Assembly: GCA_001918745.1 (NCBI GenBank)
Contig: MNGN01000045.1
Location: 42,829 to 106,828 of the forward strand
DNA length: 64,000 bases
Direction: 5' to 3'
Source: Crenarchaeota archaeon 13_1_40CM_3_52_17
Lineage (GTDB): Archaea > Thermoproteota > Bathyarchaeia > 40CM-2-53-6
Shown: positions 1-64,000 of the stretch, in pieces
Numbering within the stretch: position 1 is the stretch's first letter
Layout: every line of letters starts with the position of its first letter
The notes under the pieces: generated by a model
What the model was told of the DNA's origin: nothing
Seen by the model: the letters and a program-made list of their open reading frames with translations, nothing else
The model's database searches: none
Position numbers and translations under genes: made by a program

Positions 1-1
1 C

Positions 2-229
2 CTAGATTTTCCGGTCAACGTTATGGTGAGAAAAGGTCTACCGGAAATCAGCGAACTGCAGAGGCTCGGCGTTGCACGTGTAAGCCTCGGTCCCAGCGCA
101 TCCTATGCGGCGATGGGGCTCTTGAAACGAGCGGCGAAGGAGTTACTCGAGAAGGGAACCTACGAGAATCTTGTTGAGGGCGCGATAACGTTTGACGAGT
201 TGAACGCGCTGGCTGTCCCAAGAGCCTGA
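2..229 (+). CDS. isocitrate lyase/PEP-mutase superfamily protein, C-terminal fragment (5' end outside window)
   Basis: The frame of ORF 23..229 stays open back to nt 2 (LDFPVNVM...). The tail PEISELQRLGVARVSLGPSASYAAMG resembles the C-terminal region of PEP-mutase/ICL-family enzymes. Recognised by eye only. Confidence 0.5.
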   Translation, partial: LDFPVNVMVRKGLPEISELQRLGVARVSLGPSASYAAMGLLKRAAKELLEKGTYENLVEGAITFDELNALAVPRA

Positions 230-263
230 GGCTCTGAGAACCGGTAGTTAGATCTATATTTTG

Positions 264-1169
264 TCAAATCGTGGACGATTCGTGTTCCTGAATATTCTCA
301 AGCGTCTCCTTCTCCACTTGTAGGGTAACGTGTTCAATCCCGAACGAATCCTTCAATCTAGATGCTATTTTCCCCACTATCTTTGATCCGTCGCTGATCG
401 TGTCTGCCCCTACGGTGACGTGTCCGCTTAGCGCGTAGAGGCCTGATGTGATCGTCCAGACATGTAGGTCGTGAACTCCCTTTACTCCCTCAACGCCGCT
501 AATTGTCTTTGCTACAGTTTCTAGATCCATTTGTCTGGGAGTGGCTTCCAAGAGGATGTTGGTCGAGTCTCTGACTAGGCGGTAAGCGCTCAGCATGACT
601 AGAACTCCGATTATGGCTGCTGCGAGCGGGTCTATTCCCTGATAACCGGTGAGTATGACTATGAGGCTGCTGACGATGACGGCTACGGATGATAGCGCGT
701 CCCCGACAGTGTGGAGGAACACGCCCCGAACATTGAGGTTGGTCCCTCCTGATTGGGAGAGCAGTCCCGCGATACTGAGATTTCCCAGGAGACCGATTGA
801 TGCGATTGTTAGAACTAGCGGGCCTTGGACAGTGGGCGGCTGTTGGAGTCTAAGGTATGCTTCGTAGATTATTAGGAAAGCGACGGCTATGAGGGTCGAG
901 CCGTTGATCAGGGCTGCGAATATTTCGGCTCGATGGTATCCAAAGGTCCGTCTCGCTGTATGACGTTTCCGACCGAGTCGTAGAGTGAGAATTCCTACGC
1001 CTACCGCGAGAACATCAGTTAGTACATGGCCGGAATCGCTGATGAGTGCTAGGCTCTGGCCAAAGAAGCCTCCCGTGAACTCTACAATGACGATTACTGA
1101 GGATACGATGAAAGCAATCCAGAGACGCTTCTCAGCAGTCCGTGATGATGCTGAAAGATCTAGGCCCAC
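264..1169 (-). CDS. cation diffusion facilitator (CDF) family metal efflux transporter
   Basis: 301 aa with six predicted TM segments. CDF motifs HVLTDVLAV and FGYHRAEIFAALINGSTL are present, plus a C-terminal cytoplasmic domain (VHDLHVWTITSG). Confidence 0.9.
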   Translation of the reverse strand: MGLDLSASSRTAEKRLWIAFIVSSVIVIVEFTGGFFGQSLALISDSGHVLTDVLAVGVGILTLRLGRKRHTARRTFGYHRAEIFAALINGSTLIAVAFLIIYEAYLRLQQPPTVQGPLVLTIASIGLLGNLSIAGLLSQSGGTNLNVRGVFLHTVGDALSSVAVIVSSLIVILTGYQGIDPLAAAIIGVLVMLSAYRLVRDSTNILLEATPRQMDLETVAKTISGVEGVKGVHDLHVWTITSGLYALSGHVTVGADTISDGSKIVGKIASRLKDSFGIEHVTLQVEKETLENIQEHESSTI

Positions 1170-1219
1170 TCTTGGTGCTACCCCTGCGCTCTGTCGGAGT
1201 TAGAGTATTAGAAATGGGC

Positions 1220-2188
1220 TCAGGAACCGGAGTTCTTCACTTGGCGGTTGACGAGGAGGACTCCGGCGAGGATGAGTAGGAAGCTGACTGCTGTCCAGGG
1301 GCTCAGGTTTTCGCCAATGAGGACGGACGTCAGCACGCCGAAGACAGGGACGAGGTTGCCGAAGATTGCAGATCTGCCGGCTCCGATCTTCGAGACACCT
1401 TCTATGTAGAGGAAGTATCCAACTATGGTCGAGAGAATTGCTAGGTAGATGATTCCGAGCCATGAGCCAACGTTCCATGTGTACGTCCAAGGTGCTTCAA
1501 GGAGCGAGAAGGGGATTAGGAAGAACCAGCCGAAGAGGCTGATCCATGCCAGGATTGAGAGCGAGGATTGTTGAGGTCCATGATTGTCTGCGCGGTTCTT
1601 CGAGAAGAATCTTCTGAGTATGACGGTGTATAGAGCGTATGCGGTTGCGCCGCCGAAGACAAGAGTCACGCCTAGTGGTCTGTTGAGAACTTGAGTGTTG
1701 GGCGAGAGTACGGAGATGGTGATGATTCCTGCTAGTCCGGATGCGAAGCCGAGAATCTTGGTCCATGTGAGTCGTTCTTTGAGAATGAAGCTGGCCATGA
1801 TGGCTATGAGAACGGGTCCTATTCCGATGACTAAGGAATCGTCGCTGGCGGCTGCATATTTGACGCCGTAGAGAAAGAAGATCTGGTAGAGCGTTGTGTT
1901 GAGAATTCCCATTACGACCAGAGTTGGTATCCATGATCGGTTGATTTTGAAAGAACCCTCTCTTAACCAGAGGATGGCGAATAGCACGGGGACGACGATT
2001 GCGTATCTTATCGCGGCAATAGAGACAGGCGGGAGATTTGTAGCGAGGAGTCTTCCAACTGGCCACGCGAGTCCCCAGACGAACATTGTGAGGACAAGTC
2101 CACCGTAGACCGCCCAGTTCTGATGCTCCGTCTGGGGTATTGTCGAGCGAGCTGAAGCGACTGCTACTTCACCGGTTTTTTGTGGCAA
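1220..2188 (-). CDS. EamA/DMT-superfamily permease
   Basis: 322 aa and about 10 TM segments with a duplicated EamA-like architecture (RYAIVVPVLFAI..., C-terminal LLILAGVLLV). Confidence 0.8.
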   Translation of the reverse strand: MPQKTGEVAVASARSTIPQTEHQNWAVYGGLVLTMFVWGLAWPVGRLLATNLPPVSIAAIRYAIVVPVLFAILWLREGSFKINRSWIPTLVVMGILNTTLYQIFFLYGVKYAAASDDSLVIGIGPVLIAIMASFILKERLTWTKILGFASGLAGIITISVLSPNTQVLNRPLGVTLVFGGATAYALYTVILRRFFSKNRADNHGPQQSSLSILAWISLFGWFFLIPFSLLEAPWTYTWNVGSWLGIIYLAILSTIVGYFLYIEGVSKIGAGRSAIFGNLVPVFGVLTSVLIGENLSPWTAVSFLLILAGVLLVNRQVKNSGS

Positions 2189-2390
2189 GACTACACTCTA
2201 CGGACTTCAAACTCAGTCCTAAGTAGTTTGACTCCGAATCTTGCGCAAAAGTGTCTGAAACAGGGTCCCGTGTCGGATCACCTAATCCGGCCAAGATTGG
2301 GTTGGTATCTGTCGGTGAACGAAGATCCATTTTGATGATCACGCGTAAATAGCATAGAAAGTCAACCTCACCTCTCTCGACTGGCAACGT

Positions 2391-5090
2391 GTGCACGTGT
2401 TGAGCAAACCCGGTTCTTCCCAGGCTCGCTGGATAGGAATCCTCGCCTTCCTGCTTGTAATAACGCTCGGCGAGCTTACGGCTCTGATCCTAAATTATCA
2501 GAACAACTTCTACCTCCGCCAGTACATCTCAGACAATCTTAGCGCGACAGTCGTAGTTACGGCCGGCCTCCTTGCGTTCGCGTCTGGAGTCGCCTACCTA
2601 GTTTCGAAAAGGCTTGGAACGACTAAGGCCCAGGGACCTCACGTCCCGGTGTTCGCGAGAATCGGCTCCTTCGTAGATCGAAGATACAAACTCATAATCG
2701 TCTTCTGGATTCTACTCCTTGTCGCAAGTCTTCCTTTATCCCAGCAGCTTTCTCAGGTTGTCACCTCAAGCACTGGTGGCGGCCAATCCGGAAATTCAGA
2801 ATCCGCAAGAGCCCAGAAACTTATGGCTCAAGAGTTTCCCCATCCACAAGCCAACACCAGCGCAATAATTCTGCTTCAGGGAAACGATGTTACTGACAAC
2901 TCCACCAAACGATTCGCGATCGATTTAGAAAAACAGCTTCTAGTGCTGGGAACCCTGAACAGTGTTGAGAATGTAACATCTGTCTACAGTCTAGAGAGAG
3001 CAGTCCTAACGGCATTTTACTTGCAGCAGGGCTTCACCCCTGCGGCTGCACAATATCAAGCCAATCAGACATTATGGTCCCACACCCTCTCCACCTACCC
3101 AGTACCAATTCCACCCGCAATTCTCCAGAACTTCATCAGCCCCGACCACAGAGTCATGATCGTTCTTGTGAACTTCTCGAAATCCCCGGGCTCATTCGGC
3201 TCCGCGAATAATGATCCGATATTGAAGAACGTGGTAACCATGAGGAATGTTATCTCTCAACTGAAGGTTAGCGACGGGGGACCATCACAGACATTCGTTA
3301 CCGGAGACCTAGCTACCACCGCCGACTCTTCTCTGGGAAGCGAGAGAGATCTTAGTCTGATCGAGCCTGTCACAATAGGTGCGATACTCATTCTGGCTGG
3401 ATTGTTCTTTTTTGCAGTTGCCACGCCCTTCGTCCCGCTGACCATCGTCGGAATGGCACTAATGATCACGGAAGGGGGGCTCTATCTCATAGGCAAATAC
3501 ATCATTCCCATTCAGGACACGACAACGACGTTCCTGTTCACTATAATGCTTGGAGTTGGAACTGATTATTCCATTTTCTTGATGGCGCGCTATCGCGAGG
3601 AGCGGGTCAGCGGTCACGATAAGGCTGCGGCAGTCCAAACGTCTGTGACCTGGTCAGGAGAGAGCATCGCCACTAGTGCGACTACTGTCATAATCGCCTT
3701 TGGGGCGATGACGATAAGCAGCTTCACGCTGCTTCAATCGATTGGTGTCGGCCTTGGTTTCGGCGTCCTAATCGCTCTGCTCGTAAGTCTCACCCTGATC
3801 CCGTCCTTCATCTTGATAGCGGGTGATAGGATTTTCTGGCCGCGATCGGGCAAGAGATTCGAGAGCTACGCAATCAAGGCACGTAAGAAGAGAGATGAGA
3901 GACCAGGTTACTTCCGACGGGCTGCAAGCTTCAGCGTCAAGCGACCGGCCCTAGTCTTGGGGCTGACTTTGCTCATATCGATCCCTGCCATCTACATTTC
4001 ACTCACGGGAGTGACATCGTACGATTTTACCGCAGGCCTCACCCACGCTGAGAGTGTTGACGGTCTCGCGGTCTTGGAGAAGAGCTTCGGGGCCGGACAG
4101 ATAGGACCCACGCAAGTGCTTGTACAATTTCCGACAACAATTCTTACGAACGGGAACCTGACGAACGGTGCGCAGATCAGCCTGGACAAGTTGAGTGGGG
4201 ATTTTGCGGGCTTGTCAAATGTGAAGCAGGTGACCAGCCCCACTCGACCTAACGGCACCCCTGTGAATGCGACCGACCTGAGTAGCCTCCTGCCCCAAGA
4301 GAGGCTGGCGATCCTCGGAGACATCGGGAAGGATAATCGGACCGCGCTGGTGACGGTTCTATTCGATGACGAGCCCTTCACTGCACGGTCTCTCGACACC
4401 GTTAGTCAGATCCGAAGCCTAATCACGAGCCTTCGCAGTTCGGATGCATCACTTGCTCAGAACACGATACTTGTTGGAGGCGCCTCCGCCTCTACCTTGG
4501 ATTTTGCCAGCGAGACTGTCGGCCAGTTCAACACGATGAGAATCCTGACGGTCGCCGCCATATTCCTAGTACTGCTGGTAGTGCTAGGGTCGTATCCTCT
4601 TGCGATAACAGGGATTCTCTCGATTGGATTGAGTATCACTTGGGCGTATGCGGCCACTCTTCTCTTCTTCAACAATGTGTTGCAATCAGGCGTTCTGTTC
4701 ATCATCCCGCTTGTGTTGTTTCTGCTGCTCTATGGAATTGGCATGGATTACAACATCTTCATTCTAACGCGTATCCGGGAGGAAGCTCAGAAGGGGAAGG
4801 ATACTCGTCAGGCAGTGGTTGATGCGGTTGACCGGACCGGTGGAATCATTACTGCGCTGGCGTTGATCCTTGCTGGAGCGCTGGGTTCGCTGTTGTTGTC
4901 TTCTAATCGTCTGCTTGAAGGGTTCGGTTTCGCGATCGCCCTGGCGGTCGTGCTGGATGCGATGGTTGTGCGCACCTACCTCGTCCCCGCGATAATGTCG
5001 GTGCTGGGCCACAGAGCATGGTGGGGTCCTAATCGACTGAGGAGAGTCAGACTCGACAAGAAAGACGAGCCACAATCCGCAAACCCTTAG
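2391..5090 (+). CDS. MMPL/RND-superfamily membrane transporter
   Basis: 899 aa with two TM bundles. Each bundle carries the MMPL signature (GVGTDYSIFLMARYREE and GIGMDYNIFILTRIREE). Large extracytoplasmic loops and a GTG start. Confidence 0.85.
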   Translation: MHVLSKPGSSQARWIGILAFLLVITLGELTALILNYQNNFYLRQYISDNLSATVVVTAGLLAFASGVAYLVSKRLGTTKAQGPHVPVFARIGSFVDRRYKLIIVFWILLLVASLPLSQQLSQVVTSSTGGGQSGNSESARAQKLMAQEFPHPQANTSAIILLQGNDVTDNSTKRFAIDLEKQLLVLGTLNSVENVTSVYSLERAVLTAFYLQQGFTPAAAQYQANQTLWSHTLSTYPVPIPPAILQNFISPDHRVMIVLVNFSKSPGSFGSANNDPILKNVVTMRNVISQLKVSDGGPSQTFVTGDLATTADSSLGSERDLSLIEPVTIGAILILAGLFFFAVATPFVPLTIVGMALMITEGGLYLIGKYIIPIQDTTTTFLFTIMLGVGTDYSIFLMARYREERVSGHDKAAAVQTSVTWSGESIATSATTVIIAFGAMTISSFTLLQSIGVGLGFGVLIALLVSLTLIPSFILIAGDRIFWPRSGKRFESYAIKARKKRDERPGYFRRAASFSVKRPALVLGLTLLISIPAIYISLTGVTSYDFTAGLTHAESVDGLAVLEKSFGAGQIGPTQVLVQFPTTILTNGNLTNGAQISLDKLSGDFAGLSNVKQVTSPTRPNGTPVNATDLSSLLPQERLAILGDIGKDNRTALVTVLFDDEPFTARSLDTVSQIRSLITSLRSSDASLAQNTILVGGASASTLDFASETVGQFNTMRILTVAAIFLVLLVVLGSYPLAITGILSIGLSITWAYAATLLFFNNVLQSGVLFIIPLVLFLLLYGIGMDYNIFILTRIREEAQKGKDTRQAVVDAVDRTGGIITALALILAGALGSLLLSSNRLLEGFGFAIALAVVLDAMVVRTYLVPAIMSVLGHRAWWGPNRLRRVRLDKKDEPQSANP

Positions 5091-5198
5091 AGAGGTCAAG
5101 TCGGAGTGTTGTTGTGGATTTTGCTTACGTATCGAAATCCAAAGAAAAAATGTGGGAAAGAGGGCTGTAAAAGTGAGTGAAGAACAGATTGCTATCGG

Positions 5199-5456
5199 TT
5201 ACCTTGTTGTGTGGGTTGGAGGGCAGTGAGATGACCTGTCAGCAAGTGCGTCTCTGGCGTTGTCTGAGGCTTGGCTTGGAAGGGAGGTGGGATGTGTAAA
5301 GGTGCATTGTGGGGTCTTGTCTGGATCTGCCGGATGATTAGTGTGCGCAGCTGCGTGAGTTACGCCTGACGCTAGTACAATCACTGCTGGTGATGCCGCA
5401 GCGACTATTGTTATCGCTAGCAGGGCAAGCAGTTTTGTCTTCATGTTTTTTCCCAT
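5199..5456 (-). CDS. small secreted His/Pro/Thr-rich protein (hypothetical)
   Basis: 85 aa with a signal-peptide-like N-terminus (MKTKLLALLAITIVAAASPAVIVLASG). No family recognised. Confidence 0.35.
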   Translation of the reverse strand: MGKNMKTKLLALLAITIVAAASPAVIVLASGVTHAAAHTNHPADPDKTPQCTFTHPTSLPSQASDNARDALADRSSHCPPTHTTR

Positions 5457-5600
5457 CCCAGCCTATAGGTTCAGGAGATATGAATCAAGACTTTTGAACA
5501 CCGCAGATAATAGGGCGCTCCAAGGGTGAAAGGGACATAGATCGATCTGCATGTAGAACATTCAATCCTGAGCTATCATCCCGAATGGAGACTCTGAGTC

Positions 5601-6107
5601 TTGCCTAAGCTACTTGTTCTCTACATGTCGAGGAAAGATGAGGATGACTTCCTAGAGTATGTCAGATCGCTTGGCAATCTTCTGATTCTACCCGGGACTT
5701 CGCCTGGTTCCGACTTTGCGCCTGTGGACAGTCTTCCTGAGCCGTCTCAGGACGAATCAACCCGGAGGTTTTGGTTGCAGTATACTAGCTCGGGGATACC
5801 TCTTGTCACCGAGCAGGTCCCAGAGAAGGGACTCTTTGTGGTTGATGGATTTCAGTCGCCTGTTATCGAGTTCTGGCGTTCTTGGATGGTATCGCAAGTC
5901 ATGTTGCCGGGCGGGATCCAAACTGACATGAACTACGTGGATGATGAGAGACACGATCTGGCGAAGAAACCTGCAGAGTTCCGGAACTGGTTTGGTTCAA
6001 TAGATGGTTGGATACGGAAGAACTACACGCGTTTGGGAATCTACATCTTCCTGGGTCCCGGCGCTCGAAAGTTCAGGGAAGAAGGAGGAATACTGCAGGG
6101 ACGATAG
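5601..6107 (+). CDS. hypothetical protein
   Basis: 168-aa ORF with a TTG start and non-repetitive, globular-looking composition. No family recognised. Confidence 0.45.
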   Translation: MPKLLVLYMSRKDEDDFLEYVRSLGNLLILPGTSPGSDFAPVDSLPEPSQDESTRRFWLQYTSSGIPLVTEQVPEKGLFVVDGFQSPVIEFWRSWMVSQVMLPGGIQTDMNYVDDERHDLAKKPAEFRNWFGSIDGWIRKNYTRLGIYIFLGPGARKFREEGGILQGR

Positions 6108-6210
6108 AGGATTGCGGAATAGCGGGCTGTTCGAGTAGTTCGCGAACTTTCCTTGATCATGACCGAAGAGAACTAACGGCTAATTACTACGGGCTAGCTT
6201 AGGGACTCAC

Positions 6211-6741
6211 ATGGAGCAAACTGTAACCTTTCGCGGTATAGTCGAAGATATGATTCGCAAGTTGGGGGAGGCGACAGAGCCTGGCCAGACGCTTGGGACA
6301 TCAAGGGCTGACGTGAAACTGACTGGTCGACAATACCAGGAAGCGAAAGTTGGCAAGTTCACTCTGGCATGCGACGAGCCAGTCCCAGTCGGAGGGACGG
6401 ATAAGGCCGCGACGCCGCTCGAATTTTTCATGTCGGCTATAGGCTTCTGTGAGAACGTGATGTTCACCCGGTACGCGACGCTTCTCAACTTGCAGTTCGA
6501 CTCCCTAGAAACCTCTGTGAGGGGTCACTGGGACCGTAGGGGACAATACGGTATTGGTGGGGCGGAACCATCGTTCAAGGACGTGACAGTCGAAACCAAG
6601 GTAACCACGAAGGACTCGGTTGAGAAGGTGGTCGAGGTGACGAGGAATACTCACAGAGGATGCCCGATGCACGCAACTATTGTGAAAGCAATGAAAGTTA
6701 CCGACAAGCTTTTCGTCAACGGAAAAGAGATCCCGCTCTAA
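6211..6741 (+). CDS. OsmC/Ohr-family (peroxiredoxin-like) protein
   Basis: 176 aa. It has the OsmC-like segments TPLEFFMSAIGFCENVMF and the C-terminal GCPMHATI with the conserved Cys pair. Confidence 0.8.
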   Translation: MEQTVTFRGIVEDMIRKLGEATEPGQTLGTSRADVKLTGRQYQEAKVGKFTLACDEPVPVGGTDKAATPLEFFMSAIGFCENVMFTRYATLLNLQFDSLETSVRGHWDRRGQYGIGGAEPSFKDVTVETKVTTKDSVEKVVEVTRNTHRGCPMHATIVKAMKVTDKLFVNGKEIPL

Positions 6742-6765
6742 CCTGGGCAGCAAGAAATCATATCT

Positions 6766-7152
6766 ATGCCTGCGACCGATATTCCGATCATGCGTGGCTA
6801 TGTTGACGGGTTTGTTCTGGCTGTCCCCAAGAAGAAGATACGGGCGTACAAGCGACTGGCTGAGAAGGCCGCGAGAGTCTGGCGGAAACATGGTGCACTT
6901 GACTATGTCGAAGCTGTTGGCAACGACCTCGGCTCAAAATGGGCCGGAATCAAGTTCCCCAGAACCGTGAAGGCGAAGCCTGGCGAGACAGTCATATTCT
7001 CCTATATCGTGTTCAAGGATCGCAAGCATAGAGACTTAGTCAATGCGAAGGTGATGAGGGATCCGTTGATGAAAGATGCACCGGCTGAGCAGATGCCGTT
7101 TGATATGAAACGTATGGTCTACGGCGGATTCAAAGTGATCGTCGAATCCTAG
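6766..7152 (+). CDS. DUF1428-family protein
   Basis: 128 aa. YVDGFVLAVPKKKIRAYKRLAEKAARVWRKHGALDYVE matches my recollection of the DUF1428 N-terminus. Confidence 0.75.
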   Translation: MPATDIPIMRGYVDGFVLAVPKKKIRAYKRLAEKAARVWRKHGALDYVEAVGNDLGSKWAGIKFPRTVKAKPGETVIFSYIVFKDRKHRDLVNAKVMRDPLMKDAPAEQMPFDMKRMVYGGFKVIVES

Positions 7153-7243
7153 CGCCCGAACTACACTCCGAAGTAAGGCCAACAGGAGATTAGATTTCCT
7201 GCACTCTCCTGCTTATTCTCGTAGACAGCGATAACCTGTCTTC

Positions 7244-7411
7244 ATGGATCGCGGTCTCGAGCCTCAGCTGTTCTGTCGGACGTGCAGCACCCCTACAACT
7301 CATGAAACAATGTACCGTTCTGACAACGAGTTCATCGGAAAAATTCTCGTCTGCGAACACTGCGGCGAAACGGTCTTCCAACCACTAAGGAATGGATGCG
7401 CAGACTGCTAA
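7244..7411 (+). CDS. small zinc-ribbon protein (55 aa, not in ORF track)
   Basis: Hand translation gives MDRGLEPQLFCRTCSTPTTHETMYRSDNEFIGKILVCEHCGETVFQPLRNGCADC*. It has three CxxC pairs. It converges on and overlaps the low-complexity tail of 7332..8228. Confidence 0.4.
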   Translation: MDRGLEPQLFCRTCSTPTTHETMYRSDNEFIGKILVCEHCGETVFQPLRNGCADC

Positions 7412-8228
7412 GTGTCTTCCAGGAATCTGCGCGCCTATTTTTCTTGGGACCCTTTAACCAGCCCGAGATGCCGATCTCTTTTTTCCTGGCCTCACCCAGG
7501 TTCTCGAGTGCGACTTCGCCGTTGGCTTTTAGATGAAGATGTCGCCAGCGTGAGTCGCAGAACTTGCCGCGTAAGGATCTGACCCTAACGTAGTTTTCAA
7601 TTTGCCCCTCCTCTTCTTTCACTTTGAAATCGATTACTCCGTTGCACTGTGCTTCGAATTGCTTGTAGAACGATTCAGACCAGACGCCCGTGACAACAGA
7701 GTGGAAGATTGAGAGGTCGAGAATCCGGGTCTCTTGAAAGACACGGGTCTGAAAGAGGTCCAGAACATCTTGCTCCTTGAAATACCGATTATAGATCGAA
7801 GTGTTATCGTCCAAGTGCAACCATCCCTTGTCGGTCTCAGGTGCGCCTTCGTGGAGTAGCCTTGTAATGTTCACAGTGTACTTTTCTAAGAATGAGGGAT
7901 CGTTGAGGGAGACTTGTGGGCGTCCAGCGATCAGACGCCCTGGCTCTGGTTGAATTGGGAGAGCGGTCAGTCCAGTGTAACTGTCTATTAGTCTAAATCT
8001 ATCTTCATTTTCTAGGCTCTCAAGATTTGTCGTGAGGTTCTGAAGCGCCTCTCGGACCTCGACCGGAACGTGCATGAAAGTATGATATTGAGTTCGCACT
8101 CCAGCCTTGAGGGCTTGGGCCGCAATGGTTAGAGAGGTTTCGTACCAGAGGGAGTTCGGCTCAAACTCGACCAGATAGTTCGCGCTGTGAGTGAATCCGC
8201 CTGGGACGATGTCGCTGAGGATGGGCAC
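7332..8228 (-). CDS. KaiC/RecA-like fold protein lacking a Walker A motif
   Basis: 298 aa. The N-terminus IVPGGFTHSANYLVEFEPNSLWYETSLTIAAQAL aligns by eye with the KaiC-like GGxxxGxxxLxxGxxGxGKT region, but GxGKT is replaced. The C-terminal VRVRSLRGKFCDSRW resembles the KaiC-like KxRG strand. The last ~40 aa look like non-coding read-through. Confidence 0.55.
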   Translation of the reverse strand: MPILSDIVPGGFTHSANYLVEFEPNSLWYETSLTIAAQALKAGVRTQYHTFMHVPVEVREALQNLTTNLESLENEDRFRLIDSYTGLTALPIQPEPGRLIAGRPQVSLNDPSFLEKYTVNITRLLHEGAPETDKGWLHLDDNTSIYNRYFKEQDVLDLFQTRVFQETRILDLSIFHSVVTGVWSESFYKQFEAQCNGVIDFKVKEEEGQIENYVRVRSLRGKFCDSRWRHLHLKANGEVALENLGEARKKEIGISGWLKGPKKNRRADSWKTLSSLRIHSLVVGRPFRRSVRRREFFR

Positions 8229-8322
8229 GTGGACTTCGAGAGGCGTCAGCGAATCACTCCAGGAGGACAGGGTCTGTCGAGTGATTCAGACTACTTGTTC
8301 CTTTCGCATTTCATTGAACAGC

Positions 8323-8760
8323 TCATGGAATATGGATCAATTCTTTCTCTGCGAAGATTCCTTCGCTTCCATCCTTCCGTTCATGCGTGACCATGTTCTT
8401 CCATGACCTCCGGGCGGGATCCCAGCTGAACGTGTTGAACCATGGCCCGACTGTATAGTCGAATTTGAAGCGGATCGAGTTGTCCCTGCGTGTGCCGATT
8501 CCTGGGACAGGTTTCGAGGTCACACCGAACGTGTCGAAAAGATGCAGAACGTACTCACCGGTCTTCTTGTCGTATCCGATCAGATAGAGTGCCTCATAGT
8601 CAGGGTTTCCTCCCTCGCCAGCCTTCACGGGGGAGAAGCGAATCTCCACGAACAATTCTCGTAGAACCCATCTTGCGTTGACCTCCTGGTAGAGTGCAAC
8701 ATCTCCCATCTTTCCAGTCAGAGACCAGCGACCGACTAGGTTGTTGAGAAGATCGTCCAA
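8323..8760 (-). CDS. hypothetical protein (possibly DUF1579-like beta-barrel)
   Basis: 145-aa ORF with clean composition (LVGRWSLTGKMGD...YLIGYDKKTGEYVLHLFD). The family call is tentative. Confidence 0.5.
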   Translation of the reverse strand: MDDLLNNLVGRWSLTGKMGDVALYQEVNARWVLRELFVEIRFSPVKAGEGGNPDYEALYLIGYDKKTGEYVLHLFDTFGVTSKPVPGIGTRRDNSIRFKFDYTVGPWFNTFSWDPARRSWKNMVTHERKDGSEGIFAEKELIHIP

Positions 8761-8842
8761 AGTTCGACTCGCGCAGGATTATTTCTGGGGGTATAACTTG
8801 AACTCATCAAGCATAATACGAACCGACGGGTTAGGACTGGAC

Positions 8843-9802
8843 ATGATGCAGAGGGCAGAAGCCAAGGTGATTCCGTTTCGTGGAAATGGACCCTACTGTT
8901 ACTCTAACACGGCGTCGATGCTTCTCTCTACTATCGGGGAACAGGTTTCACCTCAAGAGATGGAAGCTTACACTGGCGTGGGTCTGGGAGCGTTCTGGCT
9001 GCCTAAGGAGAAGCTTCTTTTCTTCAGCAGCATATCCAACCCGCCTGATCTAGGAATAACCCGAGCTCTTCACTTGCTAGGTTTTAGCTTCGAGGAGAAG
9101 ATGACCAGCGATCCGGGAAAGCCCCCGTTTGAACAGTTGAGATCCGACCTATCCAGCTCAGCAGCGATCTTAGGACCCTTGGACATGGGATACTTGACGC
9201 ATAACCCATTGCACAAGAGGATGATGGGCGCCGACCACTTCGTCCTAGCCTACCGATTCGAGAAGGACGGAGTCTTGATTCATGACCCAGAAGGCTTCCC
9301 TAGCGTTGTTCTTCCGTTTCGACAACTTGAGCTGGCCTGGCGGGCAGACGGTATACCCTACCACCGGGGACACTATCGCTATTGGACTCATCCACGACGT
9401 ATGCACCATCCGAACCGGGATGAACTATACGACTCGACTCTCAAATCTTTCAAGGATGTATACTCGGAGGCCGGAAACCTGGCGACGAAGCAAAACCTTC
9501 CTATCGACGCGAAAGCCATCAATACTCTTTCCAAGCATGTGAAGCAGGAAAGGGTCTCACCGGCTGAACGAGGCTTCATGGTGTTCTTTTCGCTCAAACT
9601 GGGAGCACGCCGAGCCCTAGACTTCGCCAGCCTCTTCGGATCTAAGAGTCCAGAATTAGCGCGTTTGAAAGAGAAACAGTCAGAACTCTTCGGTGCGCTG
9701 CAAAGGCTCGCAGTGCAGAAGAAATGGACTAAGTTTGCAGGGTCACTGGAACAACTCGCCCAAGTCGAAACAGAATTTCGAGACGCACTCGTCTCAAGCT
9801 GA
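8843..9802 (+). CDS. hypothetical protein with papain-like (C39/BtrH-N-like) Cys...His...Asp pattern
   Basis: The ORF track starts at 8741; I prefer the ATG at 8843 (MMQRAEAK...). GNGPYCYSNTASMLL, ADHFVLAY and IHDPEG are arranged like a cysteine-peptidase-fold triad. This is inference only. Confidence 0.6.
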   Translation: MMQRAEAKVIPFRGNGPYCYSNTASMLLSTIGEQVSPQEMEAYTGVGLGAFWLPKEKLLFFSSISNPPDLGITRALHLLGFSFEEKMTSDPGKPPFEQLRSDLSSSAAILGPLDMGYLTHNPLHKRMMGADHFVLAYRFEKDGVLIHDPEGFPSVVLPFRQLELAWRADGIPYHRGHYRYWTHPRRMHHPNRDELYDSTLKSFKDVYSEAGNLATKQNLPIDAKAINTLSKHVKQERVSPAERGFMVFFSLKLGARRALDFASLFGSKSPELARLKEKQSELFGALQRLAVQKKWTKFAGSLEQLAQVETEFRDALVSS

Positions 9803-9814
9803 AACGCCTAGACG

Positions 9815-10879
9815 CTAGAGCATTGCACCTGTCGGGTACAACACGTAGTTTGAGAAGTTGGGGAACGGCTTTGAGGACATGAAGAGGTAGTTGTCCAGTA
9901 TTCTCATCTTTTGTTCCAGTGCAACCTGCATTATCTGTTCATTCGAGCCTGTCGCGGCAATTCCCACGTTCGCTGCTCCTCCAGCTTTGGCCAGTTGGAA
10001 AGCAGACCTCAAAGTATCCCGAAATATTTCATGCGACACGGTCGCTAGCGGGCCTACCCTCCCATTCTGCCAGACATACGCGTATCCGACCGGTTGAATT
10101 CCCGTGGTAAAAAGGTGGCATCGTACGCTGGGAAGGCTGAACAGGAACTCGTGGTTTTTCTCGCGAGGATAGCCGAGAGATAGCTCGTCGATCCGGGTAA
10201 GACTGCTTCTGGCCTTTTCGAAGTCGACAATTCTCTCGTTTGTCAACTTATTCGAGGCGTCGGTCTTCACCTGTTGGCTTGAACCTTCCATCCAGTAGAG
10301 GGGTTCCCGGGGATAGATTCCATGACGCGCGTACAGGGAAATAGAAACAGGATTGTAGGCGAAGGTTACCAAGGCCCGATTAGTGATACCGGCGCTTTTG
10401 TGGTGTTTCATCGCTATCTCCATGAGATTCTGTCCGATGTTGCGACCCTGATGCTCGGGTGAGACGAACAGGTGTGCGAGATACCATAGCGATCCTCGAA
10501 CCCAGCTCAATGTTAATCCGGCCATTTTCCCTTCTACTTCTGCGATCCAGAATCCCTCGCCGTCCTCTTTCAAACCCATATCGAACCAGGGAAAACTTTG
10601 CTGAGGAATCGCTGGCAATTTAGGGGAGGCGAACGGTGAGGAGTTGAAGAATCCGTGTTCTCTCAAGACACCGTCAAACGAGGTTCTGATGAGACTGAGG
10701 ATCTCCGGGAAATCTTCCGCTTTCGCCTTCCGATATGATACGTCTGACAATGTCCAACGACGGAACCGACAATCGAGACATAAACTTGAGTGACGGAGGA
10801 CGCGAAGGTGTAGGGGTCTCAATTGTGCTCGCTTGTGCACGGCCCGTTGAAATATTCCGATCGCCCTATTAGTCACCAC
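9815..10879 (-). CDS. GNAT-family N-acetyltransferase (two-domain)
   Basis: It has the acetyl-CoA-binding-type motif VSPEHQGRNIGQNLMEIAMKH. The N-terminal ~40 aa of the listed ORF look non-coding, so the true start is probably internal. Confidence 0.7.
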   Translation of the reverse strand: MVTNRAIGIFQRAVHKRAQLRPLHLRVLRHSSLCLDCRFRRWTLSDVSYRKAKAEDFPEILSLIRTSFDGVLREHGFFNSSPFASPKLPAIPQQSFPWFDMGLKEDGEGFWIAEVEGKMAGLTLSWVRGSLWYLAHLFVSPEHQGRNIGQNLMEIAMKHHKSAGITNRALVTFAYNPVSISLYARHGIYPREPLYWMEGSSQQVKTDASNKLTNERIVDFEKARSSLTRIDELSLGYPREKNHEFLFSLPSVRCHLFTTGIQPVGYAYVWQNGRVGPLATVSHEIFRDTLRSAFQLAKAGGAANVGIAATGSNEQIMQVALEQKMRILDNYLFMSSKPFPNFSNYVLYPTGAML

Positions 10880-11695
10880 CCGGAAGTTGTTCTCGTGGCT
10901 TTACGATGGTGGATCTACGGATCCATCCTTCCCCTGTTGCTCTCTTCAATTGTCCTCGTGGGCAACACGGCAAGAACTGTGAGGGTGGACCTCCCACCCG
11001 CGCTAGACGGCGTAGGAACTCGTACTACCTGTCAGGCTAGAGCCTGCGCGGCACAGCAACTCACTACCAGCTTTGGGAATGATATAGTTGTTCTATTCGT
11101 CCGCACAGGCAGTAACACGACTACGCTTGCACTAAGTGATAGTAGTGGTATAGTCTTTACTGAGCGGCTTTCGTACGCTTCCAGCGAATTCCATGGAGGA
11201 ATGATCCGGGAATACTATGCAGTATCGATCTCGCCTCTGAATTCTGATAATATTACGGTTGTTCCAGATCAGTGCTGCTACACAATTCGCGGAATGCAAG
11301 TTCTCGGTATCTCAGGTGCTGACACCTCGACGATCTACGATCAGAACAAATCTGTTCCCGCAACAGTGTCCTGCCCAAGTGAAGTATGCGGTTATTGTCA
11401 TGCTGACGCTAACACGAACCCGGGAACATGTTCTGCCTCAATACACTCCTCCGGCGCAGACTTTGTAATAGTGGCAACACAGATCAATGACACTCCAGGG
11501 TGCGGAGGCTACTCAAGCTCGCCAGCAGGATACCGTCCCCCATCAGGGTTCACGAGGATAACAGCTCCAAACGGTAACTTCGAAGTCGACTACACGATAA
11601 CTAAGGCGTCAAGACAGGTTGAGTTTGACTGCAGTGGCACGGACGCGACGGCAATAGTAGTCGACGCAATCACCTCATCAGTCCTAACTGACTAA
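10823..11695 (+). CDS. Cys-rich secreted/membrane-anchored hypothetical protein
   Basis: There is a TM/signal segment (WWIYGSILPLLLSSIVLVG) followed by a Cys-rich extracytoplasmic region. The start is uncertain because it overlaps the GNAT 5' end. Confidence 0.5.
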   Translation: MCSLVHGPLKYSDRPISHHPEVVLVALRWWIYGSILPLLLSSIVLVGNTARTVRVDLPPALDGVGTRTTCQARACAAQQLTTSFGNDIVVLFVRTGSNTTTLALSDSSGIVFTERLSYASSEFHGGMIREYYAVSISPLNSDNITVVPDQCCYTIRGMQVLGISGADTSTIYDQNKSVPATVSCPSEVCGYCHADANTNPGTCSASIHSSGADFVIVATQINDTPGCGGYSSSPAGYRPPSGFTRITAPNGNFEVDYTITKASRQVEFDCSGTDATAIVVDAITSSVLTD

Positions 11696-11744
11696 GATAT
11701 TTGGCTCCGAGGGCACAGGCTGGGCTAGGAACGATTCCACTGAT

Positions 11745-12515
11745 CTAGAATATTGTTGTAAGTAGGAAAATGCCTGTTGCGAGGAAGCCTGCTCCTACGA
11801 GCTTCGAGATCACAGCACCGAACGGGACAATCTTCTCTGTGAATATGATTATTGAGAAGACTCCCATCAACGGGAGGCTCATCGCTCCGACGGTCAACAA
11901 CCCGGCCATCAGGGCCCAGCAACACCGAGTGCAGAATAGTCCGTAGTCGGCCCCCATCAGCGCGGCCCCGGTCTTTCCGCCCCGCCACCGTGTTAGCAGG
12001 AAGGTCATCGGACTACGGCACTTCATCAACGCATTGTGCTTGAACCGGGTGAATTGGTAGAGGCCTACGAGAATCATGACTAGGCCTGCCCAGAGGCCGA
12101 AGGCGACAACACCGGTGGGTAGGGCTGTGAAGTCTAGGCCGGAGATTGCGAGGTAGAGTCCAGTCCCAACGATGATCCAGATGGCGACGTACGCGAGAAC
12201 GAAGAGACCGGAGCTGGTTGAGACGCCTGTCTTGTACGGCGTGGTGGGGGTCTCGGCTTCTGGGGGCTTTCGCGCCGACACTGATAGTGTGTAGACCATT
12301 GGGATGAGAGATGGAAACATCATAGCTACCATTCCAACTCCCCAGATCGCAGTGAACAAGAGCAGGGCTGCGGGGTCGAGCATGCCAGTCATGGGCATGT
12401 TAGCGTTGGCGACGACTAGCCAAGAGAGAATTGACAGGGCCCCTAGTGTCGCGCCGAGAACGTAGGCTACACGTGGGAGCGCGCGAAGTGTTGTCCCTAG
12501 AGTACGGACCTGCAA
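11745..12515 (-). CDS. DUF2182-family predicted metal-binding membrane protein
   Basis: 256 aa and multi-TM. CRSPMTFLLTRWRGGKTGAALMGADYGLFCTRCCWALM matches my recollection of the DUF2182 core. Confidence 0.75.
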   Translation of the reverse strand: MQVRTLGTTLRALPRVAYVLGATLGALSILSWLVVANANMPMTGMLDPAALLLFTAIWGVGMVAMMFPSLIPMVYTLSVSARKPPEAETPTTPYKTGVSTSSGLFVLAYVAIWIIVGTGLYLAISGLDFTALPTGVVAFGLWAGLVMILVGLYQFTRFKHNALMKCRSPMTFLLTRWRGGKTGAALMGADYGLFCTRCCWALMAGLLTVGAMSLPLMGVFSIIIFTEKIVPFGAVISKLVGAGFLATGIFLLTTIF

Positions 12516-12549
12516 GGCTGGAAATGTCTTAGACTCGAACGTGTTCTGT

Positions 12550-13260
12550 TTATCCGATGCAGCCCTTGTCGGTTATCTTGACGATGGTGACGAACCCCGC
12601 CCGGTTATCATGTTTAGCATGAATCTCCCTGTCTCCTATCCACCATTTCTTGATGTTGGTCACAATCGCCTTCTTCCAGTTGATCCCGTCGGGGAGGACG
12701 ACTGTTCCCTTGAACTTTTCACCCGTCACAGGATTTGTAATGTGTGATGAGCGAACTTCTCCGATGCCGTCAACCTGGAACCAGCTGTTGTAGCCGTTAT
12801 AGTGGAATTCAACCTTAACGACCTTCGTCGGGAGTGTTTTCGCCCAGGTCTTGGGGAATACTTCGAAGACTCCTCCTCCGTGCTTGCCGCTGAAAATCGC
12901 CTCTACAGCTTTCCGTTGCTCAAGGGTCGTGCTCACGTCGATGTAGAGAGCTCCGATACCGTTTCCTTCATGTATGGCCTTCGGCCACCAGAGACCCTCG
13001 GCGAAAACTACACCATCAAGCTTGGTATCGCCGAACTTTCCTTTCCTCACCCTGTAGGCTACAAGTGCTTCGCAATTACCATGTGTGGGAAGCGCGTCAA
13101 AGTTGCACGGACATCCCCAGTCACAATTACAGCTCTGGATATATTCCGCATCAATATTCCATTTCGTCTTGACAACCAACAGGGAATCAGAATGCTCGCA
13201 CGCCGTCATCTGGATATAAGATGATACGCCTGTAGTTGTAATTCCGCGGCTGTGACTCAA
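12550..13260 (-). CDS. DUF1326-family protein
   Basis: WNIDAEYIQSCNCDWGCPCNF is the Cys-rich DUF1326 N-terminal signature. The likely true start is the internal Met (MTACEH..., about nt 13209). Confidence 0.75.
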   Translation of the reverse strand: MSHSRGITTTGVSSYIQMTACEHSDSLLVVKTKWNIDAEYIQSCNCDWGCPCNFDALPTHGNCEALVAYRVRKGKFGDTKLDGVVFAEGLWWPKAIHEGNGIGALYIDVSTTLEQRKAVEAIFSGKHGGGVFEVFPKTWAKTLPTKVVKVEFHYNGYNSWFQVDGIGEVRSSHITNPVTGEKFKGTVVLPDGINWKKAIVTNIKKWWIGDREIHAKHDNRAGFVTIVKITDKGCIG

Positions 13261-13334
13261 GGAGTATTTGTTCTACCTAGGAAACCGAACGGGATAATAC
13301 ACATGGACTGTTTAGGGACGCGCAATGACGCTGA

Positions 13335-13445
13335 AGGTCAGAAGCGAAGCTGCTTCCGTTTCATGGAAATGGACCCTACTGCTACTCTAACGCAGCTTTA
13401 GTGGCGGTGACACAAGTCGTCCGGTTGCCTGGCGGACGCTCTTAG
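13335..13445 (+). pseudogene. start-less relic of a paralogue of the 8843..9802 gene
   Basis: A 37-codon open stretch reads RSEAKLLPFHGNGPYCYSNAA..., compared with RAEAKVIPFRGNGPYCYSNTA at 8843..9802. Nucleotides 13339-13397 match 8856-8914 at 51/59 positions by hand alignment. It has no start codon and abuts the stop of the FAD oxidase gene. Confidence 0.6.
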
Positions 13446-14926
13446 ACTGAAGGCTTGATGTTCTGGTTCATGTGGAAGAGGTTTTTCGGATCCCACTTGT
13501 TTTTGACTTCTACGAGACGTTTCCATACTGCTGGCTTGTAGGCGGCCTGGATTCGGTCGGTCTCCTCCGCCGTCATGAAGTTGACGTAGACCCCACCTGT
13601 GGAATACGGTGCGGATGCTTTGAAGAATGCCCTGGCCCAGGAAGTGCACTTTTGGTCCTCGTTCGGTGTCTCCCATCGGCCATGGACGTTCATCACGAAC
13701 TTGGCGTCCCGCTGAGAATAGGCTGTCTCGTCCGATGCAACCCGCGAAGCCTTACCCCCTACGAGCCCGATGAAAATCTCGCAATGGGGTGATGGAAGCT
13801 TGCCCGCGTACTCGATCATCGAGTCGAGGGCCGAGTCATTCAAGGTCGAAAAATTGTGCGACTTCCAATAGTTTCGGAAGCCGGGGGTGAGAAGGGGGTC
13901 AAAGGCGCGCTGCCACATCACATAGGGCTGAGATCCCACATGTTCACCAAGGACCTTTGCGAAGCTCCGAATGGGAGCGATCAGTTTCTCGCCCTTCGCA
14001 GCATCTCCAGCATAAAAGATGGCGAACACGACGATTTCTTTCCCGTGGACTTCAGCTGGCAGAAATGGCAAGGGTGGTGCCTTTCTCAAGACTACCCAAA
14101 TGCTCAGGTCGTCCGGCATGTGTTCGACGAACTCTCGATATTTCCTCAAGACCGTCTTGGCTTCGTCGAAGGGGAAAACAATCAATCCGCTGAACACAGT
14201 AGGACCAACGGGATGCAATTGGAACTCGAAGGAAGTGACGATGCCAAAGTTCCCGCCGCCACCGCGGATGCCCCAGAACAGGTCCGGATTCTCACTGGCA
14301 CTTGCTCGGACCAGCTTTCCGTCGGCTGTCACCACGTCCGCTGATACGAGGTTGTCCACTGACATTCCATATTTTCGACTGAGCCACCCAAAACCGCCGC
14401 CAAGAGTGAGCCCGGCCACGCCCGTAGTCGAGTTTATTCCCAAGGGCGTGGCTAGCCCAAAGACCTGGGCGTCGTGATCGAAGTCCGCTAGAGTCGCACC
14501 TGGCTCAACAAATGCACGCCGCTCTTTCAGATCTACCCGCACCGATTTCATCGGCGAGAGGTCGATCACTAGTCCTCCGTCGCACACCGCGTTGCCGGCG
14601 ATGTTATGGCCGCCACCGCGTATGGAGACTAGTAAGTCGTTCTCTCTAGCAAAATCCACGGCATGTATTACATCGGCAGCTCCGGCACATCGCGCAATGA
14701 GCGCCGGCCGTTTGTCTATCATGGCGTTCCAGATTGTTCGCCCCTTGTCATAACCAGGAGAGTCGGATGTGAGAAGCTCTCCTCGGATGTTTCCCTTCAG
14801 TTCCTTGACCGCTGTTTCGCTAATATCGAATCTCCCCCTAGAAGTGACAACCTGCAAGTTTCGAATCCTCAACGAGGGCAGATTCTCGCGCGATAAAACG
14901 GTTTGTGACAGTTCGCAGATAGCCAA
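13442..14926 (-). CDS. FAD-binding (FAD-linked oxidase/BBE-type) oxidoreductase
   Basis: 494 aa with FAD_binding_4-like SIRGGGHNIAGNAV and a BBE-like C-terminus (WDPKNLFHMNQNIKP). Confidence 0.9.
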   Translation of the reverse strand: MAICELSQTVLSRENLPSLRIRNLQVVTSRGRFDISETAVKELKGNIRGELLTSDSPGYDKGRTIWNAMIDKRPALIARCAGAADVIHAVDFARENDLLVSIRGGGHNIAGNAVCDGGLVIDLSPMKSVRVDLKERRAFVEPGATLADFDHDAQVFGLATPLGINSTTGVAGLTLGGGFGWLSRKYGMSVDNLVSADVVTADGKLVRASASENPDLFWGIRGGGGNFGIVTSFEFQLHPVGPTVFSGLIVFPFDEAKTVLRKYREFVEHMPDDLSIWVVLRKAPPLPFLPAEVHGKEIVVFAIFYAGDAAKGEKLIAPIRSFAKVLGEHVGSQPYVMWQRAFDPLLTPGFRNYWKSHNFSTLNDSALDSMIEYAGKLPSPHCEIFIGLVGGKASRVASDETAYSQRDAKFVMNVHGRWETPNEDQKCTSWARAFFKASAPYSTGGVYVNFMTAEETDRIQAAYKPAVWKRLVEVKNKWDPKNLFHMNQNIKPSV

Positions 14927-15169
14927 GAGAGGATTCTGGCATACGTTGATAGCTAGAGGCAGGACCTACGCAATCCGGGTGCACTGAAGTTCCATGCGCC
15001 TGAGTCTAGAGGCGGAGAGCTGTTAATGCGAACCGGGAGGAAGAGCCCGTTTCTTGTAAGCTCGAATGGTATTCTAGTGCCAGTTCTGGGGTTACTGAAC
15101 CGGAACCTCGGTTCCTGCATTGTAAGATGAAAGAAAAAATTGGGAGATTTATTTTCTAAGAATCGTGGT

Positions 15170-16291
15170 CTAGAGTTGGATCTTGCCGTTATTGACCAGT
15201 GTGTAGCCGTCCACTGCTAGTGTTGGTTTTCTGAGGGTCTCTTCATGCCCGAATTGTGTCTCATTGGTTCCGCCGATGCCCTTGTTGCCTCCGATACCGA
15301 TGCTGACGGTGCCCTGGACGACGCGGTCGTTGAAGAACCCGATCAGTTCTGCTCTCGGATTGAGACCTATCGCAATGTTACTGACGCGGTCCTTGTCGCC
15401 TGATGCGTTATCGTAGAGCCACTTGAAAGAGTCAAGATTGGCCTGTGCCGTGTACTTTGTCAGTTGTCCGTTCTGGAATTCCAGTTGTAGACCTGACAGG
15501 ACCTTTCCGGCGAGTGCTGTTGGCTGGTCGAAGAGCACTTTTCCCTGAGCGCTTGTCTCATCGGGTGCCAGTTCGATTGCTCCGGCGGGAAGTGCTTCGA
15601 AGAGTGTTCCCTTGTCAAGATCGGTCTTGTCTATGATACCATCGTGGATGTGTACTGGCCGGTTCTTGAGTTTGAGCTGGAGGTCGGTGCCGTTTGCCGC
15701 CGTAATTCTGACGTTGGTGGCGTTTCGTAGTTTTGACTCGATCTTCGCGGCTTGGGCCGAGATTTTGTCATGATCGACGTCGAGGCTGTTGGTTGTGACG
15801 CGTTGCCAGTTTTCATAGTCGAATCCGTATGTCCTTGCTCGTTCGGGCGTTACTAGTCCGACTGGTAGGTTGAGGACGCGGATTTTTCGTTCGAGGAACT
15901 TGTCGCCTATGGCTTTTTGTCCTTCGAACATCTTGCCTGTTCTTTCGCCTGGCACTGTCGGGAAGTTTGATGGATCTTTGGGTCCGCCGAGCTGGATCAT
16001 TGCGTCTGTCTGGTCGAGAAGGGAGAGGAAGCCTTTCTGTCGACGGGTGAATTGTTCCTCTGGGACCTCTTTGAGGTATGCCCAGTAGAAATCGTTGCCC
16101 ATGAGGGTCGAGGTAGAGATACCGCCCGCGTGTTCGACTTCCAGTGCTAGCGCGGTGGCATATTCGAGGGTGTGATCCCACGAGGCGATGATTACTTGCT
16201 CGTTTGGTTGGACTTGTAGGCATTCGTTGACGAGACGGTTGGCGATCTGTTTGGTTGATTGGGGTTTGGAGAGTTGTTGTGTCATTGTCAC
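15170..16291 (-). CDS. M29-family (aminopeptidase T/AmpS-like) aminopeptidase
   Basis: 373 aa. Its overall pattern fits thermophilic metalloprotease M29 (IANRLVNECLQVQPNEQVII..., C-terminal IGIGGN...ETQFGHEET). Recognised by eye. Confidence 0.65.
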   Translation of the reverse strand: MTMTQQLSKPQSTKQIANRLVNECLQVQPNEQVIIASWDHTLEYATALALEVEHAGGISTSTLMGNDFYWAYLKEVPEEQFTRRQKGFLSLLDQTDAMIQLGGPKDPSNFPTVPGERTGKMFEGQKAIGDKFLERKIRVLNLPVGLVTPERARTYGFDYENWQRVTTNSLDVDHDKISAQAAKIESKLRNATNVRITAANGTDLQLKLKNRPVHIHDGIIDKTDLDKGTLFEALPAGAIELAPDETSAQGKVLFDQPTALAGKVLSGLQLEFQNGQLTKYTAQANLDSFKWLYDNASGDKDRVSNIAIGLNPRAELIGFFNDRVVQGTVSIGIGGNKGIGGTNETQFGHEETLRKPTLAVDGYTLVNNGKIQL

Positions 16292-16396
16292 TTTACGTTC
16301 AAATCCTTGCTTTAGCGTAAAAACAACTGCTTACTAATAACGCTATCGCCACTGTAAGAATAGGGATTTCAACACCTAACGGATTAGGTTGCGAGA

Positions 16397-17023
16397 ATGA
16401 AACCGGTCAAGATGATCACTGACCCAGTCGCCATGGAACTTCTTGGAGACGAGACTAGGCGTCGGATCATCTACTTGCTCCGAGCTCGAGAACTCACCAT
16501 CAGCCAGATTGCCGAAGAGCTCAGAATGACCCCCCAAGCCATCTACCATCACATCAAGAAATTGTTGCCTGTTGAGATGGTTGAGGTTACGCGGGAGGAT
16601 AGAGTTGACAATTTTATAGAAACATACTATCGAGCAACCGCAGAGGTCTTCTCGTTTTCCTGGGGAACGAGCGGCAAGAACCAGGCGCAGGCTGAGCAGC
16701 GGTTGAGAGACACTTTGCTGTCGCTGGACAAGTTAGGAATCAAGGTCCATGTTGAGGAATACATCGTTGCGCAGATTATCAAGACTCAAGGAAAAATCGA
16801 GACCTTCGGCGACAGACAAGAGCTAGAAGAGAAAGTGTCGAAGCTGGAAGATGTCGACTTTCTGGGCAAACAAGAACTTGCAGACGTCGCCACGATGATA
16901 TCTCTATCAGACAAGCAGTTCCAGGAATGGCTGGAGTTGCAGAAGGAGCTGAGAAAATTGTTGAGAGGCCTTCTCACAATAACAACTGGAGCCGCGAGAC
17001 AAAAGACTCGCGCTAGAGAGTAG
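16397..17023 (+). CDS. ArsR-type winged-helix transcriptional regulator with coiled-coil C-terminus
   Basis: The wHTH is ELLGDETRRRIIYLLRARELTISQIAEELRMTPQAIYHHIKKL. It is divergent from the M29 gene. Confidence 0.8.
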   Translation: MKPVKMITDPVAMELLGDETRRRIIYLLRARELTISQIAEELRMTPQAIYHHIKKLLPVEMVEVTREDRVDNFIETYYRATAEVFSFSWGTSGKNQAQAEQRLRDTLLSLDKLGIKVHVEEYIVAQIIKTQGKIETFGDRQELEEKVSKLEDVDFLGKQELADVATMISLSDKQFQEWLELQKELRKLLRGLLTITTGAARQKTRARE

Positions 17024-17036
17024 TTATGTCCCTAGC

Positions 17037-17384
17037 TTAGAGCGCTGGTGGAGAGAGGTTTGCGGGACTATGTCTAGCGTTTCGGAGAAGTTTGTAACAG
17101 CCGAGTAACACGTATCCCCAACCTGCGTAGAAGACCACGTCCATTGAAAAGGCGAACCAATCGAAATAGTAGCCGCACCGGCCGTGGAATGGAAGAGCCA
17201 AGATTAGTAGGCAATCAGTCCAGACAAAGGGAAAACCTGACCAAAGATGGGTAGAGCCTAATCCGTACAGAATTGTTCCCCAGTAGTGGGCAGACTTACT
17301 AGGTAAGCCGCAAGAAGAAAGCGGTTCTTGACCTGTGAACTCAATCGCCCGACCTTCGACGAAGAAGAACATCCGAAAGAACAA
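17037..17384 (-). CDS. possible small membrane protein
   Basis: 115-aa ORF rich in aromatic and hydrophobic residues. It overlaps the annotated 5' end of the M20 gene. Weak support. Confidence 0.3.
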   Translation of the reverse strand: MFFRMFFFVEGRAIEFTGQEPLSSCGLPSKSAHYWGTILYGLGSTHLWSGFPFVWTDCLLILALPFHGRCGYYFDWFAFSMDVVFYAGWGYVLLGCYKLLRNARHSPANLSPPAL

Positions 17385-18704
17385 TTAACATGTAAGCCGT
17401 CCTTCAGTCGACCCTCCTTGCCCTCTCAAGCTGTTATCGGACAAGTTGACCGATGGATAGATGCTCACAAGAAGGACCTAGTCGATCTTACCTGCCGCCT
17501 CGTCAGTATTGATACGACTGTTCCTCCGGGTCTGAACTATCCCAAGATCTCGCAGGTTCTTGCAAAGGAGCTCAAAGAGCTGGGTGTTACGCCTTCTGTA
17601 AGCCATATTCCCGAGACCACGATCAAAAGAAGGGTTAGCCCTGAGGTCGGCTTGAAGGGCCCCCGGCCGAATACGTATGCGACTCTCAAGGGCGAGGGTG
17701 AAGGTCCGAAGATACTTCTCAACGGGCATGTGGATGTTGTCCCCGCGGACCCGTCAGGATGGACAAACGACCCGTTTGATCCCACAATAAGGAATGGCCA
17801 GATTTACGGACGGGGAGCGGCTGACATGAAAGGGTCTGACGCTTGTACGATTTTTTCGTTGAAAGCGTTAGTGGAGACTAGTGCGAAGTTTGCCGGGTCG
17901 ATTATTCCGACTTTTACAACTGATGAGGAGGTGGGAGGGTATACCGGTGTCAATCATCTTGTCGATAAGCATGTGATCACGAAGGATATCGACTATTGCC
18001 TTTCCGCTGATAGCGGGATAGAAGTGCTACATGTCGCGGCTCTTGGTGATTCAGAGTTTGTCATCACTGTGAAAGGGGTGGCAGCGCATTCGGGACGCGG
18101 ATGGACAGGTATCAACGCAATCGAGGAGGCGGCTAGTTTGATCGAAAAACTGAAGGTTCTAGGTCAGGAAGTTGGAAAGAGAAAATCGAAGATTCCGGCG
18201 GAGCCGATGTACGGGACGAAGAAGATGCGGCCAGGCCTCTACATCAACATGATCAAGGGCGGCCTGAAAGGCAACATAATACCCGATACATGCGAGGTCC
18301 TAGTCGATAGGCGATTCATACCAGAAGAGAAAGCTGAGATAGTCGAAAGAGAGATCAGCAAGATCGTCAGGGAGTTTGCAAAAGATAGTCCAGCAAAGGT
18401 CTCGATGAAGAAGATTCTCGGATATGAGCCGATGATAACACCTCCAAACCACAAGCTTGTCAAAGTAGTTAGGAAAGAAGCGAGAAAAGTTCTAGGACGA
18501 GACACGCCCCCGGCTGGAAGTCAGGGATCTACTGACATGGCAACTGTCACCCAACTAGGCATACCCGTAACCGTGCTAGGCGCATGCAGACAAGACAGCA
18601 ACATTCACGGAATAGACGAACACGTACGCATAAACGACCTAGTAAGCGTCACAAAAATCCTAACACACTCATACCTCGAACTACTACCGACTCGAAGCCA
18701 ATAA
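17328..18704 (+). CDS. M20-family metallopeptidase (ArgE/DapE/CPG2-like)
   Basis: Motifs LNGHVDVVPA, GRGAADMKG and TTDEEVGG are present, with a C-terminal GSTDMA...HGIDEHV. The true start may lie downstream of 17328. Confidence 0.85.
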   Translation: MTCELNRPTFDEEEHPKEQLTCKPSFSRPSLPSQAVIGQVDRWIDAHKKDLVDLTCRLVSIDTTVPPGLNYPKISQVLAKELKELGVTPSVSHIPETTIKRRVSPEVGLKGPRPNTYATLKGEGEGPKILLNGHVDVVPADPSGWTNDPFDPTIRNGQIYGRGAADMKGSDACTIFSLKALVETSAKFAGSIIPTFTTDEEVGGYTGVNHLVDKHVITKDIDYCLSADSGIEVLHVAALGDSEFVITVKGVAAHSGRGWTGINAIEEAASLIEKLKVLGQEVGKRKSKIPAEPMYGTKKMRPGLYINMIKGGLKGNIIPDTCEVLVDRRFIPEEKAEIVEREISKIVREFAKDSPAKVSMKKILGYEPMITPPNHKLVKVVRKEARKVLGRDTPPAGSQGSTDMATVTQLGIPVTVLGACRQDSNIHGIDEHVRINDLVSVTKILTHSYLELLPTRSQ

Positions 18705-18763
18705 TCGCTAGGCAACTAATTCATTGGCAAAAACAAGTGCCGCGCTGAAGGTGTTAGCGTTGC

Positions 18764-19285
18764 TTACGAGGCCGCCTTACTCTCGAGCGCTTCAAGCGTA
18801 GACTCAACCTTCTTCTTGCCGCGTTCAGTCAAAGAATAGAGCTTCTCTTTCTTTCCGGAAGGGGCTGACATGATGAAGCCCCTGCGCTCAGATCAGTGTG
18901 GTTCGGAATCCAACCAGTTGTATTTGATTGGTTTGCCGAGTTCTTTTGAGAGGGACAATATTTGGTCATAGCTCAATGGTTTCTTGGCATAATGGAGCAG
19001 AAGCAAAAAGAGATCGAATCGATTCATGTCATCAATATGACTGAGAATAGCTTCCTTCTCGTTTGGCGGAACACTGAGCTAGTTCAGCGAAATTATTGTT
19101 TGTTCGTAAATGGCGGGTACAGATAACGGGAAGTCCTTGGCGGCTCTCTGCAGTAGTTCTTTGTGGGAAGTGATATGCTGGTTAACAGCCTCAAAGCCCT
19201 CCTTCAGATTACTTCCTTCTCGGTCGGTCTTGAAACTGAATGTTACGTTGCCGGACTGAACTCCAACGATGATTTCATTCTCCAT
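18764..19285 (-). pseudogene. winged-helix regulator gene interrupted by in-frame TAG (19079-19081) and TGA (18893-18895)
   Basis: A single frame reads MENEII...IISLN*LSVPPNEKEAILSHIDDMNRFDLFLLLLHYAKKPLSYDQILSLSKELGKPIKYNWLDSEPH*SERRGFIMSAPSGKKEKLYSLTERGKKKVESTLEALESKAAS*. The wHTH helix and its wing (GFI...KxYxLTxxG) lie on opposite sides of the TGA. Confidence 0.5.
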
Positions 19286-19299
19286 TCCCTTTCACCTTA

Positions 19300-19680
19300 C
19301 TATGGAACCAAATACTTGAAGGCCCGACCTTCCTTGATTCTCCTCAGTCTGTGGTTCTGATACATCAGGGTAAGAGTTCCCGTAACGCTTCCATCAGTGA
19401 AAATCATAGAGTTGTGTCGTCGTGCTAGCTGAATCTCTCTCCAATCTCTAGGCATCTTTCCCCACGGCGATTGCAACAAGCTAGTAATCGCATCAGTGAG
19501 ATTCTCGTGTTTACCAACGTCTGGATATTGTTCACCCTGTTGCGGGGTCGAAGCTGAGGCCCGTGATGAGAGAATCTCATCCAGAATATCATTCATCACG
19601 TACGGGTTGATGTGATATTCCCCTTTCGGATATTTCCCTGATCCTTTCTCTGTCTTCTTTACAGACCCAGAATCTACCAA
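19300..19680 (-). CDS. hypothetical protein
   Basis: 126-aa ORF directly upstream of, and co-directional with, the disrupted wHTH gene. No family recognised. Confidence 0.4.
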   Translation of the reverse strand: MVDSGSVKKTEKGSGKYPKGEYHINPYVMNDILDEILSSRASASTPQQGEQYPDVGKHENLTDAITSLLQSPWGKMPRDWREIQLARRHNSMIFTDGSVTGTLTLMYQNHRLRRIKEGRAFKYLVP

Positions 19681-19904
19681 CTCCGATAGCCTAGCCGATC
19701 ATCTCTCTCGCTGGCTCGAATCTGTTTCTCGTATTGCATCCAAGAACAGACTCTACTCTCAAGTGATTCTGAGCTTTCTGTCTTTTTCGTGATTCTCTCG
19801 ATTAGGTGCGTCCTAATTCTAGGGACTGCCGCTCTTCGTGATTTGATCGACGGCGAAGGTTCTCTACGATCCACGGTGGTTCGCGGCCTGCTAAGGGAGG
19901 TCGG

Positions 19905-21878
19905 CTAGGAACCACTTGAAAGTGGACGATTCGGACTGCTCGATGACGGTGAGGGCCGCTGTAGCGTTGAGGAGATTGAGCGGGCGGGACGGTTTCGCCT
20001 GACCTCTGCCGCGAAGAGGGCCGCAAGTGTGACGGCCGTGGCTAGCAGCATAATAGCGACGGCAAATCCCCACGTTTCCCAGATGCTTGGAGGTGCGGCA
20101 GGGAAGTAGCCAGCAGCTTGCAGTAGCTGTCGGGATTTCGTGAGATTGAAACTGTAAGGGGTGAGGGCGGTGTTGAATCCGTCGGTGACGGCGAAGCCTG
20201 TCCGGTAATTGCCGACGACTGGAGTTGTTATCCCGGGGTTACCGTATCCGCCGAGAAGCTGTTGTATTATCAGGTCTCTAGGGATCGCGTAGCTGATAGC
20301 CTGGCGAACATATTTGGCGGCAAGAGAGGCTTTCGAAGGATCACTAGTGCCTAGTGGCGTATTGACGCCTGTTCCAAATATTGGGTGTTTCATGTTGAAG
20401 CCTAGCTCCTGGACCCCGAACGCGTCGTAGGACGTCCACTGGCTCGCCGGCCAGGTGGCGAGAAAACTCGTCTGGGTCTCGAGAGAGTACTGTGAATCGA
20501 GAATGCTTACCGACCCTGTCTGGAGGGCAGAAACTGCGTTATCGGCACTCGCTATGTGCTTGACGTAATAGTCCTTTACCTGAAAAGCTCCCCGGCTCTG
20601 AAGCGCAGTCTTCCCGTTCTGCGGAAAATCAAAGTAGTTATCATTCCTTGTCAGATGATTTGTCTCAGTCGTGGAATTATAGCTGACGAACTTGTACGGC
20701 CCCGTTCCGATAGGCCCGCCTCCAATCCCGGTGTTGAACGGGTTCGTCCTCCAGCTCGCATACGGAACACTCGCTAACACGTGTGCAGGAATGATCGGAG
20801 TGGTGAGAATATTCTCCACGAAGTAGGCGTAGGGATTCGGAAGAGTGAACTTGACAGTGTACTGGTCCACAATTGCTACATCGGTTTTCCCGCCGACTAT
20901 TCCTTTGATGAATGCCTCATTGGCCGCCGCCAGAGTATCATCTTGAAGCGCGTCAAATGTGAATTTGACATCTGTCGCGTTGAACGGAACCCCGCCATGC
21001 CATGTCACCCCAGGACGCAACGATACAGTCCAAGTCTTCTGGTCCGATGCAACAGACCAGCCTGTCGCCAGCTGTGGAATCATGTTCTTGAAGATCGTAT
21101 CATTTCTCTGCGCTAATGCGCTGAACATTGCTCCATAGACGGTCTGATCATAGTAGGAGCTGCTTACAGTCGGGTTGAAACCTTCCGATGGAGCCGGTGC
21201 CGTCTGGGCAAGGGTGATCGAGCCGGTCGTAGACCCGCCTAGCATCGACAATTGTTCGATAGGCGGCCAATATGGTGAGTGGTAGGTGCTGAACACGTAC
21301 TGGGCATTCGGCATGGTATAATCAAACGCAACAATTTCCTTCGTGTAGAGTATCGTGGCGGAGGGTTGCTGGTCATACATGAGCGCCTGCCATTGCTTCA
21401 CCAAGTCTAACCGCTGTGTTTTGTCGACTGTCTGCTTGATCTGTGCAGTCAGCTGATCATCCTGAGTGTTATTCCAGAGGTAATAATTGTACCCTATCGG
21501 AGCGAACTGTGAACTGTGATAGTAGGAATATGGATCGGCATCTATTCCGAGAGCATAGCCGAGAAATAGCGCGTCAAAACCGCCATTGTCGTAGCTTCTC
21601 CCGAGAACATCAGAGTCAGGGGTAAGCGCTCTATCGTATATCGTGGGCCAGTCAAGAACGACTCTCTGCGCATCGATGCCCAACGCCTGAAGATTGCTCT
21701 GGACGAGCAACGACCAGGCCTGTCGGGCCTGATTCGGCTGAGGCACCATCAAGGTAATTCTGAATATTCCGGAAGGCGCTGTATCAGCATGGACCCATAC
21801 GGGACTGGTCGAGGTAAGGGCAAGCCCGAGGAACAAGAATGCTAGGCAGTTATTCCGGGCCCCAGCTCGGCTAGTCAT
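19905..21878 (-). CDS. ABC-transporter substrate-binding protein, family 5 (peptide/nickel type), with C-terminal TM anchor
   Basis: 657 aa with a signal peptide, an SBP_bac_5-like body and a C-terminal hydrophobic anchor (WGFAVAIMLLATAVTLAALFAA). No permease or ATPase genes are adjacent. Confidence 0.8.
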   Translation of the reverse strand: MTSRAGARNNCLAFLFLGLALTSTSPVWVHADTAPSGIFRITLMVPQPNQARQAWSLLVQSNLQALGIDAQRVVLDWPTIYDRALTPDSDVLGRSYDNGGFDALFLGYALGIDADPYSYYHSSQFAPIGYNYYLWNNTQDDQLTAQIKQTVDKTQRLDLVKQWQALMYDQQPSATILYTKEIVAFDYTMPNAQYVFSTYHSPYWPPIEQLSMLGGSTTGSITLAQTAPAPSEGFNPTVSSSYYDQTVYGAMFSALAQRNDTIFKNMIPQLATGWSVASDQKTWTVSLRPGVTWHGGVPFNATDVKFTFDALQDDTLAAANEAFIKGIVGGKTDVAIVDQYTVKFTLPNPYAYFVENILTTPIIPAHVLASVPYASWRTNPFNTGIGGGPIGTGPYKFVSYNSTTETNHLTRNDNYFDFPQNGKTALQSRGAFQVKDYYVKHIASADNAVSALQTGSVSILDSQYSLETQTSFLATWPASQWTSYDAFGVQELGFNMKHPIFGTGVNTPLGTSDPSKASLAAKYVRQAISYAIPRDLIIQQLLGGYGNPGITTPVVGNYRTGFAVTDGFNTALTPYSFNLTKSRQLLQAAGYFPAAPPSIWETWGFAVAIMLLATAVTLAALFAAEVRRNRPARSISSTLQRPSPSSSSPNRPLSSGS

Positions 21879-22021
21879 TGCGAGAACACTGGGGCGAGCA
21901 GGCGATCGGGTGTAATGACTACTGTGTTCCTCTATTCGTCAGACTATGAGTACTAGACTCTTTTCCAGAACCAGCTTGTGCGACCTGATGTCAACAGTCG
22001 CAATACTTCCCCTGGACTTCC

Positions 22022-22195
22022 CTAACGGACCTTAACCTCGTGCGTTTTGGCCATGAACCCGTTTTTCTTGTGCGTACCATCGCAGAACGGCGTCAGCGTG
22101 GACCCGCCGCATCTGCACCAGGCTTGCACGACCTTCCCCTCGACAATAACGAGGTTCGGCCCGTTCTCAGTCGATTTTATCACAACATCAGACAT
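22022..22195 (-). CDS. CDGSH iron-sulfur domain protein (57 aa, not in ORF track)
   Basis: Hand translation gives MSDVVIKSTENGPNLVIVEGKVVQAWCRCGGSTLTPFCDGTHKKNGFMAKTHEVKVR*. This is an exact fit to C-x-C-x2-(S/T)-x3-P-x-C-D-G-(S/A/T)-H. It lies 25 nt downstream of the mtrA-like gene. Confidence 0.8.
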   Translation of the reverse strand: MSDVVIKSTENGPNLVIVEGKVVQAWCRCGGSTLTPFCDGTHKKNGFMAKTHEVKVR

Positions 22196-22220
22196 ACTCA
22201 CACTGTCACCTCTCTTCCAA

Positions 22221-23438
22221 TCATTGTCCTAGGACCTTAGCCACACGAGTCAGGACAACAAGCTGCTCTCCATGAACCAGATTGTTCTCACCGAACTTGC
22301 CGACAACCCGCAGGAGAGCGCCCACAACTAGATCATCTGCTCCGCCCATGATCAACTTGCTCGTCGGACCCCATTCAACCTCGAGACGCTGAGAGGTTAG
22401 AGGGAATGCCTGATTAGTTCCCGTTTCATCAGGGAGAAGGAAGACTCCTCCCAAAACCTGTTCCCTCGGCAGATCTGTTACCGAGAAAAACAGGTCCACC
22501 AACGTTCCCGGAGCAATTTCCCCTAGTTGTTTCACAGTGAGAACCGGGACTGGGGGTATCTTCGGATGCCCTGGCGTCTCGGTTTTGGTTCCCTCTGCTA
22601 AAGGTTGAGCTGGAGATTCGCGTGGCCTCAAAGGTCGATCCTGATCGTATCGTAATCCGAACTGCAATGCAGTCTGCGCCTTCGCCAGTTCCTCGCCCAG
22701 GTAGCCTGCATGGCTCAGTTGTGTGACAAGTCCATCACGCAAGAGACCGAGTAGCATCGAAGTTGCTCCACGTCCCCGCATCTCATGAGCGGGCGTATGA
22801 TTAGGCAGATAGTGTCGTAGAAGAATCTCCCCCTGTTCCGGCTCGATCGTTATGACGAAGTATCCTTTCGGATCGTACAGCAACGGCTCGCGCTGCCCAC
22901 CCGGCCGAATGGACACAAACTCCTCCACCTTTCTAGCGATACCCGCTTCTTTTTGTCCCGTCACGAAGACGCCTGGGTTACGATCAGAGAGACTCTTCAC
23001 TCGGTCCTGTAGAACCTGGAGGTCTTCTTCTCCAGTCCAGTCAAGAATTTCCACCTGTTGCCTGAACTGCGCGACCTGCCCAGGGTCTATCGATGGCAGG
23101 ACGGGATCGTAGCCGGCCGCCTCGATGATCCGTCGCTTGTCATCAATGCCCTTCTCTGATAGAGCGACAAGGGATTGTCCCGGCTTGAACAGTGCAGAGT
23201 CTTTGCCGCAGATGAGCAGGAAACGTATAGCAGGATTCGACGTGATGTTGACAATAATCCGTGTGATGCCAAGATTAGCCGTGTAGACCATGCCTGCAAT
23301 GGCCACTCCAGGAAGCGCAACGAGCGGACTGATCAGGCGTTCCGAGGTGAGTGCACATACCGCGACCGGTCCATTCGGATCGCCTACCTGATACGTTCCG
23401 GGCATGACCGGCCACTTTGCACTGTTCTTACTACTCAC
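22221..23438 (-). CDS. MtrA-like domain protein fused to DUF4346-like domain
   Basis: The N-terminal ~170 aa align by eye to methanogen MtrA (WPVMPGTYQVGDP..VAVCALTS; TANLGITRIIVNITSNPAIRFLLICGKD; QFRQQVEILDWTGEED). The middle part (DPKGYFVITIE...HAGYLGEELAKAQTALQFGLRYDQDRPL) looks like DUF4346. Confidence 0.7.
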   Translation of the reverse strand: MSSKNSAKWPVMPGTYQVGDPNGPVAVCALTSERLISPLVALPGVAIAGMVYTANLGITRIIVNITSNPAIRFLLICGKDSALFKPGQSLVALSEKGIDDKRRIIEAAGYDPVLPSIDPGQVAQFRQQVEILDWTGEEDLQVLQDRVKSLSDRNPGVFVTGQKEAGIARKVEEFVSIRPGGQREPLLYDPKGYFVITIEPEQGEILLRHYLPNHTPAHEMRGRGATSMLLGLLRDGLVTQLSHAGYLGEELAKAQTALQFGLRYDQDRPLRPRESPAQPLAEGTKTETPGHPKIPPVPVLTVKQLGEIAPGTLVDLFFSVTDLPREQVLGGVFLLPDETGTNQAFPLTSQRLEVEWGPTSKLIMGGADDLVVGALLRVVGKFGENNLVHGEQLVVLTRVAKVLGQ

Positions 23439-23854
23439 TGTTCAAGGTCAACTTTCCTATCTGATCGAGTTCCTCAACGCGTAACCCTGGGCGGAGTATT
23501 TCCAGTACTCTATTCGCGGCTGCATTTTCTTCATAATACGCGAGTTATGGAAATCATGGAACGCTCGAATCTGCGCTCCTCCATGATAGAATCCTATTCG
23601 CGAATCGTCCGATTCACTTGGTATCAGTCGCAATTTGTCCAAGAGCCTGGTTGAGCGAACGTCGAGTCGGCTGGAGGATAATCCAGCCATTTTGCAACTT
23701 ACGTCATGTGTGCGAGATCCTGTGCAAATATTGTTCATTTTTTCTCAGTAGCGGTAATATGCGCGAGATGCTAATAATTCCGAGCGGAAACCCAAGTCCA
23801 CAGCGGACCCGAATGTTATCTTAGGAAGAGTGTTCTTGGGGAAAGATAACCTGG

Positions 23855-24274
23855 CTATTTTACAAGTCCAAATTGTCTTAGCAAAGATTGTGAGTCGAAG
23901 TATCTCCTTTCCTCGATGATCAGACCCTTGGAATCGATTCGGAGAAATTCTGCCCCTGTCCAGCTGACCTTTCTATTGGTGGCGGGTATAGTCCCTGAAG
24001 ACCCTTCGATAGAGCCGGTGTGCGTCCCAGTTATCTTGAACTCGACTACCGCGTCTCTATCCTTGGCTAAGAGTCTCACGATTTCGTAATGGACATCAGG
24101 AATGGCAGTAAAGGAAGCATCCAGGTCGTTCATGATCGCGGTCTTTCCTCGTAATGGCTTGGGATACACTGGGTCATGAACAACTGCATCGGATGCTATG
24201 AGAGCCGCATAAGCCACCTTATCGTGGCGGTTGAAGGCATCAATGGATTTTCTCGCAACTTCTTCAGGTGTCAA
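23855..24274 (-). CDS. SnoaL-like/NTF2-fold (ester cyclase-like) protein
   Basis: 139 aa. KSIDAFNRHDKVAYAALIASDAVVHDP...GTHTG is typical of the SnoaL-like fold. Confidence 0.75.
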   Translation of the reverse strand: MTPEEVARKSIDAFNRHDKVAYAALIASDAVVHDPVYPKPLRGKTAIMNDLDASFTAIPDVHYEIVRLLAKDRDAVVEFKITGTHTGSIEGSSGTIPATNRKVSWTGAEFLRIDSKGLIIEERRYFDSQSLLRQFGLVK

Positions 24275-24334
24275 CTAACGTCGATGTCCCTTTGTTGCTT
24301 ATATCTCGGGCTAACATTGTTTCAGTAGATAACA

Positions 24335-24775
24335 TTGAGTAAGCTGGCGTCGAGCTGCCAACCCGATATCTCAAGCATCATTTCCGGGAAAAGTGAACTT
24401 TGCAGGAGAGACATATGCGCGGTCATCAAAGCGGTAAGGAAGCTAGGCTCAGAGTGGAGAATCCTCATCTCATACTACCTCCTCGACAACCCGCTTCGAT
24501 TCAACGACTTACTCCGGAAGGGCAAGCCTGATGATCTGAACGCGCGAACTCTCTCTAGAACTCTAAAGTATCTGCAGAGTATGGGAATCGTTGAGAGAAG
24601 AGTAACCGGCACAGAACCCTTCTCAGTCGTCTACAGCCTCACAGAGAAAGGACGAGACCTAAGCGATATCCTATCTTCGTATCGAAGATGGGGAGAAAAG
24701 TGGACCCCAAGCATCGTCCACCCTTTACCCTACATGAAGGTAAAGCGACCTCTGACAGTGAGAACTGCTTCCTAG
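24335..24775 (+). CDS. HxlR-family winged-helix transcriptional regulator
   Basis: GSEWRILISYYLLDNPLRFNDLLR...LSRTLKYLQSMGIVERRV...YSLTEKGRDL. It is divergent from the SnoaL-like gene and uses a TTG start. Confidence 0.8.
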   Translation: MSKLASSCQPDISSIISGKSELCRRDICAVIKAVRKLGSEWRILISYYLLDNPLRFNDLLRKGKPDDLNARTLSRTLKYLQSMGIVERRVTGTEPFSVVYSLTEKGRDLSDILSSYRRWGEKWTPSIVHPLPYMKVKRPLTVRTAS

Positions 24776-24776
24776 C

Positions 24777-25391
24777 CTAACGGGGAGGAAGATGAAGGGA
24801 ACGCTCGAACTCCTCAGCTGCCGCACGGTCAATTGCTCTCTGAAGCACCCATCGGTCGTAAACAAGAGCGCAAAACGCCGCGGCAATTCCGACTAAGTAA
24901 ATGTAGAATCCTGTTTGGAAACCCCACGTCTCCGTAATAGCAGGGGGCGGACCGTTAGTGCATGTTCCGTACACTCCCGAAATACAATCGACCGACCAAG
25001 CGCTAAGCCCTGCTCTCACAGATGAATAGACGACTGAGACATAGAGGAGCGTGATCATGACCGAAGAAGCCAATCCGGCTGCAAGAAAACGAGTACGTCT
25101 CAGATTTCTTCCTACAAAGGCGAGAACCGCCGTGCCCAACGCAAGTGTGCCAATAATGGACGTTCCCGATGAGAGGACTTGGTTCAGATAGTCTACCCAA
25201 GAATATGCTTGTGGAGGAGGACCTAGCATGACAAGGGGTCCAATCCACATATTCCAACGGAGTGAATAGGATATTCCATAGGTAGGGCCAGAAATATCGA
25301 GACCCCACCAAGGAAAGAGTGTACTAACGAAGAATAAGCTCGCAGCAATGAGTGCCACAACGTTCAGCCGGAGCAGTTCCCTGACAAGCAT
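24777..25391 (-). CDS. integral membrane protein (hypothetical)
   Basis: 204 aa with about 5 TM segments. No family recognised. Confidence 0.5.
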   Translation of the reverse strand: MLVRELLRLNVVALIAASLFFVSTLFPWWGLDISGPTYGISYSLRWNMWIGPLVMLGPPPQAYSWVDYLNQVLSSGTSIIGTLALGTAVLAFVGRNLRRTRFLAAGLASSVMITLLYVSVVYSSVRAGLSAWSVDCISGVYGTCTNGPPPAITETWGFQTGFYIYLVGIAAAFCALVYDRWVLQRAIDRAAAEEFERSLHLPPR

Positions 25392-25539
25392 GATACAAGT
25401 TAGTAGCCATCACGAATATCAGACTTTCAATCGCTGAGGTCTTTCGTAAATAGGAAAAATCTGAAATCCTGAGAGAAGCACTGTCTCAAAGTCTTGCAGA
25501 GTACCCGTCAGATTCGGATAGCCCGCGAACCTCGTTGGA

Positions 25540-25914
25540 ATGATGATATTCGTTCAGGTTATTCTTGGAGGCGGTTCTTTCGTTCTAGGCTGGGATGTTA
25601 GGTATCACCTAGTCTGGGGAACGCTAACCTTCATAGTGCTCATAGTCTCGACCGTGCTGGCGCGCAGAGATTTCGGTGTCAATTCCACCCTGTTCAAAGT
25701 AGCTCTCGCGGTCATCGTCGACTTTGTCGTCCAAGGGATACTGGGACTGTTCGCTTTTGGATCTGGCGTCGCAGTTGTTGTCCATCTTACCAACGCTTTC
25801 CTACTCGCCGTCATCGTCACCTATCTGATTAGTTTCGCGGACAGCGCCGACAAGGCCTCCACTACCATACTTTCCCAGACTCAGACGGCACCTACAGGGA
25901 ATTTACGCGGGTAA
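25540..25914 (+). CDS. integral membrane protein (hypothetical)
   Basis: 124 aa with 4 TM segments. Confidence 0.5.
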   Translation: MMIFVQVILGGGSFVLGWDVRYHLVWGTLTFIVLIVSTVLARRDFGVNSTLFKVALAVIVDFVVQGILGLFAFGSGVAVVVHLTNAFLLAVIVTYLISFADSADKASTTILSQTQTAPTGNLRG

Positions 25915-26058
25915 GCATCGTGATGCTTAACGCTAGCTTGCATTCGGATGCTGATGCGTAGAACTGCTCATATACGCTAGATCAATCGCGAGAATTTTAG
26001 GAATCCTGACCACTCACTTTAGATAGTTTCTCGGTTATCTTCTTAGCGGACTTCTGGG

Positions 26059-26247
26059 TTGCCTAATGTCTGGCTACTTCTCGGGAGTGTAGTGATGTTT
26101 TTTTCAACCGCGGGCTACAGTGCTTGGAGAAGGAATTTCCGGGAACATTGGGCCCGGGGAGAGCACTATTACGACGTGGATCGATGGGAGGTGATTCTGA
26201 GCAGCTTAGGTATTGTCCTATTTCTATTGGGTGCGTATTGGCAATGA
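26059..26247 (+). CDS. small membrane protein (hypothetical)
   Basis: 62 aa with two hydrophobic segments. Confidence 0.35.
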   Translation: MPNVWLLLGSVVMFFSTAGYSAWRRNFREHWARGEHYYDVDRWEVILSSLGIVLFLLGAYWQ

Positions 26248-26384
26248 TTATTGTCATTCTCTCCCGAACTAATACGGCTCATTCAAGGAAGATGCTCGCG
26301 TAGACTTGTCGACATCAACGTGAAACCAATTTCGCCAAAGTGTGGGTTCTCACTTTTATGTAGAGAACCTATGGGAAGGCTACG

Positions 26385-26794
26385 ATGCTCGACCGCGACG
26401 AGGAACTCAAACTCCTCGCATTTCTTGCAAGCCTCGCCGGCCTCCTTGGGATCGTTGTCTCGGTGAGCAACTTCCAGATCGGCTCCGCTTCCTCAACTAC
26501 AGTCAGAGCGTACTTCTCTGTAATCCTAGTCGTCTTCATGTTCACAGCCGCAATCGCATATCTTAGCGCCCTCGGGGACAAGGATGTCGGGGAATCAATC
26601 AGGCTGTCCTCGGCTTCTTCTCCACACTTCTAGGATTGGTGGTTGGAGCAGCTGTGGCAAGCCAATACCCTTCCGACTACGCGTTTGCGGGATTCTGGCT
26701 GACCGGATTCATTCTCTCAATACTCTTCTACTTGTCCCTACAGAAATGGCACAAGAATCTCAAGTGGCAACTAGAGCCAAACAATCCCTCCTAG
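26385..26794 (+). pseudogene. membrane protein gene with apparent frameshift at a G4 run (26589-26592)
   Basis: ORF 26385..26633 encodes two TM segments. After the G-run its frame degenerates. The -1 frame continues as GINQAVLGFFSTLLGLVVGAAVASQYPSDYAFAGFWLTGFILSILFYLSLQKWHKNLKWQLEPNNPS*, which gives two more TM segments and a stop at 26792-26794. Confidence 0.4.
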
Positions 26795-26827
26795 GCTTTC
26801 CGAACAGCGTAAGAGGCCAATCAAACC

Positions 26828-28105
26828 ATGAAAGAGGGCAAGAAGGCTGCAGATGTCGAGAAGGCTCTCCAACACTGGACAGGCTCCGTAATTGACCCTC
26901 AGCTGAAACCCGTTCAGGCTAAAACAAGACAGTTAGCCGAGGCCGCTCTTTCATTAGCCTCATCTCTGGAAAGTCGATGCCGAGAATTCATTCGAAACAC
27001 CAAATATGACATGTCTGGCCTTGGCGATTCCCGACGGCTTCGAGCAGCCATGGCACTAAACCGGGTCTCCGGAGAGATCGTCACTGCAAGCGGCGAGTTT
27101 CTGAAGTCAAATCCAAGTGATTCGATATCGAAATTGGAGACGAGCATTTTGAGACTGTTGCGGGTGGCTGGTTCAAGCTACAACGAGTCGGTGAGAGCGA
27201 TGGGTTCACACTACGCTTCAGAGAGAGGATGGCTCAGAGCAGAGATAGAGGGGTTGCAGCGCGTCAATCACCAGACGTCCCAGTTCCGGACAAGGACCCG
27301 GGATATCACGTCGATCCGTGACCAAATACAAGAACGCTCCAAGCTCCTTGTTGAGAATCTCACGACGCTACAGAATCTTGAGAGTTCCCGCGTCCAGCTC
27401 GAAAAGGAGATTCAGCAACTTGCCTACAACGAGGGTTCGCTTCTAGAAGCTATCGAACGGATTGAATCTGATTCCAAGATTCATACTCTCAATGCCAAAG
27501 AAGCGGAACTCAAAGCGCTGAGAAAGAGGCTCTTGAACGAAGAAATGTCCAGACTGGGCGGAGTATTTGCGAAGGTTCTGTCGTTGCATCATAGGGGAGA
27601 AGTGCATACCCATCTTCAGGCAATAGAAGTATTGACGCGATATGTGAAAACTCCATTGACGACCTTGGCCAAGGAATCCGACGGCTATCCGGAACTAACT
27701 GACCTGCTCGAGGGCCTTTGCGAATCCATTGAATCAAACAGGCTACCGCTCGGCGAGAAAAAGGCGAGAAAGACCCTCGAAAGGGCGAAACGGATCATAA
27801 ACGGGTCACTCAGACCGATTCAGAAAGAGGCTAGAGAAGCCTTTGCGGCGAGGAGTCAGATTCTACGCTCCCCCAACGTGAGGCATCTCAGATCCCAGCG
27901 ATCTGACCTACGAGCAGAATACACTAGATCCCGAGCTTCGAAGCAATCGCTGGAATCGAGAGTCAAGAGCATAGGCGAGGAAGCTTCATTGCTGAAAGCC
28001 CAAGCGAAAACCCATCTGGATGCAATAGATGAACTCGCCACCCAGAACTTCAACAAAAGCGTCCCGCGGGAACTGCGTGAAGAGGTCCAATCCTTAGCCC
28101 ACTAG
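26828..28105 (+). CDS. long coiled-coil protein (hypothetical)
   Basis: 425 aa, rich in heptad-like Glu/Lys/Leu/Arg segments. No NTPase motif. Confidence 0.6.
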   Translation: MKEGKKAADVEKALQHWTGSVIDPQLKPVQAKTRQLAEAALSLASSLESRCREFIRNTKYDMSGLGDSRRLRAAMALNRVSGEIVTASGEFLKSNPSDSISKLETSILRLLRVAGSSYNESVRAMGSHYASERGWLRAEIEGLQRVNHQTSQFRTRTRDITSIRDQIQERSKLLVENLTTLQNLESSRVQLEKEIQQLAYNEGSLLEAIERIESDSKIHTLNAKEAELKALRKRLLNEEMSRLGGVFAKVLSLHHRGEVHTHLQAIEVLTRYVKTPLTTLAKESDGYPELTDLLEGLCESIESNRLPLGEKKARKTLERAKRIINGSLRPIQKEAREAFAARSQILRSPNVRHLRSQRSDLRAEYTRSRASKQSLESRVKSIGEEASLLKAQAKTHLDAIDELATQNFNKSVPRELREEVQSLAH

Positions 28106-28199
28106 ACACTTCGTCAACCCCGACCAGACCTCTCCGGCGTTCCGGCCACGGGTCCCTCCCAGAGGTAACTCGCTTCAAAAACAGTTGTGACGGGACTGT

Positions 28200-28661
28200 C
28201 TATTGGGATTCGCGTGCCTTCATTCGTTTCTCTAGCTCTTCCTGGGGCACATCTTCCACGTGTGTGGCGATCCACCACTGGTTTCCGAACTGGTCCTTGA
28301 TGCCTCCTGTCCGGTCTCCGTAGAACTGGTCAGACGGTTCTCTCAGCGAGGTTGCACCTTCCCCCAGTGCTCGTTTGTAGGCCGCATCAACATCCTCCGT
28401 GTAAACGTTGATCATTGCAGGGACAGCTGGGAATTCTGGGGTTGCGTCGTTTATCATTATGATTGAGTCGCCGATCCTCACTTCGGCGTGACGGATTCGA
28501 CCATCGGACCCGGTGAACCTCTCTTCTTCCTCCGCGTCAAACACCTGCCTGAGGAAGTCTATCAAGTTCGATGCTCCATCAACACTCACTATAGGAGTGA
28601 GGGAATGATAGCCCTCGGGAATAGGTTTCACTTTGCTAGTAACCGATTGCATGGTCGACAA
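28200..28661 (-). CDS. VOC/glyoxalase-family protein (PhnB-like)
   Basis: GYHSLTPIVSVDGASNLIDFLRQVF...HAEVRIGDSIIMINDA...DQFYGDRTGGIKDQFGNQWWIATH. Confidence 0.85.
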   Translation of the reverse strand: MSTMQSVTSKVKPIPEGYHSLTPIVSVDGASNLIDFLRQVFDAEEEERFTGSDGRIRHAEVRIGDSIIMINDATPEFPAVPAMINVYTEDVDAAYKRALGEGATSLREPSDQFYGDRTGGIKDQFGNQWWIATHVEDVPQEELEKRMKARESQ

Positions 28662-28724
28662 AGATTGGTCATGGCTTGATAAAAGGGTGACTCGACAGAA
28701 AGCGATTTGAATCTCATGCGAAAC

Positions 28725-29194
28725 TTAGGAGACTTTGATTGTGAAAATGAACTGGTTGCTTCGTGACGTGTTCAGTGTTATGGTGTAGTAAGTGCCGGAG
28801 TTGAAAGTGAACGCACTCCCGTCTATAAGCAGATTAGCAGTTACGAGGTGACCGGGCGGTGCTGTAGGGCCTGACCAGTTGTTGTTCGCGTAAGGCTGAC
28901 TGTACGGATTCCTGACATAGTAAGATGTCCCAGAAAGATCGCGACGGATCCCGTGTTTGTGATCTGGACAGTCATATTTGTAGACGAGTTCACAGCTGCT
29001 GTGACGATGTTGAGGTCTTCCCTTCCCGGGCAAGGGGTCGCTCCAAAGGAACCGCAGAGCCCGGGCCCCGTGGGTGGTTCATAGAGTATCAGGCCGAACA
29101 GGATCACGAATATTGCAAGGACTGAGAGAAGGATTACTGCGGCGACTTTTTCATTAGTTGACCAGTGCATCCAACCCTTTGCCTCTTCTCCCAT
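28725..29194 (-). pseudogene. membrane-anchored extracytoplasmic protein, apparently frameshifted near 28930-28940
   Basis: ORF 28841..29194 has an N-terminal TM and reads ...MTVQITNTGSVAIF. ORF 28725..29033 reads ...SGTSYYVRNPYSQPYANNNWSG...FTFNSGTYYTITLNTSRSNQFIFTIKVS*. They overlap in different frames, and the beta-rich sequence continues only after a shift at the TTT/AAA run. Confidence 0.4.
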
Positions 29195-29514
29195 GTCAGC
29201 TTCTGGGTGACGCCAAATAGTTGAGAAGATTGTTCCCTAAGCAAGGCCGATGGAACACATCTCATCGCCCTCCACAAAGCCGGGCATCGATAATTGAAGC
29301 TTCGAAATCGTCACGATCGAAAGGTCTAATATTCGCAGGTCCGAAGCCTCTCCTTGAGGTTGTGCAAGATGAACCCGATCGGATTCTCAGCGTATCGTCA
29401 CAATCTCCAGTCTGCTTAGACGCGAAATCTTCGCTTTCAAAGCCAATTGGAACTGTTACTGAATCCCTGGTTTCTTTGCATATGCGGTAGCAGCCTTGAT
29501 GAAAAGAATAGACC

Positions 29515-30273
29515 ATGTCAGAAAGGGAATTGGCGTCTGCCCGGAGCTTCTGGAAACGGAAAAACCTCCGAGATGGGCGCAGAAGCCGGTATGTCGAGGT
29601 GGAGGAAGTCTCCCTTGACAGTCTACGAGCGGACGCTGTAGAAAACGGACTAGTTGACGAAGTCGTATCAGTCCTAGCAACGGGCAAAGAAGCCGACGTG
29701 TATGTTGGCCTCTGGAAGAAAGTTCCACTGGCATTGAAAGTATACCGATTGCACAGGACCCCTCACAAGAAAAAGTCCGCGATTGGATACTCGGTCGATC
29801 GCATGGGCCAGATCGCGGCGAACGAGTTCACAATGCTCGAAAAGGCCTACCGCGCCGGAATACCAGTGCCGACTCCGGCGAGAAGAGCTGACAATATGTT
29901 TACGATGCGATTCCTTGGCGACGAAACCAACGCACGCCGCCTTAGGGACTTGGACCTTGACGAACCTGAACAGTACGCAAAGCAAGCACTGGGGATTGTC
30001 GACAGACTCCTTGACACTTTCATAGTTCACGGCGACCTGTCAGAATACAATCTGTTACTTTATCGCGATCGCATTTTCGTCATCGACTTTCCCCAGGCAG
30101 TGGACCTCTCGTCCCGCCCCAACCGACACCACCGATTCGAAAAAGCCAAACCCTTGCTACGTCGGGACCTCGAAAATGTAGCACGTTACTTTTCCCAGTA
30201 TAATATCGAAATCGATGCTCAGTCAGAATATGACCGGCTTACGACCAGATTTGAGAGGGAACACCTTGACTAG
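29515..30273 (+). CDS. RIO-type serine protein kinase
   Basis: ATGKEADVYVG, ALKVYR, the catalytic IVHGDLSEYNLLL and the metal-binding VIDFPQAV. Confidence 0.9.
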   Translation: MSERELASARSFWKRKNLRDGRRSRYVEVEEVSLDSLRADAVENGLVDEVVSVLATGKEADVYVGLWKKVPLALKVYRLHRTPHKKKSAIGYSVDRMGQIAANEFTMLEKAYRAGIPVPTPARRADNMFTMRFLGDETNARRLRDLDLDEPEQYAKQALGIVDRLLDTFIVHGDLSEYNLLLYRDRIFVIDFPQAVDLSSRPNRHHRFEKAKPLLRRDLENVARYFSQYNIEIDAQSEYDRLTTRFEREHLD

Positions 30274-30284
30274 GGAACGGGTTG

Positions 30285-31019
30285 CTAGAACACTGGTGCG
30301 GTGCTGATGTCAATGCCCTTCGGCGTCATCTCGTAATAGTAACCCCTTGAGGGAAGAGATGCCTTGCCCATCTTGACAAGCTTCAAGGTTCCACCGTGAC
30401 TGGCTCCTTCACTCTTCCGTTTCTCCATATCCAGGACAATATCAGCGAAGTTGACCATCGCATTCTCAATCGTCTCGTCTAACACATGAGTATGGAGAGT
30501 CGCGATACCAATTGATTTTGCGAATCGGGTAGCATACTTTAGGACCTGTCCGTATTGGAATACCTTCTTCGCCTCGACCATGAGGAAGAAGGGCGTCAGC
30601 GAGTCCATTATTCCCATCGTCTTCTTACCAAGATGTTTCAAGGTGAAACTTCTTCCCTGGGCGATAAGGTCGGAGAACCTCATTGTACTGTCGACGATCT
30701 GTTCAGGCTGATCCAAGGGATACGCTTCTGCAAGCCTCTCAACTCCCAGCGCGAACATGTCGACAAAAGAGAGCTTCCCCTCGGACTCGTACCGGCTTAC
30801 GTCAACCCCCCAGGAAGCAATACTCTCCTTAATGTCCTCCGCAGACTCGTCAACAGCATAGTACTGAACGCGGAAATCATGTTCCAAAGCTGCGGCGGCT
30901 ATCTGCTTCACAAGGGTCGACTTGCCGCTGCCCACCGGGCCTGTTATTCCGACGGCCGAGGGTCTCGGAAATCCTCCTCCTAGAATATCGTCGAGAACCT
31001 TGATCCCGGTCGGCTCCAA
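30285..31019 (-). CDS. KaiC/RecA-superfamily ATPase (single domain)
   Basis: GIKVLDDILGGGFPRPSAVGITGPVGSGKSTLVKQIA provides Walker A. A Walker B-like LSFVDMF is present. 244 aa. Confidence 0.85.
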   Translation of the reverse strand: MEPTGIKVLDDILGGGFPRPSAVGITGPVGSGKSTLVKQIAAAALEHDFRVQYYAVDESAEDIKESIASWGVDVSRYESEGKLSFVDMFALGVERLAEAYPLDQPEQIVDSTMRFSDLIAQGRSFTLKHLGKKTMGIMDSLTPFFLMVEAKKVFQYGQVLKYATRFAKSIGIATLHTHVLDETIENAMVNFADIVLDMEKRKSEGASHGGTLKLVKMGKASLPSRGYYYEMTPKGIDISTAPVF

Positions 31020-31160
31020 CGCCCGTCACTACAGGACGCGTTCTGTTTCGGCCAGTTAAGCGGATTGTACCCGGGGGCCCGGCTCAGACCGAGGCCCACA
31101 TCGTCACCGGTTTCAGGTACACTCTTATTTCGGAGAGACCCAGTCCAGAGACTGTTTCAA

Positions 31161-33149
31161 ATGCCTAGGCAAGTAGCTCCCTATGGCTCCTGGAAATCAC
31201 CCATTACTGCAGACCTTCTCGCCTCAAAATATGTCGCGCTCGATGAGCTTAGTATTGACGGTGATGATGTTTACTGGAACGAACTTCGCGCGAGTGATAA
31301 GGGCCGGAACGTTATCGTTCAGAGAAAACCTGATGGCACACTAACGGATATCACTCCACCAAGTTTCAGCGCCCGGACAAGAGTTCACGAATATGGAGGC
31401 GGATGCTATCTCGTCCAGAATGGAACAGTCTATTTTTCTAACTATACTGACCAGCGTCTCTACCGGCAAGACCCTGGCAGAGACCCAACCCCCCTAACGC
31501 CTCCAGTAGACATGAGACACGCGGACGGCGTCATTGACAGGAAGAGAAACCGGATTATCTCAATACGCGAGGATCACACCGTCAAGACCGGACAAGCGGT
31601 CACCACCATCGTCAGCCTCGACCTAGATAAAACGGGCGAAGGGAAAGTTCTCGTTTCTGGAAACGACTTCTACTCAACACCACGTCTCGACCCTGACGGG
31701 TCCAAGCTAACCTGGCTCACGTGGAACCATCCCAACATGCCATGGGACGGAACAGAACTCTGGGTTGCCGATGTCAAGCCCGACGGTTCTCTCGGAAAGT
31801 CCGAGAAGATTGCAGGTGGATTGGAAGAATCCATCTTTCAACCAGAATGGTCTCCAGACGGCATCCTATACTTCAGCTCCGATAGGACAGGATGGTGGAA
31901 CCTCTATCGCTCGCGCAACAACCAGATCGAGCCGCTCTATCCGATGGAGGGCGAGTTCGGCCTCCCCCAGTGGGGATTCGGACATCACACTTTCGTCTTC
32001 GACTCTTCCAATCATATCATCTGTGCATATACCAAGGACGGGCTCTGGCACCTAGCCAGTCTCAACCCAACAAAGAAAACACTCAGACCCATAGAGACCC
32101 CGATCAACCAGCTTCTCTGGGGCAACCTAGCCACCAAAGACGGAAAGATTTTCCTCATTGGAGGATCAGCCACCGAACCCTCGTCCGTGGCCCAGATTGA
32201 TCTCACATCGAAAGAGACCCAGATTCTACATCGTTCACGAGAGATCACTGTCAGCAAGGAATACCTCTCGGTCCCAGACGCGATTGAGTTTCCTACTGAG
32301 AATGGGCTAACCGCCTTCGCCTTCTTCTATCCTCCAAAGAACCCTGATTACGAGGCACCACGCGAGGAAAAACCGCCTCTCTTAGTCGTGAGTCATGGTG
32401 GTCCCACAAGCGCCAGTCCATCCACTCTTCGCTACGAAATACAATATTGGACAAGCCGTGGGATCGGAGTCGTTGACGTCAACTATGGCGGCAGCACTGA
32501 ACATGGTAGAGAGTATCGTAAGAGACTCAATGACCAATGGGGAATCATTGACGTTCAAGACTGCGTCAACGCCACCCGATACTTGGCGAGTCGTGGACAG
32601 GCTGACCCAGAGAGACTCGGAATTCGCGGGGGAAGCGCGGGAGGCTACACAACCCTCTGCGCCCTCGCCTTCACAAACACGTTCAAGGCCGGAGCAAGTT
32701 ACTACGGCGTCAGCGACCTAGAACTATTGGCCAGGGACACTCACAAGTTCGAGTCCCGCTACCTAGACAAGCTAGTCGGACCCTACCCCGAAAGCCGGGA
32801 CATCTATCGCGCGAGATCTCCTATCGACCATGTTGACGGAATATCTTCCGCTCTCATCCTCTTCCAAGGATTAGAAGACAAAGTCGTACCACCTGACCAG
32901 TCAGAGAAGATCTTTCAAGCGGTCAAAGCGAAAGGCCTCCCCGTAGCATACATTGCCTACGAGTGGGAGCAACACGGCTTCCGGCGAGCGGAGAATATCA
33001 AACGATCCTACGAGGCTGAATTGTACTTCTATTCGAGAATATTCCAGTTCAATCTTGCTGAACAGATAAAACCTGTTGCGATAGAGAACATGGACACGAA
33101 AGGGACAGTACCTAATCTCGGGCCCGTTGAAATAACAGAAACTCTCTAG
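31161..33149 (+). CDS. S9-family serine peptidase (prolyl oligopeptidase/acylaminoacyl-peptidase type)
   Basis: An N-terminal beta-propeller-like region is followed by the GGSAGGYTT nucleophile elbow and a C-terminal D/H region. I prefer the ATG at 31161 (MPRQVAPYGSWKSP) over the listed 31065. Confidence 0.9.
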   Translation: MPRQVAPYGSWKSPITADLLASKYVALDELSIDGDDVYWNELRASDKGRNVIVQRKPDGTLTDITPPSFSARTRVHEYGGGCYLVQNGTVYFSNYTDQRLYRQDPGRDPTPLTPPVDMRHADGVIDRKRNRIISIREDHTVKTGQAVTTIVSLDLDKTGEGKVLVSGNDFYSTPRLDPDGSKLTWLTWNHPNMPWDGTELWVADVKPDGSLGKSEKIAGGLEESIFQPEWSPDGILYFSSDRTGWWNLYRSRNNQIEPLYPMEGEFGLPQWGFGHHTFVFDSSNHIICAYTKDGLWHLASLNPTKKTLRPIETPINQLLWGNLATKDGKIFLIGGSATEPSSVAQIDLTSKETQILHRSREITVSKEYLSVPDAIEFPTENGLTAFAFFYPPKNPDYEAPREEKPPLLVVSHGGPTSASPSTLRYEIQYWTSRGIGVVDVNYGGSTEHGREYRKRLNDQWGIIDVQDCVNATRYLASRGQADPERLGIRGGSAGGYTTLCALAFTNTFKAGASYYGVSDLELLARDTHKFESRYLDKLVGPYPESRDIYRARSPIDHVDGISSALILFQGLEDKVVPPDQSEKIFQAVKAKGLPVAYIAYEWEQHGFRRAENIKRSYEAELYFYSRIFQFNLAEQIKPVAIENMDTKGTVPNLGPVEITETL

Positions 33150-33174
33150 ACATCGCGCCCTAATTGGAACATAG

Positions 33175-33675
33175 TCAAGTCACTGGTCCTGTCAACGCCG
33201 TTCCGCTTCCACTGCCGACAGATAGTCTTCTTTCGAGTAGAACTGTGAGGGGTAGCATCGATGTGAACGCATAACCCACCGCAACGTACGGGGCGAGAAG
33301 AATTATGACGATTAGGGGAGCTCCGACGAGGCCTCCGAGGAAGATCTCCCAGAATACTCCAAAGATGCTGAAAAGAAGCGTAACACGTAGGACATTCTTG
33401 GTGTGCCGCCACAGTACTATTCCTCCAAGCGCCAACATTTCGACAAGAATGAACGGAAGGGTGGGCGGTATCGCGACCGCGCCGCACCATGCGGGCATGC
33501 AATCGATCTGCTCTTCGAATATGATCAATGGAACAGACAGTATCAGATAGAGTGCTAGAGGGGGAAGCTTCACTCTCAATATGTTAAGGGCAAGCTTCTT
33601 TCTGAAACGGAACATGAGGAGGAAGCCTCCTACGATCAGTGGAACATCGATGAGAATGCCGAATGCCAAGAACAC
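33175..33675 (-). CDS. integral membrane protein (hypothetical)
   Basis: 166 aa with about 5 TM segments. Confidence 0.5.
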   Translation of the reverse strand: MFLAFGILIDVPLIVGGFLLMFRFRKKLALNILRVKLPPLALYLILSVPLIIFEEQIDCMPAWCGAVAIPPTLPFILVEMLALGGIVLWRHTKNVLRVTLLFSIFGVFWEIFLGGLVGAPLIVIILLAPYVAVGYAFTSMLPLTVLLERRLSVGSGSGTALTGPVT

Positions 33676-33759
33676 TCAGCTCAATCGGTAAGAAAAATTC
33701 GGAAAGTGATCTTATGGGCGTTCTGTACCCCACGGATCTTATCCGACAGACGATCTTTG

Positions 33760-34743
33760 CTACAGCATTGCTACGAGATAGGATACTGCGATAGCGAAGA
33801 TGCCTGCGCCGGGGAGAGTCACCAGCCACGGCAAAAGCATTGATCTCAGCGAGGATTTGATGACACTCTGGCGTCCACCGATCCCTGCGTTGGATCCTTC
33901 GTGAACCTGGGTCGTTGACATCGGTGCCCCAAAGATTGCCCCCGCTGACACTACTAGAGCAGTGGCCGCGCCAGCCTTCGACCTCTGAACCTGATCTAGC
34001 GCGGCGTGCCTGCCGATAGCAGTTACCACCACTCGATGACCCAGCACCAGTGAACCAAGCAGGACGGCTACGGCAACAATCGAGTATGGAACCCAGGCTG
34101 CCTCGGAGGGGTTGGCGAGCAGAAAGAACGCTCCCAGAGCCGCCATCTTTGGAGCATCGTTAATCCCTCTCGCATAAGAAACGGCGGCTCCGGACCCCCA
34201 GTGCTGGATACTGGCCAGTCGAGGCCTTGGCTTACCCTGCACGCCTGTTCGGCGCGTCAGTCTATCTATGATGTAGATTCCCACGAGCGCGGCTATGGGT
34301 CCCCCGGCCAGGGGCAACACGACGCGGTACAGTAGGAAGCCCCACTGAATGACCGATACTCCATACAGGTAGACTGCCAACAACACGAGAGCGCCGATGA
34401 TAGCATGAGTTGAAGAAACTGGCAGCCGAAGAATAGTTGCCGCGAGAATCCATAGCGTTGCGCCTGCGAGCGCTGCTAGAACGAAAGAGGATTCTGGAGT
34501 TGTGTGCAAAAGGCTCTGAGGGGTGAAAACGGTGAACAGTCTGCCCGAGATTAGTATTGCGGATACACTTCCAATGCCGGTGAAGAATCCTCCCCAGATG
34601 AGCGGCTTGCGCTTTCTTGGAGGCGAGCCTGAAAGTCCCGGCATCATCAGCGAGGCTACGCTTTTTCCCGCATCGTTGGCCCCGTTTGCGAAGGCAAGAG
34701 CGAACAGAGCTGCGAGTCCTAACTCCTCAATCGAGACGATCAA
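33760..34743 (-). CDS. PiT/PHO4-family inorganic phosphate transporter
   Basis: 327 aa with the duplicated signature GANDAGKSVA and GINDAPKMAA. Multi-TM. Confidence 0.8.
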   Translation of the reverse strand: MIVSIEELGLAALFALAFANGANDAGKSVASLMMPGLSGSPPRKRKPLIWGGFFTGIGSVSAILISGRLFTVFTPQSLLHTTPESSFVLAALAGATLWILAATILRLPVSSTHAIIGALVLLAVYLYGVSVIQWGFLLYRVVLPLAGGPIAALVGIYIIDRLTRRTGVQGKPRPRLASIQHWGSGAAVSYARGINDAPKMAALGAFFLLANPSEAAWVPYSIVAVAVLLGSLVLGHRVVVTAIGRHAALDQVQRSKAGAATALVVSAGAIFGAPMSTTQVHEGSNAGIGGRQSVIKSSLRSMLLPWLVTLPGAGIFAIAVSYLVAML

Positions 34744-34766
34744 GAGACTCTTCTCATGAAAGTGTT

Positions 34767-35693
34767 CTAGCTTCCGGGCGTTCCTGGTTGGCTAGCTTTT
34801 CCTAGTTCTTTGAGCCTGTTCAGCCTGTCCTGTTCGTTTGCGAGCCGTGGATCCCTTGAAAGCTCTTCATAAGCAGCCGCGAACCATCCCTCAGCCTCCT
34901 GCTCTTGGCCCATGACTGTCAAGCATTCGGCGATTTCCTCGTAGACGTATCCGCTCTTCTTGCCAGCTGCCTGGTATTGTTCAAACAGGTCTCGCTGCAT
35001 TTCCAGAGCCTCCTCAGTATGATCCATCTTCCGGAGGGTTTTGGCAACGCACCACTTTGCTATCATGATCTTGTTTGGATCGCCCTGTTGTCGCTGGAAT
35101 TCTAGAGCTTTCTCGAACATGAGCAGGGACTCTTCGTACTGTTGTTGCTCGAAGTAGGTCCAACCGATATTATTGTAGAGGCTGCCCATCCACTTCCGGA
35201 CTTTTTCTTCCGCCGAGTTCTCTGCAACGTCCAGCGCTTTCAGGTTCCACTGCAACTGTTTCTCTGTCGGCTCGACAATCGCCATCATATGGGCCGCATC
35301 TACAGCGTTGAAGTCGTCTTTGGACTTGAGGGCGAGATCTAGCGCCTCTTGGAATAGGGGCCGAGCTTCTTCCTGCTTTCTGGACGAGTTGTACACTCTT
35401 CCTCGTTCAAGCAGATACCTGACTCTTGTCTTGTCATCTGTTTTGTCCAGGGCTTTTTGGACCCGGTCGAGACTCTTGTGGGCTTCTTGGAATTTTCGTT
35501 GTAGGCCTTCCGTTCTTGCTATCTGGGTGAGAAGCTGTGACAGATATGAGAGGTCTAGTGAGTCCAAGGCCGTGGGAAGGAGTTCGCGGAACTTTCTCTC
35601 AGTCGCCCCTGGATGGTCGTAATCCCAGAGGCTGTCAAAGTCTGGAAGCTTGGTTTTCCTCTCGCTTCCATCGACTAGTTCGACCAAGAACAC
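34767..35693 (-). CDS. tetratricopeptide-repeat protein
   Basis: 308 aa with repeated TPR-like helices (EEALEMQRDLFEQY..., EAEGWFAAAYEEL...). Confidence 0.7.
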   Translation of the reverse strand: MFLVELVDGSERKTKLPDFDSLWDYDHPGATERKFRELLPTALDSLDLSYLSQLLTQIARTEGLQRKFQEAHKSLDRVQKALDKTDDKTRVRYLLERGRVYNSSRKQEEARPLFQEALDLALKSKDDFNAVDAAHMMAIVEPTEKQLQWNLKALDVAENSAEEKVRKWMGSLYNNIGWTYFEQQQYEESLLMFEKALEFQRQQGDPNKIMIAKWCVAKTLRKMDHTEEALEMQRDLFEQYQAAGKKSGYVYEEIAECLTVMGQEQEAEGWFAAAYEELSRDPRLANEQDRLNRLKELGKASQPGTPGS

Positions 35694-35744
35694 CCCGCCT
35701 CAAACGATGATGCCATCCCGTTCTCTTATTATGATGGGAGCCCA

Positions 35745-36131
35745 TTACGCGAATTCAAACAGTACGGAGCAAGGAACTCTCGAAAGAACGTGCCAAAGAC
35801 GCCGCCGATGTTTGGATCGAAGGGCTTCGTCCCAGCCTTGACTTTGTTCCCAATATTCATCATTAGCGGATTCTTGCTGAGCGGGGCAGGCTTGAGCCTG
35901 TTCTTCAGATCGGAGTCGACAACAATGAGCCGGATTCGTAGACTGCTTCAGAAACCCGTTTGGTGAAAAATACGACGTCTTTGGCTGTAGAAAAAAAATA
36001 AGCATGCTTTTCTTGATCCCCCGGGTGGTCGACTTTCCCGCGCCCTGCTCTCCACGAAGAATCGGTTTTTGCCGTAAATCGCCCGTTTTCAGCCCCGATC
36101 CATGATCTGGAAGCGAGAGTCCATGCTTGCC
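35745..36131 (-). pseudogene. start-less relic of a P-loop NTPase gene
   Basis: A 129-codon open frame reads GKHGLSLPDHGSGLKTGDLRQKPILRGEQGAGKSTTRGIKK.... Walker A is encoded at about 36027-36053, with no ATG/GTG/TTG upstream of it. A neighbouring frame carries a Walker-B-like RLIVVDSD. It sits in a 660-bp otherwise gene-less gap. Confidence 0.3.
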
Positions 36132-36354
36132 CTAGAATCGTTCTGGAACCAACCTAGATTACACGTTAACTTGCTCTGCGATCAAAGCCCAGACCCTGCC
36201 TTCAATTGTAATATTCGCCCATTATCGATGCCAGACAGGAAATTTCCTCTAGGAAAAGAGGGGGGGTATTGCACAGCACATCTCGCGACGCAAGAGTGGT
36301 TGAGGAAGAACCCTCGCACGCCCGAGTTCCATAAGAAATCCTTGCTGCTTTGGA

Positions 36355-37374
36355 TTAGAATTTTTCTTTCTGGCCGGGGTTAGGGACGTTTCTGTAGAAG
36401 GCTTTCACGTAGGGTCTAGTGAGATAGACAATCGCGACGATAGAGGTGGGAAACTCGATCCCGTTCCCCGTGACCAAACCTGAACTGACCCCTAGCGACG
36501 AGGCGTCCAAGAAAAGCGATGATATGCTCGTTGCTATTCCAAGGCCCCACGCCCAACTCTTCCCCGTCCGAAGCACCAGCCCGGTCAGGATCTTGAGAGA
36601 ACCAAGCCCCAACGCGACGAATGCGAGAAACAAGAATATTGTTGAGATCAACGCGAGAGTTCCGGCTGGAAGAACTATCCCTGCGAGGTCAGACTCACTA
36701 ATGACAGGTGGAGAGAGAACATTTCCGACCCCGCCAAGTATGAGGTTTGTACCACCGAGAATCGAAAGGGCCGCAACAATCGTGACACCCCTAGGCATCC
36801 TGCCTTCAACAACAGTATCGTGTTTCACAAACACTTCTCTCAGAATGACGACGATTCCAACGAGAGCAAGAGGCGTGCCGAAACTCAACGACCCGAACGC
36901 AAACAGGATGAAGGAGAATCCTGTGACGAACACGCCGAGGAGAGCCAGTCCTTCACGGGTCATCAGATACAACACCTCCCGCTTCAGCAGGCTGCGATAC
37001 CTGATGATCAGCAAGAGCAGGATAGAAGCTGAAATTGCTCCGATGAAAAAATCAAAAGTCAGCTCAGACTGGTAGTTGCCGAAGGTAAGCAGGAGTCCGA
37101 CCTCGTCACCGATGAACCCGGCTCCCAGACCATACATCACCGCGTAGGCCCGGTCGAGCCGCTCACTCTTCCAAGTAATCGCAAGCCAGCCCGCAACCCC
37201 CATCAAAGCTATTCCATACCAGAAATGATGGAAGTGAATTCCCTGCTGCTGAATCACAATCGTCGGATTCAGCGTCGCAAACAGCCGTGACCCGAAGAAA
37301 CTGGCTATGAATGACAAGAGACCAATGAAGGACAGGGCGGGACGGAATGTTCCTATTCGGAGCCTACGCAGCAT
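36355..37374 (-). CDS. integral membrane protein (hypothetical)
   Basis: 339 aa with about 9 TM segments. Confidence 0.55.
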   Translation of the reverse strand: MLRRLRIGTFRPALSFIGLLSFIASFFGSRLFATLNPTIVIQQQGIHFHHFWYGIALMGVAGWLAITWKSERLDRAYAVMYGLGAGFIGDEVGLLLTFGNYQSELTFDFFIGAISASILLLLIIRYRSLLKREVLYLMTREGLALLGVFVTGFSFILFAFGSLSFGTPLALVGIVVILREVFVKHDTVVEGRMPRGVTIVAALSILGGTNLILGGVGNVLSPPVISESDLAGIVLPAGTLALISTIFLFLAFVALGLGSLKILTGLVLRTGKSWAWGLGIATSISSLFLDASSLGVSSGLVTGNGIEFPTSIVAIVYLTRPYVKAFYRNVPNPGQKEKF

Positions 37375-37464
37375 TACTGGAGTCTGCGAGACCTAGTTTG
37401 CGATAATAGGGTTTAGGGGATATGGACTATTTCCGTCGGTCAGCTCGGGTGTCCGCGAGAATCT

Positions 37465-38451
37465 CTATTTCCAGCTGTGAAGGAGTCGCTCCGCTTCCGA
37501 CACAAGCTCGTCTATTATCGTTGCAGCCGGCTGGATCTTCTCTACGCTAGCGACCGATTCTCCGGCCCAGTGAGGCATGGCCTCAAGCGTCCCGGTCGTA
37601 TCCCGGGTCATCGTGATCGACTCGAAACGCTTCGCCGGCGCCATCTCCCCACTCGATGCAAGCCTTCGCTGTCCCACGATCTCTCCCTTGAAGGCTTGAG
37701 CGGCCTCGACGCTTGCCCGCAAAACCCGGTGCGGCGCGTTGGGCCAGTTTTCCGAGAACACCTCAGTAACCATAGTATCCTCCGGCGCCGCTCCGATCAA
37801 CGCTTTCTGATACTGAGGATGAGCCTCCGCCTCTTCGGCAACGATGAACCGCGTCCCGACGCGGACCCCAGAAGCGCCCGCGGCTAACGCTGCGGCCATA
37901 GCCCTGCCGCTACCAATCCCACCCGCCGCCAATACAGGTACATCCACAGAATCCAGAACTTGATCAAGCAGAGACAGCAACCCGATCTTCCCCCGGATAT
38001 GACCACCAGCCTCGATACCCTGAGCAACTATCAGATCACAGCCAGCCTTGGCCGCGGCCTTTGCCTCATCATTCGAGCCAACCTGCCACGAGGCTAACGC
38101 TCCGTTCGAGTGAACCAGCTCGACAATCGACGAATCCGGCTGGCGATAGAAAAACTCCACAACCTTTGCATGTTTTGAAGTGGTTTCCACAACGTCCCGA
38201 AGGTCTTCCAGATCTGGATACCATGCCTCCGTAACGATGAAGTTGGCTCCGAAGACTCCCCGCGTCCGCTTCCGAACTTCCTCCAGCGACCTAGTCGCTT
38301 GCGCTGGAGTAAACCCTGACAATTGTAGCATGCCTAGACCGCCAGCATTTGAAACCGCTGCAGCCAGTGGTGGTCTTGCCAGCGACCCTATGGCCGCCAT
38401 TTGAATAGGCACTTTGCAACCCGTCAGTTCAGTGAATCTAGTCTTGAGCAT
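37465..38451 (-). CDS. NAD(P)H-dependent flavin oxidoreductase (nitronate monooxygenase/FabK-like)
   Basis: FTELTGCKVPIQMAAIGSLARPPLAAAVSNAGGLGML, VAQGIEAGGH and PVLAAGGIGSG. Confidence 0.85.
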   Translation of the reverse strand: MLKTRFTELTGCKVPIQMAAIGSLARPPLAAAVSNAGGLGMLQLSGFTPAQATRSLEEVRKRTRGVFGANFIVTEAWYPDLEDLRDVVETTSKHAKVVEFFYRQPDSSIVELVHSNGALASWQVGSNDEAKAAAKAGCDLIVAQGIEAGGHIRGKIGLLSLLDQVLDSVDVPVLAAGGIGSGRAMAAALAAGASGVRVGTRFIVAEEAEAHPQYQKALIGAAPEDTMVTEVFSENWPNAPHRVLRASVEAAQAFKGEIVGQRRLASSGEMAPAKRFESITMTRDTTGTLEAMPHWAGESVASVEKIQPAATIIDELVSEAERLLHSWK

Positions 38452-38546
38452 GAAACTACAGCCGTGTGCTGAATGGAATTGCGACTTAGGTCTTTCTCAT
38501 GATTATCTGAATTCGCGATAACCAAGTCGCGAGCTGGTTTGTGTTT

Positions 38547-39110
38547 TCAGTTTGCCACGGCTGTGTCTGTACCTTCGTCAAGCTCTGTTGCCAGAGATAT
38601 TTTCGTCACGTTCTTGGGCAAGGGGACGTCGAGGTCCTGTTGTTCGCCCAGTTGGAAGTTGTCGAGCTCGTCAAAGTTGAAGGGGACTTGACCGTTGATG
38701 TATGTCTTCAGCTGCTCAACGCACCTTTGCACCTCGGCATCCGGTGTCCTCGCCATCTCCCTTTTCAGCAAGACCACCATTGCGTTCCAATACACTCGCT
38801 CCTTCGCCGTCAACGCAGCGTTGGTAAACGGGTTAACCTCGCTTGAGATGTAGTTCTCCATCGGCTGGATCCTGAACCGTTTCACCAACACCTTTCCCAA
38901 CACCCAACCTCCGCCTACAAGGAGGATTCCCGAGCCCCCAAGAAACAGTGGAAATGAGATCAGATCACGCAAACCAGGTATCAGATAGTATATTGTCACA
39001 ATCATCGTGAAAGTGCTGAGGAAGTATCCTATGACCCATCCCCAAGCATAGTTGTAGTACCATCTAGCCAGCGTTAGACGGTAGATCCATTTGCTGAAGC
39101 CTTTGGACAA
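38547..39110 (-). CDS. membrane protein (hypothetical)
   Basis: 187 aa with two N-terminal TM segments and a soluble C-terminal domain. Confidence 0.5.
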   Translation of the reverse strand: MSKGFSKWIYRLTLARWYYNYAWGWVIGYFLSTFTMIVTIYYLIPGLRDLISFPLFLGGSGILLVGGGWVLGKVLVKRFRIQPMENYISSEVNPFTNAALTAKERVYWNAMVVLLKREMARTPDAEVQRCVEQLKTYINGQVPFNFDELDNFQLGEQQDLDVPLPKNVTKISLATELDEGTDTAVAN

Positions 39111-39244
39111 AGCGCTGGTCGACCCGAATCCTTGTAGACCCTTGATTTCCTGGCGCGTTCTACTTAAGCAAGCCAGAACCAGGATTATGAAATAATCGGC
39201 AAGGGTTTCAACGCTTATATCGGATTTTCGCCAATATTCACCGT

Positions 39245-39643
39245 GTGAAATCCTCTAACCGAATTATCATTGAACACATCAATCACAATCCACATGGAAA
39301 AGATACCTCTGACAAACTAAACGATGAATTTGTTGTTCTTGAAAACGAGGGAACCAAAAAAATCTCGCTAGCAGGCTGGACCCTAACCGACCAGACTACT
39401 ACTGGAGCGAGACGCCATGTCTACACGTTCCCGCAAACAGTCTATCTCTCCTCGCGTGAGAAAGCCTGCGTTCACACTGGACCAGGAGAAGATTCCTTCG
39501 AAGAAGGAAAACCGTCAAAATGGAATCTACACTGGGGAAGGCATGCTTTCGTCTGGAACAACGAAGGAGATACCGCCACACTTTTCGACTCTGAAGGAAG
39601 AAAAGTGGACTCGCTCCAAGTCGTCACTCTCAAAGCAACTTAG
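39245..39643 (+). CDS. stand-alone lamin-tail-domain (LTD) protein
   Basis: IIIEHINHNPHGKDTSDKLNDEFVVLENEGTKKISLAGWTLTD...VWNNEGDTATLFDSEGRKVD is a typical LTD pattern. It has a GTG start and no signal peptide. Confidence 0.7.
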   Translation: MKSSNRIIIEHINHNPHGKDTSDKLNDEFVVLENEGTKKISLAGWTLTDQTTTGARRHVYTFPQTVYLSSREKACVHTGPGEDSFEEGKPSKWNLHWGRHAFVWNNEGDTATLFDSEGRKVDSLQVVTLKAT

Positions 39644-39693
39644 ACAAAGCCCAGTGAGCGACGGTTACCGTTCTTGTCCTGAACGCGGTTGGG

Positions 39694-40605
39694 TCAGGCG
39701 GTCACGGTGACGTTTCCCTTCATCCACACGTGAAGCGTACAATAATACTTGAAGACACCAATTTGTGGGAACGCGTGGCTCCACGTTTGTCCCGGGTTGA
39801 GACTTCCGGAGTCGAACGACCCACTAGTACTGCTTGTGACTGTATGCACTGTTGTGTCCTTGTTCACCCATGTTACTGTGTTGCCTGCTTTGACTGTAAA
39901 GTTGCCCGGATTATATGCGGGGCTACCCTGAACCGCGGCTCCACGGAGAATCGTGATGTCCGCATTACTGTTTGCTGATGAAAGAAGCTGGTTCTCCGTG
40001 CCCGCGGCCAACGAACCAACAGTCACTCCCCCGATCATGAACCCGAGGATCATGATAATGACTATCCATCGCAAGTACAGACGATTTGACGAAATCGGCC
40101 GGCTTGGATTTCTCAAATCCAAATATGCCAATAGCGAATACACCGACGCGGCAAGCATCATCGGGAAGATGGTAATTACATAGAAGAACAGCCCAAAGTC
40201 TGCTGGGCTAGAGACGCCTTTGACGAGTGTAAAAGGGGAGAGCACGGCAATACCCGCAACTCCAGAAATCAGGCCCATTATGTAACCGACCCTGGGCCTA
40301 GCCCATGTCGCCACAATAGAGAGACCAAAGAGAATAATGAAGGGTATGTGGATGTAATCGTAGAACGGAACGCTGCCACTGATCCAGTCAGCAACTATCT
40401 GAGCTGAGGCGTACAGAATGAAGTATCCCAGGCCCGCCGCCGTCACGATGAAACTCAGAGACCGGGTGGGCGAAGACAGAAGACTCGCCTCCATGTTCGC
40501 CCGGTGCCTCTTCATAGTCTTTCCCACCGTACTTTCATTCCTGCTCCAACAGAATGTTTGCTGGTATAGTGTGCATAACAGACCGATTCTAATTTTCGAG
40601 TACAA
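39694..40605 (-). CDS. multi-TM protein with C-terminal cupredoxin (plastocyanin-like) domain
   Basis: The C-terminus is FTVKAGNTVTWVNKDTTVHTVTS...YYCTLHVWMKGNVTV, giving a His...Cys-x2-His-x2-Met type-1 copper ligand pattern. The likely start is an internal Met (MKRHRANMEAS). Confidence 0.7.
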   Translation of the reverse strand: MYSKIRIGLLCTLYQQTFCWSRNESTVGKTMKRHRANMEASLLSSPTRSLSFIVTAAGLGYFILYASAQIVADWISGSVPFYDYIHIPFIILFGLSIVATWARPRVGYIMGLISGVAGIAVLSPFTLVKGVSSPADFGLFFYVITIFPMMLAASVYSLLAYLDLRNPSRPISSNRLYLRWIVIIMILGFMIGGVTVGSLAAGTENQLLSSANSNADITILRGAAVQGSPAYNPGNFTVKAGNTVTWVNKDTTVHTVTSSTSGSFDSGSLNPGQTWSHAFPQIGVFKYYCTLHVWMKGNVTVTA

Positions 40606-40649
40606 AAAATAGAGAGGTGAAGGGGATTCGGTTTCCGCCTCATCGTTTT

Positions 40650-41726
40650 CTAGTTGTGCACGGAATCTTTCTGGACTTGTGGGTGTCTTCGTCTGATGAC
40701 GACTACGGCGATCAACCCTGCTGCGGCTGCGCCAGCCACTATGAGGTATAGGGTTGGGAATCCGCTGCCGAGGCCGATGCTTGGGTCATGAACCAGGGTT
40801 GAGCCTGGAGCGAAGTATGGGTAGGCGAGGTAGAGTTTCATGAAAGTCTCTTTTTCTCCTCCGTCACTGTCTGCTTCGCTCTTGAATGAGGCCGTCACTG
40901 GAACGGAGGTTGTTGTGCCACTGGGCGAGGTTACTGTTGCGGTGTTTACGAACCGGAAGAATCCTAGTGTGCTGCTTGACGTGATCGCTCCGGTAGAGAG
41001 TCTGGTTTCCTGCTCTACGCCGGAGGTCTCATGGTATTGGTGTTCAGCTACTGGGGTTCCCTCGTCATGTGAGCCGTCGACAGTCTGAGTTCCTGAGTCC
41101 TCTCCGAGGTCGTAGTGTTCGCTTGAACTGTGCAGGTTCACCTGTAGAGCTAGCATGTTTGACGTGTTCTGGAATGGCCAGTTGTTGATGACAACGTCGA
41201 ATTTCAATTCCGCAGTACCAATAGTGACAGATTGTCCATTGACGGTCGCTGTGTGGGTTGTGTTGTATGCCTTGACGATTAGTACGACTGAGCCTGCAGC
41301 CAAGGTTTTGGCCGCTTCAAGGGTCATTGGGTCTGCCTGGGTGAAGTTGATTCCGACACCAGTGCCAGCTAGTAGACTGTAGAAGCCTGTGTGTGTCCAT
41401 CTTCCCTCATCAAGGACGGCTCTGGCTACTGCTTCGTTGCTTTCGAAGATGCCGTTGTGGTCTGAGTCGTTGAACTCTATGAGGGATCGAAAGTTGACCT
41501 GTTGCACGTCCCGCATCATTGAGCTGTGATCGTAGAAAGTGACTCTGGGCGCCATGCCTTCGAAGGTTGCAGTGAGTGATCCGCTGGTGAACACGATCCT
41601 GTTGCCTTCGTTGTCGATTGTGCCTGAGGGCGTCTCAGCCGCTCTCGCTAGTGGGGTCCCGAGCATCATGATGGCTATTGTGAAGATTCCGAGCATTGCA
41701 GTTAGGGCTCGTTTCATTTTTCTCAT
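40650..41726 (-). CDS. secreted surface protein with C-terminal TM anchor (hypothetical)
   Basis: A signal peptide (MLGIFTIAIMMLGTPLARA), a Thr/Ser-rich body and a C-terminal LYLIVAGAAAAGLIAVVVIRRRH. Confidence 0.6.
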   Translation of the reverse strand: MRKMKRALTAMLGIFTIAIMMLGTPLARAAETPSGTIDNEGNRIVFTSGSLTATFEGMAPRVTFYDHSSMMRDVQQVNFRSLIEFNDSDHNGIFESNEAVARAVLDEGRWTHTGFYSLLAGTGVGINFTQADPMTLEAAKTLAAGSVVLIVKAYNTTHTATVNGQSVTIGTAELKFDVVINNWPFQNTSNMLALQVNLHSSSEHYDLGEDSGTQTVDGSHDEGTPVAEHQYHETSGVEQETRLSTGAITSSSTLGFFRFVNTATVTSPSGTTTSVPVTASFKSEADSDGGEKETFMKLYLAYPYFAPGSTLVHDPSIGLGSGFPTLYLIVAGAAAAGLIAVVVIRRRHPQVQKDSVHN

Positions 41727-41848
41727 TTTTTCCAGCCTATTCTATGGTTCGGGCTCAATTTAGGCGTTTTTCTTCGAAACAGGCAGAACTTACCGTTTCT
41801 ACATATTTAGAACTTGTTTCCGAGGCAGTACTGGGAGGTTCGGGTTCA

Positions 41849-42799
41849 CTAGAACAATCCCATCTGCAAACCAACAAGGAGAATGAGAATGTTCAGGTAT
41901 ACGACTCCGAGACTGATCAGCGCAGCGCGCTCGAGCTTCAGCCCTTTCGAGATTGAGACCGCGCTTGCGAGTAGACATACGACCCATGCTTGCAGGAAAA
42001 TGGGGAGAAGAACTGCAGTGTAGCCTAGAGACCCTCCAGGAGAAAGCAACTGTGCGAGCGAGAAGAGGCCTGGCACTATTAGCAAGGGAAGCATTGCAAA
42101 TGCGGTTGCGTTGAGAAGTCTTAGATCATCGCCCTTTCTGTGAAAGACAAGCGTCGAAAGAATGTCAGCCATTATGAACGTGACCAACCAACCAATTGGA
42201 AACATGAACAAGAACAGGGCTGAAACGGTTCCCGACGTGGGAGTGAGATAGAAGAGCAAGAGAGGCTCAAGCCTCGTCTGGGAAGAGATCCATCCTCCAA
42301 AGGCAACGATTAGAATAGCGAGTGGAAGGCTTCGGATTGGGTCAGCGTTCAGATAGTTCATGAGCGTTCTTCCAAGAAGAATCTCTCCTGAGAAGAATCC
42401 AAGCCGTGTTTCCTCATTCCCCTGAACGCTTCCCGCGGCAGTCTTTTCCTCGCTGATGCTGAAGGTTTCTATTGCAGACCTTCCCTGGTCCGTCAGCACG
42501 TATTTCCTGTCGGATTCTTGGGCAACGATTCCCTCGAGCATGTCGAGGTGATGGTAGAGAGCGCCCACGCTTATCTTCAGAGCTTCATGGAGTTCCTTGA
42601 ATCCTAGCTTTCTTTTCTCTCTGAGAAGTTGAACAATCTGTCGACGGTAAGGGTTACCGAGAGCCGAGTAGAATTTCGAAATACTCTCCTTTGATTTCTC
42701 TGACACTGGCTGGACTCCCGATGCAGGTTGAACTTGAAGGAGCGCGGGCGAATCCGGCTCATATGCGTGTCGAAACTGTGTTTGGGGCGACGGAGGCAA
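41849..42799 (-). CDS. membrane-tethered ArsR-type wHTH protein
   Basis: An N-terminal wHTH (LGNPYRRQIVQLLREKRKLGFKELHEALKISVGALYHHLDML...YVLTDQGRSA) is followed by about 5 TM segments. Confidence 0.7.
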   Translation of the reverse strand: MPPSPQTQFRHAYEPDSPALLQVQPASGVQPVSEKSKESISKFYSALGNPYRRQIVQLLREKRKLGFKELHEALKISVGALYHHLDMLEGIVAQESDRKYVLTDQGRSAIETFSISEEKTAAGSVQGNEETRLGFFSGEILLGRTLMNYLNADPIRSLPLAILIVAFGGWISSQTRLEPLLLFYLTPTSGTVSALFLFMFPIGWLVTFIMADILSTLVFHRKGDDLRLLNATAFAMLPLLIVPGLFSLAQLLSPGGSLGYTAVLLPIFLQAWVVCLLASAVSISKGLKLERAALISLGVVYLNILILLVGLQMGLF

Positions 42800-42922
42800 T
42801 CTCAGGCTTCGAGAGCGAGATGTCGATCGCCAACTTCCTTCTTACGAAGTATTCGGAAGTCGCCGTCCCGTAGGGCTTATGCGGTTGTCTCAGGCCGGCA
42901 AGTCGTTAAGAGGAATCGAGGT

Positions 42923-43156
42923 TTGAGAAAGGTTTGGGCTTACGTTTTCGTAACCACGAGAGAGCCGCAAAAGGTTGCCCGGTCTATCCGGAAGATTCGG
43001 GGAGTCGTCAAGGCGGACGCGCTGTTCGGCACGCCTGACCTGATTGCTCTTGTGGAGGGAAGCGATATTGCAAATATGGATGCGGTCATAGACAAGATCT
43101 CTCTGGTCCCGAAAGTTCAAGGGACTGATTCAAAAGTAGCCCGATGGATACAATAA
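42923..43156 (+). CDS. stand-alone Lrp/AsnC-type ligand-binding (RAM) domain protein
   Basis: From the in-frame TTG at 42923 it reads MRKVWAYVFVTTREPQKVARSIRKIRGVVKADALFGTPDLIALVEGSDIANMDAVIDKISLVPKVQGTDSKVARWIQ (77 aa). The listed ORF 42728.. includes upstream non-coding-looking sequence. Confidence 0.6.
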   Translation: MRKVWAYVFVTTREPQKVARSIRKIRGVVKADALFGTPDLIALVEGSDIANMDAVIDKISLVPKVQGTDSKVARWIQ

Positions 43157-43203
43157 AGCTCGGTCTCCATCATTGATGAAGGCTTTGAGCAGGACCTATA
43201 ACT

Positions 43204-43698
43204 TTGACCGTTGAGATAACAGACCCAGTGGTGCTGAGCACCATCGTGCAAACCGCCGTTTTGACCCTCACTCTGCTTATTTTCGCAATGTCGTTTCGAA
43301 CCCAGAACAAGGCCAATAAAGAAGCTGCCTATCAGAAGGTGCTTGATGATTTTACAGACGCGTTCAAAATGCTTGTAGACAAACCCGAACTGAACAAGCT
43401 TCAGGACGAGATGGCGAGAATCGCTTCGCCTGATTCGAACGCCGCGCCGCGCTCACCGGAAGATAGGGCGGTTAGAAGCTACTTCTTGCTTCTGTATACT
43501 CTCTTCGAGAGAACGCATCTCCTCTACAGAAAGAAATGGATCAACGAAGATACATGGGGTCAGTGGTCTGCTTTTCTAGAGACGGTGGCGAAGCATCCAA
43601 TGTTCAGAGAGGTTCATCAGGGCTCGGAAGGAATGTACGACAAGCCCTTCTTGGATTACGTCTCCAATATCCTAAACACTCAACAGAAGACTGGCTAA
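43204..43698 (+). CDS. membrane-anchored hypothetical protein
   Basis: 164 aa with a TTG start and a single N-terminal TM. Confidence 0.5.
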   Translation: MTVEITDPVVLSTIVQTAVLTLTLLIFAMSFRTQNKANKEAAYQKVLDDFTDAFKMLVDKPELNKLQDEMARIASPDSNAAPRSPEDRAVRSYFLLLYTLFERTHLLYRKKWINEDTWGQWSAFLETVAKHPMFREVHQGSEGMYDKPFLDYVSNILNTQQKTG

Positions 43699-45269
43699 GC
43701 CATTGCAACCGGTAGGTCAGTCCTCATTCTCGCGTTCTTAACTCGCAACGCAATCAATAGTCCGATTCCACTAATGATTGCGGAGGCCAAAAATGCGTAT
43801 TGGAATCCAGTCACGACGCCCGTCAGTGATCCTAATTGGCTAGCGGGTCCAGCGGGCGGCGGGTCCGTGACAGTTGCAATGGCCAATAATACAGCGAGTC
43901 CGACAGGGAAACCGACACGCTGAGAAGTGCCAATTATCCCGGAGGCGAGACCCTCTTCGCCCGGCCTTGTCCCAGCCAGCGCGGCGATGTTGAGAGCTGG
44001 AAACCCGATGCTCGCTCCCACGGACCAAAGAAGCATACCAGGCAATATTCCGAAGTAGCCGCTGCTTACCGTAATCTGAGTAAGCATAGCGGAACCCACG
44101 GTGATTAACGACATTGACGTTACCAAGACAAGTTTCAAGCCAATACGATTCACGAGCCACGATGAGCCCCAGCCGCCAACAAAGAAGAAGATCAACGCAG
44201 GCGGGACGAACTCGAGGCCTGCAGCCAATTGCGAGTAGCCGGACACTCGCTGAAGATAGATGGTCAGAAGGAAGATTACTCCTCCAGCTGACGCGGTTAG
44301 TATTAGAGCAAGGACGTTCGCGGTAAAGACTGTGCCCCGCCGCAGGAACCCTAACGGCATTAGCGGTGACTTTGATCGAGCTTCTATCGCGATAAACCCA
44401 GTCAGAACTAGGGCGGAGACCGCGAGAGGCACAATTGTGTAGATGGAAGCAAATCCTTCAGTCGCAGCATTAGTCAATGCGTACACGAGCAGTATCAGCC
44501 CACTCGTCACGGAAAGTGCTCCCGGCAGATCGAGGTGTTTGTCCGCCGCTCGCCCTGGATGGCTAACTAGGAACTTCTGAGATAGGACAGCAGCGACAGT
44601 ACCAATTGGGACGTTAACAAAAAGGACAGACCTCCAACCGAACGCAGCAGTAAGGATACCTCCAGAGATCGAGCCTGCCGCGAAACCTGCTGACAGAACG
44701 GAGACGAAGATGCCGAGCGCACGATTTCGTTCTCTTCCCTCCGGAAAAGTCGTCACGAGAATCGCGAAGGCAGTCGCGGTGGAGATGGCAGCTCCTATGC
44801 CCTGAATCGCTCTAGACACTATTAGCGAAAGAAGTGACGGAGCCAAGCCTCCGGTAAAGGAAGCAACTGTAAACAGGATAATTCCAGAAACGAACAGTTT
44901 CTTTTGACCGTAGATGTCTCCTGCTCTGCCGCTTAGCAAGAGAAAGCCTGCCAGCGTGAGCCCGTACGCTCCAATGATCCACTGGCTCTCCGCTAGGGAG
45001 ACGACCAGTTCCGTCTGTATTGTCGGTAGCGCGACCTGGACGATGGAGAAGTCAATGACGTCTAGAAATCCTGCGGCGATGATCAATCCGAGAATTAGTC
45101 GGGTGCGAGGTTTACTGAGAGCCGAGTCTCTAGGTCTAGCTCTTTCGCTCTCCTGAATTGCTACCTGTTGCAAGTGGTCCAGCTCGATAAAAAAGTGTGG
45201 AATCTTAGTTGAAGCCCGCAGCGTCCGCTGAATGTGGATGCTTCCTGTTTGGTTCCAACTCTTCAGCAA
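43695..45269 (-). CDS. MFS transporter (DHA2/EmrB-like, about 14 TM)
   Basis: FLDVIDFSIVQVALPTIQTEL, LSGRAGDIYGQKKLF and about 14 hydrophobic segments. The start codon is uncertain (TTG at 45269 or downstream). Confidence 0.85.
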   Translation of the reverse strand: MLKSWNQTGSIHIQRTLRASTKIPHFFIELDHLQQVAIQESERARPRDSALSKPRTRLILGLIIAAGFLDVIDFSIVQVALPTIQTELVVSLAESQWIIGAYGLTLAGFLLLSGRAGDIYGQKKLFVSGIILFTVASFTGGLAPSLLSLIVSRAIQGIGAAISTATAFAILVTTFPEGRERNRALGIFVSVLSAGFAAGSISGGILTAAFGWRSVLFVNVPIGTVAAVLSQKFLVSHPGRAADKHLDLPGALSVTSGLILLVYALTNAATEGFASIYTIVPLAVSALVLTGFIAIEARSKSPLMPLGFLRRGTVFTANVLALILTASAGGVIFLLTIYLQRVSGYSQLAAGLEFVPPALIFFFVGGWGSSWLVNRIGLKLVLVTSMSLITVGSAMLTQITVSSGYFGILPGMLLWSVGASIGFPALNIAALAGTRPGEEGLASGIIGTSQRVGFPVGLAVLLAIATVTDPPPAGPASQLGSLTGVVTGFQYAFLASAIISGIGLLIALRVKNARMRTDLPVAMA

Positions 45270-45408
45270 AAAGTCTCCGTATCATAGACATTATCGAACG
45301 TTTCTCAGTTTGGTCCCGCTTCCTGCGGATGAAGGAGTGGTAATTCTTCGCCGACTCTCGCATCACGGTCAGGTGTACCGACTCGTGAGGCTCTGAATGT
45401 TCAGACAT
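45205..45408 (-). CDS. small His/Glu-rich ORF at the 5' end of the MFS transcription unit
   Basis: 67 aa (MSEHSEPHESVH...). Its ATG lies exactly 23 nt downstream of the duplicated TATA-containing element. It overlaps the MFS start region. Confidence 0.3.
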   Translation of the reverse strand: MSEHSEPHESVHLTVMRESAKNYHSFIRRKRDQTEKRSIMSMIRRLFAEELEPNRKHPHSADAAGFN

Positions 45409-45430
45409 GTCTGCCTACGTGTCTCGTAAA

Positions 45431-45462
45431 CATATAAACGTATTGATGAGCGTCTATGCACG
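45431..45462 (-). promoter_or_regulatory. promoter/operator element, left copy (TTTATAT box)
   Basis: Its reverse complement cgtgcatagacgctcatcaatacgtttatatg matches 45870-45901 at 27/32 positions, with an 18-nt perfect core. The core ends 23 nt before the ATG at 45408. Confidence 0.55.
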
Positions 45463-45465
45463 CTG

Positions 45466-45774
45466 TTACTTCATTCTCGGAGCAACAGTGATAGCTCCCA
45501 GGCCTAGGCGTCGCTGCAGCTCTGTAACGTATGCTGACAAGACATCAGCTTTCACTTGGTAGAAGCAGAATTGGCCTTGCTTTTCCTTGTCCAAGATCCC
45601 GGCGATTGCAAGCTCTTTCAGGTGATGGGACACGGTGGGCTGTGAAACGTTGAACATTGCGTGAACGTCTGAGCAGTTCATCCGCTTTGCGACGAGTTTC
45701 TGGAGTATCTCGCGTCTCTGGGGGTCGGCTAGGGCTTTGCTGATCCTGTCGAACTCTTCGGTTGCAAGCTTCAT
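45466..45774 (-). CDS. ArsR/SmtB-family transcriptional regulator
   Basis: LADPQRREILQKLVAKRMNCSDVHAMFNVSQPTVSHHLKELAIAGIL. Confidence 0.9.
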   Translation of the reverse strand: MKLATEEFDRISKALADPQRREILQKLVAKRMNCSDVHAMFNVSQPTVSHHLKELAIAGILDKEKQGQFCFYQVKADVLSAYVTELQRRLGLGAITVAPRMK

Positions 45775-45869
45775 TGATAATCTCTAGTGCCCGGCGTGCG
45801 TATTAACATGTCGATATGTATCTATGGTCTCGAATTAGCGCTCTTTGTCCGTTGAACCTGTCTGGAAAC

Positions 45870-45901
45870 CGCGTATAGACATTCATCAATACGTTTATAT
45901 T
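45870..45901 (+). promoter_or_regulatory. promoter/operator element, right copy (TTTATAT box)
   Basis: cgcgtatagacattcatcaatacgtttatatt. The core ends 23 nt before the trx ATG at 45924. Confidence 0.55.
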
Positions 45902-45923
45902 CGGACCGGCCCGATAATAGTGC

Positions 45924-46295
45924 ATGAACAAACAAGAAACGAGTGGCAAGAAAGTAACTCCGGTAAACGAAACCGACTTCGATTCAGCTGTTCTCCGATC
46001 GGAGGTTCCAGTGTTTGTCGATTTCTATGCTGATTGGTGCGGGCCATGCAACATGATCGCGCCTACGATAGAGGCACTGTCTGAAGAGTACGAGGGCAAG
46101 GTCAAGTTCGTCAAGATCAATGTGGACACTAACCAGGAGCTAGCCATGAAATACGATGTGATGAGCATTCCCACGGGCATGTTGTTCAAGAACGGTATCG
46201 TCAAGGACAGCCTCATAGGCGCATATCCAGCGTCCGCCTATCGACAACGCCTCGATAACGCGCTAGGTCCCAACCAAGTCTCGCCAACAAACTAG
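45924..46295 (+). CDS. trxA: thioredoxin
   Basis: 123 aa with the active site FYADWCGPCNMIAP. Confidence 0.9.
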   Translation: MNKQETSGKKVTPVNETDFDSAVLRSEVPVFVDFYADWCGPCNMIAPTIEALSEEYEGKVKFVKINVDTNQELAMKYDVMSIPTGMLFKNGIVKDSLIGAYPASAYRQRLDNALGPNQVSPTN

Positions 46296-46310
46296 GAATG
46301 AATCATAGAC

Positions 46311-46445
46311 ATGAGCCATACCTGTCCCGTATGCGGAAGCATAAGTCCCTGCATCTATCCCGGACCTGTCTCGAACGCTCCTTTCAGGTACCATGATTGC
46401 CGCTTCTGCGGCTCTACCTGGAAAGAAGCAACAAATACGAACTAG
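46311..46445 (+). CDS. small zinc-ribbon protein (44 aa, not in ORF track)
   Basis: Hand translation gives MSHTCPVCGSISPCIYPGPVSNAPFRYHDCRFCGSTWKEATNTN*. It has two CxxC pairs and starts 15 nt after the trx stop. Confidence 0.4.
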   Translation: MSHTCPVCGSISPCIYPGPVSNAPFRYHDCRFCGSTWKEATNTN

Positions 46446-46792
46446 AACGGAAGTCCCGTCCTAAGCCGAGCAAGCCCTATGCAAAAAATCGCCTATAATC
46501 AATTCTATTCACGAATCCAAGCCTGCAATTGCTAGACCCCAATTTTCCAAGCCCAGCCCTAGTGAAATCAACGGGGATCCGAAACAGCCTGACAATGCGA
46601 AAACAAGCCCGTCTCCAAGAACCAAGCCCATAATCATCCCCAGACAGAAACACTGCCCTCAGAAAAAATTGGCCCCTAGCGCATCCCGCCTCGCGTAAGC
46701 GGTTCCCCTCCAACCCTTGCGAAAGTGATCCTACAACAAGAACCTCCAAACCTGTTCATACACGCGATCAAAACAAGCACTTGTAAACCGCT

Positions 46793-46839
46793 TTCTGAAA
46801 CATGTGTCGAAAAACACCTTCTGAAATCGGGTTCTGAAA
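46793..46839 (+). repeat. three direct copies of TTCTGAAA (46793, 46819, 46832)
   Basis: Read directly from ctTTCTGAAAcatgtgtcgaaaaacaccTTCTGAAAtcgggTTCTGAAAatc. The start-to-start spacings are 26 and 13 nt. Confidence 0.6.
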
Positions 46840-47009
46840 ATCCGTAACCGCAAATTTTAGGGCCCCCGAGGCCTACTCAAGTCGCGCGCCGCGCCGCCCT
46901 GAAGCCCCTAGATCCAGCTTCAGCCCACGCTTTCAGCCACCAAACCCGGGTATCAGAACCCCTTTCTTCCCTAATTCCCAGCACCGTTCTCCTTCGAGAT
47001 GAGGGACAA

Positions 47010-49634
47010 TTGGCTCAGCCTCTGCCCTACATGGCCCTGAAAGACGCGCCAGTCCAGATCCGGCGAGCCGCCACCGTCGCCCAGATCTCCAGCAGCATCA
47101 CCCGCGCCCTCGGAATAATATTCACCACCCTAATCATAGCCACCCTCCCCACATGGGCCCCAGGCCTCCTCACCTACCAGACAATACCAGTCGGACTACT
47201 CGTCCTCGCGATCGGCTCGGTCATCGTCTCACGCAAAGGCAGCCGGATAAGAGAAGAGATCGCAGAACGAAAATTCGAAAAAGCCCGCAGCAGCACATTC
47301 ACCACCGCAATCCTAGGATTCGTAATAGGCGGCATCATCCCCGGCCTACTCTACATCTACCTCTACACCCGAATCGGCGACGTAATGGTCAAACGGACAC
47401 CAGACGACCCCAAAACAGTCTACCTCCTCCCACACCCAAGCGAGGGAATATTCCTCGGCCGATACCTCGGATGGATCGCAGCATACCTCCTCGTCCTCTA
47501 CATCGGCTACACCCAGCTATCACCAGGCCTCCGCGAAGTAAGCGACTGGCTCTCACCGGTCCTAGGCGTCCACTTCAACACGATGATCGTCGCCCTATTC
47601 CTCGTCTTCACCAACCCACTAACCTACCCCCCACTACTCTACCTCTGGACCTTCGCAGGATTCCTCGGCGGGCTAATCGCCGGCGGAAAAATCAGACGAG
47701 GCTTCTTAGTTGGCATGACAGTATACCTCTCCACCCTCGGAGCACTAGGCCTCGCAGCCCTCGCAATCTACCAGAACGTCAACCTCTCAACGCTCTCCAG
47801 CCTTCCCCCTCCACCACCAGGCTTCTCGATCATAAGCGCCACCACAGGACCCGTCACAGGCGACATCATCCCGATCCTCATCCAAGGCGCCTCTCCAACA
47901 AGCCAGATGGTCATCCAAGACGTCATACTGACCATGATCAGAAACGCGGGCCTAGTCTTCGCCGTAGCCACAATATCCGGTCGAGCAGCCTCCCTCTTCT
48001 GGCAAGGAGACGTTTTCATCCTCAAGACAATCTGGAAAACGATCAAGACAAAGAAAACAGCCCTGCCACAGAACACGGGCACTAGTACCTTTCCAAAGAA
48101 GGGCTTACTCCTACTCGCACTCGCAATTCTCCTTATGATCCCAACGTATCACTCGGTTAACCCACGACCGATAACCCAAGCTCCACCTAGCGGGCCCTAT
48201 CAGCAAAACCTCGCAATCGGACTAGACATGCTTGGCGCCCCGAACGCCAGCCTACGAATGACAAACCTCGACCTAACAAGCAAAGGCCTCGTCCTAGACA
48301 ACAATTACGCTGGAAACAATCTCTCGCTCTTCATAATCAACAACAACTATACGCGATTCCTCGGCACCAGCTCCAGTCTCGGCATACCAAGCTTCATCCT
48401 CGGCCTCTTCTCACAGCCCGCCCTGATCACGTTCTACACAGGAGACCCAGCCACGACTCGAGGAGAATCCGACAACGTCGCCGCACAATTCTCCCAAGCC
48501 CTTGGTGTCAGCTTCACGAAAGCATTCGCCGTTCCATCAGGCCAAGGCACTGTCACAATCTATGCGCCAAATCCTGAGCTCACAAACAACGACGCTCTCA
48601 CACGAGTTCTCGGCCTCCTTCCCAGCTCAAGCTTCTCCACCCTCATCAAACCGGCCAACCTCCAATCTCTCCAATATTTCGCGGCAATCGGCCTCGCAAG
48701 CATAAGCCTCCCAGCACCACTCAACAAAACGCCCACCCAAGCCTTCAGCTTCATCCTCAACACCCAATTCCCACGCCAATTCTACAAAGCAGGACAACAC
48801 TACCTCAGCCTGAAAACACTTCTTGGATTCCAGACTGGAATCGTGGGGGACACCAATTCAAACGCGTCCATCGTCTCCATCAGCTTCCAACGTGGAACGG
48901 TTCTCTACAGCCCGCTCGGGCTGACACCTCCCTACAACCCCATTTACAACAACTTCACTTCGACATACATCTACAATGCCACGATCACACCAAGATCAGA
49001 CTTCATGGCGAACTTCACCTATCCATTCGCCCCAAACATAACCATACAGAAAACCGTGAACCCGTTCAACGGACCTCTAGGCACCAGTCATAACATCCTT
49101 GTTACGATCCAGAACTTCGACAACGTCACAGTCACAAACCTCAACGTCACCGATGACCAGGCGCCACCCTCATACCAGAAAACGCTCGACATCTCACCGA
49201 ACGGAGTACAAACCGGCCAGTTCGCCAGTTTCCCTCCCGGACAGACACAATTCCTCAGCTATACTGCCACAACAAAAAGCAGCGGAATCTATGTTCTATC
49301 ACCTGCGAGTACGGAGTTCGTCTGGCAAGCATCGAATGGAACAAAGATCCGATACACGGTTACGACCGATAGCCCACTGATCTCGTCATCAAGCGGACCA
49401 TGGACACAGTTTACTAGAACGTTTACCGACCTCCAACCGTATTCCTATCTCCTCCTTCTCCCTCTTCTACTCACACCGATAATTGAACCTCTGAAACTTG
49501 TCCGAAGACATCGAAAGAAAAAACCGGAACCGTGGGTCAACACACCCGCAGAACCTCAAAACACACTGCCGCCGGCGCCTACGCAAGCCGGACCTGACAA
49601 AGGAGTCAATCCTCCCAACCCAACGGGTACTTGA
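47010..49634 (+). CDS. large polytopic membrane protein with sequon-rich extracytoplasmic domain and C-terminal anchor (hypothetical)
   Basis: 874 aa. It has about 8 N-terminal TM segments, then a ~450-aa region with more than 12 N-x-S/T sequons (for example NFDNVTVTNLNVTDD). A late TM (YSYLLLLPLLLTPII) is followed by a basic tail. The start is TTG at 47010 or ATG at 47031. Codons are extremely A/C-ending. Confidence 0.7.
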   Translation: MAQPLPYMALKDAPVQIRRAATVAQISSSITRALGIIFTTLIIATLPTWAPGLLTYQTIPVGLLVLAIGSVIVSRKGSRIREEIAERKFEKARSSTFTTAILGFVIGGIIPGLLYIYLYTRIGDVMVKRTPDDPKTVYLLPHPSEGIFLGRYLGWIAAYLLVLYIGYTQLSPGLREVSDWLSPVLGVHFNTMIVALFLVFTNPLTYPPLLYLWTFAGFLGGLIAGGKIRRGFLVGMTVYLSTLGALGLAALAIYQNVNLSTLSSLPPPPPGFSIISATTGPVTGDIIPILIQGASPTSQMVIQDVILTMIRNAGLVFAVATISGRAASLFWQGDVFILKTIWKTIKTKKTALPQNTGTSTFPKKGLLLLALAILLMIPTYHSVNPRPITQAPPSGPYQQNLAIGLDMLGAPNASLRMTNLDLTSKGLVLDNNYAGNNLSLFIINNNYTRFLGTSSSLGIPSFILGLFSQPALITFYTGDPATTRGESDNVAAQFSQALGVSFTKAFAVPSGQGTVTIYAPNPELTNNDALTRVLGLLPSSSFSTLIKPANLQSLQYFAAIGLASISLPAPLNKTPTQAFSFILNTQFPRQFYKAGQHYLSLKTLLGFQTGIVGDTNSNASIVSISFQRGTVLYSPLGLTPPYNPIYNNFTSTYIYNATITPRSDFMANFTYPFAPNITIQKTVNPFNGPLGTSHNILVTIQNFDNVTVTNLNVTDDQAPPSYQKTLDISPNGVQTGQFASFPPGQTQFLSYTATTKSSGIYVLSPASTEFVWQASNGTKIRYTVTTDSPLISSSSGPWTQFTRTFTDLQPYSYLLLLPLLLTPIIEPLKLVRRHRKKKPEPWVNTPAEPQNTLPPAPTQAGPDKGVNPPNPTGT

Positions 49635-49738
49635 GAGTCTTCACAATCGCGGATCCTCACTCGCATCCGAGCCTCTTCCCTGGCGTGTTTCCTATTTTAG
49701 CCCTGAAATCGCTTCACTACCAGTGAAGTTCCTCGTAG

Positions 49739-49760
49739 ACCCCTTCATTTCCACTGGAAC
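49739..49760 (-). promoter_or_regulatory. ORB-like box with G-string (minus strand GTTCCAGTGGAAATGAAGGGGT)
   Basis: Read directly. The core 11-mer at 49749-49759 is the exact reverse complement of 55353-55363. Confidence 0.45.
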
Positions 49761-49883
49761 TTATGGAAACGGTCGGATTACCCGCGAATACCCGTTCACG
49801 ACTAACGCCAATAGTGATGCGTGAGCCTTTTCTACATGTGAAAGGTGAACTGTGAAGTCCCTAGTTTTTCTCGAGGAACAAAG

Positions 49884-50306
49884 ATGAGACCACGACGATT
49901 GAAAGTGGAATTCTATGACCCGGAAGGCGTCAGACACTCCATCGCAATCGACGGTCCTGTGACAAGGGAGAAGGTGGCTAAGATATTGGACCTCGTTGAG
50001 TTGATGTCCGGAACGCCGCAGGCGTCGGCTACGGCTCTCGGGCTCTCCCCCCGAAAATTCGACAGACTGGCCAGCACAATCATATCCAATCTGAAGGGAA
50101 GAAGCTTCACATCACGTGACGCGAGAAAGATATTCGAAACCACCTTCAAGGAAAAGATACCCTTGAGCACGGTGTCCACATACCTAACGAGACTCACAGA
50201 CCGAGGGGTTCTTGAGAGACACCAAGAAAAGCTCGGCTTAGCTTACCAGGTCAGGCTTGATGAGCAGAAACAGTCTCTCGTTCCTGCTCCTTCCCTTCAG
50301 CCTTAG
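49884..50306 (+). CDS. hypothetical protein with C-terminal winged-helix domain
   Basis: MRPRRLKVEFYDPEGV...; the C-terminus is IPLSTVSTYLTRLTDRGVLERHQEKLGLAYQV. I prefer the ATG at 49884 over the listed GTG at 49845. Confidence 0.55.
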   Translation: MRPRRLKVEFYDPEGVRHSIAIDGPVTREKVAKILDLVELMSGTPQASATALGLSPRKFDRLASTIISNLKGRSFTSRDARKIFETTFKEKIPLSTVSTYLTRLTDRGVLERHQEKLGLAYQVRLDEQKQSLVPAPSLQP

Positions 50307-50991
50307 TAAAGCTCTGTTTCACGCGCTCCACAGTCGAGTATCGGAACGGGATCCGGGTCGGGTCTCGTCTAACATATCCCTCATCGAAGAGTTTCTTCAT
50401 CAAACGAGCCGTATGCTCCCTGGAACGCCCCACAACTCTTCCTATTTCTGGGGCGGACTTCGGACCTTGTTCCGCAAGAAGAGTGAGAACCTGGAGCTCC
50501 GTGGGAGTCGTTATTGAGTTCAATGAACCTGGTTGCACGACAGAAGGGTCGGTCGGAGTTGGAGCTTGGCCCCTAGCCGACTGCAGGACGGGTTGTTCGA
50601 GTTCCGATCTCTCTTCGAACTCCTTGGCTACGGTCGGGATTGTCGCCGGAATACGCAGAACTGCATCAGCAACCTCCCTAATCCTGTTCAACGACTCCCC
50701 GAGCAACTTCTCTGTTTTTTGAAGCCGCTCAAGCAACACCAGATCAGAAAGTTTGGACTGATCGCTCGATACCTTGAGCGTTCCAACCTGAATAGACAAG
50801 TCCTTCAAGCTCGCTTCGAAAGAGGTGAGCCTTGTCGAGAATACGTCGAAGAATAGCTTTGCAACGTCTCTATTTTCAATGAGGACCGGAGCCCCCGTTC
50901 CACCTGACCTTTTCCCTATCCCAAACATTTCTGTGACATCACGCGATATGGGCTGTGACGTCACCATAAGCTCGACAAATGCATTTAACAC
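50251..50991 (-). CDS. coiled-coil protein with C-terminal MarR/TrmB-like wHTH
   Basis: The C-terminus is TELQVLTLLAEQGPKSAPEIGRVVGRSREHTARLMKKLFDEGYVRRD. The likely start is the Met at 50928 (MFGIGKRSGG). There is a 56-nt convergent overlap with 49884..50306. Confidence 0.6.
   Translation of the reverse strand: MLNAFVELMVTSQPISRDVTEMFGIGKRSGGTGAPVLIENRDVAKLFFDVFSTRLTSFEASLKDLSIQVGTLKVSSDQSKLSDLVLLERLQKTEKLLGESLNRIREVADAVLRIPATIPTVAKEFEERSELEQPVLQSARGQAPTPTDPSVVQPGSLNSITTPTELQVLTLLAEQGPKSAPEIGRVVGRSREHTARLMKKLFDEGYVRRDPTRIPFRYSTVERVKQSFTKAEGKEQERETVSAHQA
50933..50964. promoter_or_regulatory. two palindromic boxes, GTGACATCAC (50933-50942) and GTGACGTCAC (50955-50964)
   Basis: Read directly. 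The centres are 22 bp apart, just upstream of the Met at 50928. A third exact GTGACGTCAC lies at 51177-51186. Confidence 0.45.
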
Positions 50992-51182
50992 TAACGATTG
51001 TGAGGTTGACCCCTACAAAAAGCCGTCACAAGTGATGGAGGCGTGACCTCTTCGTTGCATCATGATGTCAAGGGGATGACGTGTCGTGTCAAGTACCTTC
51101 TCAAGCTCGTCGGAAGGATCACTCGATCAGCAATACGCGCCCATCGGCGTGACTCATGTGATGCCTAATCACTTGTGTGACG

Positions 51183-51674
51183 TCACGTATCACGGTTTCT
51201 TCCGAACAGAGCCTGAAACGCATTCTCAAGGTCCTCGATAATGGAATCCACTGTCCTCTGATACACGCTAGGGTCAGATTGAGCCGCATCTCTGAGCTGC
51301 GAAGTGGAAGTCTTGAGACGTTCTGAAGCTTCCAGAAAGGGTGCGATGCTTGGCGATTCCGTTAGCCCACAGTAACCAAGGAGAAGAATGGTGTGAATTG
51401 CCTCCACAACGTTTTGTCTTGCTTGAGTTAGGGTCCTATTGAAGGATCCGCGGCTGATTCCTCTCTGATCTCGCCGCAATTGAGCCATATCACCGCGCGT
51501 TAGGCGTTTATTCGCCATATCATGTCCAAGCTGGTCTACCAGAAGCGTTTCGAACTGTGTTATAGTTAGATTACTCCGCTCCAACAGTGCTGAGAGTATC
51601 CTATCGCGAAGCGTTTCCACAATAACGGCACGCGTCCCCTCGTGCCAGCCTTTGGGCATTTCAGAATTCCCCAT
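51183..51674 (-). CDS. hypothetical protein, possible HTH
   Basis: 163 aa. QRGISRGSFNRTLTQARQNVVEAI resembles a sigma70-r4/LuxR-type recognition helix. Weak support. Confidence 0.5.
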   Translation of the reverse strand: MGNSEMPKGWHEGTRAVIVETLRDRILSALLERSNLTITQFETLLVDQLGHDMANKRLTRGDMAQLRRDQRGISRGSFNRTLTQARQNVVEAIHTILLLGYCGLTESPSIAPFLEASERLKTSTSQLRDAAQSDPSVYQRTVDSIIEDLENAFQALFGRNRDT

Positions 51675-51797
51675 GGATACGGTTTTGTATCCGTCACTAT
51701 TCTATCTTGCTCACCCTGGTCTCAATGACGCTGGCAAGTTACATCACGCTTATTCCGCAACTTTGACCCCTTCGAATTAGTCAAACGCGGGTCTTAC

Positions 51798-52904
51798 ATG
51801 GCCACAGGTGCAAGAACAGAATCAGGCAATTTCGTAGTGGACATGGTCTGCGACGTCTGCCGGGTCGAGGGCTTCGAGGTGGAGAAAAACGCACAGACAG
51901 GGGATTCGCCGAACCATTTCGTGGACATTCTCGCCTCTCGGAAGAAGGGCAAGAAGGTACAGAAAGTCGCTTTTGAGTGCTGGGAAGGAACTAGTCAAGT
52001 TGAAGGACGACAAGTGGAGAAGTTCGCGGCTCGCTTGAAAAGTCTAGGAATTCAGAGCGGAATCTACGTCTCCCCCAAAGGGTTCGGGGGCAACGCGGAA
52101 TTCATGGCCCGCAAGCTCGGCGTGGAACTCTGGGACCTAGCTAAGCTAAAGGAGAGGGTAGAAAACATCAAGGCCCCAGAGAGACACAAAGTTCCGGGGA
52201 CGCTACCTGTAGCCAGAGCTGCAGCGTCTCGCCTCTTAGCTCATGGCTTGGCGAACGGCGCTTTCCTCAGGCTATCCTCTATGCCCAAGCTTGAGTTTCG
52301 GCCATATTTCTTTGCCAATTTCCAGATCGATAATCAACGAAGAAAACTAGCGCTGGGAGTTCTCGTGTTTGACGGTGTCGATGGGCGGGTGTGCGACGCA
52401 GCTCTCTTCGAAGGACACATGGATGATCTTCCATCAACTGGCTTCTTTGTTGATTGTCTCGAGATCGAACCATCAACAGGTTCCATGCCGAAGTTGCCTC
52501 CTGAACTTGAGATGAAGAACACCGTCACAGTCGCGCCGGCAGGAGTAACCGAGGACATGATCCGATCTAAGACCAAGGAGACGGTAAGCGGTCATGACGA
52601 TGCAACCGTAACGGGGGTTCAACTGCTCCATATTCCCATAGTGACCTTGGAGATGCTTGCCGCGGGCAAATCCTATCGGAAGATCCTTCAAGCGGCCACA
52701 GGAAAGATGATCTGGGACGACACTCAGAAGTGTTCACTTTGTGATCAAAAGTCTAGGGCAATATGCGAGGTCTGTGGTGGGACGGTGTGTACTGAGCACG
52801 AGAGAACTTGCAGCTCCTGCCGCAAGCACCTTTGCACAGATTGCATGGTGACAAAGGGGATCGTAAACAAGATTCCGCTTTGCCCAACATGCAAGAATGC
52901 CTAG
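51798..52904 (+). CDS. Mrr-like restriction-endonuclease-fold domain fused to unknown middle domain and Cys-rich multi-zinc module
   Basis: The N-terminus is HFVDILAS...KVAFECWEGTSQVEGRQVEKFAARLKSLGIQSGIYVSPKGFGGNAEFMARKLGVELWDLAKL, a D...E-x-K/W-type PD-(D/E)xK layout as in Mrr_cat. The C-terminus is CSLCDQKSRAICEVCGGTVCTEHERTCSSCRKHLCTDCMVTKGIVNKIPLCPTC. Confidence 0.6.
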   Translation: MATGARTESGNFVVDMVCDVCRVEGFEVEKNAQTGDSPNHFVDILASRKKGKKVQKVAFECWEGTSQVEGRQVEKFAARLKSLGIQSGIYVSPKGFGGNAEFMARKLGVELWDLAKLKERVENIKAPERHKVPGTLPVARAAASRLLAHGLANGAFLRLSSMPKLEFRPYFFANFQIDNQRRKLALGVLVFDGVDGRVCDAALFEGHMDDLPSTGFFVDCLEIEPSTGSMPKLPPELEMKNTVTVAPAGVTEDMIRSKTKETVSGHDDATVTGVQLLHIPIVTLEMLAAGKSYRKILQAATGKMIWDDTQKCSLCDQKSRAICEVCGGTVCTEHERTCSSCRKHLCTDCMVTKGIVNKIPLCPTCKNA

Positions 52905-53009
52905 AGAAAGCCCGAATCCCTCTTACTGCTGCATAGTGAATCGCCCAATCTTGCGTACTAACCACTGAACATCATTCTTCATGGGTCATGAGGGACAGGA
53001 ACGAGGCCA

Positions 53010-53231
53010 CTATCTAGGAACATGGTTTTCAGCCAGTGCCGCCTTGGCGAGCCGCTGTATCGTCTCCTCATGTCTACTGATGTGAGCCATCATGTTCAAC
53101 CTCAGTCTTTGCATCGCTGCCCGAGCGGCATCTCGCGCGGCCTGCTCCATCAAAGGGGTAAGCCTCTCTTCCATCCTCTTCAGCAAAGCCTCCTCAAGAC
53201 GGAGAACCTCTTCCTCACGCAAAGTCTCCAT
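53010..53231 (-). CDS. small coiled-coil protein (hypothetical)
   Basis: 73 aa, Glu/Arg/Ala/Leu-rich. Its start is 5 nt after the stop of 53237..53482. Confidence 0.4.
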   Translation of the reverse strand: METLREEEVLRLEEALLKRMEERLTPLMEQAARDAARAAMQRLRLNMMAHISRHEETIQRLAKAALAENHVPR

Positions 53232-53236
53232 TCAAC

Positions 53237-53482
53237 TCACCTCCTCCGCGAAGCTACAGCAGTCGACTCGATTTCATCTATTATTGGATCAACCTTCACT
53301 GACTGGCGGGCGCACATCGCGCATTCCCAGACCCTGTCACAGGTGAAGTTCTCGTAATTGCAACATCGCCTGCGGAAGTAATCGTTCAGTTGATTCTCTC
53401 GATTGGCCTTTTTCCCAGTCATGCCAAACTCACCAACACAAAACCCATGAACTCTTACGTTGACTGTCCACAGCAGCATCAA
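53237..53482 (-). CDS. small Cys-rich protein (hypothetical)
   Basis: 81 aa, or 61 aa from the internal Met (MTGKKANRENQLNDYFRRRCCNYENFTCDRVWECAMC...). Confidence 0.35.
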   Translation of the reverse strand: MMLLWTVNVRVHGFCVGEFGMTGKKANRENQLNDYFRRRCCNYENFTCDRVWECAMCARQSVKVDPIIDEIESTAVASRRR

Positions 53483-53514
53483 CGGGACGACTAAAGCCTC
53501 CTGTAACTGGAAAC

Positions 53515-54099
53515 CTAGTCGGAAGGTTCCGAGGAGAACAGACCTCTAGCAAGGACGCTTGCAAGCCGCAAGGGTTCTGGCATTCGCGAGACGAATGCTG
53601 ATGCTTTCAGGATGGAACGAGCTTCGCGAGTTGAGCATCCGAACCGTTCAAAGAACACTGGACCCTCGTTGGGCATCGTCCGAACCTTGTGCAAGGAACC
53701 GAGTGATCTGATCAGTTCCCATCTCTTTCCCCAATCGGGAAAATGTTTGAACAGGGCACGCTTCACAGCCCTGTTATTAGGTCGGGAACCCACAACCACA
53801 ACTACTGGCGCTTTGCACAACTTCTGTATTTTCCAAGGGTCGATAAGATTGAACCCTCCAAAAGTCACGCCTAACAACAATACCGGAGTATGCAGAGACC
53901 CTCTTAGTAGAGACCCGGCCGTTCTAGTTGCGTCGAGTCCATCTACAGTAATCCAGTCAGTTCTTAGTTGTTGTAGATGAGCCCCTTTCAGCCACACAAC
54001 TAGGAGCGGGGCATGTCTGACCTTGTCATTGGTTTTCGGCGGAAACGGGCCGTCATCGATGCCAATACATCTAGAGACTAGTTTGATGTCTGAGGACAC
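53515..54099 (-). CDS. DUF99/UPF0215-family protein
   Basis: IGIDDGPF...ITVDGLDATRT...LLLGVTFGGFNLIDP...APVVVVVG matches my recollection of the DUF99 pattern. Its start overlaps the cdc6 3' end by 29 nt. Confidence 0.75.
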   Translation of the reverse strand: MSSDIKLVSRCIGIDDGPFPPKTNDKVRHAPLLVVWLKGAHLQQLRTDWITVDGLDATRTAGSLLRGSLHTPVLLLGVTFGGFNLIDPWKIQKLCKAPVVVVVGSRPNNRAVKRALFKHFPDWGKRWELIRSLGSLHKVRTMPNEGPVFFERFGCSTREARSILKASAFVSRMPEPLRLASVLARGLFSSEPSD

Positions 54100-55318
54100 T
54101 CCGTGGAACGTAGCTGAGAAGTCCTCGAACCATCTCGTCCGCGCTGAATGAAGTGTTCACCGCACGAGCTTCGACGCCCAGCCGTATCTTCTTTGTACGA
54201 CCGTACCTGCCGAAGCTGACTACTCGCGCGTTCAGCACCCCCATGATATCCAGCTCATTGAGCAGCCCGCTGACTCTTCGCTGGGTGAGAGGTTCGACTG
54301 AACCGGCGCCGCACAACTCTCGATACACCTCGTACACGTCCCCCGTTACCGAGCTCTCTTTCCTCGCGTTCTCCAGTTGCATTACTGAGATTAGAAGGAT
54401 TCGCGAGTGGAGTGGGAGGGATGACAAGGCTTCCGTCACACGGTCATGTTCGACTTTCTGTTGGGCTTCGCGGACGTGATTCTCTACTACGCGAGGCTCG
54501 CGTGATCGTTCGGCGATCTCAGCGGCCACTCTGAGGAGGTCGAGTGCACGTCGTGCGTCACCGTGTTCTCCTGCGGCCAAGGCTGCGCATAGGTGCAGAG
54601 CTCCTTGGTCCAGAATTCCGGTGCGAAGGGCAAGTTCTGCTCGTTCCTTTAGAATGTCGTATAGCTCATCTGAGGAGTATGGTTTGAACACGACCTCTTC
54701 CTCTCCTAGCGAGCTTAGGACTCTGGGGTCCAGGAAGTCTTTGAAGTGGAGGTCGTTTGATATTCCTATGAGCCCGATCCAGCCGTCGGCCAGTTTCTCG
54801 TTTATCCTGGTTAGTTCGTATAGCAGACTGTCGTCTTCGCTTCTCTTTACCAGCGCGTCTATCTCGTCTAGGACGACGAGGAAGGCGGAGCCACGTGATT
54901 GGAGCGCGTTTCTGAACCGGTCTAGGAGCTCACCTACAGCGAGTCCGGTGAATGGGACTTCTCGACCGAGAGATCTGCAGAGATCGGCGATAACCCTGTA
55001 GTTTGTTCCCGAGAGACGGCAGTTAATGTAGCTCGTATCGAGAGCTCGTCCGTGTTCGCGAGCCTTGCGCTGTAACCGATCTAGAACGAATCTTGTCACG
55101 ATTGTCTTCCCTGTTCCAGTCTTGCCGTAGGCGAAGAGGTTCGACACTCGATCCTTTGTAAGGGCTGGAGCGAGCACGGATCCGAGCCGGCGGATCTGCT
55201 CTTCCCGGTGTGGAAGGGTTGCGGGCATATAGTCATGTCTGAGGAGGTTTCTGTCGCGAAAGACCTCCCCTCCTGACAAGACTCTTTCGAAGATGAGATC
55301 TAATCCTTGCTGTGACAA
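54071..55318 (-). CDS. cdc6: Orc1/Cdc6 replication initiator
   Basis: 415 aa. FRDRNLLRHDYMPATLPHREEQI, Walker A YGKTGTGKT, Walker B LVVLDEID, sensor regions and a C-terminal winged helix. Confidence 0.95.
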   Translation of the reverse strand: MSQQGLDLIFERVLSGGEVFRDRNLLRHDYMPATLPHREEQIRRLGSVLAPALTKDRVSNLFAYGKTGTGKTIVTRFVLDRLQRKAREHGRALDTSYINCRLSGTNYRVIADLCRSLGREVPFTGLAVGELLDRFRNALQSRGSAFLVVLDEIDALVKRSEDDSLLYELTRINEKLADGWIGLIGISNDLHFKDFLDPRVLSSLGEEEVVFKPYSSDELYDILKERAELALRTGILDQGALHLCAALAAGEHGDARRALDLLRVAAEIAERSREPRVVENHVREAQQKVEHDRVTEALSSLPLHSRILLISVMQLENARKESSVTGDVYEVYRELCGAGSVEPLTQRRVSGLLNELDIMGVLNARVVSFGRYGRTKKIRLGVEARAVNTSFSADEMVRGLLSYVPRSVLRHQTSL

Positions 55319-55352
55319 AATCTGAAACAGTCCGGGTTTTCTGCGAGCCGGC

Positions 55353-55396
55353 TTCCAGTGGAATTAAGGGTTCTTGTAGAGAATTTCGTGTGGAAT
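55353..55396 (+). promoter_or_regulatory. ORB-like core TTCCAGTGGAATtaaGGGT (55353-55371) plus degenerate direct copy TTCGTGTGGAAT (55385-55396)
   Basis: Read directly in the cdc6 / 55533 divergent intergenic region. The two copies are 32 nt apart. Confidence 0.45.
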
Positions 55397-55532
55397 ACAC
55401 GATTCTACTAAACTACGCCATTGCAACACTGGTGTTTCTACGGTTACAGCCTGTCGCGACCCTTATCATCAACGGTCGGCACAATTTAGATACACGCACT
55501 GGCCAACAAGATCGGACACGCTGAACTCTGGC

Positions 55533-56657
55533 ATGACTTCTGTAGCTCTTTCAGAACTCCTGCGACAAGGAAGAGTCATTGATCCAAACCTCCGATTGAT
55601 GTCTGTCCAATGCCCAAAATGTCGGAGTCAAGATGTTCGGCTCAAGCCTCACATTATAGTCATAACTTCAGAAGAAGGGAGGGAAAAACAGATTGCCACC
55701 ATAGCGTGCAAAAGCTGTGGCAACTGGTGGGAAGACAGTCCCGAGAATCTCGCAGTATCTTTTGAACGGCTCCCCCCGTTGGTCTCCGAACTAAAAGGAG
55801 CACCTGAGATTCGAGACGCCGGAATATCCGTCCATATTCAGACCAATCTACACTTGCGTAGCCAGACAAACGCTGAACAAGTTATTCACTGTCTGCTTGA
55901 TGCTGGAGGACTGTTTATTCCTGAAACATTTGAAGGGGACAATGGGCGAAGAACTCTGTTCAACGCGAGCGACCTAACCGTCCCCTTGAATGGCTGGACT
56001 AACGGATGGATCGTTGGCAAGGATAGACTCCCCGGAATCATGACAAAACGACTGAAGCCTTTCAAGGTGCTCTTTAACGTCATGACGACCGATTTTGTAA
56101 TGTTCGATTATCTTAGCTTGTATTTTTGTCTGGACAAGAATGGAGTTTTGGATCCCAAACGCGCCAAGTTATTCGATCAATTCGTTGGTCCGGCTAAGCT
56201 CGTCACCGTTGCGAAGTCATTGTATGGTGCGGTCGGAGCGAATCGTGGAGACATAAGAAACGACTTCCACGAAGAACCTCTTGGCACGTGGAAAAAAGAC
56301 AATGCGAGAGGATGGAACCCCCCAAAAGTGAGACATGCACTCCAAGGGTTGTTTTGGGCGAATTTCTTCGGTCCCGAATACGTTGACATGTGGGGGCGAG
56401 AAAAAATGTTGTCAGCGCCTTGTTACAGGGCCGAAGAACTTCCGGACGGTGGGGTGATACTCCAGTTATCAGCATCACCTTTCGATGCTTCTAAGCCTGA
56501 ATACGCAGACACGAAACAGCGGCTCTACGACTACTTGGGTGAAGATGCCTTCACTGGCAAGACTCTACCGAAGTTCAGAATAGGAGAGGGACGAAAGAAG
56601 AGAGACGCAAGACCCCTCAGAGAAACCGGAGGGGTTAGGGACAACATTTTCAACTGA
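55533..56657 (+). CDS. zinc-ribbon-containing hypothetical protein
   Basis: 374 aa. An N-terminal CPKCRSQDV...(29 aa)...CKSCGNWW is followed by a large uncharacterised domain (GLFWANFFGPEYVDMWGREKMLSAP...). Confidence 0.6.
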   Translation: MTSVALSELLRQGRVIDPNLRLMSVQCPKCRSQDVRLKPHIIVITSEEGREKQIATIACKSCGNWWEDSPENLAVSFERLPPLVSELKGAPEIRDAGISVHIQTNLHLRSQTNAEQVIHCLLDAGGLFIPETFEGDNGRRTLFNASDLTVPLNGWTNGWIVGKDRLPGIMTKRLKPFKVLFNVMTTDFVMFDYLSLYFCLDKNGVLDPKRAKLFDQFVGPAKLVTVAKSLYGAVGANRGDIRNDFHEEPLGTWKKDNARGWNPPKVRHALQGLFWANFFGPEYVDMWGREKMLSAPCYRAEELPDGGVILQLSASPFDASKPEYADTKQRLYDYLGEDAFTGKTLPKFRIGEGRKKRDARPLRETGGVRDNIFN

Positions 56658-56781
56658 AACCAAATCCAAGATTCCAAGCGGCTCCTCTGGAAATAAAGAT
56701 GTCCGAAATTTACGACAAGACTAAGGGTTCTCGTACAATGATTTCAACTGGACAGACCAAAAACTCGATCGTGGACGCGGG

Positions 56782-57102
56782 CTACTGAACCCTGATTTCA
56801 ACGCCAACGGTTCTCTTGATGAGATCGGCTAACAGGTCAACCTGGGACTTGCTACCGCGTCTTGTTGGAATCGATACAACCAGTGGGAGTTCGATCTCCT
56901 TCTTTCCTTGTCCAACCTTGTCCTTAATCCAATCGAAGACCGTGTCGGTGACAATCACAAGCGAGACTGTCTGCTTGTTTTTGATGTCTTCGAAGGTCTT
57001 GACGGCCTCGTCTTCAGACTTCACGATCCAGCTGTTCTTGACCCCGCCGAGTTTGAAGTAGATCGCTGTCTCCTTGTCCGCCATGACTCCAATTTTTCCC
57101 AT
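56782..57102 (-). CDS. atpF: A/V-type ATP synthase subunit F
   Basis: 106 aa. MGKIGVMADKETAIYFKLGGVKNSWIV...SLVIVTDTVFDWI is a typical subunit F pattern. Confidence 0.75.
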   Translation of the reverse strand: MGKIGVMADKETAIYFKLGGVKNSWIVKSEDEAVKTFEDIKNKQTVSLVIVTDTVFDWIKDKVGQGKKEIELPLVVSIPTRRGSKSQVDLLADLIKRTVGVEIRVQ

Positions 57103-57113
57103 GGCTCGCTTGC

Positions 57114-57800
57114 CTACTTGAATATCCAGCCCGTTTCGCGCGACCAGAACAGGAGGTCAAGATCCGCTAACGGTATTCGTATCTCCCGCGAGAAACCACG
57201 AAGCTTCTCCTCAATCTCCAAATAGCGTTTCTTCGTGATCGAAACCGGCACCTCAGAAATAACATCCAGCCTCTTGAGGTTTCTCAGAATATGCCTGTCT
57301 AGGATGGCGAATTCCTCCCCGAGCCCGACGTTGCGGAGAAAATGGCTGGCCTCTTTGTAGCCTAGTCCCCTCACATTCTCCACCATCCATTCCCGCAACT
57401 CGAACAGGTTTGCGAAGCTGGAGAGGTGGGACTTGAGGAAGAGCTTGCCATCTTTGCTGAATGTCGCTCTAGCCTCGACAATATACCTCGCCTTACTGTC
57501 ACCGAACCGGACATCGTTTAGCTGCGGTTGAATCTCGCTAGCCTCTCCTTTCAAGAGAAGGCTTCGTTCTTTGAGCCGGGACACTGCAGCCCAGCAGGTT
57601 TTCGCGGACGACTGCGGTGTCAGCAGGCAGAAGCAGAGTTCGGCAAAAACATCATCGTCATTGCGATTGAGAACCTGTTTGAATTCGTTTAGTCGTGTCT
57701 GAATAGCATCGCGTTTCTCGCCGTAAAGTATCTGGAGTTCCTGAACAGATTTCTCGCGTTCTCTCGGTGAGAGTTCCATACTAGAATTGTTTGAGAACAT
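57114..57800 (-). CDS. ogg: archaeal-type 8-oxoguanine DNA glycosylase/lyase (Ogg2-like, HhH-GPD)
   Basis: FCLLTPQSSAKTCWAAV, GLGYKEASHFLRNVGLGEEFAILDRHI. Confidence 0.8.
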   Translation of the reverse strand: MFSNNSSMELSPREREKSVQELQILYGEKRDAIQTRLNEFKQVLNRNDDDVFAELCFCLLTPQSSAKTCWAAVSRLKERSLLLKGEASEIQPQLNDVRFGDSKARYIVEARATFSKDGKLFLKSHLSSFANLFELREWMVENVRGLGYKEASHFLRNVGLGEEFAILDRHILRNLKRLDVISEVPVSITKKRYLEIEEKLRGFSREIRIPLADLDLLFWSRETGWIFK

Positions 57801-58254
57801 CCGTCTTCTCCATTATTCGGACGCAGTAGTAGCAGCGGAGCCGGAGAGGGTCCTGTTTTTCCACACTGAACCTTGGCTCAACAGGCTCAGCGTTAGACAC
57901 GCACGCTGGATTTGAACAACGAACGATTCCTCTGATGGAATCCGGTAGCTTGACCCTGGTCTTCTCAGCGACCTCGTAGTCTCGAATAATACTGATGGTT
58001 GCGCTCGGCGCTATCAACGCGATCTTATCCACCTCGACGGGTTTGAGCTCTCGGTTCTCAACCTTGACGATGTCCTTCTTGGTCTGCTTCTTCGAGATCA
58101 CGTTCATGGCCACGCTCACGATGTGTCCTTCACGACCGTCTATTCCGAGAATCTTGAGCACGTCCAAGGCATGGCCGGCTAAAATGTGGTCGATCACTGT
58201 TCCATTACGGATTTTCTTAACGTAGAGCTCCTTTGGGCCGGTTCCCTTGGACAA
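57781..58254 (-). CDS. pyrI: aspartate carbamoyltransferase regulatory subunit
   Basis: LYVKKIRNGTVIDHILAGHALDVLKILGI and the zinc domain CSNPACVSN...LRCYYC. It overlaps ogg by 20 nt. Confidence 0.9.
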   Translation of the reverse strand: MSKGTGPKELYVKKIRNGTVIDHILAGHALDVLKILGIDGREGHIVSVAMNVISKKQTKKDIVKVENRELKPVEVDKIALIAPSATISIIRDYEVAEKTRVKLPDSIRGIVRCSNPACVSNAEPVEPRFSVEKQDPLRLRCYYCVRIMEKTDVLKQF

Positions 58255-58323
58255 GACCTTGAACCTCTCCGGCAGGAGCTAGGTTTCATTCTTAATTCCT
58301 TGCTTGAAACAAGACGGGGGATT

Positions 58324-58639
58324 ATGACGGTTGCGTCTCAAGAGTTGAGCTTTCGGACACATCACGAAGGAGATATTCTCGACGTCACAAGAGAGGATCC
58401 AGAGAATCGTCGAATCCTCAAAGATGAAGAATGGAGTTGCAACGATCTTCGTGGCCGGATCAACCGGAGCCCTAACAACAATCGAGTTTGAACCAGGACT
58501 TTTGGGCCGACTTGCCCCTAGCGCTAGAGAGACTCGCGCCTAAAGACGCACCTTACGAGCATGGCAACAGATCGTCTTTCTTGAGCTAGATGTTAGACCG
58601 CGGGACCGAACCGTCATTGTCCAGCTAGTTGGCGAGTAG
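58324..58639 (+). pseudogene. decayed yjbQ/UPF0047-family gene (at least 2 frameshifts plus a ~40-codon internal deletion)
   Basis: Family-like pieces lie in three frames. They read MTVASQELSFRTHHEGDILDVTRE, then IQRIVESSKMKNGVATIFVAGSTGALTTIEFEPGL, then FWADLPLALERLAPKDAPYEHGN, then WQQIVFLELDVRPRDRTVIVQLVGE*. The segment normally found between Y-x-H and (LG)TWQ is missing. Confidence 0.6.
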
Positions 58640-58654
58640 CAGACCTAGAACACG

Positions 58655-58860
58655 CACCCCTACCCCCCTCCTTCCTCTGCAGACTTTGAAGAATCTCCAG
58701 TCCTTTGCGTACAGAATTTAAGATGAATCTACTATGGAAAATGTACAGGTCAGCATAAATCATCGTGATGCAAGTTAACCTTGCCAGTAAGTTTTCTAAA
58801 AGTAACATACACACCCAATGTTAGTTGAGGATTTGCACTGGAAACCATGGGGTGGGGGTA
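58655..58860. other. candidate replication-origin module (inverted ORB-like boxes plus AT-rich spacer)
   Basis: 58655-58684 and 58831-58860 form an imperfect inverted repeat (19/30). The right arm reads TTGCACTGGAAACcatGGGGTGGGGGT. The spacer 58685-58830 is 36% G+C by hand count. Confidence 0.45.
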
Positions 58861-58923
58861 GACCTCCTCTTAAATTGACAATGTTCGAATCCGTGTTTAG
58901 AACGCTGAGGGTTGGTAGGTCTA

Positions 58924-60432
58924 TCACTGGAAGTCGACCATCTTGACGTCAAGGGTTTTCAGGTTAACAACGGGAAGGATTCCCGGCTTAGGGACCAGCC
59001 CCATCCGTTTCTGATAATCCGTCTGCCCTTGCCAGGCACCGCTATTCACTATCGTTGTTCCCCTGTAGACGCCTGCACCTGAAACGTGTATGTGTCCGGA
59101 TGTAAAAACGTCCGGGACTCTATCTATCACCAGGAAATCCTCCTGCTCGGGACCAATCGGCGTCATCTTCCCGTACTCCGGAGACAGGTGTCGGGCCCGT
59201 AGCTGGTACTCCATTACCTCTACTGGACGTTGATAGTCGAGCCCTGGGACTCCACTCAGAATATCCATCAGGCTAGTTCCATGGTAGAGTAGAAACTGGA
59301 CCCCGTGCAAACGGACCTCTGCTGGATCTCCTAGTGGAACAATCTTCCGCGAGTCGTAAACAGGTCCGGCAAAATCTCTCGAGATAGCGGGTTGCGGAAG
59401 GGCCTGGCGTACCGCATCATGATTCCCAGGTATCAAAACCACATCCATGTACTCTGGAATCTCGCTGACGAATTTCGCTGCTATTCGGTACTGTTCATAG
59501 ATGTCGGGAACCGCAAGGTCCACCTCTTGGCGAGGATAGATTCCGATCCCGTCGACAAGGTCGCCCCCGATCAGAACATACTTCACTCTCTCGGCGACTT
59601 CTCGCTGGTTCGGGGTTCCAATCTCTCCTTTCAGCCAGCTTAGAACCCGGCGGAACTCGTCCTCGAGAAACACCTTGCTCCCGATGTGAACGTCGGATAT
59701 CAATGCGGCATAGATCTCTTCGCTAGCGTGGGCCGGCTTTCTATCCGGTATCTCGGGCAGAACAATGCTTTCCGCGATCAGGAGAGGACCAGCAGTTTTC
59801 CGGGCTTGGATGTAAATGACTTGGTCTCTGACGATCTTCCTCGCCATCTCGTACACCGTAGAGTTCTGCCGCCCAACGAGGACAGTGGCTTCATCCTCAT
59901 AGTCGTCAACTGTCAGGAAGATCCTGTCACCTTTCTCTCTCTTTTCGAGGACCATACAGATGAAGCGGCCTCGACCATTTGATCCGCCTGAAAGCGCGTC
60001 GGAAATGGTCCCGGCGTTTCGGGTGTCCATTCTCTGCCTGAAGAGCAGGCTCATCTTGTCGAAACGGTTTCTGAAATAATGGAGAAAATCATCAAAGGCA
60101 CCAGTCGTTCCGAGCTTGCCCGTAGGGTCCGAGACAACTTCTAGCCGAGACTCAAGCTCCTCAGCAAAACGTCGGCCACGTCCCAAACCACCACCCTCAG
60201 TCCCCCTACTCTTCCCCAAGAGGTCTAGCTGTTCGGCAGCTCTGAGGACGAGGTCCCTGCTGATCGATGAGGGCCGCGGCTCTACGGCTCCGGCGACTCG
60301 AAGGACTTCCTTGACAAGAGGGTCAAGCGGGCTTGCTACGCTGACCTCCATGAGGGCCTTGAATGCGTCGCTTTCCATCTGGAACCCTGCTTCCAGTATG
60401 GTGCCGATTGCTCTCTTCCTCTCTTCAGACAT
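58924..60432 (-). CDS. polB: DNA polymerase II (PolD) small subunit DP1
   Basis: 502 aa with the calcineurin-like phosphoesterase motifs ALISDVHIGS, GGDLVDG and PGNHD. The N-terminal and OB regions are typical of DP1. Confidence 0.9.
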   Translation of the reverse strand: MSEERKRAIGTILEAGFQMESDAFKALMEVSVASPLDPLVKEVLRVAGAVEPRPSSISRDLVLRAAEQLDLLGKSRGTEGGGLGRGRRFAEELESRLEVVSDPTGKLGTTGAFDDFLHYFRNRFDKMSLLFRQRMDTRNAGTISDALSGGSNGRGRFICMVLEKREKGDRIFLTVDDYEDEATVLVGRQNSTVYEMARKIVRDQVIYIQARKTAGPLLIAESIVLPEIPDRKPAHASEEIYAALISDVHIGSKVFLEDEFRRVLSWLKGEIGTPNQREVAERVKYVLIGGDLVDGIGIYPRQEVDLAVPDIYEQYRIAAKFVSEIPEYMDVVLIPGNHDAVRQALPQPAISRDFAGPVYDSRKIVPLGDPAEVRLHGVQFLLYHGTSLMDILSGVPGLDYQRPVEVMEYQLRARHLSPEYGKMTPIGPEQEDFLVIDRVPDVFTSGHIHVSGAGVYRGTTIVNSGAWQGQTDYQKRMGLVPKPGILPVVNLKTLDVKMVDFQ

Positions 60433-60501
60433 TGAGCGGCCTCCTGGAACCGTACCTGATACGTAACCGCGGCTTATCCGGTTATCGCGAGACCGGGTCC
60501 G

Positions 60502-61470
60502 TTATCTTGTAATCGTGAGGTCGGATATGTCGACGGAAACCTCGCACATTCTGTTCAGGGCGATGAGTGCGGCGACGAGGTGGTTGACCATTGGACGTGG
60601 GGCTTTCGCTATGCTTGTCTCAGCCTCGGCAAGGATCTTCTTGGTCTCTTTGAATCTCGGACTTACAGATGAGGCGAGTTTGAGGTCTCGTGAGAGGACG
60701 GACCCGACGGCGTCTTTGTACATTGTATTTACTGAGGCTCCGATCTTCTGGAATAGTGACTGTTGTTCCTTTGGAACTGGGATCTTGTCTTGGGTGTTCT
60801 CGGCGACGGTTACTGAGTAGTCGGCGAAGGTTTCGATGTAGCTTGCGAGTAGGCGGAAGTCTAGGCAGTCAACTGAGGAGACTTTGATCTTCTCAAGCAG
60901 GTAGGTGTCGGCGATCGCTGCTCTGACTAGTCGGACTAGCAGAAAGTACCATCTGTCAACTTCCTCATCTCTCTCAACGACTCCGTTAGCAAGCTCGGTG
61001 TTAGATTCTACGAAGGCTTGGACGGCGTCTATCTGCATGGGCATGGACAGCATTTCTAGCCGTCGAAGGATGCGTTCAGGGTTGAGCAGTGAAGGTTCCA
61101 TGAGGCATTGTAGGACGATCTTCTTCGCGTCCTCCTCCAACACCTCCAGCCCTACAAGCCGTTTCGTGGTCTTGCGGACCTCGTCCCTCGTCTCCGGGGA
61201 CAGACTGTCCTTTGATTGAATGCGGATGATGTCGTACCCGAGAAGATATCGCTCGATGATCTCGCGTCTGACGAAGGGGGATGCTTCCAGTATGACTTCG
61301 AGGGGGGGCCTTTCTTCGTCAATTCTTGGGGAGAGGAGGAGTCTCCCGTCTTGGCGTTCTTCGTAGGAGACGACGGACCCTTGATCGAGTCCGACGCGTT
61401 TAGCCCAAGCCTTGGGTATAGTGACGAGGAAAGTGCCGTCTGGTGTTCGTTGAAGTTTCCTTAATTCCAC
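60502..61470 (-). CDS. AbrB/SpoVT-domain plus PhoU-domain regulator
   Basis: The N-terminus is RKLQRTPDGTFLVTIPKAWAKRVGLDQGSVV, followed by two PhoU-like helical repeats. Confidence 0.8.
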   Translation of the reverse strand: MELRKLQRTPDGTFLVTIPKAWAKRVGLDQGSVVSYEERQDGRLLLSPRIDEERPPLEVILEASPFVRREIIERYLLGYDIIRIQSKDSLSPETRDEVRKTTKRLVGLEVLEEDAKKIVLQCLMEPSLLNPERILRRLEMLSMPMQIDAVQAFVESNTELANGVVERDEEVDRWYFLLVRLVRAAIADTYLLEKIKVSSVDCLDFRLLASYIETFADYSVTVAENTQDKIPVPKEQQSLFQKIGASVNTMYKDAVGSVLSRDLKLASSVSPRFKETKKILAEAETSIAKAPRPMVNHLVAALIALNRMCEVSVDISDLTITR

Positions 61471-61549
61471 TTAGAACAACCTATCTTCAACTGATAACAT
61501 TGAAGAATTTTAGGATTTCCTGGTATCTACTATGGAGAGGAGTGCAGCT

Positions 61550-62671
61550 CTAGAGAGCCACTGGAACAAGGGAGACTGAACTGTTCAGGTGATGGTAGGC
61601 CTGCTTCACAACTTCTTCCGTATTGTTTCCCTTCAAAGCGCTTAGCTCCACGAGTGGGACGCCTTCGAACGTTCGCGAGATCAGTTTCTTTCCCTCTTGG
61701 AGCTTGTCGTCGCTGCATAGGTCTGTTTTGTTCGCACAGATGACTAGGGGAACTTTGGGGGCTATCTTCTTGAGGATCTCCTTGGAAGCGGATAGCTTTC
61801 TGAAGACTGATTCTAGGTCTTCACTGACATCGACGAATAGAAGGATAAGGTCTGCGTTCGTTATCTCGCCGAGGGTCGTGTTGAATGCCTTGAGAATTGT
61901 GGGATGCATATCCTCGATAAAACCGATGGAGTCGATTAGTATGAAGCTGAAATTGTCGCCCCCATTGTTTTGATCGATTCTTCTCGCGAACGTGGACAGT
62001 GTCGTGAAAGGTCCAAGGCCGGTATCCTTGTGTTCTGCTGACATGCGATTGAAGAATGTGGTCTTTCCACTCTGCGTGTAACCGGCTAGCGCAACGATGG
62101 GGAAACCTCGTTCCCGCCGGTGATCTCTGAGAAGGTCTTTCTTCGAGTAGAGGTCTCTCAGTTCCTTCTCCATGTTCGCGATCCGCTTCTTGGCCGTTCT
62201 CTCGTAATCATGGTAGGGATAGTCTCCGGGTCCACTCCAGCCGACCTGTCCCCCTAGGATTCCTTCGAGCCGTAGGAATTCTCTGCCCCAGGAGAAGGTG
62301 TATTTGAGTTTGGCTAGCGCGATCTGTAGTTTTGCCTCTTTTGTCATTGCGCGCTTGTCGAAGACTTCGAGGATCAGGAGGTTGCGGTCGATGACTTTGA
62401 TGTCTGTTCCGCCGAGGACACGTTGGATTTTGAAGACTTGGGCGCTTGGGAGGGTGTTGGCGAAGACGACTGCTTCGATATCGTTTTCGGCGACGAGCAT
62501 TTTGATCTCTTCTAGCTTTCCGGGTCCGATGCAGTAGGTGTGGTGGAGGCTCTTCCGGTGTTGAACGATGGTGTCGATTACCTCGTAGCCTATGCTCTCA
62601 GCCATGGTCTCGACCTCCTCGTAACGGGAGGGAGCCGTGGGAATCTGGCACTCTGCTACAAGGGTCCGCAT
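61550..62671 (-). CDS. hflX: GTPase HflX
   Basis: An HflX N-terminal domain is followed by G1 GYTQSGKTT, G3 DSIGF and G4 NKTD. Confidence 0.9.
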   Translation of the reverse strand: MRTLVAECQIPTAPSRYEEVETMAESIGYEVIDTIVQHRKSLHHTYCIGPGKLEEIKMLVAENDIEAVVFANTLPSAQVFKIQRVLGGTDIKVIDRNLLILEVFDKRAMTKEAKLQIALAKLKYTFSWGREFLRLEGILGGQVGWSGPGDYPYHDYERTAKKRIANMEKELRDLYSKKDLLRDHRRERGFPIVALAGYTQSGKTTFFNRMSAEHKDTGLGPFTTLSTFARRIDQNNGGDNFSFILIDSIGFIEDMHPTILKAFNTTLGEITNADLILLFVDVSEDLESVFRKLSASKEILKKIAPKVPLVICANKTDLCSDDKLQEGKKLISRTFEGVPLVELSALKGNNTEEVVKQAYHHLNSSVSLVPVAL

Positions 62672-62986
62672 ATGAGAAGACTTACCTCTAGAATCATGGC
62701 TGGCGCTTATTTGAAGGCCCCGTGCCCCGGACGGGGGTCCGAGGCACTCTGTTCAGGTATGCGAGTGGCCGACCAGTCAGCGCGTCAATCGGCGCATTTC
62801 ACGAAGGGCGCGGCGCGGGAAAAATCGACCCCCCCGGGGGGTCACATAATTGTTAGCGAAAAAGAAATAGTTATGCGAAAAAGAGAGATTTACAAGAAAA
62901 ATAGTTACAGAAGAGATGCGTTTTTCGACTCTTAGACGGGTCGGAAAGACGCTTAAGGAAGCTGACTTAGGCTCAGCTACGAGCTC

Positions 62987-63871
62987 ATGTCAACGACTGC
63001 CAAGAAGCCTGAGCTTAGCAGGACGATGCTTGTTGTCATCATTCTCGTGATAGTCGTGGGTGTTGTCTTTGCGGTTGTCGCGGCGTCAGTGTTTCTAGGT
63101 CCATCCCTCTCGGTTACGAAGAAGAACTTCACGCCCTATCAGTCCTCGGTTTCCGAGAACAACAACAATCCCTCATCGATGACGGTCTCAAACACGAATG
63201 GCGGGGTTACTGTTTCATCATGGGCCCAGGCGTACGTTATGCTTAACGGGACTGTTACAGCCAGAGGTTTTGGGTCATCTCCTGATGCGATCACGTTTGT
63301 GATGTCAAACTCTAGTGGAAACATCGTCTTCCAGGTCGTCTTTCCGTCGAGCAACTTCTTCTTCGGCGCAAGCTACAGCGTAGACGTTCACGTGTACACA
63401 CCATCTTCCACCCAATTCAACACCGTGCAGATCGTAACGGTAAACGGCGACCTGCAGATCTCAAGCATCAGTTCGTCCAGCCTCACCCTTACCGACACGA
63501 ACGGAGGTATCACCGCCTCGAATGTTAGTGCCACAACCGTGACTGCGACAGATACTAACGGATCCGTCAACCTAACTTGCACTTCATGTGGCAGTGCAAC
63601 GGTGACAACGACGAACGGTGGTGTAACCATGGGGCTTTCGACGTTGTCGTTGGGCGGGTCCTACATAGTGACCTCGACGAACGGGAACGTGAACCTCATA
63701 CTGCCAGTCTTTGCCTCCTGCAAGATCACCCCGAACACGACAAACGGGTCTGTATCAGTGGTCTGGCCAGGAGTCCAGCTCACAAATCATTCAACGACAA
63801 GTATCGGGACAGGGAGCGCAGTTGTCAACCTGACAACAGTAAACGGGTCCATAACCGTCACTGGCAAGTAG
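62987..63871 (+). CDS. DUF4097-like beta-strand repeat protein with N-terminal TM
   Basis: There is a TM (MLVVIILVIVVGVVFAVVAASVFL). Repeated TNGG(V/I)T and TNG(S/N)VNL units follow, typical of DUF4097 'putative adhesin' repeats. Confidence 0.7.
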   Translation: MSTTAKKPELSRTMLVVIILVIVVGVVFAVVAASVFLGPSLSVTKKNFTPYQSSVSENNNNPSSMTVSNTNGGVTVSSWAQAYVMLNGTVTARGFGSSPDAITFVMSNSSGNIVFQVVFPSSNFFFGASYSVDVHVYTPSSTQFNTVQIVTVNGDLQISSISSSSLTLTDTNGGITASNVSATTVTATDTNGSVNLTCTSCGSATVTTTNGGVTMGLSTLSLGGSYIVTSTNGNVNLILPVFASCKITPNTTNGSVSVVWPGVQLTNHSTTSIGTGSAVVNLTTVNGSITVTGK

Positions 63872-64000
63872 CTGCAAGAACTAGAAACACGGGATTTGCC
63901 GCTCGACAGCAATCTTCGGGTAAGGGTACCAGGAGCGGGGTCCCGCTCAATGGTTGGAGAGTTCTCTGGCTTGACGCACAATGAAGTAAGTGTACAAAAG

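What the first reader, a model, noticed from the sequence alone, without database searches (positions are those of the whole stretch)
49700..58940. Family of ORB-like boxes concentrated in intergenic DNA around cdc6
Three boxes share TTsCAsTGGAAw-N3-4-GGG(G)T. They are 49739-49760 (minus strand GTTCCAGTGGAAATGAAGGGGT), 55353-55371 (TTCCAGTGGAATTAAGGGT) and 58833-58853 (TTGCACTGGAAACCATGGGGT). The 11-mer at 49749-49759 is the exact reverse complement of 55353-55363. A given 11-mer is expected well under once in 64 kb on both strands. Weaker relatives are TTCGTGTGGAAT (55385-55396), TCCTCTGGAAAT (56683-56694), TTCCTCTGCAGA (58672-58683) and CACTGGAAG (58925-58933). All lie in or at the edge of non-coding DNA. 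From memory the core matches the TCCAGTGGAAA(C/T) ORB/mini-ORB core described for Pyrococcus and Sulfolobus origins; that recollection needs checking. The spread over 9 kb suggests either several Orc1/Cdc6 sites (an origin plus autoregulation) or two origin-like loci bracketing the cdc6 block.
Basis: partly seen in the sequence, partly recalled or inferred. Interest (0 to 1): 0.6.

Follow-up and report, generated by a model that had tools for sequence, protein, structure and literature searches.

The report
Bathyarchaeal replication origin split around cdc6
The boxes are genuine binding-site motifs (ORBs) for the archaeal replication initiator Orc1/Cdc6. They mark the chromosome's replication origin in an uncultured soil archaeon. 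Genome rearrangements have scattered an ordinary, once-compact origin over 9 kb.

Summary
All three boxes sit at the stated coordinates. The exact 11-mer occurs twice against 0.02 expected, and every strong site is intergenic.

The window comes from a soil Bathyarchaeia genome. Its Cdc6 (54071-55318, minus strand) is an Orc1-1 orthologue.

A full-ORB matrix built from 52 sites in related genomes hits the window three times only:
- 49736-49760(-)
- 58832-58856(+)

The last two are inverted, with their G-runs pointing outward. They flank 148 bp that hold the most AT-rich and least stable 100 bp of the whole window. This is a canonical origin core, lying beside the PolD small-subunit gene and 3.4 kb from cdc6.

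The same ORB pair, at 147-169 bp spacing, is conserved in 20 related loci. In sister lineages it lies directly upstream of cdc6. Inversions moved it in this lineage.

The cdc6-proximal box is a dyad-only mini-ORB next to the probable cdc6 TATA box, which suggests autoregulation. The 49.7 kb ORB is solitary and always travels with a small winged-helix gene.

Two of the weaker boxes come from a 1357-bp strain-variable insertion in the cdc6 promoter.

This is a new member of a known kind. No binding or origin firing was tested.

The parts
58659..58683 (-). ORB-L. Full origin recognition box (TCTGCAGAGGAAGGAGGGGGGTAGG) with the dyad next to the DUE and the G-string on the far side. It forms the left arm of the origin core.
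   Evidence: Matrix score 25.4 bits. Orthologous ORB is near-invariant in 20 loci (alignment A1). Outward-facing pair with ORB-R at 150 bp.
58684..58831 (.). Probable duplex unwinding element (DUE) between the two inverted ORBs. It contains conserved internal blocks: TGTACAGG at 58742-58749, TAAAT, and TAACC..AGTAA.
   Evidence: 63.5% AT against 48.1% for the window. 58710-58809 is the most AT-rich (68%) and least stable 100-bp window of all 64 kb (dG -120.8; window mean -142.8, sd 5.7). Internal blocks are conserved in A1.
58832..58860 (+). ORB-R. Full ORB with an extended G-string (TTTGCACTGGAAACCATGGGGTGGGGGT).
   Evidence: Matrix score 29.6 bits. Conserved in 20 loci. An independent contig covering 58274-58978 is identical.
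58924..60432 (-). PolD small subunit (DP1) gene. Its 3' end abuts the origin core.
   Evidence: NCBIfam NF003118, E 8.7e-140, above the curated cut-off.
54071..55318 (-). orc1/cdc6 initiator gene, an Orc1-1 orthologue.
   Evidence: Pfam Cdc6_C, Cdc6_lid and AAA domains. Best solved-structure matches are S. solfataricus Cdc6-1 (2QBY_A, 381 bits) and A. pernix ORC1 (2V1U_A, 380 bits), against 200 bits for Orc1-3.
55353..55363 (+). cdc6-proximal mini-ORB: a perfect dyad TTCCAGTGGAA, 35-45 nt upstream of the TTG start. On the cdc6 strand it lies immediately downstream of the TATA-like TTAATT.
   Evidence: Exact dyad. Conserved at -33 to -58 in 27 of the 28 related loci with Cdc6 at least 78% identical (one substitution in L010 and L032; two substitutions in L017). 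Under 6 bits on the full-ORB matrix, so it is dyad-only.
55362..55378 (-). Conserved block TACAAGAACCCTTAATT (cdc6 strand). Inferred BRE/TATA of the cdc6 promoter. 55365-55378 is also the left direct repeat of the insertion.
   Evidence: GTAC(A/G)AGAAC(C/T)(C/G)TTA is conserved upstream of cdc6, even in the ~62% identity clade that has no dyad. The promoter role is inference.
55385..55396 (+). Second, degenerate mini-ORB (cdc6 strand ATTCCACACGAA) upstream of the TATA-like block. In this genome it is the copy brought in with the insertion.
   Evidence: It aligns with GTCCAGTTGAAAT, TTCCACACGAAT and TTCCACATGAAAC of relatives (A2).
55365..56721 (.). 1357-bp strain-variable insertion in the cdc6 promoter, carrying a 374-aa orphan gene (55533-56657, +). 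It is bounded by direct repeats TAAGGGTTCT(T/C)GTA at 55365-55378 and 56722-56735. The decayed dyad copy at 56683-56694 is its right end.
   Evidence: Direct repeats. Diverged duplicate of the promoter module (A2). The empty-site joint 55364->56722 is seen in three metagenome runs, and depth over the insert is ~10 against 25-70 in the flanks.
56722..56770 (-). Native copy of the promoter-upstream module, with mini-ORB GTCCAGTTGAA at 56743-56753. The insertion has displaced it from cdc6.
   Evidence: Nearly identical to the cdc6-adjacent sequence of L003-L008, L028 and L029.
49736..49760 (-). ORB_w. An abutting half-site TTATGGAAAC lies at 49761-49770.
   Evidence: 30.4 bits, the best hit in the window. 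Invariant columns in 14 loci while the flanks vary (A3). It stays next to the winged-helix gene through every rearrangement seen.
49713..49727 (.). Palindrome TTCACTACCAGTGAA beside ORB_w. With the GTGAA repeats at 49837-49857, it is probably the operator of the winged-helix protein.
   Evidence: The only TTCAC-N5-GTGAA in the window (expected 0.08). Its TTCAC/GTGAA arms are conserved in A3, invariant apart from a single-letter change in two loci. TTCAC/GTGAA boxes also lie upstream of the orthologous gene in distant relatives.
49884..50306 (+). Small winged-helix DNA-binding protein gene (140 aa) that is always linked to ORB_w.
   Evidence: Weak Pfam Penicillinase_R hit. AF2 model with a C-terminal winged helix, pLDDT 70. 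Foldseek finds only generic wHTH regulators. 603 homologues, all unnamed.

Best explanation
The boxes are binding sites for the Orc1-1-type initiator encoded at 54071-55318. Together they are the remains of one oriC1-type chromosomal replication origin that rearrangements have pulled apart.

(1) Working origin core, 58659-58860. Two full ORBs lie in inverted orientation. Their dyads face a 148-bp AT-rich DUE and their G-strings point outward. By analogy with Sulfolobus oriC1, one Orc1 monomer binds each ORB with fixed polarity, and the two load MCM onto the DNA between them.

(2) cdc6-proximal site, 55353-55396. This is a perfect dyad without a G-string directly after the probable cdc6 TATA box, plus a degenerate mini-ORB upstream of it. 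Orc1 bound there would block the promoter, giving negative autoregulation.

(3) ORB at 49736-49760. This is the third ORB of the ancestral origin, comparable to ORB1. It stayed with the promoter region of a small winged-helix gene when the locus was rearranged. Its most likely present role is a stand-alone high-affinity Orc1 site that regulates or marks that gene.

Shown here: sequence, statistics, conservation, architecture, composition and synteny history.
Inferred: Orc1 binding, MCM loading, origin firing, autoregulation, and the role of the solitary ORB.
For: - Motif identity with published ORBs.
- The initiator is an Orc1-1 orthologue. The two proteins solved on ORB DNA are its best matches.
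- Exactly three full ORBs in 64 kb, all intergenic and far above chance.
- An outward-facing ORB pair at 147-169 bp spacing in the window and 20 related loci.
- The ORBs are near-invariant while the surrounding alignment averages 57% column identity.
- The inter-ORB DNA holds the least stable and most AT-rich 100 bp of the window, a measure independent of the motif.
- The core lies next to the PolD DP1 gene.
- In the ~80% identity clade, ORB-L, DUE, ORB-R, the mini-ORB and the proximal dyad all lie within 320 bp upstream of cdc6.
- In distant relatives L021, L027 and L030, the wHTH gene and the first two ORBs are contiguous. The third (ORB-R) passes the 14-bit threshold in L021 and L027. In L030 only a weaker ORB-R-like site is seen by eye.
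- The proximal dyad is conserved next to a TATA-like block.
- ORB_w is invariant in 14 loci while its flanks vary.
- The literature states that DUE-flanking ORBs of opposite polarity direct MCM loading between them.
Against: - No experimental data. No RNA runs were found, so no transcription start is mapped.
- GC skew over 64 kb is inconclusive. The cumulative minimum lies near 59-61 kb, but one strongly C-rich gene dominates it.
- The origin core is 3.4 kb from cdc6, not adjacent to it.
- In Pyrococcus, a single mini-ORB is bound only weakly and is not occupied in vivo. The proximal dyad may therefore need a helper site.
- The cdc6 TATA assignment is inferred from position and conservation only.
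- Some archaea replicate without their origin or Cdc6 (title and abstract of PMC5663688). Presence of an origin therefore does not prove its use.
Confidence: 0.78

Rival explanations
1. Two separate replication origins bracket the cdc6 block, one at about 49.7 kb and one at about 58.7 kb. Each is fired by the same Orc1.
For: The 49736-49760 ORB is the best-scoring ORB in the window and is strongly conserved. Multiple origins per chromosome are known in archaea.
Against: The 49.7 kb intergenic region has only one full ORB and no inverted partner within 260 bp. It is 51% AT, with no unstable segment. The rest of its conserved sequence looks like a promoter and operator: a TATA-like block and TTCAC/GTGAA boxes. 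In distant relatives this ORB is simply the third ORB of the single origin. In Sulfolobus, both DUE-flanking ORBs are individually required.
Confidence: 0.07
2. The origin core is active, but the two outlying sites (the 55353 dyad and the 49736 ORB) are functionless relics of the ancestral compact origin.
For: Both sites are explained historically by rearrangement. Isolated mini-ORBs in Pyrococcus are not bound in vivo. Orphan ORBs are also reported in Methanomassiliicoccales without an assigned role.
Against: Both are invariant or nearly so across lineages whose Cdc6 proteins differ by about 20% and whose flanking intergenic DNA has diverged. In contrast, the displaced dyad copy inside the insertion has visibly decayed: TTCCAGAGGAG in the window and TTCGACAGGAA in L001. 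That shows what an unselected copy looks like.
Confidence: 0.12
3. The boxes are chance matches, or the operator of an unrelated transcription factor, and have nothing to do with replication.
For: The dyad is a short palindrome-like sequence. Three 1-mismatch copies occur inside genes.
Against: Exact dyad: 2 against 0.02 expected. Three 25-30 bit full-ORB hits against a simulated maximum averaging 10.3. Letter-for-letter identity to published ORBs. Location beside an Orc1-1 orthologue and PolD DP1. Inverted pair around the weakest duplex in the window.
Confidence: 0.02

Closest known systems
Sulfolobus/Saccharolobus oriC1 (Orc1-1 with ORB1, ORB2 and ORB3; the ORB3-DUE-ORB2 core is about 130 bp)
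   Same: The same ORB type (dyad plus GGGGT G-string). Three ORBs in the ancestral layout. Two inverted ORBs flank an AT-rich DUE of similar size (148 bp here). The initiator is an Orc1-1 orthologue (381 bits to 2QBY_A). The DUE contains a conserved internal motif.
   Different: In this genome the core is 3.4 kb from the initiator gene and the third ORB is 9 kb away. The mid-DUE motif (A)TGTACAGG shares only a T(A/G)TACA core with the Sulfolobus ucm ATTATACAAAC, and it is not enriched in the window. No UBP homologue was sought. Nothing was tested experimentally.
Pyrococcus/Thermococcales oriC (ORB and mini-ORB clusters by cdc6 and the PolD dp1 gene)
   Same: A mini-ORB core TTCCAGTGGAA(C/A)T. 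A mixture of long ORBs and 13-bp mini-ORBs. The origin neighbours both cdc6 and the PolD small-subunit gene.
   Different: Pyrococcus has many mini-ORBs clustered in one 5-kb region. Here there are only three full ORBs and two to three mini-ORBs, and rearrangement has separated the pieces.
Methanomassiliicoccales predicted origins (ORBs on both sides of orc1/cdc6.1, plus orphan ORBs)
   Same: ORB GTTCCAGTGGAAATGA-AGGGGT is identical to window 49739-49760. ORBs lie both upstream and downstream of the initiator gene. Solitary ORBs occur away from any partner. Some ORBs carry an extra GGGGGT extension, as ORB-L and ORB-R do here.
   Different: A different phylum. Those origins are also only predicted. 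There the ORB pairs sit closer together (39-256 bp).
Haloarchaeal oriC1 (Halo-ORB with an extended G-string; a downstream ORB cluster that regulates origin activity in Haloarcula hispanica)
   Same: Only the DUE-flanking ORBs carry an extended second G-run. There is precedent for ORB elements away from the DUE acting in regulation rather than in initiation.
   Different: The haloarchaeal ORB core differs (TT[TC]CACC[GCT]GAAAC). No regulatory role has been shown here.

Membership tests
Archaeal oriC1-type replication origin (ORB / DUE / Orc1-1) | Repeats that match the ORB consensus: a mini-ORB dyad TCCAGTGGAAA followed by a GGGGT G-string | tested here: met
   Three sites of 25-30 bits on a matrix built from 52 related sites. 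They match the published consensus sequences, and one is identical to a published ORB.
Archaeal oriC1-type replication origin (ORB / DUE / Orc1-1) | At least two ORBs of opposite polarity flanking an AT-rich unwinding element | tested here: met
   58659-58683(-) and 58832-58856(+) lie 150 bp apart. The DNA between them is 63.5% AT and contains the least stable 100 bp of the window.
Archaeal oriC1-type replication origin (ORB / DUE / Orc1-1) | A cognate Orc1/Cdc6 initiator gene next to the origin | tested here: inconclusive
   An Orc1-1 orthologue is present, but it is 3.4 kb from the core in this genome. It is directly adjacent (within 320 bp) in sister lineages. The separation is explained by inversions.
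Archaeal oriC1-type replication origin (ORB / DUE / Orc1-1) | Architecture conserved in related genomes | tested here: met
   The ORB pair occurs at 147-169 bp spacing in 20 related loci. ORB columns are invariant in A1. The map of full ORBs shows 2-3 per locus and almost none elsewhere.
Archaeal oriC1-type replication origin (ORB / DUE / Orc1-1) | Sequence-specific binding of Orc1/Cdc6 to the ORBs | not testable with these tools
   This needs EMSA, footprinting or ChIP with the Bathyarchaeia protein.
Archaeal oriC1-type replication origin (ORB / DUE / Orc1-1) | Replication actually starts there (marker-frequency peak, 2D gels, initiation-point mapping, skew switch) | tested here: inconclusive
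   Only GC skew over 64 kb could be examined. The cumulative minimum lies near 59-61 kb, but one C-rich gene dominates it. The metagenome runs are held as contigs with flat depth.
Initiator autoregulation through an ORB in its own promoter | An initiator site overlapping the core promoter of the initiator gene | tested here: inconclusive
   The perfect dyad lies directly downstream of a conserved TATA-like TTAATT, 35-45 nt before the start codon. The transcription start is not mapped, and no RNA runs were available.
Sulfolobus ucm / UBP element inside the DUE | An 11-bp ucm consensus (ATTATACAAAC) midway in the DUE, recognised by UBP | tested here: not met
   The conserved mid-DUE block here is (A)TGTACAGG or TATACAGG, which shares only a 6-nt core with the ucm. 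TGTACRRG is not enriched in the window (6 against 4.9 expected). No UBP homologue was searched for.

The most novel reading that the evidence does not exclude
The origin may be functionally split. Under this reading, the solitary ORB together with the winged-helix gene and its TTCAC/GTGAA boxes is a conserved, movable origin module. The winged-helix protein would be a Bathyarchaeia-specific origin-associated factor. Its sites sit between ORB_w and ORB-L in distant relatives. It would couple Orc1 occupancy to transcription, or act on the origin core from 9 kb away. A second point is that the cdc6 promoter/mini-ORB module may be a recurrent integration target for foreign gene cassettes. Both readings are compatible with the data. 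Neither is shown by it.
Probability: 0.15. Interest if true: 0.6.

Novelty: new member of a known kind. Interest (0 to 1): 0.35.

Why it matters
- Three literature searches on archaeal origins turned up no description of a Bathyarchaeia origin; the one search aimed at Bathyarchaeota found three papers that hold all the terms, none with them in title or abstract. The coordinates and the clade-specific ORB matrix (TTTCCAGTGGAAACAGAGGGGTGGG) give a practical way to anchor and orient Bathyarchaeia genomes assembled from metagenomes.
- They also allow growth-rate estimates from coverage for this abundant, uncultured soil and sediment group.
- The locus is a clear natural example of how an archaeal origin can be taken apart by inversions and insertions. 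Each piece (the core pair, the promoter dyad and the solitary ORB) stays under selection, which argues that the pieces have separable functions.
- The find is otherwise textbook: ORBs near cdc6.

Tried and rejected
- Rfam scan of the whole window: no RNA family. An RNA explanation was dropped.
- ARAGORN called a 95-nt tRNA-Thr at 55120-55214, antisense inside the cdc6 coding sequence. It has no Rfam support and is treated as a false positive.
- My first matrix used the wrong dyad-to-G-string spacing (4 instead of 5). It captured only 4 training sites and was discarded.
- The ucm-like motif idea: TGTACRRG is not enriched. It is kept only as a lead.
- GC skew is uninformative at this scale.
- The winged-helix protein has no informative family, PDB or fold match beyond generic wHTH regulators. 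A Cdt1/WhiP-like identity is not supported.
- The 374-aa insert gene has no Pfam, NCBIfam or PDB match and only 23 homologues. Their neighbourhoods are not origin-linked. One homologue follows an RHS/YD-shell toxin-like gene. The gene is therefore cargo, not an origin factor or a recognisable integrase.
- No RNA-seq runs contain this sequence, so transcription starts could not be mapped.
- PMC3089459 contained none of the search terms.
- The exact order of inversions between the three gene arrangements could not be resolved into a single event.

Full report
**Observation.**
The 11-mer TTCCAGTGGAA occurs exactly twice, at 49749-49759(-) and 55353-55363(+). Only 0.02 occurrences are expected, and none of 100 dinucleotide-preserving shuffles reaches two. 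With one mismatch allowed there are 8 matches at 6 sites against 1.58 expected. The three extra sites (9914, 29723, 35245) lie inside ORFs and have no G-run.

**Whose DNA this is.**
The ORF at 54071-55318(-) is an Orc1/Cdc6 protein, with Cdc6_C, Cdc6_lid and AAA+ domains. A scan of one genome per species returned 37 loci encoding relatives. Nearly all are soil or sediment Bathyarchaeia genomes assembled from metagenomes, at 57-95% protein identity. Among solved structures the best matches are S. solfataricus Cdc6-1/Orc1-1 (2QBY_A, 381 bits) and A. pernix ORC1 (2V1U_A, 380 bits). Orc1-3 scores 200 bits, and the 1FNN and 1W5S proteins score about 100. The protein is therefore an Orc1-1 orthologue, the paralogue that recognises classical ORBs.

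**Are the boxes ORBs?**
- Pyrococcus mini-ORB 'TTCCAGTGGAACT', with invariant TTCC and GAA (PMC1904270)
- DoriC common motif TCCA[CG]T[TG]GAAA[TC][GA]AAGGGGT (PMC4164010)
- archaeal consensus CTTCCAGTGGAAACGAAAGGGGT, and a Methanomassiliicoccales ORB GTTCCAGTGGAAATGA-AGGGGT that is identical to window 49739-49760 (PMC4153887)
- the G-string as a recognised ORB component (PMC1868953)

I built a 25-nt matrix from 52 distinct sites in the related loci, not from the window. Its consensus is TTTCCAGTGGAAACAGAGGGGTGGG, with a fixed 5-nt gap between the dyad and GGGG. It hits the window three times: 49736-49760(-) at 30.4 bits, 58832-58856(+) at 29.6 bits and 58659-58683(-) at 25.4 bits. The next hit scores 11.1 bits. 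In simulated sequence the best score averages 10.3 and reaches 20.0 at most in 100 runs. All three hits are intergenic.

There it carries a long G-string.

The cdc6-proximal box scores under 6 bits. It has a perfect dyad, but its GGGT is one position out of register.

**The origin core.**
ORB-L (58659-58683, minus strand) and ORB-R (58832-58856, plus strand) are inverted. Their dyads face inward and their G-strings point outward, 150 bp apart. The same outward-facing pair, spaced 147-169 bp, is found in 20 related loci.

In an alignment of 20 such cores the ORB columns are invariant or nearly so, while the mean column identity is 57%. Short blocks inside the spacer are also conserved: TGTACAGG, TAAAT, and TAACC..AGTAA (A1).

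Independently of any motif, 58710-58809 is the most AT-rich 100-bp window (68%) in all 64 kb. It is also the least stable, at -120.8 kcal/mol against a mean of -142.8 with sd 5.7.

Both DUE-flanking ORBs carry a second G-run (GGGGTGGGGG and GGGGGGTAGGGG). The solitary ORB does not. This pattern is also noted in haloarchaea and Methanomassiliicoccales.

The gene abutting ORB-R (58924-60432, minus strand) is the PolD small subunit. That is a typical origin neighbour.

This is the architecture described for Sulfolobus oriC1. There, monomeric Orc1-1 binds each ORB with fixed polarity and MCM is loaded between opposed ORBs (PMC12141716; PMC6742236).

Independent soil-metagenome contigs reproduce 58274-58978 exactly.

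**Why the boxes are spread over 9 kb.**
Synteny mapping and inspection of the intergenic sequences show three things.

1. In the ~80% identity clade (L010-L013, L019, L032, L033) the order is PyrI(-), yjbQ(+), ORB-L, DUE, ORB-R, a degenerate mini-ORB, the TATA-like block, the perfect dyad, then cdc6. All of the origin elements lie within about 320 bp of cdc6.
2. In the window's own clade (93-95% identity) the block [AtpF-Ogg-PyrI-yjbQ-ORB-L-DUE-ORB-R] is inverted. One breakpoint falls within about 10 nt of the end of ORB-R's G-string. The core therefore now lies 2.4-4.5 kb from cdc6, next to dp1. At least two inversions or translocations are needed, and I could not reduce them to one event.
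3. In more distant relatives (L021, L027, L030) the winged-helix gene, ORB_w(+) and ORB-L(-) sit side by side, followed by the DUE. ORB-R(+) passes the 14-bit threshold in L021 and L027. In L030 only a weaker ORB-R-like site is seen by eye. This gives a three-ORB origin like Sulfolobus ORB1-3. In L027 and L030 the module lies upstream of cdc6, with the winged-helix gene divergent from it (in L027 a small ORF-like stretch intervenes). In L021 the same module sits about 2.9 kb upstream of cdc6.

Across about 600 kb of related sequence the matrix finds 2-3 full ORBs per locus and almost nothing else.

**The cdc6-proximal site.**
On the cdc6 strand the sequence reads ...TACAAGAACCCTTAATTCCACTGGAAGCC...(35 nt)...TTG. 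The block GTAC(A/G)AGAAC(C/T)(C/G)TTA(A/T) is conserved upstream of cdc6 in every clade. That includes the ~62% clade, which has no dyad there. An in-frame TAA inside it closes the reading frame.

I therefore read TTAATT as the cdc6 TATA box. This is inference.

The dyad sits between the TATA box and the expected transcription start. That is the position from which archaeal repressors block polymerase recruitment (established knowledge). A second, degenerate mini-ORB lies about 20 nt upstream of the TATA box (55385-55396). Both are conserved in the loci with at least 78% Cdc6 identity.

A single mini-ORB binds Pyrococcus Cdc6 only weakly. The pair may therefore act together.

**The solitary ORB (49736-49760).**
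It lies about 125 nt upstream of the ATG of a 140-aa winged-helix protein (49884-50306). In 14 aligned loci several elements are conserved while the remaining columns vary (A3):
- the ORB and an abutting TGGAA half-site
- the palindrome TTCAC-N5-GTGAA (arms invariant apart from a single-letter change in two loci), which is unique in the window against 0.08 expected
- a TTTTCTAC TATA-like block
- three GTGAA repeats (the first and third invariant apart from a single-letter change in two loci; the middle one more variable)

The ORB moves with this gene when the block is relocated, as in L020.

The region is 51% AT and has no partner ORB. I therefore do not regard it as a second origin.

The protein models as a C-terminal winged helix (pLDDT 70). 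It resembles only generic regulators such as Fur, MarR, BlaI, RosR and STIV F93, and no match reaches E <= 1e-3.

**The two remaining 'weak' boxes.**
The window carries two diverged copies of the promoter-upstream module. They are separated by a 374-aa orphan gene. Direct repeats TAAGGGTTCT(T/C)GTA bound a 1357-bp segment at 55365-56721.

Three metagenome runs contain the empty-site joint 55364->56722. Depth over the insert is about 10, against 25-70 in the flanks. The insertion is therefore a strain polymorphism.

55385-55396 belongs to the incoming copy. 56683-56694 is a decayed copy of the dyad at the other end of the insert. L001 has the same junctions with a different cargo gene, and L009 has a third cargo gene at this position.

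The decay of the displaced dyad contrasts with the invariance of the copies still next to genes. That contrast is the best available argument that those copies are under selection.

**What is not shown.**
No binding, no transcription start and no initiation data exist. No RNA runs hold this sequence. GC skew is uninformative at 64 kb. The resemblance of the mid-DUE block to the Sulfolobus ucm (ATTATACAAAC) rests on a 6-nt core. It has no enrichment support.

**Verdict.**
This is a real, canonical oriC1-type origin of an uncultured Bathyarchaeia genome. My literature searches found no description of a Bathyarchaeia origin, which is not proof that none exists. It is a new member of a known kind, with an instructive history of rearrangement.

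Noticed in passing
window 58325-58628 (+): A yjbQ/UPF0047-like gene next to ORB-L is a pseudogene here. It has three frame changes and an internal deletion of about 30 aa. It is intact in L004, L006, L029 and L010-L016, and frameshifted in L003 as well.
   Followed up: yes
window 55533-56657 (+): The 374-aa orphan carried by the promoter insertion has an N-terminal CxxC...CxxC zinc ribbon and no Pfam, NCBIfam or PDB match. Only 23 homologues exist among 5.8 billion proteins. One homologue sits directly after a >2489-aa RHS/YD-shell protein (L041), which hints at an immunity-type cargo gene.
   Followed up: partly
window 55365-55378 and 56722-56735; L001 8121-8135 and 9942-9956; L009 upstream of cdc6: The cdc6 promoter/mini-ORB module seems to be a recurrent insertion point. 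Three genomes carry three different cargo genes at this position: the 374-aa orphan, a 416-aa FG-GAP-like secreted protein, and a 699-aa SPFH-like protein. Two of them have the same diverged duplicated junctions. The mechanism is unknown.
   Followed up: partly
window 50930-51190: The intergenic DNA upstream of the MarR/TrmB-like gene (50251-50991, minus strand) is packed with GTGAC/GTCAC palindromes (TGTGACATCACG, TGTGACGTCACC, GTGACGTCACG). It is probably an operator array.
   Followed up: no
window 47010-49634 (+): An 874-aa ORF has an extreme GC skew (about -0.3) and no family match. It is conserved in relatives at 56-90% identity. It dominates the local cumulative skew curve.
   Followed up: no
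window 55120-55214 (+): ARAGORN calls a 95-nt tRNA-Thr(TGT) antisense inside the cdc6 coding sequence. Rfam finds nothing there, so it is very likely a false positive.
   Followed up: partly
window 52908-53010: Metagenome contigs from three runs skip 101 bp between the end of the Mrr-like nuclease gene and the next small ORF. This is a second indel polymorphism in the population.
   Followed up: no
window 51183-51674 (-), 50251-50991 (-), 49884-50306 (+): The trio of a 163-aa unknown protein, a MarR/TrmB-like protein with a long N-terminal extension, and the small winged-helix protein stays linked to cdc6 and the origin in most clades down to 57% Cdc6 identity (the winged-helix member was not detected in several ~62% loci). 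This holds despite repeated rearrangement.
   Followed up: partly

Follow-up and report, generated by a model that had tools for sequence, protein, structure and literature searches.

Does the short non-coding stretch between the gene for the small subunit of PolD (DP1) and a decayed yjbQ gene act as a start of chromosome replication in a soil member of the Bathyarchaeia? The group is abundant and uncultured, and our searches of one paper collection turned up no description of Bathyarchaeia replication origins. The window, i.e. the whole 64-kb stretch of DNA that was analysed, comes from a soil Bathyarchaeia MAG with a G+C content of 52% and a mesophilic character. An initial annotation had seen at this place the classical archaeal oriC layout, with boxes for the initiator arranged around an unwinding element. 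Our analysis of the sequence points in the same direction: we estimate at about 80% the probability that positions 58656-58859 are the core of an oriC1-type chromosome replication origin, with an inverted pair of ORBs around a putative DUE. The module is very probably of the ordinary, textbook archaeal type, moved ∼3 kb off the initiator gene by a genome rearrangement.

Sequence and orientation of the two arms

The arms of the imperfect inverted repeat (58655-58684, cacccctacccccctccttcctctgcagac, and 58831-58860, atttgcactggaaaccatggggtgggggta) stand exactly where the initial annotation placed them and read as it gave them, and its 19 matches out of 30 were reproduced in an ungapped recount in which the left arm, reverse-complemented, was set against the right arm. 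The arms had been described as ORB-type boxes with C/G-strings, and both indeed turned out to be copies of one ORB motif, YT(C/G)CAnnGGAA(A/G)-N4-GGGGTnnGGGT, a gap-free sequence of 29 nt which they have in common with 31 sites in relatives. With a weight matrix built from these 31 sites, the window being excluded, the right arm on the DP1 side (ORB-a, 58831-58859, plus strand, ATTTGCACTGGAAACCATGGGGTGGGGGT) scores 36.3 bits and the left arm on the yjbQ side (ORB-b, 58656-58684, minus strand, GTCTGCAGAGGAAGGAGGGGGGTAGGGGT) scores 35.3 bits. The maximum score in a randomised window averages 8.0 (sd 3.6) and never exceeds 23.6 (200 first-order Markov randomisations of the whole window, matched in dinucleotide frequency). 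Orthologues of both boxes occur in 18 relatives. Read in DP1-sense orientation, a minus-strand box is followed by a plus-strand one, so that the cores look inward to the spacer and the G-strings outward, and the same polarity is seen in these relatives. Another full ORB, a solitary one, is located at 49733-49761.

The additional inverted repeat that had been noticed next to the DP1 stop, TAGACCT (58859-58865) and AGGTCTA (58917-58923), is present, but we regard it as noise: 7% of shuffled 65-mers contain a perfect inverted repeat of 7 nt, and this one is unconserved. The DNA between the right arm and the DP1 stop is as a whole unconserved in relatives, and in one of them (L020) it is missing.

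AT-rich spacer and its inner motifs

The spacer (58685-58830) has the length of 146 nt and the low G+C content attributed to it earlier (36.3%, with 51.9% for the window as a whole). Among stretches of this length in the 64 kb it has the lowest G+C, and only 0.05% of all 146-nt windows are as low. The 100-nt duplex of lowest stability anywhere in the 64 kb also falls within it (58710-58809, nearest-neighbor dG of –120.8; mean –142.8 and sd 5.7 across the window). It should be noted that a spacer of 36% G+C is only moderately AT-rich, which is a point against the origin reading. Spacers of relatives are 152-165 nt long and contain 25-44% G+C.

Two elements inside the spacer are conserved. The central motif (58742-58760, minus strand, ATTTATGCTGACCTGTACA; consensus ATTTAKG-N3-WCCTRTAYA) is the conservation peak of the spacer, with a pairwise identity of 0.85. 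One copy exists in the window, and in the 14 loci with an exact match to the pattern there is likewise one copy per locus, within the module. Its position is that of ucm in Sulfolobus oriC1 (PMC12141716), and by this analogy the motif may be a site for an accessory origin factor. The other element (58774-58794, minus strand, AAACTTACTGGCAAGGTTAAC) has a nearly invariant core TTACT(G/C), with alignment columns A81, C82 and T83 invariant, and conservation peaks locally at 0.69; by inspection it may be a degenerate mini-ORB.

In GC-skew and Z-curve analysis of the window, the cumulative skew is lowest at 60479, which is 1.6 kb from the module but only 3.5 kb from position 64000, where the window ends. 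The shape of the curve is governed mainly by a C-rich gene of 874 codons at 47-49.6 kb, and the skew is uninformative as to the origin.

Conservation of the module among relatives

Motif conservation in relatives, which had been proposed as a check of the origin reading, proved strongly positive. Each of the 18 related genomes contains exactly one inverted pair, 183-194 nt from start to start and with outward G-strings. Pairwise identity is 0.77 and 0.82 in the arms, 0.45 in the spacer and 0.32 in the flanks, and invariant alignment columns concentrate in the arms. Within the window's own clade (nine genomes) the arms are 0.86-0.90 identical, as compared with 0.59 for fourfold-degenerate sites of DP1 and 0.32-0.36 for the flanks, which argues for purifying selection acting on the arms after the module was detached from cdc6. 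Among the outgroups, a closed chromosome (CP070791.1) has its pair at 13160/13345 of locus L022, around 1,160,170-1,160,380 of the chromosome, with a spacer of 25% G+C, in a 600-nt intergenic region upstream of a cdc6 orthologue that is 58% identical to that of the window.

Neighboring genes and the proposed split from cdc6

The initiator gene (54071-55318, minus strand) encodes an Orc1-1-type Orc1/Cdc6 protein with Pfam domains Cdc6_C, Cdc6_lid and AAA, whose closest solved structures are Sulfolobus solfataricus Orc1-1 (2QBY_A, E 6e-113) and Aeropyrum pernix ORC1 (2V1U_A, E 1e-112). A tRNA-Thr called by ARAGORN at 55120-55214 is regarded as a false positive, as it lies antisense within cdc6 and is without Rfam support. 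DP1 (58924-60432, minus strand; Pfam DNA_pol_E_B and Metallophos) has its stop codon 64 nt from ORB-a, and its orthologues in Bathyarchaeia MAGs are 70-93% identical. Convergent with it is a pseudogene of yjbQ (UPF0047; 58327-58640, plus strand, ending at the TAG of 58638-58640), which, compared with the intact gene of a relative (L001), has lost 106 nt from its interior and carries small indels; the orthologue from L001 matches PF01894 at 2.6e-34. The described location between the DP1 stop and a dead yjbQ is thus correct, as is the distance to cdc6, whose start lies 3,338 nt from the left arm.

In every genome yjbQ adjoins ORB-b with its 3' end. In outgroup lineages the module lies directly upstream of cdc6, with ORB-a as the cdc6-proximal arm. 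Seven relatives (L008, L009, L010, L012, L013, L017 and L023) have the pair between yjbQ and cdc6, beside a third box, ORB1, at a distance of ∼50 nt from ORB-a. In the window the distance from module to cdc6 is 3.3 kb, and in relatives without an insertion it is 2.4 kb; the inserted ORF of 374 aa has no PADLOC or Pfam match. ORB1 itself is found in the window as a mini-ORB (55352-55373, plus strand, CTTCCAGTGGAATTAAGGGTTC) that has no G-string and one mismatch to TTCCAGTGGAAA. It precedes the cdc6 start by ∼35-55 nt, probably overlapping the cdc6 promoter, and is nearly invariant across all clades. Beside it is a second mini-ORB-like element (55384-55395, plus strand, TTTCGTGTGGAA), homologous to TTTCAACTGGAC of the L001 type and to TTTCGACTGGAC of the outgroup lineages at the same position; both the element and its homology are weak and were recognized by inspection.

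The first reading of the locus included neither the third box by the cdc6 promoter, nor the rearrangement that parted it from the pair, nor the motifs conserved within the spacer. The ancestral order would be yjbQ, ORB-b, DUE, ORB-a, ORB1, cdc6. A rearrangement in the clade of the window would have broken this order at most ∼10 nt outside ORB-a, between the pair and ORB1, so that the ORB-DUE-ORB core stayed with yjbQ and now adjoins the DP1 stop. ORB1 and the mini-ORB would have kept their place at the promoter of cdc6 and probably take part in cdc6 autoregulation. If core and ORB1/mini-ORB have both stayed under selection after the split, the clade might represent a natural test of separated functions at an archaeal origin, in which the core would fire with no ORB1 in cis, ORB1 would autoregulate cdc6 and the central motif would bind a new Bathyarchaeial factor in the role that UBP/ucm has in Sulfolobus. 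We hold this wider scheme as tentative, with the odds somewhat against it.

At the sequence level, inverted ORBs with distal G-strings, a spacer that is the least stable of the window and a nearby Cdc6 of Orc1-1 type are all present, as the proposed oriC layout requires, and together they support the origin-core reading. Each 29-bp ORB would take one monomer of the Orc1-1-type Cdc6, and the 146-bp AT-rich DUE would be the site of MCM loading by the initiators and of DNA melting. This mechanism of loading and firing is transferred from Sulfolobus and Aeropyrum oriC1 by homology.

Alternative explanations

The boxes could be genuine Orc1/Cdc6 sites that are dormant, or never were an origin in this clade, and serve as a regulatory or titration site while replication starts elsewhere. 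Several facts agree with this: the module is detached from cdc6 and the classical adjacency is lost, ORB1 and the mini-ORB are still at cdc6, and there is the further full ORB at 49733-49761. An ORB cluster bound by Cdc6 outside oriC is also known, in dp1 of Thermococcales (PMC1904270), and ORB clusters can exert negative regulation, as the downstream clusters of haloarchaea illustrate (PMC4010727). On the other hand, the whole ORB-DUE-ORB architecture, from box spacing and polarity to the AT-rich spacer with its central motif, has been kept under purifying selection after the detachment, the module is orthologous to the cdc6-adjacent one of the outgroups, and neither the 64 kb nor the 21-kb loci of relatives contain another inverted ORB pair or an ORB region of comparable instability. 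Mutagenesis in Sulfolobus points to the same conclusion, since firing there depends on the pair ORB2/ORB3 and on the motif in the spacer but not on ORB1. We therefore regard a dormant site as unlikely and keep to the origin core as the preferred reading.

Explanations that dispense with the initiator fare worse. As the module is a conserved intergenic element of 200 nt with convergent genes on either side, and its arms can form 14 predicted pairs, it might be a structured non-coding RNA gene whose terminal helix is made of the C-string and the G-string. RNAalifold, run on the alignment of 18 genomes (261 columns), gave –6.6 kcal/mol with arm-arm pairs only and neither helices inside the element nor a true compensatory change; the pairing is broken by arm differences that are stable within lineages (e.g. 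ACCCCCACCCC versus GGGGTACGGGT in L001), and each arm on its own resembles protein-binding ORBs. Nothing in Rfam was matched at the gathering threshold across the window, nor at E ≤ 10 in 58400-59100, and we consider an RNA gene very improbable. A miniature mobile element with inverted repeats (MITE), whole or as a remnant, whose ends are ORB-like by chance, is just as improbable. Inverted termini of ∼29 bp, a short AT-rich non-coding body and the AGACCT on both sides of it in the window (58642-58647 and 58860-58865) would suit such an element, but the flanking AGACCT is conserved in no relative, the inner sequence has been conserved, which is not typical of MITE bodies, and one copy of the module occurs in each of the 20-64 kb sampled, always joined to the yjbQ 3' end (down to 70% DP1 identity) and, in outgroups, to cdc6. 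As both flanking genes end at the module, a chance inverted repeat in the transcription-termination zone of convergent genes might come to mind too. This is effectively refuted already by the weight-matrix scores, which are far above those of shuffled sequences, by the pairs of the relatives and by the conservation of the arms, which exceeds that of synonymous sites. A scan of 58300-59200 for terminators and promoters revealed no terminators and one sigma-70-like match, which is at chance level and irrelevant in an archaeon.

Implications for Bathyarchaeia

An origin motif in the form of an inverted pair ∼190 nt apart offers a fixed point from which MAGs of this group can be oriented and closed, and it also aids peak-to-trough estimates of growth rate from metagenome coverage. 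The boxes are defined substrates for biochemistry with recombinant Cdc6. What is new here, a traceable detachment of the core from cdc6 and a lineage-specific central motif, makes modest, testable additions to the known architecture of archaeal origins.

Comparison with known origins

Sulfolobus/Saccharolobus oriC1 consists of ORB1 and an ORB3-DUE-ORB2 core with ucm and is recognized by Orc1-1 (PMC12141716; Robinson et al. 2004 cited there). As in the locus described here, it has three initiator boxes, the third towards the orc1 gene, and an inverted pair with outward G-strings around an AT-rich spacer of ∼130-165 bp that carries a motif near its middle. The clade consensus of ORB-b (TCTCCAGAGGAAGGAGAGGGGTAC) agrees with ORB3 of S. 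islandicus oriC1 (TCTCCAATGGAACCGAAGGGGTGT, oligo P23/P24) at 16 of 24 positions, with identical spacing from the core to GGGGT, and the succession of C-string, core, DUE, core and G-string is the same in Sulfolobus ORB3-DUE-ORB2 (oligos P23/P24; PMC12141716). In contrast to Sulfolobus, the core of the window's clade lies 2.4-3.3 kb from ORB1 and cdc6, with unrelated genes in between, and the AT content of the spacer is lower, as suits the 52% G+C of a mesophilic soil genome. The central motif, ATTTAKG-N3-WCCTGTAYA, which within the sampled DNA is confined to the origin, also differs from ucm (ATTATACAAAC/ATTATACAAAAG). The 11-bp Sulfolobus ucm ATTATACAAAC was not found within the DUE, short partial resemblances were the only matches, and we reject the identity of the two motifs. 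Weak, short ucm-like strings occur, e.g. TTTTGTATAA in L020, and GTTATACAAAC in L022, where it is outside the pair.

ORC1 of Aeropyrum pernix (structure 2V1U) is an initiator of the Orc1-1 type, as is the Cdc6 of the window (E 1e-112). Inverted ORB pairs with a TCCA..GGAA core and GGGGT surround an AT-rich region in Aeropyrum ori1 (PMC1904270), and this arrangement is also seen here. The number of boxes is different, since Aeropyrum ori1 has four ORBs and here we count two full ORBs plus mini-ORBs.

ORBs of Pyrococcus and other Thermococcales resemble those of the window in having a TTCCAGTGGAA core followed by a G-string, and the TTCC..GGAA core matters for binding of Pyrococcus Cdc6 (PMC1904270). 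The solitary ORB at 49733-49761 (GTTCCAGTGGAAATGAAGGGGTC) contains a 17-nt core, GTTCCAGTGGAAATGAA, that recurs in P. furiosus ORB1 when this is reverse-complemented. As here, oriC, cdc6 and dp1 are near neighbors in Thermococcales, where dp1 has an ORB cluster physically linked to it; that cluster is within the coding sequence and comes in addition to a cdc6-adjacent oriC (PMC1904270). Here, by contrast, the ORB pair is outside DP1, 3' of its stop codon, and would itself be the displaced oriC core. A core that is not immediately beside orc1/cdc6 is a feature of some Pyrobaculum origins as well. Unlike in that case, the detachment described here can be traced, with the help of the outgroup lineages, to a breakpoint between ORB-a and ORB1.

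An inverted pair of boxes around an AT-rich spacer

The module next to the PolD DP1 gene, which the initial annotation read as origin-like, is with a probability of roughly 80% the functional oriC1-type origin core of this soil Bathyarchaeon; its type is already well known and, judged by sequence, it belongs to that established kind. Our data support the origin interpretation and confirm the observation on which it was built. The arm sequences and coordinates are exact in the window; an ungapped alignment of the right arm (58831-58860) with the reverse complement of the left arm (58655-58684) has 19 identities in 30 positions. The 146-nt spacer is indeed low in G+C (36.3% versus 51.9% for the window), a value reached by just 0.05% of 146-nt windows of the 64 kb, and of all 100-nt duplexes in the window 58710-58809 is the least stable (nearest-neighbour dG -120.8; mean -142.8, sd 5.7). 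An additional 7-nt inverted repeat noted by the DP1 stop did not hold up, as it is of chance-level frequency and without conservation in relatives.

The flanking genes are as originally described: PolD DP1 (58924-60432, minus strand), Orc1/Cdc6 (54071-55318, minus strand) and a dead yjbQ, a plus-strand UPF0047 pseudogene ending at 58640 with an internal 106-nt loss relative to the intact orthologue. Both DP1 and yjbQ read towards the interval and so require no promoter inside it. The closest solved structures to the Cdc6 of the window are S. solfataricus Orc1-1 (2QBY_A, E 6e-113) and A. pernix ORC1 (2V1U_A, E 1e-112), the initiators crystallised on origin recognition box (ORB) DNA. The yjbQ gene is dead in this genome alone, by the 106-nt deletion (58561/58562) and two 1-nt indels, and intact in all relatives; beside the left box (ORB-b, 58656-58684, minus strand) the spacer is 17 nt shorter in the window (146 nt) than in the closest relatives (about 163 nt).

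Conservation in relatives

A DP1-based scan of GTDB genomes gave 29 loci, nearly all from soil Bathyarchaeia MAGs with DP1 identity of 70-93%, and including the closed Bathyarchaeota chromosome CP070791.1 (locus L022; 45%). Among close relatives (L001-L007, L018-L020) conservation is blockwise across the intergenic stretch 3' of DP1, with the arms as the strongest blocks. Altogether 31 arm sequences from relatives align gap-free as YT(C/G)CAnnGGAA(A/G)-N4-GGGGTnnGGGT. A weight matrix built on these 31 sites, the window being left out, scores the window's arms at 36.3 and 35.3 bits, while the next match in 64 kb reaches 21.3 bits and the maximum averaged 8.0 over 200 randomised sequences. We read both arms as copies of a single conserved motif. 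Motif conservation, proposed initially as a check, was found in every module-bearing genome as exactly one inverted pair, 183-194 nt start to start, always with cores toward the spacer and G-strings outward. The invariant columns of a 19-genome alignment are located in the arms, and mean pairwise identity (18 genomes, L022 left out) is 0.77/0.82 in the arms, 0.45 in the spacer and 0.32 in the flanks. Across all genomes the spacer measures 146-165 nt with 25-44% G+C.

Two blocks stand out within the spacer: a conserved TTACT(G/C) within AAACTTACTGGCAAGGTTAAC (58774-58794) and a central motif, ATTTAKG-N3-WCCTGTAYA (58742-58760), which at 0.85 is as conserved as the arms themselves. The latter occurs once in the window and, in the 14 exactly matching loci, once per locus inside the module. 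We regard this spacer centre as a lineage-specific invariant motif, one of the interesting extras of the module, and infer that it may be an accessory-factor site.

Synteny and detachment from cdc6

In outgroup lineages (L009, L010, L012, L013, L017 and L023, DP1 identity 70-75%, and L008, 78%) the interval runs from the 3' end of yjbQ through ORB-b, the spacer and ORB-a; after about 50 nt more comes GTTCCAGTGGAATTAAGGGTTC, then the cdc6 start. L022 carries an inverted pair at 13160 and 13345, with a spacer of 25% G+C, in a 600-nt intergenic region directly upstream of a cdc6 orthologue (58% identical). Because the pair adjoins cdc6 in these genomes, the module of the window is orthologous to an oriC of the classical type next to cdc6, and we consider this synteny the strongest argument for the origin reading. 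In the window's clade a third box (ORB1, 55352-55373, plus strand) still lies 35-55 nt upstream of cdc6, and homology beyond it ends at ...CTAAAC, where outgroups have ORB-a within about 10 nt, which places the rearrangement breakpoint just outside ORB-a. The ORB-DUE-ORB core (DUE, duplex-unwinding element) kept its link to yjbQ in this rearrangement and now abuts the DP1 stop. Among nine clade genomes identity is 0.86-0.90 in the arms, 0.59 at DP1 fourfold-degenerate sites and 0.32-0.36 in the immediate flanks; by this measure the arms are under purifying selection after detachment. The traceable detachment from cdc6 and the box that stayed behind at the promoter of cdc6 are further interesting extras.

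Directly beside ORB1, the window alone has a 1.35-kb insertion (55374-56721), flanked by 9-bp direct repeats TAAGGGTTC (55365-55373 and 56722-56730) and ending in imperfect inverted repeats of about 16 bp, CTTGTAGAGAATTTCG / CTTGTCGTAAATTTCG (55373-55388, plus; 56704-56719, minus; 2 matches versus 0.08 expected). Its cargo is one ORF (55533-56657; 374 aa, N-terminal zinc ribbon) with no match in Pfam or PADLOC, and no recombinase is recognisable in the insertion. The relative's locus L019 shows the same two junctions (13893-15714) with other cargo, a 416-aa FG-GAP repeat protein, and the site is empty in L001-L006 and L020. The insertion has the appearance of a site-specific cassette, or of a non-autonomous element, that targets the cdc6 promoter/ORB1 region.

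The outgroup DP1 3' flank (L009-L023) has no ORB match. About 30-120 nt past the end of DP1 it has a palindrome of C/G runs, CCCCCGGGGGGGTCGAGAAATAG, with roughly 100 A-rich nucleotides after it (e.g. L010 11503-11650, L017, L014); the region is conserved among L010, L013, L017 and L023.

Other features of the window

A solitary full ORB, AGTTCCAGTGGAAATGAAGGGGTCTACGA (49733-49761, minus strand; 21.3 bits), has neither inverted partner nor AT-rich neighbour. Its core, GTTCCAGTGGAAATGAA, is identical to that of Pyrococcus ORB1. It is positionally conserved in L001, L002, L003, L005, L006, L019 and L020, where it adjoins a conserved hairpin, CTTCACnnGTAGTGAAG. A small winged-helix gene (49845-50306) follows about 85-125 nt downstream of this ORB, depending on the start codon, and the ORB may be a regulatory Orc1 site. 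An 874-codon membrane-glycoprotein ORF (47010-49634, plus strand) combines many predicted membrane helices, a C-terminal anchor and a large Asn/Ser/Thr-rich (N-glycosylation-type) extracellular part, with no Pfam domain. Its C-rich coding strand produces the window's strongest GC skew (-0.26 to -0.34) and distorts skew-based origin calls. The cumulative GC-skew minimum falls near the module, at 60479, on a curve dominated by this 47-49.6 kb gene and with the window end 3.5 kb further. ARAGORN called a 95-nt tRNA-Thr(TGT) antisense within cdc6 (55120-55214, plus strand); it is probably a false positive, Rfam finding no tRNA in the window, so the 64 kb apparently hold no tRNA or rRNA gene.

Alternative explanations

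The serious rival to a firing origin is a site that Orc1 binds without firing, as a dormant origin or titration site. Orc1-bound ORB clusters outside firing origins are known (PMC1904270, PMC4010727); the full architecture preserved in the module speaks against this reading. Inverted arms could also belong to a structured RNA, a view the alignment does not support: RNAalifold yields trivial arm-to-arm pairing only (-6.6 kcal/mol) with zero compensatory changes, and the lineage-stable differences between arms would disrupt the helix. Rfam at E<=10 has no match for the module region, and terminator-like sites are absent around it. A MITE is unlikely, since the module is single-copy in each 20-64 kb sampled, constantly joined to yjbQ and without conserved flanking duplication.

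Comparison with proven origins

Sulfolobus oriC1 is described as having three ORBs, of which ORB2 and ORB3 are inverted about an AT-rich DUE and are both needed for firing (PMC12141716). In S. islandicus the order is C-string, core, DUE, core, G-string (supplementary oligonucleotides, Dhanaraju et al. 2025, PMC12141716). Its ORB3, TCTCCAATGGAACCGAAGGGGTGT (PMC12141716), is identical to the Bathyarchaeial ORB-b consensus, TCTCCAGAGGAAGGAGAGGGGTAC, at 16 of 24 positions, with equal spacing between the TCCA..GGAA core and GGGGT. The TTCC/GAA core matters for Pyrococcus Cdc6 binding (PMC1904270). The oriC1 DUE also contains an essential short motif, ucm (PMC12141716). In L022 a string at 13455-13467, GTTATACAAAC, some 85 nt beyond the ORB pair, matches the S. 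acidocaldarius ucm, ATTATACAAAC, at 10 of 11 positions, and a third ORB-like box, CCCCTGGATTTCTACTGGAAAAC (13575-13600), lies farther out; both are short and could be due to chance. The central motif of the Bathyarchaeial spacer sits at the position corresponding to the Sulfolobus ucm, but differs from it in sequence.
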